From a virus: a DNA stretch of 38,151 nucleotides. How positions within the stretch are numbered: position 1 is the stretch's first letter; the number at the start of each line of letters is the position of its first letter. Under the pieces are notes generated by a model. It saw only the letters and a list, made by a program, of their open reading frames with translations, had not been told where the DNA came from and searched no databases. The translations under genes and the position numbers were made by a program. Of this stretch, positions 1 through 38,151 are shown one piece after another. Where the stretch lies: the UHGV virus genome UHGV-0331106. One strand, given 5' to 3'.

Positions 1-7578: not shown

Positions 7579-8049
7579 TCACTCGCCCTCTGAATCTCCA
7601 TCTTTATTTACGACCTTGTCTGCAACCTCTAAACCTTTAATCAATATAATCGGCACGTTAAATCCAGCTTCTACGAAATTTTCCAAAATCGAGCGAATCT
7701 CATTTATAAGCAAGCTGGCCAGTACGAACCATCCAAGCAATGTAGTGATCCCTAAATCTACACCGATCGCCTTACCGATCTCGATAAAGATTGCCGATGC
7801 CCCAAACGCAACCATAATCATAAGCCAGTACCCCAACTTCTTAAGGACGCCTTTCCAGCCTCTGACAGAGTTTTCTTTGTTGGCCATCTTGCTCTTCATC
7901 CACCCGGTTATCCAGTCTGCTACATTAAGTAGCAAAAAGGCTGCAAATAAGATCCAGTGCTCTCCTAATATGTAGGACAACACCGCCACAATCGCTCCTG
8001 CAATCGCATTGTATCCGTCAATAATTGCTTCTGCATAATTCATTTTCAT
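7579..8049 (-). CDS. holin (multi-TM small membrane protein)
   Basis: Hydrophobic helices plus a charged C-terminus. Lies immediately upstream of the endolysin. Confidence 0.7.
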   Translation of the reverse strand: MKMNYAEAIIDGYNAIAGAIVAVLSYILGEHWILFAAFLLLNVADWITGWMKSKMANKENSVRGWKGVLKKLGYWLMIMVAFGASAIFIEIGKAIGVDLGITTLLGWFVLASLLINEIRSILENFVEAGFNVPIILIKGLEVADKVVNKDGDSEGE

Positions 8050-8070
8050 ATTCCTCACTTTCCTTTCTCG

Positions 8071-8832
8071 TTATGCAACTTCTTTCCAGAGACTCTCAGA
8101 TCCAACTGCACCCGGTTCCCACACATTGCTGTCTACAAGAGACTCCCACGTTTTCCCTTTATGTGTTACCCTATCACCTTTTTTGTATGGGTTTGTGCTG
8201 TTTGGCTGCTCCCACGGCAATACTTTTCCGGTCGGATCTGTAAGCACCTTAGCATATAAACTTGAGGCGGTGTCCGGCGCCCAGTCCGCTTGAGATGTAT
8301 GGTTTTGGAGTACCTTATATAGCGCATCTTGGTAAGTAATATACTTTCCAGTCTTGTAGGCTACTCCATCGCCGCTCCATAAATCGTACAGATCTGCTAC
8401 CTTAAGAGCCTGCTCATCATCTGTAATTTTCTCTGCAGATATTTTAGCCATCGCAAAGACAGACGCATACGTTCCCGGTGCTCCACCGTTGCCACCGTTT
8501 TCCTTCAGTGCTTCTATGTCCTGCTTCGCTGTTTCCAACTTAATCCCCATGTCATCCAATCGCTCCTCTGTTGACAGACCGGCTTTATTATTTACAACTC
8601 CATAAATTCCACCCGGATATATCTCAGTATGATCGTATCCCGTGTAATTTTCCAAGGTATCTATGATCTGCCCACGTTCTGTGACGTTCATCACCTTTGT
8701 TTTTGTTGCATCCTCAAAGATTTCTTTCAGCTTTTCCGGCGCAATTCCGATTGTCAAGAATTGCACCGCACCACCGATTTTTTCATATGACTGTATCGGC
8801 ATATCAGTTGCATCATTAAAAATAAGTTTCAT
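8071..8832 (-). CDS. phage protein with two C-terminal CBM5/12-like carbohydrate-binding repeats
   Basis: YDLWSGDGVAYKTGKYITYQDALYKV...WAP and YKKGDRVTHKGKTWESLVDSNVWEPG...LW fit the W..Y..GD.V.Y.G..W..P pattern. Confidence 0.5.
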   Translation of the reverse strand: MKLIFNDATDMPIQSYEKIGGAVQFLTIGIAPEKLKEIFEDATKTKVMNVTERGQIIDTLENYTGYDHTEIYPGGIYGVVNNKAGLSTEERLDDMGIKLETAKQDIEALKENGGNGGAPGTYASVFAMAKISAEKITDDEQALKVADLYDLWSGDGVAYKTGKYITYQDALYKVLQNHTSQADWAPDTASSLYAKVLTDPTGKVLPWEQPNSTNPYKKGDRVTHKGKTWESLVDSNVWEPGAVGSESLWKEVA

Positions 8833-8931
8833 GTTATCATTCCTTTCTAAAAGATCTGTTTTCTGACTCCGATTGGAATACGCAATAGGAAAGATGCGTT
8901 ACAATTAAATACACCAAAAAGTAATTAATTA

Positions 8932-9798
8932 TCAAGCACACTCCCACTCAGCGTCGATAAAAAGGTAATTATTTGTAGCTTTTGGGATGCAGAAAAACAG
9001 ATTGCCGTTTGCTTTTGCTAAAGAGGTACAGGCAACTGGATTTTTATACGCTCCATCTGATGCAGTTACATTGACAGCAGTATCAATTAACGGTCGGTAC
9101 TGTGACGGTATCGTAAAAGCATTGTTGTACACATTATTTGCAACAATTATAGAGGTTGTGTAGATTTCCATATTCAGATGTATTGCGTTACCAATCTTGT
9201 AAGAGTTGTTTGCTATTACTTTCCAAATCCCAGTGTTCAATCCGAGATCAGTCGGTGTGAGCGTCTTTTTATCGTGATACAACTGTAACTCCGACAAATC
9301 TTTATTTATCGTAGGGATTGATGGCACAACCTTTAACATCTTCTTTACATCTGTTACATTAATCCCGCTCAAGTGCACTTCAAACACCGGACAATCGTCA
9401 ACGAGATCCCCCTCCTGTAAATTTCCTTGCGTATATGTCGGCACTGACGGGGATCCTGATGTCGGATTTCCCATAATTACAATCCACTCATTTTTCTCAA
9501 TCCCGGTCTCATTGTTTTTGGTATACCTGTTCACAACGAGATCAATTCGCTTCATTCCCTGTGATCCATTTCTGATTGTAACTGTGTCGTATGTACCTAA
9601 ATCCACCGTAGATAAATTACCGTGGTGACTCATAATTCCGCTTCGGATTTTGAGGCTGTTGTTCGATACAAGTTCCGGCTCTAAGAGATCCCCGCTTGTC
9701 AAAATATAACTTTCCTGCCCCACAGTGCCCTCCACGAACTGTCGAAACTGCTGCGCGGTAACATGTGGTGTTCCTGCTTTTCCTGTCATTATTTTCAT
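8932..9798 (-). CDS. tail fibre / receptor-binding-like hypothetical protein (288 aa)
   Basis: Position downstream of Tal; no recognisable motif. Confidence 0.4.
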   Translation of the reverse strand: MKIMTGKAGTPHVTAQQFRQFVEGTVGQESYILTSGDLLEPELVSNNSLKIRSGIMSHHGNLSTVDLGTYDTVTIRNGSQGMKRIDLVVNRYTKNNETGIEKNEWIVIMGNPTSGSPSVPTYTQGNLQEGDLVDDCPVFEVHLSGINVTDVKKMLKVVPSIPTINKDLSELQLYHDKKTLTPTDLGLNTGIWKVIANNSYKIGNAIHLNMEIYTTSIIVANNVYNNAFTIPSQYRPLIDTAVNVTASDGAYKNPVACTSLAKANGNLFFCIPKATNNYLFIDAEWECA

Positions 9799-10784
9799 TC
9801 TTCGCCGTCTCCTTCCAATTTATATGTTTTTGACTCAACGTCGTTTATAATCTCGTAAACGATATTTTCCACCGGTTTCGCCATATATAATCCTGTCAGA
9901 TAATCCCTGCCGCCTACAATATCACCGATACCCACATCTATCCCGAGTTTTGCGACATCCATTTTGAACGTCTTCTTCCCTGCCAAGGATCGAAGCCGAT
10001 CTTCTGCGGCGGACATAAGCTCATCCGTTTCTGTCGAAGTATTTTCATAAACTTCTGCAATCTCCTGGAGTCCGGTGTAATGCTTCTTCGTCCCGATCTC
10101 ACCATTCTCCTGTACATACAGATGCAGGATATTTCGGTCCTGTAATTCTCCTTTTCCTGTCACGATCAGGTGATTCACGCCATCGCGCTTATCATCCATC
10201 GTATAGTTAAGCTTGCAGTCTTTGGACAGCTCGACTCGGTTCGAGTAATCCACGATCGGAACTGCTTCAATATAGAGATATCCCAGCTCGTTCTGTTCCC
10301 GGCGGAATGATAATTGCAACCGGTACCCTTTGCTTTTCAACATCTTCACAATACCATCGTATAAGGTGCAGTATCGATCAAACTGATAATTGCTGACAGT
10401 CACCCCGGTATCTTCCTGTGACACAACAAAGAGCCCGTCAAATTCGGGCTCTATCAGTTCTTTCATGACTGTATGCAGTTCGCCGGATACGGTCTTATAG
10501 TCTGATCCGACAGGTGGCTCTATGATCTTCTTTGCGAGACGTCCCCGCCAAGACAAACCTTTCGCCTCCACGTAGTCTAGCGTGGTATCTGTCAGGATCT
10601 CGCCGATGATCCCGCCGTATTCAGTACCCATAATGTAGATAAGACTGGAAAATGTAAGTTCCTCACGCCAGTTACTCCGGGCAATCTGTACAGAAAATGT
10701 CCTGTCGCCATTAAGATCTACTGTTATGTTGGAATCTTTTATCACACCAAGTTCCCGCAACTCCTGATCAGCCAGTATTACCAT
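9795..10784 (-). CDS. tail-associated protein (Tal, prophage tail endopeptidase N-terminal-like)
   Basis: 329 aa, immediately after Dit. Synteny with siphovirus TMP-Dit-Tal. Confidence 0.55.
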   Translation of the reverse strand: MVILADQELRELGVIKDSNITVDLNGDRTFSVQIARSNWREELTFSSLIYIMGTEYGGIIGEILTDTTLDYVEAKGLSWRGRLAKKIIEPPVGSDYKTVSGELHTVMKELIEPEFDGLFVVSQEDTGVTVSNYQFDRYCTLYDGIVKMLKSKGYRLQLSFRREQNELGYLYIEAVPIVDYSNRVELSKDCKLNYTMDDKRDGVNHLIVTGKGELQDRNILHLYVQENGEIGTKKHYTGLQEIAEVYENTSTETDELMSAAEDRLRSLAGKKTFKMDVAKLGIDVGIGDIVGGRDYLTGLYMAKPVENIVYEIINDVESKTYKLEGDGEE

Positions 10785-11566
10785 TTTGCTTCCCTCCTCT
10801 CCAAGAACAGAGTAAGATCAAATCCGAATTCCCCCGACCAGTTGATCTTCAGTAAACCAGACGGAAGTTGTTCAAAAATTGATTTTCCCAAAGCTCGATC
10901 ATGAAACAGGTTTTGAACTGTTCCATTCACGAGATATTTCTGCACAGTATAATCGCGGCTATCGATAATCATATACTCTTCCTTTTCGAGCGTCACAAAA
11001 ACTTCAATAATTTGCTCATTAATTAAGATACGTGGATTCAAACACGGACCATACACTATCATCTGATAATCGTTTGATCCGATATGATCAACTTCCCATA
11101 CTGCAGTTCCTTTTCGCGCGTCCGTAAAATCAAAAAGAAAATTAAACGGAAAATTCAAGCCTTCTAAAGCACTGGCTTCTGTCTGCGGATAAAATGACCT
11201 GCTTTCCACCATCACCCATGATAACTTTTCTGCCGTAAATAACAGTTCGGTTTCGATTACAGTAAATGACTTCCAAGTGACCTTCTTCGACGCTTTGATC
11301 CTGCATGGGAGATATGTATCATTCACATACAGCTTTCCAAATTTTCCAGCTTCGGCATCCGCACCAAGAACACTATATAACTGCTCCATATTTTGGGATA
11401 CATCCTCCTCATTCTTCCCAAAAACATCAAGCTGCACTGTCCTGATAAATCCCCCGACATCATCCTCCCATTCTGCGTCAAACCAATCAGCCTCTGCGGT
11501 AAGAAATGGATAAGACAGCAGATTCAGTATTTCTCCTTTAGAATTTTCATAGTATGCTTTTATCAT
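10778..11566 (-). CDS. distal tail protein (Dit)
   Basis: 262 aa directly downstream of the TMP, with a 4-nt overlap. Confidence 0.6.
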   Translation of the reverse strand: MIKAYYENSKGEILNLLSYPFLTAEADWFDAEWEDDVGGFIRTVQLDVFGKNEEDVSQNMEQLYSVLGADAEAGKFGKLYVNDTYLPCRIKASKKVTWKSFTVIETELLFTAEKLSWVMVESRSFYPQTEASALEGLNFPFNFLFDFTDARKGTAVWEVDHIGSNDYQMIVYGPCLNPRILINEQIIEVFVTLEKEEYMIIDSRDYTVQKYLVNGTVQNLFHDRALGKSIFEQLPSGLLKINWSGEFGFDLTLFLERREAKW

Positions 11567-14500
11567 ATCCGTGGTATCGCTCCTTTCGGCAGTGACTTGT
11601 CGATCCTCTCTGTTCCCAAATAAATTGGCGCAGGCTTTTGTTTCTGCACTACTGCTGCAGTATATTTCCCAACCGCTTTTGCAAGCCGATTTATTTCTGT
11701 ATCGGATAAGTGCAGCATCATTTCCGCCTGGTGTTTATTTAAGATCATACTGTTTGTTTCAATTCCAAAGGATCTTGTTACCCTCGCAGCATTCAACGCC
11801 ATCGTTTCTCTCATCCGATCTGTCACACTGGACATATCAAGCGATTGCAGCGCTACATTTGCAAGCTCCTTCGATGCATTTCCTACACGCTTTTTCTCAC
11901 CGGCAATTCCAAGCTCAAAACCCTGCCCGAAATACTTGCCGAGCTTCATCGTTTCTTTTGAAGGGGAATGGGAGTCGATCGTTGTTTTTGCAGACTCTAA
12001 CGCTTGTGCCGCCAAATTTGCGGCTGCCACAACCCCCTGACCGACCCACGCTTGGATTCCGGACACAAATCCTGAACCAAACCCGTATCCTGCATCATAT
12101 CCTGTCTTTGACCTTGCCCCTGAATCTGCGCTGTCGTTGATTGTTCTACCTGCCGTCTTTGCGCGATCCGACTGGCTCTCCATTCCTTCCGCATATTTTG
12201 ACGCCGAATCCTTACCGGTTGACTTAAGTGTTCCATCCTCGCTTTCGATTGCCGCGATCATCGCCTGCATTCCGCTTTTCGCTTCCTCGCTTAAGTTCCC
12301 TTCAAGATCTGCATTTTTCATCGCGGTAAGCAATTTCTGTGCGCCATCTGCACCGACACTTTCAAGCAACGATTTCATATTTTCGGAAGATGATCCGATT
12401 GTATTAAGTGCAACTCCCATCGCATCCGCAGTACTATCAATCGTAGACTGCTGCACCTCTGCAAGCCCTTGCTCCTGCGCCGTAAGGATCGACAATAAAG
12501 AATCCCCAGTTGTCTGCGCCTGTTCAAGAGCTGCTTTTGACCCGGAATCCAAAGTCGTATCCAGTCCGCTTTGTATTTCCGCCAATGCGCTGTTAATTTC
12601 CTCTGTACTGCCACTCATAACAGCCTCTGTCAGTTTGTTGTAATCAGCAATCACTTTCTGATTATCTTTCACAGCCGCTTGATTTACATCGAAAGCCGCT
12701 TTTTGTTCTTTCAGCTTATTATTGACGCCCTGCAATTCATCTTTGATTTCAGCGTACCTGCTTGCATCCGCATAGTTTGTCGATTTCGCTAATTCTGCCG
12801 CCTCTGCTTCCAGTGCAAGCTTCTCATCTTGGAGTCGGTTTACATCATTGTAGGACTGCGCCAGTTTTGCTACATTTTCAGCCTGCTCTTGGATTGCCTG
12901 TGCATATTCGCTTTCCATCGAATCCATAACCGCCTGTGCTTTTTTCGCGGCAATCAGATCATGGATTGATCCCGTAAGCTGCTGATAATTACCGATCACC
13001 CCATCTGTCAGGGCAATCTCCATTCCAAGCGCGCTCGACAGTTCACCGGCGATATAATTCGCCCTTGCCTCATAACCGTCCTTTACACGCCCATTTTCAT
13101 CGGTGATTTTTGTCAGCTCGTTCCATAAGGACTCAGCTTGATCTATTTCCACTGTGCTGGCGTTAATCGTTTTCTGACGTGCTGCTGCCTCTTCCTCAAT
13201 GTTTTTAATTGCTTCTTTAGACGCTTCGATATTTTCTTTTTGATTCTCCGTTAGTTCTCCTGTGGCAGATGCTGCGCGCTTCTGAGTAAGTGCATACGCG
13301 CCGATTCCAGCAACAAGAGCCCCGATTGCAGTAACGAGCAGTCCGATCGGGTTTGCCTTCATGACGGCGTTCCAAGCAGCCTGCGCCGCCGTCGCAAGTT
13401 TAATCTTTCCGGTGCACACGCCAACAATCATCTCTTTTGCTGTCAGTGCTCCGGAGGCTGCAAGAACTTGAAGAGCATTCGCTTTTTCTGCCGCGGACAA
13501 CATTTTCGCTGTCGCTGCCAAAGTTTTGGCTGCTTTATTTGCACTTGTCAATACCTTATAGCCTTTAAATGCTACAAAAGCTGTTGTTGCAGATGCGGCA
13601 AGCAAATCCAAGTGATCTCCGGCAAAATCTAAGGTTTTCGTAAGCGGAGGAAGCGCAGCATCTGACAGTTTCCCAACAACATCGATTACATTTTCTAACG
13701 TATTTACAGCCGTTTTCCCGGCTTTTTTTAACCCGCCTGATTCCAACGATTCGGAAAGTGCATCAATCGCCTTTTCCGCCGGTTTTCGTAAACTGTTCGG
13801 AAGCAACTCCGCCAAACCACTGGCCAGCGCGTCTGCTACATCCCCGGCAGCTCCAAGCAATTTTCCTTTATTGTTTACGATACCGGATGCAAACGACTCG
13901 ATAAAGCTAACCGCCGCATCGATCATTTCCGGGGCATGTGATGCCGCTGCTACTGCAAGATCGGCAAATTCATTTCCCGCCACATTCACAGCCGCTGCAA
14001 TTCCTCCGTCTGTCAATGCGTCTGTAATGTTATTTACACTTTCTGTTGCACTTTGTGCTGCCTCTTTTAAGCCTCCTGACACCTTTTCGTAGAAGACGAT
14101 CGCAAGACTTTCCGCTGATCCGCCAAGCTGCTCCACCGCTCCTTTTAAGTTATCCTGCATCGTTTCAGCCGCAGCTTTCGCTGATCCGTCACAGGTTCGA
14201 TAAGACGCTGTCAGTTCATTGATCTTACCTTCGCCCTCATTGATCAACGCCAACATTCCCGCAAGCGATTCCTGCCCATAAAGAGTAACAAGGTAATTAT
14301 TCTTCTGCTCGTCCGTCATTCCGGCCATTGCATTCCGAAGCATTCCAACCTGATCAGACAAGGATTTCATTTTCCCATCTGCATCATAGAAAGAAATACC
14401 TAGGTCATCCATAGCGTTCTGCATATCATCTGTCGGCTTAGACAATCTTGAAATTGCTCCGCGGAGCGTTGTTCCGGCTTGACTTCCCTGTATGCCGGCA

Positions 14501-15117
14501 TTCGCCATAATACCGATTGCCGCTGCTGTCTCCTCAAAAGATAGTCCTGCCGACCGTGCAAGAGGCGCTACATACTTCATCGCCTCTCCGGTTTCTGCCA
14601 CAGAGGAATTTGTCCGGTTCGCATTTTCCGCAAGGACGTCTGCCACGTGCCCCGCTTCTGAAGCCTCCATGCCGAAACCTCGCAGGGCGGACGTTGCAAT
14701 GTCAGAACTACTTGCCAAGTCCTCTCCTGATGCCGCTGCCAAGTCAAGAAGCCCCGGCATTGCCTCCATTGTTTCCGTTGTCGTAAATCCTGCCGCCGCA
14801 AGGTTTTCCATCCCTTCTGCCGCCTGTGATGCCGAAAACGATGTTTCTGCGCCAAGCTCGATCGCTTGTGCCTTTAACTTTTCAAATTCTTCTCCTGTAG
14901 CACCGGAAATTGCTTTTACACGCGACATCTGCGACTCAAAATCAGCGCCGGTTTTGGCTGCCGCAGTCGCGACTCCGGCAAGTGCCGTCGCTGTTCCTGT
15001 TATTGCGGCGGCTGCTACTTTTAATCCTTTAGTTGCGACTTTCTCAAGATTTGTGAGTCCTTTTTCTATCCCTGACGAATCCAAATCGGTTTCGATTACA
15101 ACTTTTCCGTCTGCCAT
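11563..15117 (-). CDS. tail tape measure protein (1184 aa)
   Basis: Long A/G/K-rich coiled segments and the TMP-type N-terminus MADGKVVIETDLDSSGIEKGL. Confidence 0.9.
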   Translation of the reverse strand: MADGKVVIETDLDSSGIEKGLTNLEKVATKGLKVAAAAITGTATALAGVATAAAKTGADFESQMSRVKAISGATGEEFEKLKAQAIELGAETSFSASQAAEGMENLAAAGFTTTETMEAMPGLLDLAAASGEDLASSSDIATSALRGFGMEASEAGHVADVLAENANRTNSSVAETGEAMKYVAPLARSAGLSFEETAAAIGIMANAGIQGSQAGTTLRGAISRLSKPTDDMQNAMDDLGISFYDADGKMKSLSDQVGMLRNAMAGMTDEQKNNYLVTLYGQESLAGMLALINEGEGKINELTASYRTCDGSAKAAAETMQDNLKGAVEQLGGSAESLAIVFYEKVSGGLKEAAQSATESVNNITDALTDGGIAAAVNVAGNEFADLAVAAASHAPEMIDAAVSFIESFASGIVNNKGKLLGAAGDVADALASGLAELLPNSLRKPAEKAIDALSESLESGGLKKAGKTAVNTLENVIDVVGKLSDAALPPLTKTLDFAGDHLDLLAASATTAFVAFKGYKVLTSANKAAKTLAATAKMLSAAEKANALQVLAASGALTAKEMIVGVCTGKIKLATAAQAAWNAVMKANPIGLLVTAIGALVAGIGAYALTQKRAASATGELTENQKENIEASKEAIKNIEEEAAARQKTINASTVEIDQAESLWNELTKITDENGRVKDGYEARANYIAGELSSALGMEIALTDGVIGNYQQLTGSIHDLIAAKKAQAVMDSMESEYAQAIQEQAENVAKLAQSYNDVNRLQDEKLALEAEAAELAKSTNYADASRYAEIKDELQGVNNKLKEQKAAFDVNQAAVKDNQKVIADYNKLTEAVMSGSTEEINSALAEIQSGLDTTLDSGSKAALEQAQTTGDSLLSILTAQEQGLAEVQQSTIDSTADAMGVALNTIGSSSENMKSLLESVGADGAQKLLTAMKNADLEGNLSEEAKSGMQAMIAAIESEDGTLKSTGKDSASKYAEGMESQSDRAKTAGRTINDSADSGARSKTGYDAGYGFGSGFVSGIQAWVGQGVVAAANLAAQALESAKTTIDSHSPSKETMKLGKYFGQGFELGIAGEKKRVGNASKELANVALQSLDMSSVTDRMRETMALNAARVTRSFGIETNSMILNKHQAEMMLHLSDTEINRLAKAVGKYTAAVVQKQKPAPIYLGTERIDKSLPKGAIPRI

Positions 15118-15121
15118 TTCA

Positions 15122-15736
15122 TCACCTGCCTAACAATTTGCTCACGTCTCCTCCGTGAATCAGCGCTTCTTCGATCAATCTTTCCTTTTCGCTCATCGGT
15201 GGAAGTTTTGGCTCTAATCCATAATACCTCTGCATCGCCCGGTAAAATTCCTGTTCGGTTTTGGATAAATTCTTATTCCCTGTGTCGATCGTCCGGTACT
15301 CCATCACCTTTTGCAACCTCGTACCGTTTCCGAGGTTTTCCAGCAGAATCATAAACTTCCACCAGTGCATACTGGATTCCTGTAGATCGATTCCGTACTG
15401 CTGCATAAATCCCGCATAGATCAGATCTGCGTCTTCCTCAAAGTCAAACGGCTGCTTGTCATTGATCCCTGCAATCTTCCTCGGAAATTTCTTTTTCTCC
15501 TTTTCCCTTCCGCACGAAAAGAACCAGAACATCCGATCGATATGCTCTTCCGTTACAGTCATCCGCTTTACGTTGTAAAACAATCTCAGCATGAAAAGAA
15601 GATCATCCTCTGACAGTTCCGCTTTTCTTCCCTGTATTTCAAAGCAACGTAAAACAGTGTGGAAATCCGCATGTATCGGATATTCCACACCGCTCACTGT
15701 TACACTCTCCGGGAAAGAATCTGTTAAGATGCTCAT
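15122..15736 (-). CDS. tail assembly chaperone (Gp15/gpT-like), lies in the -1 frame relative to the upstream G-like ORF
   Basis: Overlaps the stop of 15733-16083. The -1 frame is open for 17 codons upstream of its ATG. Confidence 0.5.
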   Translation of the reverse strand: MSILTDSFPESVTVSGVEYPIHADFHTVLRCFEIQGRKAELSEDDLLFMLRLFYNVKRMTVTEEHIDRMFWFFSCGREKEKKKFPRKIAGINDKQPFDFEEDADLIYAGFMQQYGIDLQESSMHWWKFMILLENLGNGTRLQKVMEYRTIDTGNKNLSKTEQEFYRAMQRYYGLEPKLPPMSEKERLIEEALIHGGDVSKLLGR

Positions 15737-16083
15737 GATCTCAGAGCCGGAAACTTGCCGACCTTCTTCAGTGAATCCATCACTCTTTCATAAACTTCAT
15801 TTTGTCGAATCTGCTCCGTGACAAGCTGCCCATAAGCATCCAAGTGCATGAGCAGATCATTTCCTTCTCCACATACCGATTCCCCAGTACCTTCACCGAA
15901 TACATTGTCAAACATACCCTTGATCCTGCTGCAGAGATACCTGTTTTTTTCTACCTCAGTACCTGCCGGCATTTCTTTTTTGATTTCACCCATTTTCTTC
16001 AGTTCTTCAAAATATCGTTTTTTCACATCTGCCTTATCTTCATCGTATAAATGAAAATCCAGCTCTACTCCATGAATCTGCAT
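15733..16083 (-). CDS. tail assembly chaperone (gpG-like)
   Basis: Sits between the major tail protein and the chaperone/TMP genes. Confidence 0.5.
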   Translation of the reverse strand: MQIHGVELDFHLYDEDKADVKKRYFEELKKMGEIKKEMPAGTEVEKNRYLCSRIKGMFDNVFGEGTGESVCGEGNDLLMHLDAYGQLVTEQIRQNEVYERVMDSLKKVGKFPALRS

Positions 16084-16116
16084 CTCGCATATCTCCTTTC
16101 TCAGATCATCTCAAAA

Positions 16117-16671
16117 TTACGCCGCAGCGCCTTTTTCCGTGAATGTCTTTGTCGTTGTGTCGAACGATCCCTCTACCCAGTCAGATACAGCGAGAAGATT
16201 TCCAGAACCCTGAATCTCTCCGTCATTGTCTGAAAAGTCAGCAACTTCGATTGCCACTCTTCTACGCTTTGCTTCGAATGTATTCTGTTTATCAGCAACC
16301 GGTTTGTTCATATAGACTTTCACATACAGTGTTTCTGCTTCTGCTCCGGTTTTCTCATTCTCTCCGATATCTACAATAAAGGCGATTGCTTTTTCCGAAC
16401 GGATCAAGTCAAATTCCAATGGTGCTGTCCATTCATAAGATCCTATGGACTGCGTTGCTGACTTCTGATTCACGTATCTTTTAGAAGATGTCTTCGCCGC
16501 TGGAGAATTATCCAACTGCGTTACTCCAAAACCAAGCAGTTCATACTGCGGAGACCCAGTCCCCCCACTCACATCAATATAATCCGGCTGCTGATATCTC
16601 TGTTCTACTCCACCTTTTGTTCCTGCTGTAACAGCTGCTGCCATCACACGAGTCACTTCGCTACTACCCAT
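16117..16671 (-). CDS. major tail protein (184 aa)
   Basis: ATG at 16671 with SD GGAGGT. The longer track ORF overlaps the upstream gene. Position just before the chaperones. Confidence 0.65.
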   Translation of the reverse strand: MGSSEVTRVMAAAVTAGTKGGVEQRYQQPDYIDVSGGTGSPQYELLGFGVTQLDNSPAAKTSSKRYVNQKSATQSIGSYEWTAPLEFDLIRSEKAIAFIVDIGENEKTGAEAETLYVKVYMNKPVADKQNTFEAKRRRVAIEVADFSDNDGEIQGSGNLLAVSDWVEGSFDTTTKTFTEKGAAA

Positions 16672-16675
16672 TGTT

Positions 16676-17107
16676 CTACCTCCGTTTAAAATAAATAAAT
16701 TGACATTGTATCCTGTATTGGCAACTTGTTCCCTCATTATCGTATAGATAACCGTTTGTTGTTGCCCTGATTGATTTACTCTGTAACTGACCGGATAATA
16801 CCGGAAGAATTCCCTCTCTTGTGCAGTCCTCCAGCCAGTCAGAGAATTTCTCATAAAACTTCGCAGTGTCCTCATTTTCTGCCGGTCCATACAGTTCTCT
16901 GGAGCACAGTGAAAATACATACTGCCTCACGGAATCTCCATTTGCATACCTCTTTACGATCGGGTCTGCCGGAGTTTCTTCAATGCTGTACATCGTTGGT
17001 TGATCTTCGAGTACATCCATATTCACTACTGGGAATGTTGCCTGCTCAAATTCTTTCAAAAAAGGGCAGGTTTCTATAAATTCCTTTACCTTTACCGCTA
17101 CGCTCAT
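16676..17107 (-). CDS. tail completion / head-tail joining protein
   Basis: Synteny only. Confidence 0.4.
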   Translation of the reverse strand: MSVAVKVKEFIETCPFLKEFEQATFPVVNMDVLEDQPTMYSIEETPADPIVKRYANGDSVRQYVFSLCSRELYGPAENEDTAKFYEKFSDWLEDCTREGILPVLSGQLQSKSIRATTNGYLYDNEGTSCQYRIQCQFIYFKRR

Positions 17108-17436
17108 TTTGTCTTACCTCCACAAAAAGCAGCTACCGACCGGACAATTTCCTTGCCTCGGTCTGCCCACATCCGCTCTGTCCAGTGTGATCCACGCAAC
17201 CCATCACCTTTATGTTCGTAATACTGTCTCCTCGCATAAGGAGTGTTGTAGGTAATGCTTGTTTTTGTTTCTACCGCCGTATTCTTTAACTTACCGGATC
17301 GTTTCGGAACGTATGGATCGGATAATCTGCGTACTTCATGGGTAAAGAACCTCTGTCCTTCCCCGTTCTTGTTCAGACTCCTTTTTAAAAGTATCCGATC
17401 CGTCGAATCGATCTGTAATCGAATCCTCGCCATCAT
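17104..17436 (-). CDS. head-tail joining protein (minor capsid-like)
   Basis: Synteny only. Confidence 0.4.
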   Translation of the reverse strand: MMARIRLQIDSTDRILLKRSLNKNGEGQRFFTHEVRRLSDPYVPKRSGKLKNTAVETKTSITYNTPYARRQYYEHKGDGLRGSHWTERMWADRGKEIVRSVAAFCGGKTK

Positions 17437-17843
17437 GATCCTCCCCCTATCCGAATATGTTTAGATGCACCAAAAAAATTCTCGGAATGACTTAGCACTT
17501 TACCTACAATCCCCGAGAATTCTTTCTTTATCTCATCAATGCCGGAAACCTTAAAGTTTCCACACCACCGCCCCACAATAAACAAATCCCCATTTTGAAC
17601 CGTCCATCTGCCAAGCAGATCCGTCAACGCTGTAAACTCTTCCGGCGATATCCATCCAGAGCATTCCTCATATGGAATCCTGACCTGATAAGAATCTGCG
17701 CTAGTCAAGCCTCCTGTCATCACCGAAGTTTTCTGATCCGTGTGAAACCAGACATCTGATATATAATGCGGAATATATACAAATTTTTTCGAGTCTTTAT
17801 CTGAACGCCTGTTAAAAATCGTGATTTCTGCATTTGTTAACAT
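17433..17843 (-). CDS. head closure / minor capsid protein
   Basis: ATG at 17843 with SD GGGGGTG, overlapping the upstream stop (GTGATAATG). Confidence 0.45.
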   Translation of the reverse strand: MLTNAEITIFNRRSDKDSKKFVYIPHYISDVWFHTDQKTSVMTGGLTSADSYQVRIPYEECSGWISPEEFTALTDLLGRWTVQNGDLFIVGRWCGNFKVSGIDEIKKEFSGIVGKVLSHSENFFGASKHIRIGGGS

Positions 17844-17845
17844 TA

Positions 17846-18214
17846 TCACACCCCCAAATACAGTAATCCTGTATGCATCAGGCAGCACTCGGCAATTCGG
17901 TACAGTTTCGTTCGGATCGTAGTTTCCTGATCCTGCCCTTCTGTAATTTCTGTTGCCCACGTAACCGAATAACCGTCTGTGTTTTCTGTTTTTTTGATTC
18001 CTTCCGCATATTGTTTCTCAACATTGTAAATTGCCTCTGCCATATCACAGAGACAATTTTTTACAAGGTTTTCAAAGGGTGATTCTTTCCATCCATCTGT
18101 TGCAAACAGATTCATGTATGCTTCCGCTTTTCGGATCACACATGGGAATTCATTTTCCGGGATCATACATCCTCCGTAATGATCCGTATAATAATTGTAT
18201 ACCACTTCCTGCAT
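17846..18214 (-). CDS. head-tail connector (gp6-like)
   Basis: Immediately after the major capsid gene. Confidence 0.45.
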   Translation of the reverse strand: MQEVVYNYYTDHYGGCMIPENEFPCVIRKAEAYMNLFATDGWKESPFENLVKNCLCDMAEAIYNVEKQYAEGIKKTENTDGYSVTWATEITEGQDQETTIRTKLYRIAECCLMHTGLLYLGV

Positions 18215-18229
18215 ACGATCCTCCCATTC

Positions 18230-19087
18230 TTATGCCGCCGCAGTATGTACATAGATTGCCACTTTCTTATTATCTTTCGCTTCTGCGATACCCACGGTAC
18301 GATACCCAAACTTCCAGGCATCCGCATCCTGATTCGCATCCGGCGTAATAATCTTAGATACCGTGTGTTTCTGATTCTGGATTACTGCATTCTTGTCAAC
18401 AATCAGGAAATCAATTTTTTTACCACCTGTTGTTGTAAATCCTCCCGCTCCAGATGCCGTAAGAGTCACTTTGTCATAAAAACGCCCTTCTGGTACCTCG
18501 ATAACACCTGCCCAACCATCAAGCACCTTCTTTGATGCTGTGGTGTCAAGATCCTCGATGTCCCCTTTAAGCTGCGCGGAAATGTACAAATAACAAGTTT
18601 CCGGCTTTGCTTCCTCATTTTTAATAACGGTTTTTCCTTTTCTAATCGCTGCAATTCCAGCTTTCGCGTCTGCAATCGCTTCCGCAACCTTATTTGCAGA
18701 CGGTGCATATCCGGCATAAGAAGCTAATCTCCACGCATCCAGCTCTGGAACTACCTGTGTTCTCAAAAATTCTCCGGAAAGACGTCCGAAGGCAACACCT
18801 GCCGATTCGATATTGTCCATAGCGTCCACAGTAAACATACGCCCACGATCATAAGTGCACTTCTTAGTCTCGTACTCAAGTGTCACATCGCCTGCAACAT
18901 ATCCCGTCTGCTTATTATAATTTGCAAGACCGGACATCGTCATTTTAGGAATTAAAATTTCATTCGCGTTTGCACCTTCTTTTACGAGCTCGTTCGGTCC
19001 GTCCAAAACGGCTGTAAGGGATGCCAGTTTGTAAACTTCATCAAGCATAGTAGAATATGCTTTTCTTAATGCGATTGTATTTGCCAT
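18230..19087 (-). CDS. major capsid protein
   Basis: 285 aa following the scaffold gene. Confidence 0.7.
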   Translation of the reverse strand: MANTIALRKAYSTMLDEVYKLASLTAVLDGPNELVKEGANANEILIPKMTMSGLANYNKQTGYVAGDVTLEYETKKCTYDRGRMFTVDAMDNIESAGVAFGRLSGEFLRTQVVPELDAWRLASYAGYAPSANKVAEAIADAKAGIAAIRKGKTVIKNEEAKPETCYLYISAQLKGDIEDLDTTASKKVLDGWAGVIEVPEGRFYDKVTLTASGAGGFTTTGGKKIDFLIVDKNAVIQNQKHTVSKIITPDANQDADAWKFGYRTVGIAEAKDNKKVAIYVHTAAA

Positions 19088-19112
19088 ATCTTTACCTCTT
19101 TCTTTCTAAAAA

Positions 19113-19664
19113 TTATTTCTCTGCCGGAAGTCCCATAGCCGCCCTGATTGCTGACAGATTATCTCCGCCTACATTGACGCCGCCCCCAGTTGCTCCCACT
19201 GCATTTTTAAACGGCTCATCAGAACCGAATAAATAAGCATCGGACTCCTTTACGGTTTCCAATGCCTTCTTAATATCCTCGGACTGGTTTTTAGACGCTT
19301 TCAATGCATCTATATCAAGCATGGCCATGACTGCCTTTTCGTTTCTTCCTCCGGCTGTCTTGATGGCTTCTTTGATGGTATCAGAGAAAATACGGTCTGC
19401 TTCTTTGGCAGCATACTCCGCATCCTTGTCCTTTAACTGCTGATTGAGCTTGTCAATTTCACTCTGCATGGCTGCCGGATCTACATCCTTAAACTTTTCC
19501 AAAGATTCCGTTGCAGTCGCAAGCTGGTCTTTATAATTATCCCTCTCACTTACGGCTTTCGTTGTCTTTGCCTGTTCCACAGCAACATCCTTTCCATTCT
19601 CCGCCATGATTTTATCAATGGCATCCTGTTCCAATCCAAGTCCTTTTAAAAAATCTGCCTTCAT
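19113..19664 (-). CDS. scaffolding protein
   Basis: Charged, coiled-coil-like 183 aa upstream of the capsid gene. Confidence 0.7.
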   Translation of the reverse strand: MKADFLKGLGLEQDAIDKIMAENGKDVAVEQAKTTKAVSERDNYKDQLATATESLEKFKDVDPAAMQSEIDKLNQQLKDKDAEYAAKEADRIFSDTIKEAIKTAGGRNEKAVMAMLDIDALKASKNQSEDIKKALETVKESDAYLFGSDEPFKNAVGATGGGVNVGGDNLSAIRAAMGLPAEK

Positions 19665-19699
19665 GTTACACTCTCCTTTCTTCCGTTCTTTTACGTCTG

Positions 19700-19741
19700 C
19701 CGGAAAAAGACAATAAAATAAGACGCTTTACCCTGCGTCTT
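19700..19741 (-). terminator. rho-independent terminator (aagacgc-tttaccct-gcgtctt then U-run on minus)
   Basis: 7-bp stem followed by attttattgtctttt on the minus strand. Confidence 0.6.
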
Positions 19742-19769
19742 AACGGGAGATAACCGGATCACCTCCTTT

Positions 19770-20093
19770 CTATTTTTCATAAATCACATCCAGCCCATAA
19801 GCAACTGCTGCATCGTGCTCAATCCTGCATCCTCTTGTATTCTCCCAACCTTTACAGAAGTATACCGCATGGCATAAGCTCATGCTTTCCAAAGACTTTG
19901 CCAGGAAACACAGTGGAATCTGAACCACGCCTCTTTCTTCCATACTTTCTTTGCTATACCACTCATCAGTAAAAAGGGTGTTCACAATCTCGTACCCTTT
20001 CTCCCGCAATACTTGAATTGCTCTCTCTCGTGTCTCCTTGATTTCCTCTTCCGTTTTTCCAGCCATCGGCTGTGATAACATTGCTTTCATCAT
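19770..20093 (-). CDS. DUF4406-like (nucleoside 2-deoxyribosyltransferase-like) moron protein
   Basis: Motifs QPMAGKT...GYEIVNTLF...FCKGWENTRGCRIEHDAAVAYGLDV. SD AAGGAAAGGTG. Confidence 0.55.
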   Translation of the reverse strand: MMKAMLSQPMAGKTEEEIKETRERAIQVLREKGYEIVNTLFTDEWYSKESMEERGVVQIPLCFLAKSLESMSLCHAVYFCKGWENTRGCRIEHDAAVAYGLDVIYEK

Positions 20094-20115
20094 AACCTTT
20101 CACCTTTCCTTTCTT

Positions 20116-20158
20116 AAAAATGGGTACAAAAATACCACTCACTCCGAAGAATGAATGG
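20116..20158 (-). terminator. rho-independent terminator (10-bp stem with 2 G·U pairs, then UAUUUUUGU)
   Basis: ccattcattc-ttcg-gagtgagtgg on the minus strand. Confidence 0.5.
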
Positions 20159-20161
20159 TAT

Positions 20162-20428
20162 CTATACGACTGCTTTCATAGCCTTGTCATATTCGATTTT
20201 TAATTTTCTTTTGAAATCTTCGATTTCTTCTGGCTTCATACCAGGTTCTCCCAAAGCACATACATCTGGTGTCTCATCATTCAGTATTTCCGTAGCCCTT
20301 GGCTGCTCTTCATGCATTTCATCATAGTGCACTATCAACAAGCCTTCTAGCTCGCACGAAAAATCATAGATGTCATCAGGTGTATTTTCCAAAAAATCTT
20401 TGATGTAATTCATAATTTTATTAAACAT
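20162..20428 (-). CDS. hypothetical protein (88 aa)
   Basis: ORF only. Confidence 0.4.
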   Translation of the reverse strand: MFNKIMNYIKDFLENTPDDIYDFSCELEGLLIVHYDEMHEEQPRATEILNDETPDVCALGEPGMKPEEIEDFKRKLKIEYDKAMKAVV

Positions 20429-22091
20429 TTTCCCACACCTCCTTAGGATTCTTACGCCTTACAACGGACACTATATCGCCTGTTATTTTATTCTTAATCG
20501 CCACTAATTGAAGCTTCGCATCGAAGTAAACCAATTTATTTTCACCCTCAGTATATTTAGGTATTCCATTAATAAATTTCATCAATACTTCTTCCGAAAC
20601 CTCTGGCAGACCTGGCTGATTCAATCTTGGTAATCGGCTCAATGCGTGAACAGACAAATAGATACCTTCTTTTTCAAATCTTACATACGCTTCTTTTGAC
20701 TTCTGTTTAAACTCAGAAGACCATTCCTTTTTATCGATATCAGAATATGTATCGACTTTCTTTTTCAATGCACTAAATTTCTTAGGTTCATTATACTTCA
20801 TCTGCCGGAAATCAGCAAGGCTGCCGACATCATCTCCAAGTATATTTCTGTATCGGTAATACTGCTTTGAATCCCTATCCGCATTTCGAATCATATCTGT
20901 CGTATATTTACGATTCTGCTTTTTCGTATTTGTTGCTACTCTTCCACGCATATCATAATAAATACGCTCTCTTTCTTCTGTCAGACCCATCTTCTTACAG
21001 AACCGGCTATACTCATTCAACTGCCCTTGATACTTGGCTCTTGCAATCATGATATCATCCGGATCAGCTCCGCCCTTCTTCAAAAGGTCAACCTTTTCAC
21101 GCTGCGCCCGCATACAAGTTTCCATCTGCCTCTGCCGTTGCTTTGCTTCGTAAAGAGTGTATTCTTTACCGTTAAAGGTATTCGGCGTGTTTTCCTTGCG
21201 ATTCTGCTCTTCCAGCCACTCGTCTGTCCAGTTCCGAACGGAAATACCCGGAACAAAAGGATAGTACATGTGATAGCAGTTGGCGCCGAGCAATCCAGTT
21301 ACACTTCCAAGTCCACACACCGTTGTAAGCTCTTCTTTACTGTAAACCCTCCCCTGCCACACCGCATGGGTTGGTCGAGCTCCGGCGTGCCATTCCACCT
21401 CGAAATGCTCCGTTCCGAGCTTTTCAGCGTTCATTTCAGATATCTTGCCAGACAACTGCGATACCCCGGTCATGACTGCCCTGCGTGCTGCCACATCCAC
21501 TCTGTTTGCCCTGCCGGATGCATAATCGATCTGCCGCAATCCACTGTTTGTCAAATGTGTTACAGTTCTTCTTAAGACCGTATTGTAATCAAATGCACCA
21601 GATACAATATCCATGCAGGCGGCATCCAAATACTTCTGGTACACTTGCGCCAACGGAGTCAATACCGGTTTCCCTGTTCCATAATCCAGATAAAAACCAA
21701 GAGACTTTGTGATATTTTGCAATTCAGCTCCACTCTGTCTGATTAATCCTTCTGTAATCTGCTGCAGCTCCTCATTCTCTTCGTAAGGAATAAATTCTGC
21801 ATTAACCTGTTCGTATACTTCCTTATTCCGGACATATTCCCAATCAATGACTTTATCATACAACTCGAACATCTCCGGATATGATTTACCCAACGCTTCT
21901 TTTAGCATATTTTCAATGTCTTCAGATGAATACCCCAGAATCTTTAGCCGGTTAATCTGCCAGTCCGCTGTGCTTGTGATTTCTCCAGTTTTTCTTATCC
22001 TGCGAACGATATCTTCCATGATCCGAATTTCCAGATCTGAAAAGTTTTTTTCAATCTGACCGGACAACTGTTTCTTGTAGTCTTCTCTCAA
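20421..22091 (-). CDS. head morphogenesis / minor capsid protein (Mu F-like, SPP1 gp7-like) with a C-terminal extension of about 170 aa
   Basis: RQIDYASGRANRVDVAARRAVMTGVSQ-type motif. Downstream of the portal. Confidence 0.7.
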   Translation of the reverse strand: MREDYKKQLSGQIEKNFSDLEIRIMEDIVRRIRKTGEITSTADWQINRLKILGYSSEDIENMLKEALGKSYPEMFELYDKVIDWEYVRNKEVYEQVNAEFIPYEENEELQQITEGLIRQSGAELQNITKSLGFYLDYGTGKPVLTPLAQVYQKYLDAACMDIVSGAFDYNTVLRRTVTHLTNSGLRQIDYASGRANRVDVAARRAVMTGVSQLSGKISEMNAEKLGTEHFEVEWHAGARPTHAVWQGRVYSKEELTTVCGLGSVTGLLGANCYHMYYPFVPGISVRNWTDEWLEEQNRKENTPNTFNGKEYTLYEAKQRQRQMETCMRAQREKVDLLKKGGADPDDIMIARAKYQGQLNEYSRFCKKMGLTEERERIYYDMRGRVATNTKKQNRKYTTDMIRNADRDSKQYYRYRNILGDDVGSLADFRQMKYNEPKKFSALKKKVDTYSDIDKKEWSSEFKQKSKEAYVRFEKEGIYLSVHALSRLPRLNQPGLPEVSEEVLMKFINGIPKYTEGENKLVYFDAKLQLVAIKNKITGDIVSVVRRKNPKEVWENV

Positions 22092-22100
22092 TCAGATCAC

Positions 22101-23468
22101 CTACTCCATAACTTGATTTTGTTCCGGAAGCATCTTCTTCGCCGTGGATTCGTCCTCATTATACCATTTCATCCGATATTCCAAATGCGACATCACGCCC
22201 ATGCTCACGTCCTGTCTGTCCTGCTGCCGTTCTGCTTCCTCATCGGTCAGAATTGAATCGTTGAATTTGCAGGAAAACTCATACCCGGAATTCAGCATGC
22301 TGTTGTAAAAGGCAAGTCCTGCGGCAAAATCTTCCAGGCAATCATACAAATTGTTCTGAATTGCGGTTACCCGATTATACTTCCGGTTCTTTGATACTTT
22401 TATCTCTGTTGCTGTCTTAGCGATTTCCTGCACATCCGATAAATCTCCGTAAGCCAAGCCAACAGAAAATTCAATTTCTCGCTTATACTCTTCAAGTCCA
22501 CGCCTAAAGGCTTCGTCTCGCATTTCCGGAGAATACTCTTTCAGAAGCTCCTGGTCTTTCCCCGCTTCCAAATTCAGCCCTCGGTAAAGCCTTTTATTAA
22601 GCCTTGCCATCCCAAATCTTCCGGTTGATTTATCTTGTTTTAATGCTTTGCCATCAACATGGATGGCTCGTTCCCCCGATTCATATTCCCAGTCAAGCCT
22701 CGCCCCCTGGATGTCTGCTTTTCTGATCAAGTCTATCGCCGAATCGTATACAGATACCCCGCAGACCGAACCATCCACCTTATTCTTGATCGGATTCCGA
22801 TAATACCCAAAATCCATCCGACTCATACCCGGATATGTAACAGGACCCGGCTCAATATCCACCCACTCCTCTACTGCCTCCAGACTGCACGGAAGCCCGA
22901 TATCACTTGCAGTCTGAGAATGGAAACATCTGTTTTCTATGGTCAGGTTTCCCTTTATGAAATAATGCCTTTCAAACCGCGTAAAGTAATCCGTATCCCC
23001 GACTTTCTTCACTGTCAGAAAAGCCATATCATTCGGATTACCGTCATCTCCGAAGCTGATCGGAATGATCTTGTCTGCGGCTACGAACTCTGCAGTCGTT
23101 CCGCCTAACGGCTTCAAAGCAAACGAACCGAGCGCAAGTCCTTCCTGTAAATTTTCATTCAACCTTGCAATATTTTTTTGATATATCTTATCCAGACGCT
23201 CATTACTCACGCCGGTTTCCATTTCCACCAGAACGCAATCGGCAAACTCACGGCAGATGCCTTCTTCTATCCCCAAAGATACGATGCTGTCAGTGATCCA
23301 GCCTGCCTGTCCATTCAGCATATTCTTCCATTCGTTTATCGCATCGATCATAGCACCGGAAAGAGTAATATCCTTGCCAACGATCTGTTTTAATGTCGTA
23401 TATCCAAACATCCGCATTAGTCCTTTCCAAAGTTTTCTAATTCCATCAAACATCTTCCACCTCTTCAA
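22101..23468 (-). CDS. portal protein
   Basis: 455 aa between terL and the MuF-like gene. Confidence 0.8.
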   Translation of the reverse strand: MKRWKMFDGIRKLWKGLMRMFGYTTLKQIVGKDITLSGAMIDAINEWKNMLNGQAGWITDSIVSLGIEEGICREFADCVLVEMETGVSNERLDKIYQKNIARLNENLQEGLALGSFALKPLGGTTAEFVAADKIIPISFGDDGNPNDMAFLTVKKVGDTDYFTRFERHYFIKGNLTIENRCFHSQTASDIGLPCSLEAVEEWVDIEPGPVTYPGMSRMDFGYYRNPIKNKVDGSVCGVSVYDSAIDLIRKADIQGARLDWEYESGERAIHVDGKALKQDKSTGRFGMARLNKRLYRGLNLEAGKDQELLKEYSPEMRDEAFRRGLEEYKREIEFSVGLAYGDLSDVQEIAKTATEIKVSKNRKYNRVTAIQNNLYDCLEDFAAGLAFYNSMLNSGYEFSCKFNDSILTDEEAERQQDRQDVSMGVMSHLEYRMKWYNEDESTAKKMLPEQNQVME

Positions 23469-24774
23469 TCAGATATTTCATATCACGTTCAATCGTGTAC
23501 TCGAACGCATCCAGACTGTCAATATCAGTGCTGCCATCGTCCAGACGTTCATCTTTTTCGACAACCTCTTTGTTCCAAACCGCATCCGAAAACGCCGTCT
23601 CCAAGCTTTCGCTGTCTTTTGTAATAAAAAACCTTCCTGCCCCCATGAGCTTGACGGTACATCTGATTCTGTCGTTTATCGTTGCTTTTTTTGCCTTACG
23701 AACCGATATCCAAGGATACTGTTTCTCCACTGCGTTCCGAATAGAATTTCCAAGAACCGTCTCCGCATTATCGTAATAAACGGTTTCCACATTGCAATAT
23801 TCCACATAATCTCCGTGTCGGGTCACAATCCCATATTCTTCAATCACATCTCCAACAAAATCGCAGAACATCTTATCCAACATATTGCTGTCAATATCCT
23901 CATTTTCATCCTTTGCCATGATTCTGCGGGATTTTAGTGCAATCACGTCTTTGTAGTTATCCGTATACCCTCTGGCAACAAATGAATGCCCGGATTGATT
24001 TCCACCAAAGTCCAAACCGATTTCAATGGATATGATATCTTCTTTCTGGAACTGCTTATGCTCTGGATCAAGCGACAGCTCATCCACAACTTCACATCGG
24101 TACGCATCCGGATTATCTGCAAAACGCTTATAGATTGCCCCCTCTGCACGTTTCCACATTCCTAGTATAAGCCGATCATAGTAGATTGTACCCTCGTATT
24201 CTTTGCAGAGCTGCTGCACAAATTCTTCTGGGAGAAACGGATTGTCAAAAATGGTGTATCTCTGCAGATAAATATCCAGCTCCACATTATCTAGAAACTC
24301 TTTTAGCCAGTGTGTGGGGTTCTCCGGGTTGCAGGAACCATCAAAACAGGAATATGGTTTATCAAGACGAGATTTCAGCATTTGGAATACTTCTTTGTTC
24401 CACTTTGCCACCTCGTCTCCGTAGCAGTATTTAATGGATGCCCCTTGAATCTTTGCCACTTGACTGACCTTTTCCGCACCCAGACAGTAAACATCCTCTC
24501 CACAGATCCGCGCTACATTCCGGTTGTTAATCGTTCCGATCAACTTGTCTGTGTAAATCTCTCGCATCGGCTGCAAAACATTTCGTTCGATAGACTCTTT
24601 CGATACGCCAAGAATCACATTTAATCCTGGCTTGCCTGCACGCTCTCTGATCCGGAAAGGAATCACAAACGCAGTGTCGACATAAGACTTTCCGGATCGC
24701 ACAGCTCCGGATTTAATATTCCAACGATGCGTCGCATTCACAATATACTCATTCTGTTTCTTGCTTAACTGCAT
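23446..24774 (-). CDS. terL: terminase large subunit
   Basis: Walker A KSGAVRSGKSY and a nuclease C-terminus. Confidence 0.85.
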   Translation of the reverse strand: MQLSKKQNEYIVNATHRWNIKSGAVRSGKSYVDTAFVIPFRIRERAGKPGLNVILGVSKESIERNVLQPMREIYTDKLIGTINNRNVARICGEDVYCLGAEKVSQVAKIQGASIKYCYGDEVAKWNKEVFQMLKSRLDKPYSCFDGSCNPENPTHWLKEFLDNVELDIYLQRYTIFDNPFLPEEFVQQLCKEYEGTIYYDRLILGMWKRAEGAIYKRFADNPDAYRCEVVDELSLDPEHKQFQKEDIISIEIGLDFGGNQSGHSFVARGYTDNYKDVIALKSRRIMAKDENEDIDSNMLDKMFCDFVGDVIEEYGIVTRHGDYVEYCNVETVYYDNAETVLGNSIRNAVEKQYPWISVRKAKKATINDRIRCTVKLMGAGRFFITKDSESLETAFSDAVWNKEVVEKDERLDDGSTDIDSLDAFEYTIERDMKYLIEEVEDV

Positions 24775-25216
24775 TATCACGCACCTCTTTTAGTATCTGA
24801 TCCAGTTTATCAAGAGCCTCTTCCGTTTCATTTTCACCAGTAACCGCCTGCTTGCGTGCTTTCTTAAGCTCTGTATCTGCTTCACGGTTCAACCGGTTCT
24901 CGTCAGGTTCAGAAGACTGGCCAGAGTATTTTGCAACAAAGGTGGCTGCCTTCGTATCTCCAGCCAACGCCTCTTTAATCTGCGCCATCAAAAGAGCTGA
25001 CTCTAAAGTACACTCAACACCAAGTGCCTCTAGAACCGGCTTCCATTCTTCACTATCTATTTCAGCAGTAAGCAGCATGTTCAGCGTCTTCCGGAAATCT
25101 GCTTTCCGACGCCTCGCTTCTCCGCTTGCTTTACCTCCTTTTGATGTAATAATCCGTAGTTCGTCCGTTGTTCGATGATCAAATCCTTTATCTTTTATGT
25201 TTTCATAATTCGCCAC
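24749..25216 (-). CDS. terS: terminase small subunit (GTG start)
   Basis: SD GAGGAAGGTGG before the GTG at 25216. Sits upstream of terL. Confidence 0.65.
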   Translation of the reverse strand: MANYENIKDKGFDHRTTDELRIITSKGGKASGEARRRKADFRKTLNMLLTAEIDSEEWKPVLEALGVECTLESALLMAQIKEALAGDTKAATFVAKYSGQSSEPDENRLNREADTELKKARKQAVTGENETEEALDKLDQILKEVRDNAVKQETE

Positions 25217-25236
25217 GTCACCACCTTCCTCTACTT

Positions 25237-25271
25237 AAAATTTTGCATTAGAAAAGCACCCTTTCGGATGC
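25237..25271 (-). terminator. hairpin gcatcc-gaaa-gggtgc followed by UUUUCUAAUGCAAAAUUUU
   Basis: Read on the minus strand. Confidence 0.45.
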
Positions 25272-25275
25272 CTTA

Positions 25276-25419
25276 TACCTGTCTGTTCTTCGGCTCCACC
25301 GCTTCAGACCGGACATTGTGTGTCTGGTTCTGATTCTCCGGTTTTACCTTTTCCGTTATGCTGTTGAACTTATTCAAGTTCTTCTGTCTGTTTTCCTGCT
25401 CCTGCTGCTTTTTGTTCAT
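25276..25419 (-). CDS. unannotated small ORF, 48 aa Q/N/K-rich (MNKKQQEQENRQKNLNKFNSITEKVKPENQNQTHNVRSEAVEPKNRQV)
   Basis: SD GAGGTG is 5 nt before the ATG at 25419. Bracketed by two terminators. Confidence 0.4.
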
Positions 25420-25460
25420 ACCATCACCTCGGGGATAGTATGTGCACAGGAAATGGAATT

Positions 25461-25490
25461 ATGTATGAGAAAAGCACCCCGAAGGGTGCT
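25461..25490 (-). terminator. terminator after hicB (agcaccc-ttcg-gggtgct then UUUCUCAU)
   Basis: Perfect 7-bp stem. Confidence 0.55.
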
Positions 25491-25515
25491 ATTCACAATT
25501 TATATAACTAGAGAA

Positions 25516-25926
25516 TTAGTTAGCACTTTTTGTTATTCCAAGAACGCTCATAATCGCATCCTGAAGCAATTTTGAATAGTTGATTCCAGCTTTTTCTGCT
25601 TCTACATTCATCCAGTATGGAATCGTACAATTTTTCTTTACCGCTTTGTTATCCACCTTTCTTCTGTATTCCACAAAATCAACATCAACTAATGTTACAA
25701 TATCTTCTTTTGCCGCATTAATTCCTGCAATATTGGGTTCCGGAAGTACTTTTCCTTCATCCATCAAGTCTATTCCCATGAGACCGATTGCATCCCTTGC
25801 CATTTCCATTGCGTCTGCAATATCCATTCCCTGTGTCGCAATATCAAAATCCGGGATCTCCACATAGAAAAATCCATCATCTTCTTTCGATATTACAACA
25901 GGATATGCCCTTCTTCCTTCTTTCAT
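25516..25926 (-). CDS. hicB: HicB-family antitoxin (RNase-H-like N domain plus RHH-like C-terminus)
   Basis: YPVVISKEDDGFFYVEIPDFDIATQGMDIADAMEMARDAI. ATG at 25926 with SD GGAGGAGG. Confidence 0.75.
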   Translation of the reverse strand: MKEGRRAYPVVISKEDDGFFYVEIPDFDIATQGMDIADAMEMARDAIGLMGIDLMDEGKVLPEPNIAGINAAKEDIVTLVDVDFVEYRRKVDNKAVKKNCTIPYWMNVEAEKAGINYSKLLQDAIMSVLGITKSAN

Positions 25927-25988
25927 TGTGATTCCTCCTCCACACATATAAACGCGTTCTCACTTAATAAAACTTCAAGAAAGTGGGA

Positions 25989-26174
25989 CTATTTCAGTCC
26001 CAACTTCTTAATAATGTTTCTTGCAAGTCTCTCGTTGATATCTGGATGTCTCGGAATGGGTTCGCTCCTATGACCATCCGTATATATGTCATGGTTTCCA
26101 CCATTTCTCTTTATACGTATATTATACGCATAAATATATCCATTGTCAATAGTAAATACGCATTTTATACGCAT
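25989..26174 (-). CDS. hicA: HicA-like mRNA interferase toxin
   Basis: NGGNHDIYTDGHRSEPIPRHPDINERLARNIIKKLGLK resembles E. coli HicA NGSNH...PRHP...ILKQLGL. No SD at the annotated ATG. Confidence 0.6.
   Translation of the reverse strand: MRIKCVFTIDNGYIYAYNIRIKRNGGNHDIYTDGHRSEPIPRHPDINERLARNIIKKLGLK
26121..26149 (-). promoter_or_regulatory. consensus sigma-70 promoter TTGACA-17-TATAAT inside the hicA 5' coding region
   Basis: Minus strand TTGACAatggatatatttatgcgTATAAT, flanked by TGCGTATAA repeats. Confidence 0.5.
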
Positions 26175-26303
26175 TTCTTTAAATCAAAAAACGCCCCGCA
26201 AATGCAGGACGTCTTTACTTGGTTTATGCAAGAGTAGGGGGAAGAGCCGCAGGCGCTTTGCCTTTTGGCTCTAGTATTATTATACATATGCTTTTTATGC
26301 GTG

Positions 26304-26714
26304 CTATGCGTTTTCTAAATAATCATCAATTCTTCTGCTCACACGGCTCTGATCTAAATGTACCGCTTTCGCAACCGCCTTCTGTTTTCTCCCCTCGACG
26401 AAGCACATCCTGAAGATCCGCCTTGTAATGCCATCAGTTATCGCTTCCACCCATTCCTCTATCTCCACACATTCCTGCTCCAGCTGCTCCTTCCGTCGCT
26501 GATCCCGGTCCTGAAGGCGATCATACTTCTCCTTGTCGAATCCTACCACACCCTGTGGCATGGGATATCCCTTGCTGTAATCAAAGATTACGTCATTCCC
26601 TATCAACCCCTCATCTCTCCATCGGTTTTTGAGTATGTAATCCAGCTCCAGAATCTCATCCTTTTTACTCCGGTATCCCTGGAGCAGCTCCTTTGTTATC
26701 TCCACCCGCATCAC
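26304..26714 (-). CDS. ArpU-family / sigma-70 region-4-like late gene transcriptional regulator
   Basis: C-terminal HTH RRIFRMCFVEGRKQKAVAKAVHLDQSRVSRR and KGYPMPQG motif. Positioned upstream of the packaging genes. Confidence 0.6.
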   Translation of the reverse strand: MMRVEITKELLQGYRSKKDEILELDYILKNRWRDEGLIGNDVIFDYSKGYPMPQGVVGFDKEKYDRLQDRDQRRKEQLEQECVEIEEWVEAITDGITRRIFRMCFVEGRKQKAVAKAVHLDQSRVSRRIDDYLENA

Positions 26715-26819
26715 CCCTTAATCCACATCGTCTCTGTAAATATTCCCACGTTGTCTCCCGCCGGATCTGCTGCCCCTGCGCCCGGATCAGCGCGGCAGCG
26801 CTAGGTTCGTTTGTATTGC

Positions 26820-27038
26820 TCAATGTATCAGCTCCTTTTTCGGTCTGCCACGTTTCCGCATCCCTTTTAATCCATATGCTTTTATGCCTGCTACCACCGT
26901 TGCCACTGATATGTCTAACAAATATGCTATTTCTACGTTCGACTTTCCTTCGTCCACATATTTTTTCAGTTTCTCTACGTCGTAACACTTTCTGTACATT
27001 CGTTTCCGTGATCCGTCTTTTCCCGCATCGCTTTCCAT
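26820..27038 (-). CDS. small HTH DNA-binding protein (72 aa)
   Basis: SNVEIAYLLDISVATVVAGIKAYGL. SD GGAGAGGT. Confidence 0.5.
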   Translation of the reverse strand: MESDAGKDGSRKRMYRKCYDVEKLKKYVDEGKSNVEIAYLLDISVATVVAGIKAYGLKGMRKRGRPKKELIH

Positions 27039-27124
27039 TTTTACCTCTCCATTAAAATCAACTTAATTCAACCGATCTAACGGACATTCGCCACTCTCTC
27101 GTTGCATATCACACTCGCCGTATC

Positions 27125-27757
27125 TCAGCATTTCTTTTCCTCCTTGTATGGTTCTGGAAGAGGTTGCCATGCAATAACATTATGCTTATTTGTATACCAT
27201 CTTTCTCCCTCTTGTTTTCTAGTCCACCATTCTTTTTCGCGATTATTATACACTCCCATACATACTTCTCCATCTTCAAGAGTAACCAGTTGCATATCAT
27301 AGATTCCTTTATGATTATCTTCCGGTAACCGCCCTTGTACCGGAATCCAACCGTTATCATCACAAGATACCTTTGCTTCTCCGTAAAACTCAAAGTAATC
27401 ATTAAGCCATTTAACAACATAATCCAATTTGAAAGAACTATACCCTATGGTGTATTCATCTTCACCGACTTTTTTAAACTTAATATGATAATATGGTTTT
27501 CCATCAATTTGTCTGGTTATTATCTCTGCGCTTGTTACTTTCTCTTTTTCAACTTTTTCCATTTCAGAAATAGTTTCATCCATGTGTGAACGGATAAACT
27601 CTGTTGCTTCTTCAATTCCTTGTACAATATATGTACATTTATCCTCTTTGTTTCTTCTTTGATACTCAACGATATCGTCAAGATCGCATTCGTATACATC
27701 TTTTGTATATTGCGTTACCTCTTCCAAAATCTTCTCTAATATTTCCATATAGTTCAT
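27125..27757 (-). CDS. DUF551-domain phage protein
   Basis: C-terminus WIPVQGRLPED...NVIAWQPLPEPYK. Confidence 0.55.
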   Translation of the reverse strand: MNYMEILEKILEEVTQYTKDVYECDLDDIVEYQRRNKEDKCTYIVQGIEEATEFIRSHMDETISEMEKVEKEKVTSAEIITRQIDGKPYYHIKFKKVGEDEYTIGYSSFKLDYVVKWLNDYFEFYGEAKVSCDDNGWIPVQGRLPEDNHKGIYDMQLVTLEDGEVCMGVYNNREKEWWTRKQEGERWYTNKHNVIAWQPLPEPYKEEKKC

Positions 27758-27771
27758 CTCCTAAGTATAAT

Positions 27772-27996
27772 TCACATTCTATTTTTTATATAATCTTCAA
27801 CATCACTTTTTGCATTTTCCGGCTCACAATAAATCCTGCATCCTGTCACCGTGCTGTCCACTAAATCAGAATCATTAAAATCTGCGCCATTCTTTTCAAG
27901 CCATGTGTCTAATTCATTACATACGTCAATCAAATTCTTTGCAAGTTTCTCGCGCCGGTCAATAAGTCTTTGAACTTTCTTCGGAATTTTCATCAC
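27772..27996 (-). CDS. hypothetical protein (74 aa)
   Basis: ORF only. Confidence 0.35.
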   Translation of the reverse strand: MMKIPKKVQRLIDRREKLAKNLIDVCNELDTWLEKNGADFNDSDLVDSTVTGCRIYCEPENAKSDVEDYIKNRM

Positions 27997-28423
27997 TCCA
28001 CCTCCGTAAAATCAAGTAGGAACTCTTTTACTGTTTGTCCTGTGTATCGATACGCCCTATCATCCACATAAATCTGTGCCGGCAACTTTGTTCTCGTTAT
28101 GCCAACAAAACTAAGTTCTTTGAAAAATGTTTCGTCAGAATTAATAATTTCTGCTTTCATACTAAACCCTTGCTTATCCCACCATTCTTTAATCTGTTTT
28201 GGTTCTCTTGTTGATAAAATAAACACGGGTACCTTCATTGTATTCAAAAGCAATATCAAATCTAAGACTCCAGGGTTATACTCGTCATAAATACTTCCAT
28301 CTTGCCAACCTTTAGAATATTTGTGTAGTCGTCTATCGTATTTCTGTACTCACAGTAGTTTTTGCAAATGTCCTCACAAACTTCTTCAATGATTGTTACT
28401 ATGCTTTTTATTTCATCTTTCAT
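27993..28423 (-). pseudogene. NT5C-like (HAD 5'(3')-deoxyribonucleotidase-like) gene split over two frames
   Basis: Downstream frame: NPGVLDLILLLNTMKVPVFILSTRE...IYVDDRAYRYTG matches the NT5C middle and C-terminal regions. Upstream 54-aa ORF (28259-28423) has a strong SD GAGGTG, but no DxDGT motif I. Confidence 0.45.
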
Positions 28424-28443
28424 CGATTCACCTCATATGTCTT

Positions 28444-28617
28444 CTATTTCCATACTTTCTCCATACACTCTGTATGAAAGAAAATATCTGTTTTTCTCTT
28501 TGTCCTCACATATTCCACATTCCCCATATCATCATCCGGTTTGATTTCTTTTCCACATCCCGGACAGATCACCGGATGATCCCAGTGGCTTTCAATCCTC
28601 TTTTTTTTTCTGTGCAT
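28444..28617 (-). CDS. Zn-ribbon small protein (57 aa), translationally coupled to SNF2
   Basis: C-P-G-C-G...H-T-E-C. Its ATG lies 3 nt after the SNF2 stop. An A9 tract sits in codons 3-6. Confidence 0.45.
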   Translation of the reverse strand: MHRKKKRIESHWDHPVICPGCGKEIKPDDDMGNVEYVRTKRKTDIFFHTECMEKVWK

Positions 28618-28620
28618 TCG

Positions 28621-29970
28621 TCATACCTGCTTCTCCCTAATTGCTTTGATCCTTGCCTTTAAGCTCTGCATCACCCATGCCTGCACATCATCTTTCTTTT
28701 CCAACGCCTTCATCACATCCTCATCCCGGGTATCCGCACACACAAGGTGGTGGATGATCACTCGTTCTGTCTGCCCCTGTCGGTGCAATCTCTTGTTTGC
28801 TTGAGTGTACAGCTCATAATTCCATGTCAATCCGAACCAAATGACATGATTTCCACCTTGCTGCAGGTTCAGTCCGTAAGCGCTGCTTGCCGGATGGGTC
28901 AGAAGGATGTCGATCTGTCCGGCATTCCAATTATCCTCATCCCGTGTGTTTTTCAACTCCCGGACACGCAACTTTGTTTTCTTGAGCGCCTCCAACAGCC
29001 GGATCCGGTCATGCTGGAAATTGTAAAACACCAGTGCCGGCTTTCCTTGCAGGGATTCAATCAACTCCATAAATGCCTCGATCTTGCAGTTATGCACCTC
29101 GTGGATATTCCGATCTTCGTCATAAATCGCCCCGTTTCCAAGTTGTAGAAGCTTATTGCTTAACGCCGCTGCACTAGTCACGCTAATCTCCTCCTCATCT
29201 TCCGGAAGCTCCAGTACCATCTTCCGTTCCAAGTCGGCATAGGCTTTTCTTGATTTATCATCCAGCATTACCGGGATTTCGTGATAAGTGACTTCCGGAA
29301 GCTGTAAGTAATCCTCCGCTTTCATGGAGATGCAGATATCCGAAATTTTTTGCAAGATGCTTTCTTCCGTTCCCGGCTTTGCCTTGTAGTTATATATCAC
29401 ACCCCTGCCCCTGTCCCTGTCCCCGGGATCAAAATACCGTTCCCGGAACTGTGTGTATCTCCGTCCCAGACGTTCGCCTCCATCCAGAAGGAATACCTGT
29501 GCCCATAAGTCCTCAAGTCCATTTGGGGAAGGTGTACCTGTAAGCTCCACAATCCTGTCGATATGCGTCCCAACACTTGCCAGGGATTTGAACCTCTTCG
29601 CCTTGTGACTCTTAAAGCTGCTGGACTCATCGATGACCACCATATCAAACGGCCAGCTGTTCCGGTAGTAATCCACCAGCCAGCATACATTCTCCCGGTT
29701 GATAATATAAATATCTGCCGGCGTGTTTAATGCCCGGATTCGTTTTGTCTGGCTTCCCAAAACCGGGGAAACCCTCAAGATCTTTGTGTGATCCCATTTA
29801 TCTTTCTCTTTCGTCCATGTACCCTCCGCTACTTTTTTCGGTGCGATCACCAGCACCTTTTTCACTTGGAACCGGTTATACTTCAATTCACGGATCGCAG
29901 TCAGGGTCGTGACTGTCTTTCCCAAACCATTAACCCATGTCCAAAAAAAGCCCGATTTTTTTAATCTCAA
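28621..29970 (-). CDS. SNF2-family DEAD/DEAH helicase
   Basis: GLGKT Walker A and VIDESS DExx box. TTG start only 15 codons before Walker A. Confidence 0.8.
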   Translation of the reverse strand: MRLKKSGFFWTWVNGLGKTVTTLTAIRELKYNRFQVKKVLVIAPKKVAEGTWTKEKDKWDHTKILRVSPVLGSQTKRIRALNTPADIYIINRENVCWLVDYYRNSWPFDMVVIDESSSFKSHKAKRFKSLASVGTHIDRIVELTGTPSPNGLEDLWAQVFLLDGGERLGRRYTQFRERYFDPGDRDRGRGVIYNYKAKPGTEESILQKISDICISMKAEDYLQLPEVTYHEIPVMLDDKSRKAYADLERKMVLELPEDEEEISVTSAAALSNKLLQLGNGAIYDEDRNIHEVHNCKIEAFMELIESLQGKPALVFYNFQHDRIRLLEALKKTKLRVRELKNTRDEDNWNAGQIDILLTHPASSAYGLNLQQGGNHVIWFGLTWNYELYTQANKRLHRQGQTERVIIHHLVCADTRDEDVMKALEKKDDVQAWVMQSLKARIKAIREKQV

Positions 29971-30305
29971 TGATTTTGTTTATGCAGTATTGCTGATAAC
30001 CGTGCGGTTTGAACATCATGTAGCATCACCTCCTCACATTCCTTCAAAAATTCTGTCACTTCTTTTTCCCCGTAAAGTACCATCACTGTCTGACCTAAGT
30101 CTTTTAATCTTTTCAGCTGCACCCTTTGTAGGGACGTCAGTCTCCCTGTTATTGTTTTCAGCTCTACAAAAATTGCAGGCAACCCGGGAAGAACTACAAT
30201 CCGATCCGGCACACCGTCATTACCGGGGCTTACCCACTTGAACGCTCTGCCGCCCAGTTTTCGGATTCCGTCCACCAGCATTTTTTCTACTTCTCTTTCT
30301 TTCAT
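29967..30305 (-). CDS. VRR-NUC domain nuclease
   Basis: GVPDRIVVLPG...FVELKT. ATG at 30305 with SD GAGGAA, overlapping the upstream stop (ATGA). Confidence 0.75.
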   Translation of the reverse strand: MKEREVEKMLVDGIRKLGGRAFKWVSPGNDGVPDRIVVLPGLPAIFVELKTITGRLTSLQRVQLKRLKDLGQTVMVLYGEKEVTEFLKECEEVMLHDVQTARLSAILHKQNH

Positions 30306-30568
30306 GTCATAAATTCCTCGCTTTTTATTTTCCACATAATTTCCGGGTCAATAGGATTCTCCCAAGACCATACGTATCCTTCGGTTACTTTTTCAGTTCC
30401 TATGCTGAGGCGTTTTCTTGCCTCTCTTATCTCACTTTTTCTAACACCTTCTCCCTGCATCATCCCCTTCACATAAAGCATCGCCTCTTTCGCTGTTGTA
30501 CTTTTCTTCCCCACAAAAAATTTTGACAACAGCATTTCTGCACAGAGAACTCTATTTTCATCAAGCAT
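30302..30568 (-). CDS. hypothetical protein (88 aa)
   Basis: ORF only. Confidence 0.35.
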   Translation of the reverse strand: MLDENRVLCAEMLLSKFFVGKKSTTAKEAMLYVKGMMQGEGVRKSEIREARKRLSIGTEKVTEGYVWSWENPIDPEIMWKIKSEEFMT

Positions 30569-30657
30569 TTTTCTTTCTCACTTTCTTCTGTTTTTTCGGA
30601 ACGAACACCTTTTAAATTTCTTCTCAAGAATATCCACCCCTTTCCGGCTTGCCGCAA

Positions 30658-30923
30658 CCAACTTCCCTATAATATGTAATGAGATATCTTAATTAGGTAA
30701 TTTAGGTACATTAGGTACAACAGGTATATTTACCTAACCTATATATTTTTTCATTACTATAGAAAGTTGGTTTACATAGTTTACATATACTTAAAAACCT
30801 TTGCATTTACTGGGTTTTCCTGACAACTAAGTACGTAAACTTTTAAAAATTTACCGTTTACTCGGTTTACATCGCTATTTTTCTCCGTAAACCGCATTTT
30901 TTCGTATGGTATACGCATAACGT
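30658..30923. repeat. iteron cluster / putative origin: TAGGTA(A/C) x4 with inverted TACCTA, and GTTTAC(A) x5 with inverted GTAAAC x2
   Basis: AT-rich 265-nt intergenic region immediately upstream of the primase-helicase gene. Confidence 0.55.
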
Positions 30924-33323
30924 TTACACCCTTTCAAATCCTTTTTGTGTCCCATATACACCGTAGCGTCTCACGCTTTTATTTCGTTTCCATCCTTTTA
31001 TTGATGCCAGGATACCGTTTATCTCCATGCTGTCGGTTTTCTTCATAAATTTCACATCCCCATTAAAGCATTCTGCCCACACTTCCATCGCGCAAACTTT
31101 ATCTCTTTCTACCAATTCCGTTCCCTTTGGAAGATGCAGGCTTCCTGCGTAAAATTGTCTGCGCTGCGACAGGCTTAAGGAATCCCAGTTCGAAGGAATC
31201 AGACGTTCTAAGAATTCCCGGATCAACCCTTCCTTCCCGGATGCCTCTCTGTGGCTCTCCTGCATCTCTTCCGCCAGTTGTTCTTCTTCCTTAGTCATAT
31301 ACAGTGGTTCCCCCAACAGCCAATAGGTGTATGCCTCCGCCCATATCTGATCCACCTCCTGTGGCAGATCCTGCCACACGGACTTCTTTGCCGGATGCAC
31401 GCCCACATCCACTGGCCAGAACCGTCTATTTCCCGTCATGTCCTTTAAAAACTCTTCTTCGTTGCTCGTTCCGAAGAAGACGCAGCGGCGCGGATATTTG
31501 TTTGTTCTGCGCCCATAGGCGGCACGGTAGATATCGTCTGTCTTACTTAAAAACTGCTTGACCGCATTGGTCTCCTGCTTTGTCATAGCAGTCAGTTCCC
31601 CCACCTCATTGATCCACGTTCCCTGTATAAGTTCTGCGGCCTCTTTTCCCTCAAAACTAGTCAGGGAATCGGAAAACCAGTCTTTTCCCAGTATCCGCAG
31701 GAACGTACTCTTTCCGATTCCCTGCGGACCGGTAAAGATTGGCATATAATCATATTTCACGCCACCTGTGACCGCCCGGGCCACCGCTGCACACAGAGAC
31801 TTACGCATGACGGCCCTTGTGTAGCCGTTATCCTCAGCACCCAAATACACGCTCAGAAGTGTATCTAGCCGATTCTGTCCGTCCCATTTTAAGGATTTCA
31901 AATACTCTTTCACGTCGTTGATGCGGTTCTGACTACTCACGATCAGGAGTGCATTATCCAACTTCTCTCTACCGGTAATCCCGTAGAACAATTCCATATA
32001 ATTATAGAAGCCCGCATCATCTTCATCTTTCCATCTCCGCTTTTCCTCGCCCGCACTCCACGGAACTTTTCCGAGGATCAAGCCGCAGCTTGCAAATTCA
32101 TCCGTCACAATCTTCCCTTTTAAAAGAGGGTCATTCTGCAAGATGAGCACCGCGTTATTGATCGTCTTTTCTATTTTTCCGTTTCCGTCATGGGTAAGTC
32201 GGGAGATCCAAGACAGGTCATCTTCCGATACTGTCTCTCCCTCCTCTGCTTGGAATGCCTGTCGAGCCTGTTCCATCTTCTCTTTCGCAAGCAAATCGGA
32301 AACTCCCTTATCGCCAACTGCCAAATGGCTCATAGCCACAAAGGACGGCAGTTTATTCACAGGAGTTCCGTCTTTCGCGTCCCGATCCTTATCACCGTAC
32401 ATATGTAGGCGCACAAGATCAAAGGCATTAACGAGCATGCCGGAACACGGATCCGTTGCGTGGTGAGAATAAAGGAACAGATCCCCGTCATACACAACTG
32501 CACCGCCCACCGTAGACCCGCCAGTGTAGGTATAACGTCCCTCAATATCCGTAGGATCATACATCCCCGGAATGAACTTCTCCATTGCCTGAGAGATCGT
32601 GTATGTCCGGCAGAATGCACCGATGATTCCACGCTTTGTAGTCGGGTCTTCCTGTTTCGCAAGCCGTCTCTTTTCGATTGCTGCCGTTCCCGGCACCTGT
32701 GGCCATTGCGAAATATCTGTCCAGTCTCCGTACATCTGAAGGAGACCGGACAGGCTGCAGAATGGGTGATCGTATACTTCAAAGATGTATTCCCCGTCTT
32801 TACAGCAGCTTGGCCAGTACATCAGCCTCGACACATCAAAAGTAGTCGGGTCACAGAATTCCATTCCGATCAAAGATGCCAGCTTTCTTGCCGCCGGCTC
32901 ATATTCATCCGCTGACGCGGTCGCATCCAGTGGTACAATCACACGGAGTCTGGGCGCATACCCAGCGTGTTTTCTTGTGCTGTAGACCAAAGCCGCGCAC
33001 CCCAAACCGGATACCCGTTTCAAAATCTCATCCGTACCGCCTGCGGGGATGTTATCCATGTCCAGAGTCAGAAGATCTCTGCCCTTTACATAAGCAGCTT
33101 TCCGGATATTATTCTCAAATGTGCCGCCCACAAAACCACCGACATCTTTTAATTCATCCTGTCGGTATTTCGGCATCGCAAGATATTCTTCCACTGTCTC
33201 CGTACTTCGTACCGGAGTTTTTACCCTGTATGCAAATTCAGACCAGAGGATTTCTGTTTCCGGCCAGTGCTTTGTTTTTCTTGTGCCGGCGGTACTAATG
33301 TGTAATTTTCTGTTATGCTGCAT
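30924..33323 (-). CDS. primase-polymerase / VirE-D5-type helicase (799 aa)
   Basis: P-loop GPQGIGKST in the C-terminal half; N-terminal prim-pol-like region. SD GAGGGA. Confidence 0.8.
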   Translation of the reverse strand: MQHNRKLHISTAGTRKTKHWPETEILWSEFAYRVKTPVRSTETVEEYLAMPKYRQDELKDVGGFVGGTFENNIRKAAYVKGRDLLTLDMDNIPAGGTDEILKRVSGLGCAALVYSTRKHAGYAPRLRVIVPLDATASADEYEPAARKLASLIGMEFCDPTTFDVSRLMYWPSCCKDGEYIFEVYDHPFCSLSGLLQMYGDWTDISQWPQVPGTAAIEKRRLAKQEDPTTKRGIIGAFCRTYTISQAMEKFIPGMYDPTDIEGRYTYTGGSTVGGAVVYDGDLFLYSHHATDPCSGMLVNAFDLVRLHMYGDKDRDAKDGTPVNKLPSFVAMSHLAVGDKGVSDLLAKEKMEQARQAFQAEEGETVSEDDLSWISRLTHDGNGKIEKTINNAVLILQNDPLLKGKIVTDEFASCGLILGKVPWSAGEEKRRWKDEDDAGFYNYMELFYGITGREKLDNALLIVSSQNRINDVKEYLKSLKWDGQNRLDTLLSVYLGAEDNGYTRAVMRKSLCAAVARAVTGGVKYDYMPIFTGPQGIGKSTFLRILGKDWFSDSLTSFEGKEAAELIQGTWINEVGELTAMTKQETNAVKQFLSKTDDIYRAAYGRRTNKYPRRCVFFGTSNEEEFLKDMTGNRRFWPVDVGVHPAKKSVWQDLPQEVDQIWAEAYTYWLLGEPLYMTKEEEQLAEEMQESHREASGKEGLIREFLERLIPSNWDSLSLSQRRQFYAGSLHLPKGTELVERDKVCAMEVWAECFNGDVKFMKKTDSMEINGILASIKGWKRNKSVRRYGVYGTQKGFERV

Positions 33324-33334
33324 CCGTCATCCCT

Positions 33335-35314
33335 CTAATCTTTCATATAATAGTTACTTTCAAATCCTGCGCCTTTCAGTATTAACCCTGGTGCCCATGT
33401 TATCGGTTCTGCCATCAGATTACAGATTTCATCTACTGTCACATCCATCGGCGCGTCGATGATCACTTCATCGTGGACATGGAATACCACCTGCAGCCCT
33501 TTTTTCTCAATTCTTCGTAATGTTTCCGCAAGACAGTCTCTTGCGATTGCCTGCACGATATTCTCTGTCATTTTGCCACCATAAGTGGACGTCACTTCCC
33601 ATTTCCTTGTCTGCTGACCCACTGTATAGTAATGGATAGCCGCTTTCCCGAACTGATTCTCCTGTAAAAATGGTTTCGGGTAAAAAAGCTTCCTTCCACT
33701 CGGAAGCTGTACTGTAAGGAAGTGTTGCTCATACACAAGATCGCTTTCCAGCGCAAAGATCAGTCCGTTGATTGCATGTGGTTGTGCTGTCAGCATCGTT
33801 TGTAACGATGCCTCTTCTACGGCATACCACAGGTCACGGATTCTCGGGTTTGCGCTCCTCCATCTCTGCACGATGTCCGGAAGTTCTTCTTCTGTCAGTC
33901 CCATATTCAAAGCCCCCATTGCAATCAGCGCATTAGAACCTCCCTGATATCCAAGCGCAAGCGTCGCAACCTTTCCTTTCTGCCGCAGACTGTATTCTGG
34001 ATTTCCTTTTGTGATTCTTTCGATCGGCACATGGAACATTTGAGATGCCGTCGCTTCGTAGATTTTTCCGTGGGTAGCAAACACTTCATTTACCCACTGT
34101 TCTCCTGCCAGCCACGCGATCACACGTGCCTCGATCGCAGAGAAGTCCGCCACTACAAACTTCTGCCCCTCAGAAGGGATAAACGCTGTTCGGATCAGCT
34201 GAGAAAGTGTATCCGGTACGTTTCCGTAGATCAGCCGAACGCCTTCATAATTTTTCGCCTTTACCAGCTTTCTTGCCTCGTCCAGTGTTTTCAGATAGTT
34301 CCGCGGGAGGTTTTGCATCTGCACAAGACGTCCTGCCCATCTGCCAGTTCTGTTAGCACCGTAGAACTGGGTCAGTCCTCGAACGCGTTCTCCTTCTCCC
34401 TCTGCGGTTTTCATAGCTACATATTTTTTAATGGAGGTCTTTCCGAGCTGCTGACGTATCTCCAGCACCCTCCTCACCTCATCTGATATATCACTACGGC
34501 TCAATAATTCCGTTACGTTCTCTTTCGTCAAGCCGGAGATTTCTCCGGATATTTGCTTTTCAATCCACACTTTTAACTGTGAGGTACTGTTCGGATTTCC
34601 AAGTCCGGTAATATCAATAGCTTCCATCGTCAGGTTTTCACTGCTGATCGCGTCGATAGCCAGAGCCCCGTTGATCAGCTCCTCATCCACACGAACTCCG
34701 TACGCATTCATCCGAATATCCATCTGCCATAAGAACTCTTCCTCTTCCGGAACTGGATACTGCTCCAACCGTTTCAAAATCTCGTACTCTGTTATTACGT
34801 CCTGCTTGCAGTAATCTTTAAAAAGCACCCATTTTTCAGGCGCATGTTTTGGCAAGTTCCATGTTCTGTTCCCGTTCGTCTTTGTCGGTTTACATGGTAC
34901 ACAAAAATATCGGATCAGTGCCTTTCCTGTTGTCAACTTCCGCTTATCCTGCGGCAGTCCGATTGCTTTTCCGGTTGCGTCCAGACCTGCTGTATATCCG
35001 CAGTACAGACCGTGCATCATAGTACATCGCCACTGCTCCAAAGGAGTCGTATATCCAGCGCGATTTAAACAGTACCATTCAAAGGCTGCGTTATATGCGT
35101 GTTTGATCGTATCCGGATCTACAAGCTCGTCCAGTATCCAGTCCGGAATCAATTCACCTGTAGCAAGATCCACAATCTGAACCGGATCATCATCCCATTT
35201 GTAGGCAAATAAAAGGATTGCAAAATCCGGAGACTGTGCATATTTATATAATCCAGCTTTTCCAATATCTATGCTGCTTTTTGTCTCTATATCTATCGAT
35301 AGATGATGCCTCAT
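33335..35314 (-). CDS. family A DNA polymerase (PolI-like with 3'-5' exonuclease)
   Basis: DIET exonuclease motif near the N-terminus and HVHDEVII motif C. SD AAAGGAG. Confidence 0.85.
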   Translation of the reverse strand: MRHHLSIDIETKSSIDIGKAGLYKYAQSPDFAILLFAYKWDDDPVQIVDLATGELIPDWILDELVDPDTIKHAYNAAFEWYCLNRAGYTTPLEQWRCTMMHGLYCGYTAGLDATGKAIGLPQDKRKLTTGKALIRYFCVPCKPTKTNGNRTWNLPKHAPEKWVLFKDYCKQDVITEYEILKRLEQYPVPEEEEFLWQMDIRMNAYGVRVDEELINGALAIDAISSENLTMEAIDITGLGNPNSTSQLKVWIEKQISGEISGLTKENVTELLSRSDISDEVRRVLEIRQQLGKTSIKKYVAMKTAEGEGERVRGLTQFYGANRTGRWAGRLVQMQNLPRNYLKTLDEARKLVKAKNYEGVRLIYGNVPDTLSQLIRTAFIPSEGQKFVVADFSAIEARVIAWLAGEQWVNEVFATHGKIYEATASQMFHVPIERITKGNPEYSLRQKGKVATLALGYQGGSNALIAMGALNMGLTEEELPDIVQRWRSANPRIRDLWYAVEEASLQTMLTAQPHAINGLIFALESDLVYEQHFLTVQLPSGRKLFYPKPFLQENQFGKAAIHYYTVGQQTRKWEVTSTYGGKMTENIVQAIARDCLAETLRRIEKKGLQVVFHVHDEVIIDAPMDVTVDEICNLMAEPITWAPGLILKGAGFESNYYMKD

Positions 35315-35363
35315 CCGTATCTTCTCCTTTTAAACATGCGGAGTCTTTCGACTCCGCAAAAAA

Positions 35364-35984
35364 TTACATCGGAAGTCCTGTGATAGGATTGATCTGAACT
35401 CCCCCATTTTGTGGATGTGTTGCTGATGCCGGCTGTGGCGCTCCGAACGCCTGTGCAGCGGATACGTGTCCCCCTGACAGGGTTTCCCCATCTTCCAACT
35501 TCTGAACCGGACCCAGTCCACATCCAATTCCTTTCTTCCCTCCAAATGAGTAAGGGAAGAAATTCACGTTCACTCGTCCGTACATTCCGCTGTACACTTC
35601 TGACTGATTGATGATCGGATTTCCCATCTTATCCACTACTTCCGGTGGATAATCTACCTTCGCACTTGCGGTAAACACCCAATGACCTTTACATTCTTCT
35701 CCGAACGGCATGCCGTCACTTGGCCGGACTCCATCTCCATCGTAAACCGGAGTCGGTACGATTGGAGGGCACGCCCCATTCCATTTTTCTGTAATCCCCT
35801 TTTGTTTCGCGGCTTCAATCGCTGCATTGATCCGGGCCATTGTTTCCACATCCGTCTTCGGGATCAGTACAGTTACACTGAATTTTTCTTCCTGCCCCTG
35901 CATTGCAGCATAAGGCTTAAATAAATGTACATAACTTAATCTTGCTTTTTCTGTTGTTACGTTCGTTGCTTCTCCGATTCCCAT
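35364..35984 (-). CDS. DUF2815-like phage protein (ssDNA-binding-like member of this replication module)
   Basis: Synteny between the DUF2800-like nuclease and PolA. Family name recalled from memory. Confidence 0.5.
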   Translation of the reverse strand: MGIGEATNVTTEKARLSYVHLFKPYAAMQGQEEKFSVTVLIPKTDVETMARINAAIEAAKQKGITEKWNGACPPIVPTPVYDGDGVRPSDGMPFGEECKGHWVFTASAKVDYPPEVVDKMGNPIINQSEVYSGMYGRVNVNFFPYSFGGKKGIGCGLGPVQKLEDGETLSGGHVSAAQAFGAPQPASATHPQNGGVQINPITGLPM

Positions 35985-35985
35985 T

Positions 35986-37164
35986 TCAATTTTCCTCCTT
36001 AAATGCTTCCTGTGCGGTTACTTTATTTGTAATTGCATGTCTCTTATCAGATGCTTCTACTAGTGTCGGTTTCCCCGGTTTCTGGGTCACAAACTCTCCC
36101 ACAGCATCTGCAAAATCTTTCTTTCCGATTGTCTTTTCCACCTGTGCCATTGTCAGCGGCTTTTTCTCCCAAAGGATTTCTTCTGCCACAACACCGCTCT
36201 TAGTTAATTTTTCAAAAGCGGCATCCATGTCCGTCCAGTCGCGGGATCGTCTTCCTTCCACTGCCTTCCATCCGGGAACTTCATTCCCGGCGAGACATTC
36301 AGACAGCGCCCACTCCTGCAGGTCTTTCTGATATGCAACTACGTCCCTCATTGCCAAAAGACGTTGTCCGGCTTCCTCCTTTGTAATCAGTGGTGGCAGC
36401 TCTCCTAAATTGAACGCCATCTTCACATTGTGGTCAGATCGTGCGCGGCATTGTTTCTTTGCCCGGCAGAACTTACAGGTCTTTTCTCCAGGTGCGAACT
36501 CTCCTTCTCCCGCAAATGCAAGTGTCGCGCGCTCTTTTGCATAAGCCCCAAATTGCAGGAGCTCTTCCAATGTACACTCCCATTCCGAAATTCCATCCGG
36601 AAGGCGGGGCTGTACAATTCCTAAGCGAATCCGCTCAATCGGATAAAGAATCTTACATGCTTCATACGCACCCAGCGCATACAACATCATTTGCGGATTC
36701 TCTTCGGCGGAAACAGGAACACCTTTTCCATATTTGAAATCAATTACGAACAGAGTGTTCCCCTGGATCATAATACAGTCTGCAGTTCCGAATCCTTCCG
36801 GAACATAATCACTGAAATCGACCCGTTTCTCCACTTCTACAAACGGAGTTGCCGGAAGCTTGATAGATACATCCCGGATATAATCGATATAAGTATCTGT
36901 ATGTATCAACATCTCGTCATCCCACAGAGGATCTTCTTTAAATTTTTTGATTGCAAAGGTGAGTTTACGTTTGGAAACGTCCCCGGGATTAAAATAATTC
37001 CGCACCTTCAGTTCAGCAAGTTCATGTGCCAGTGTACCTTCCTTTGCCGCTTCCGAGGTAGTATCCGGAAACTGTTCTTCCAATCGAGCACTCTTCGTAC
37101 ATTTGAGCCATCGATGTGTGCTGGATGCACTTAAGAGTGCGTGATCTCTTTCATCATGTCCCAT
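35986..37164 (-). CDS. PD-(D/E)XK nuclease, DUF2800/Cas4-like with C-terminal Cys cluster
   Basis: DFKYGKG motif and CKFCRAKKQC Fe-S-like cysteines. Confidence 0.6.
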   Translation of the reverse strand: MGHDERDHALLSASSTHRWLKCTKSARLEEQFPDTTSEAAKEGTLAHELAELKVRNYFNPGDVSKRKLTFAIKKFKEDPLWDDEMLIHTDTYIDYIRDVSIKLPATPFVEVEKRVDFSDYVPEGFGTADCIMIQGNTLFVIDFKYGKGVPVSAEENPQMMLYALGAYEACKILYPIERIRLGIVQPRLPDGISEWECTLEELLQFGAYAKERATLAFAGEGEFAPGEKTCKFCRAKKQCRARSDHNVKMAFNLGELPPLITKEEAGQRLLAMRDVVAYQKDLQEWALSECLAGNEVPGWKAVEGRRSRDWTDMDAAFEKLTKSGVVAEEILWEKKPLTMAQVEKTIGKKDFADAVGEFVTQKPGKPTLVEASDKRHAITNKVTAQEAFKEEN

Positions 37165-37574
37165 CAGATCTGCGCCCCCATTCCCCGAAGTGATGTCGCG
37201 AAACTACCGAACTGATCCTCCGTAAGTTGCTGTAACGTCTCACATCCATAGCTTGTAAGCAGTTGCTGTAGTTGAACCATACCCCCCTTATCCATCAGAG
37301 TCATCGCTGCCCGCGCCAAATCATCCCGCGTATACTCGTGCCGACTAGTTGGAACTGCAGTCTGTACAGGTACAGTCGGAGCAACCGGCATGGATACGGA
37401 CGGCACATTCTGTACCGGCGCTGATACAGGAGTGCTTTGACAACTTTCTGAAACACTATGCTGTTTCATCTCTTCCGCGGTTGTAACTGCCTTCTCTTCC
37501 TTTGCCGACGCACGCCCCTGAATTTTTTCCATAAAATCCATCATTTCTTCGTAACTATTAAATATAATCTGCAT
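37164..37574 (-). CDS. hypothetical protein (136 aa)
   Basis: SD AGGAGGG with an 8-nt spacer. Confidence 0.45.
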   Translation of the reverse strand: MQIIFNSYEEMMDFMEKIQGRASAKEEKAVTTAEEMKQHSVSESCQSTPVSAPVQNVPSVSMPVAPTVPVQTAVPTSRHEYTRDDLARAAMTLMDKGGMVQLQQLLTSYGCETLQQLTEDQFGSFATSLRGMGAQI

Positions 37575-37751
37575 AATTATTTCCCTCCTAATTTTTCTAA
37601 CCCTGCACGGGCAATTTTTACGAACTCATCCTCCGTGAGGCTGATTCCTTTTGTCATCTTCTCGTGGTCATCGGACCACCCACGAATATCCAGCTTTGGT
37701 TCTTTCCCAAACTAACTGACGATATTTAATTCTGTGTGATAAACATCCGTC

Positions 37752-38151
37752 TCAGCTTTCTTCTTCTGTCTTCTGTTCATTTCCCGTCCTCCTGAATCTT
37801 TTTTCCATCAGTGCCGCAAGGTCGAGGTATTCCTCGGCTATCGCAGATTCCCCGTGCGTCTCCCGGATCTTATCCCGGAACTGTGCAAGCGTCCCGTAGA
37901 AGCATCCGCACCGTACACCCACGCCACCATCTTTGAGACGGAAGAAGGTCGTTGTGCGGTTGACAGATCCGAAACCGTGAGCGTATGCATAGTCCCCATC
38001 GCCGGAAACCTGTGCATCTCCGTACACCCACGCATTGTCGTACACCAGCGCATTGCCGCACACCAGCGCATTGCCGTACACCCACGCATTGCCGTACACC
38101 CACGCATTGTCGTACACCCGCGCATCGCCGGAAACCTGTGCATCTCCGTAC
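37752..38151 (-). CDS. C-terminal part of hexapeptide-repeat protein (frame open to the window end)
   Basis: ...YGDAQVSGDARVYDNAWVYGNAWVYGNALVCGNALVYDNAWVYGDAQVSGDGDYAYAHGFGS...KTEEES*. No start codon inside the window; in phase with the 1-194 fragment. Confidence 0.6.
   Translation of the reverse strand, partial: YGDAQVSGDARVYDNAWVYGNAWVYGNALVCGNALVYDNAWVYGDAQVSGDGDYAYAHGFGSVNRTTTFFRLKDGGVGVRCGCFYGTLAQFRDKIRETHGESAIAEEYLDLAALMEKRFRRTGNEQKTEEES
37990..38151. repeat. 18-bp tandem repeat array, 9 units, coding
   Basis: Units begin at 37990, 38008, 38026, ..., 38134. The last three units are identical to 1-54. Confidence 0.9.

Follow-up and report, generated by a model that had tools for sequence, protein, structure and literature searches.

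A probable SaPI1-type replication origin downstream of the primase-helicase gene in a temperate Lachnospiraceae phage

An AT-rich gap in the replication genes of the virus genome UHGV-0331106 is crowded with short repeats, and the question raised by this locus is whether these repeats mark the place at which replication starts or serve some other function. The stretch of DNA analysed, referred to here as the window, is the whole sequence of 38,151 nt, within which the repeat field and its gap were located. The preliminary description proposed an iteron-type origin served by the adjacent primase-helicase, a pairing which is now well supported by homology and by comparative evidence. It also placed the repeats upstream of the primase-helicase gene, but since this gene (30924-33323) lies on the minus strand the field is on its 3′ side, that is, downstream, which is the canonical position for the SaPI Rep-type initiator family. 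Here the minus strand encodes every gene, and the genes follow one another, in the order of transcription, as listed.

35986-37164, minus strand: DUF2800 exonuclease, the first in order of those listed
35364-35984, minus strand: Gp2.5-like single-stranded DNA-binding protein (SSB)
33335-35314, minus strand: family-A DNA polymerase
30924-33323, minus strand: VapE-type primase-helicase, 799 aa
30569-30923: non-coding gap, after the primase-helicase in the direction of transcription
30302-30568, minus strand: 88-aa ORF, the next gene after the candidate origin, followed by the VRR-NUC and SNF2 genes
29967-30335, minus strand: VRR-NUC nuclease
28621-29970, minus strand: SNF2 helicase

The gap had been described as AT-rich and 265 nt long. 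Its base composition agrees with this, GC being 0.31-0.33 in the repeat region versus 0.42-0.52 in the flanks, but the non-coding gap (30569-30923) extends over 355 nt and ends at the ATG of the next ORF. Exact copies of GTTTAC begin on the plus strand at 30770, 30779, 30856, 30865 and 30922, and exact copies of GTAAAC at 30835 and 30887. All of the five direct and two inverted units counted earlier were thus recovered, the last of them (30922-30927) reaching beyond position 30923, where the field had been taken to end. Two degenerate ATTTAC copies are found at 30806 and 30849. SaPI origins contain 6-12 iterons immediately downstream of the rep ORF (PMC9371898, PMC7581432), and the field in the window, with seven exact and two degenerate hexanucleotides, is of this size and likewise lies immediately downstream of the ORF of the putative initiator. 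Of the 26 GTTTAC/GTAAAC sites in the window, seven are packed into ~160 bp, forming the densest hexamer cluster of the 38-kb window (seven copies; runner-up, five). A cluster of seven was reached in 0 of 40 first-order Markov randomisations of the window and in 0 of 2000 randomisations of the gap; the clustering of these repeats is real and non-random. All seven exact iterons lie within 160 nt 3′ of the primase-helicase stop codon, and the elements of the gap are arranged as follows, beginning at that codon.

30922-30927, minus strand: iteron 1, GTAAAC on the gene strand, overlapping the TAA stop codon (30924-30926) of the primase-helicase
30887-30892, plus strand: iteron 2, inverted, GTTTAC on the gene strand
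30856-30870, minus strand: iterons 3 and 4, GTAAACcgaGTAAAC on the gene strand, with a 9-bp period
30835-30840, plus strand: iteron 5, inverted
30785-30834, minus strand: spacer of 50 nt with a semi-conserved GAAAACCC..AAAGGTTTT element, recognised by comparison across loci
30770-30784, minus strand: tandem iteron pair, (T)GTAAACtatGTAAAC on the gene strand, also TGTAAACtaTGTAAAC, with a 9-bp period, reported as an array by TRF
30668-30767: AT-rich tract, candidate DNA-unwinding element from nearest-neighbour energies
30694-30742: second repeat family, inside the AT-rich tract
30569-30667, minus strand: distal part of the gap, without iterons, running to the 88-aa ORF

Iteron 5 is separated from iterons 3 and 4 by a short A/T stretch, GGTAAATTTTTAAAA, and the tandem pair directly adjoins the AT-rich tract. 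By nearest-neighbour energies, the least stable 100-bp duplex of the 38-kb window coincides with this tract (30668-30767; z = 3.7) and the least stable 40-bp duplex lies within it (30725-30764; z = 3.4), so that both stability minima are found beside the tandem iteron pair. GC skew is uninformative on the position of an origin because it only follows gene orientation, with no inflection at 30.7 kb, and a search of the phage-collection DNA with 30200-31400 returned no match. No DnaA box within two mismatches of TTATCCACA was found inside 30640-31018; since such boxes are absent and the repeat unit is 6 nt long, the gap does not resemble a plasmid-type, DnaA-dependent origin, and host DnaA is not implicated.

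The gap might instead hold a small structured RNA or a short peptide gene, in which case the repeats would be incidental. Two small ORFs, of 45 aa (30781-30918) and 31 aa, can indeed be drawn on the gene strand. The longer of these is broken by a 10-nt indel in one relative (L041) and by the wholesale replacement of iterons in others, and no Rfam family was found in the gap at E ≤ 1, the only match being sub-threshold and outside it. The RNA fold of the gap is no better than that of shuffled sequences (z = -1.2), and none of the RNA and single-stranded DNA folds, whether of the gap, its spacer or the TAGGTA region, did better than its shuffles (z from -0.65 to -1.7); neither a structured RNA nor a strong hairpin or cruciform is therefore supported in the window. 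An RNA or peptide gene is therefore very unlikely to be what the gap provides.

The candidate initiator was examined through its homologues of known structure. The 799-aa primase-helicase has its primase part at the N-terminus, followed by a VapE/SF3 helicase and, at the C-terminus, a winged-helix domain (CTD, residues ~700-799). It matches the Pfam VapE-like domain (E = 2.5e-81) and PHROG DNA helicase/primase families, and its residues 371-757 align with chain A of PDB entry 7PDS (E = 1.8e-77), the cryo-EM structure of SaPI1 Rep1 with DNA (PMC9371898). An AlphaFold2 model of residues 641-799 has a pLDDT of at least 90 over residues 700-799 and consists of three helices followed by a beta wing. 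When this model was submitted to Foldseek, the only significant matches were the six chains of 7PDS (probability 1.0), and the weak remaining matches were mostly winged-helix DNA-binding domains. BLASTP aligned the CTD with that of Rep1 at E = 1e-16, the alignment reaching the C-terminus through KSVRRYGvYGTQKGF in the window and KSRHRFGegIGRQYGF in Rep1. Like the SaPI origins, the gap therefore has as its neighbour a Rep-homologous SF3 helicase-initiator with a C-terminal winged helix. SaPI Rep proteins are self-loading initiator-helicases whose C-terminal winged helix reads penta- or hexanucleotide iterons; Rep1 and PriRep5 have each been shown by gel-shift assays to bind their own origins, and deletion of the PriRep5 CTD alters origin binding (PMC9371898, PMC7581432). 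The preliminary description had suggested the N-terminal domain as the part that binds the repeats. This is probably wrong, since both the homology to the Rep1 CTD and the co-variation of wing residues with the iteron, described below, favour the C-terminal winged-helix domain, which is most likely the DNA-reading part of the protein.

Relatives were collected as 120 loci from IMG/VR and a species-level genome collection, with homologues at 49-100% identity; the closest genome matches are Lachnospiraceae MAGs of Faecalimonas (93%), Schaedlerella (92%) and Marvinbryantia (91%). Among 102 loci, 82% have some hexamer in at least five copies in the first 336 bp past the stop codon, compared with 3.8% of 5464 control windows taken from the same loci, and in 69 of the 102 the post-stop window ranks top in its own locus. 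The hexamer itself is lineage-specific, with more than 15 types in one layout among the homologous loci, including GTAAAC, GGCAAC, GTCAAC, GTGAAC, GTACCC, GTATAC, GTCTAC, ACTACA, GTAACA, GGTAAC, GGATAC and TGTTGCA. The layout that recurs, in about 100 homologous loci, is one of opposed iterons, a spacer, a tandem iteron pair and an AT-rich tract. The tandem pair (8-9 bp period) is the most conserved architectural element of the family and lies, across 60 distinct loci, a median of 131 nt after the stop codon. The tract that follows it in these loci is 68-95% A+T, the lower figure being the threshold by which tracts were selected, and iteron copies upstream of the pair are in the opposite orientation in 53 of the 60. 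A further one to three iterons, inverted, precede the VRR-NUC gene in 21 of the 60, at a distance of 95-106 nt past the tandem pair. The corresponding part of the window is occupied by a replacement segment, which carries the 88-aa ORF and is without any iteron. This segment is identical in the window, L004-L007, L038 and L039, with a diverged copy in L042, and in the loci that have it the TACCTAA set is expanded to four copies.

The 88-aa ORF (30302-30568) has no Pfam or PHROG match. Several relatives (L001, L017, L018 and L077) have a different small ORF in the same position downstream of the origin, and these share, by eye, a common ...VLCDD/E...KELK.ARK.L motif; the replication module may have, in the small ORF after the origin, an optional accessory gene. 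Most relatives have, after the second repeat set, an alternating purine-pyrimidine tract such as TATACGCGCGCGTGAG or ACACGTGTGTGTG. Where present among L008-L123, this tract is conserved, measures 15-25 bp and lies 60-110 nt after the tandem pair, and it is absent from the window. Alternating purine-pyrimidine tracts are prone to form non-B DNA.

The same layout is present in the cultured S. aureus phage phi7401PVL (Triavirus), E. faecalis phage phiFL4A and Paenibacillus phage Pd_22F, all three records of which show a 280-340-bp unannotated gap between the VirE and VRR-NUC genes (L121, 5419-5758; L122, 5407-5738; L123, 5413-5694). The gaps contain 7-12 copies of TGTTGCA in phi7401PVL, of GGATAC in phiFL4A and of GTCAAC in Pd_22F, and these isolates would lend themselves to tests of the origin. 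Short phased repeat arrays of this kind are also typical of packaging (pac) sites and of centromere-like partition sites. The terminase genes are ~6 kb away from the field, no ParA/ParB-type gene was found among the proteins scanned, and in every relative the repeats accompany the gene for the primase-helicase, with whose CTD they co-vary, all of which make a packaging or partition site a most improbable reading of the array.

The co-variation is centred on the wing. Residue 784, just before the conserved RRYG, is the most iteron-class-associated of 657 variable alignment columns, and residues 792, 781, 782 and 765 are also among the top 20. The mean z of the 16 wing columns (780-795) is 2.8, versus 0.8-1.5 in regions outside the winged-helix domain. 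In a partial Mantel analysis that controlled for the remainder of the protein, sharing of the iteron was linked to identity in the CTD (r = 0.14, p = 0.0006), and the converse link was weaker (r = 0.07, p = 0.02). Lys784 pairs with CC-ending iterons (TGTTGCC, TGTTACC and TGTACCC) in at least five lineages of 54-80% overall identity, the DKRRYG motif pairs with GTACCC in three distant lineages, and TPRKY-type wings pair with nCTACA iterons. The most clear-cut case is L042, whose protein is 92% identical to that of the window at the amino acid level and whose gap has diverged by 13.9%. Five of the seven iterons of L042 have the same change at position 3, GTAAAC to GTGAAC (GTTTAC to GTTCAC on the other strand), while the other 35 iteron positions are all unchanged (P ~4e-6), and its wing reads KRNKRTRRYG versus KRNKSVRRYG in the window, a replacement of SV by RT. 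The hexamer types, residue 784 and L042 thus all point to an iteron specificity matched to the cognate initiator, as in the SaPIs, and suggest that hexamer type tracks wing residues 783-784. Since the statistics are modest and confounded by shared ancestry, this evidence is supportive but not conclusive.

The second repeat family behaves differently from the hexamers, with which it had earlier been grouped as one kind of element: GTTTAC is a lineage-specific iteron, whereas the core [A/T]TAGG is constant across lineages. Of the four direct TAGGTA units originally described, three are exact on the plus strand (30694, 30703 and 30712), but the fourth, at 30721, is CAGGTA; all four (30694-30726) are in 9-bp phase. 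The inverted unit TACCTAACCTAT is present on the plus strand at 30731-30742, as claimed, with TACCTA/AACCTA at 30731-30741. The gene strand has here the sequence TAGGTTAGGTA-aata-TACCTGttgTACCTAAtgTACCTAAatTACCTAA, with four TACCT(A/G)(A/T) units after TAGGTTAGGTA. TAGGTA is not enriched over the window as a whole (11 found versus 8.8 expected), and its 9-bp tandem array was detected by TRF. In the relatives, [A/T]TAGG recurs at the same place whatever the iteron type, often at 9-bp intervals, with forward [A/T]TAGGnn copies +23 to +42 nt from the tandem pair and inverted copies at +48 to +68. TTAGGTA and TTAGGCG variants coexist in one locus and, because variants are mixed within loci in this way, there is no lineage code for [A/T]TAGG. 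Column-wise association with the primase-helicase gave no convincing signal for a protein partner of TAGGTA, the single top column, residue 324, coming from only 27 representatives. From these comparisons TAGGTA is regarded as a separate conserved motif, not an iteron, inside the tract that is expected to melt.

Candidate roles for TAGGTA/TACCTA are an auxiliary binding site or primase start sites. Left-hand copies of TTAGG stand on the top strand and right-hand copies on the bottom strand, a geometry which would fit outward-directed primer starts or a symmetric auxiliary factor, although this is speculation. It is a rather doubtful extension that such origins carry two codes, a fast-evolving hexamer "address" read by wing residues 783-784 and an invariant [A/T]TAGG "ignition" for outward primers. 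Equally tentative is its spatial counterpart, in which the [A/T]TAGG copies, phased at 9 bp and arranged symmetrically around the middle of the melted tract, would by their orientation on the two strands enable the fused primase to start outward primers in both directions. Were this two-code arrangement true, replicon specificity across thousands of related gut prophages and SaPI-like satellites would be determined by the hexamer address, origin specificity and phage-satellite cross-talk would be predictable from sequence, and replacing two residues, SV by RT, should redirect the initiator to GTGAAC instead of GTAAAC.

A motif that stays constant whatever the iteron is also what would be expected of the site of a conserved regulator, and the gap could accordingly be a transcriptional boundary, with a terminator for the polymerase/primase-helicase operon and promoter or operator repeats for the VRR-NUC/SNF2 and late genes. 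The gap does lie between two co-oriented gene blocks, and in some relatives the spacer holds a GC-rich hairpin with a T-run after it and the next RBS is immediately preceded by a conserved tract. A scan of 30200-31200 revealed neither a sigma-70-like promoter nor an intrinsic terminator on the gene strand, and the spacer hairpin of the window is weak (DNA fold of -4.1 kcal/mol, z = -1.4) and less clear than the GC-rich hairpin of those relatives. Furthermore, the lineage-specific hexamers co-vary with a CTD homologous to that of a proven origin-binding initiator, and the same layout in SaPI1 is a functional origin (PMC9371898). Taken together, these data make a boundary function unlikely as the explanation of the gap. 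It is similarly unlikely that the repeats bind a transcriptional regulator, possibly the primase-helicase itself, although an initiator bound downstream of its own gene could in principle be engaged in regulation rather than initiation. The two roles are not mutually exclusive.

The reading preferred here is that the gap after the primase-helicase gene is, with high probability, the replication origin of the phage and of the SaPI1 Rep1/ori type. According to the co-variation and the homology to Rep1, the C-terminal winged helix would read the seven GTAAAC hexamers in both orientations, and the protein would presumably form hexamers on the iteron field and the tandem pair (30770-30784). The adjacent AT-rich tract (30668-30767), of low computed stability, may then melt. 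By analogy with the SaPI model, the SF3 helicase would load itself without a separate loader, and the fused primase, together with the neighbouring family-A polymerase and SSB, would start synthesis.

Several other features of the window were noted. Its first 54 bases are identical to its last 54 (regions 1-88 and 38014-38151), both ends contain the same 18-bp coding repeat with a 54-bp super-period, and the junction of the ends is crossed without a break by a minus-strand ORF whose repeats are hexapeptide-like (...NAWVYG/DAQVSG...). It is probable that the window represents a complete genome of ~38.1 kb, either circular or terminally redundant; since the overlap equals the repeat period in length, it could also be coincidental. 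A tyrosine integrase is encoded at 5068-6300 and, just after it (6258-6280, 6320-6340 and 6474-6498), two ATGCAACAC direct-repeat pairs flank GGATGACAGGAATCGAACCCG, which contains the reverse complement of a tRNA T-arm (GGGTTCGATTCC). ARAGORN found no whole tRNA, and the GGATGACAGGAATCGAACCCG region resembles an attP core that includes part of a tRNA 3′ end and has arm-type integrase sites on either side. Beside the integration module, at 2919-4094, the phage genome contains an IS110-family transposase (DEDD_Tnp_IS110, E = 3e-45). A perfect consensus promoter, TTGACA-17 nt-TATAAT, is found on the gene (minus) strand at 26149-26121, downstream of a 136-aa protein (26304-26714) with a weak match to sigma-70 region 4. 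The promoter is embedded in ATGCGTATA(A) repeats, with CGTATA five times within 170 bp, and the surrounding region (26079-26180) is possibly a late-gene control region. The element as a whole is, quite probably, a temperate Lachnospiraceae phage that carries a SaPI1-type origin without distal inverted iterons.

These observations place a replication origin for a very large family of temperate Bacillota phages, most of them uncultured; the search for homologous initiators yielded more than 8000, and the family includes the S. aureus PVL-type Triavirus and E. faecalis phiFL4A. By tying these phages to the studied SaPI1 Rep1/ori system, they suggest a shared ancestry of SaPI and phage replicons. 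The element is a useful way into a large natural series of iteron switches, which together with the matching changes in the wing amount to a testable protein-DNA recognition code, relevant to vector design in gut Clostridia as well as to replicon compatibility and satellite-helper specificity. Within the literature searched, the coverage of which was limited, no prior description of the origin in DUF2800/PolA/VapE/VRR-NUC phages was found. Since the basic design is already known, the finding is confirmatory rather than surprising, and its place among known origins can be given by comparison.

Plasmid iteron origins (RepA/RepE/Pi) resemble the window in having initiator sites beside an AT-rich unwinding element. 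They differ in their 17-22 bp iterons and in their dimer/monomer WH-WH initiators, which recruit host DnaA/DnaB, whereas the window has 6-nt units, a helicase that by the SaPI model would be self-loading, and no DnaA-box-like sites in 30640-31018. The alpha protein of satellite phage P4 is a fused primase-helicase whose C-terminal DNA-binding domain recognises short repeated sites, and P4 initiates without a host initiator; unlike those of the window, its repeats are octamers in two separated regions (ori and crr) and not a field adjoining the gene. SCCmec Cch2 is like the window in being a D5/SF3-type helicase with direct repeats just downstream of its own gene, short repeats which form a putative origin and are bound through the C-terminal domain of the helicase. 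It is unlike the window in having only three 5-nt iterons (AAGTG) and in belonging to a different helicase subfamily, and the element is not known to replicate (PMC7581432).

For the comparison with SaPI1, the rules of SaPI origins were taken from PMC9371898 and PMC7581432 and a SaPI1-type origin was read directly from NZ_CP095113.1 (L124), a circular S. aureus sequence of 14,042 bp whose Rep is the 7PDS protein (1067 bits). This record was deposited as a plasmid and is actually a circularised SaPI1-type pathogenicity island, containing HTH regulators, pri, a rep identical to the 7PDS protein, and ori; three further S. aureus "plasmids" of 15.9 kb look similar. Its gap 3′ of rep is 285 bp long, with GGGACA four times from the stop codon, a 44-nt spacer, TGTCCCtgTGTCCC, ~78 nt of AT-rich DNA and GGGACAatGGGACA. 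The order of iterons from the stop codon, spacer, tandem pair and AT-rich DNA is therefore common to SaPI1 and the window, as are hexamer iterons in both orientations and a homologous initiator-helicase, C-terminal winged helix included. The tandem pair has the form TGTnnnC in both, TGTCCC in SaPI1 and TGTAAAC in the window, and that of the window occupies the same position as TGTCCCtgTGTCCC, in the same orientation to the gene and to the AT-rich tract. Unlike SaPI1, the window has its primase fused to the helicase, as in PriRep5 of SaPI5, and represents an entire temperate phage that encodes a family-A polymerase, an SSB and an exonuclease of its own. The AT-rich tract of the window holds the second, phased repeat family TAGGTA/TACCTA, whereas the SaPI1-type gap has a single CCCTAA there. 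In SaPI origins the AT-rich region is central and is flanked on either side by two or more oppositely oriented iterons (PMC9371898, PMC7581432). The window departs from this two-sided rule because inverted iterons beyond the AT-rich tract, which the SaPI1-type reference has 95-106 nt past its tandem pair as do the 21 relatives, are absent: 30569-30769 contains no iteron, at least two opposed iterons on each side of the tract are not found, and the opposed iterons that are present are all proximal to the gene. The SaPI1 origin, with the same layout, has been established experimentally as functional (PMC9371898), and the copy in the window is, on the strength of the sequence comparison, most likely a variant that works like a SaPI origin.
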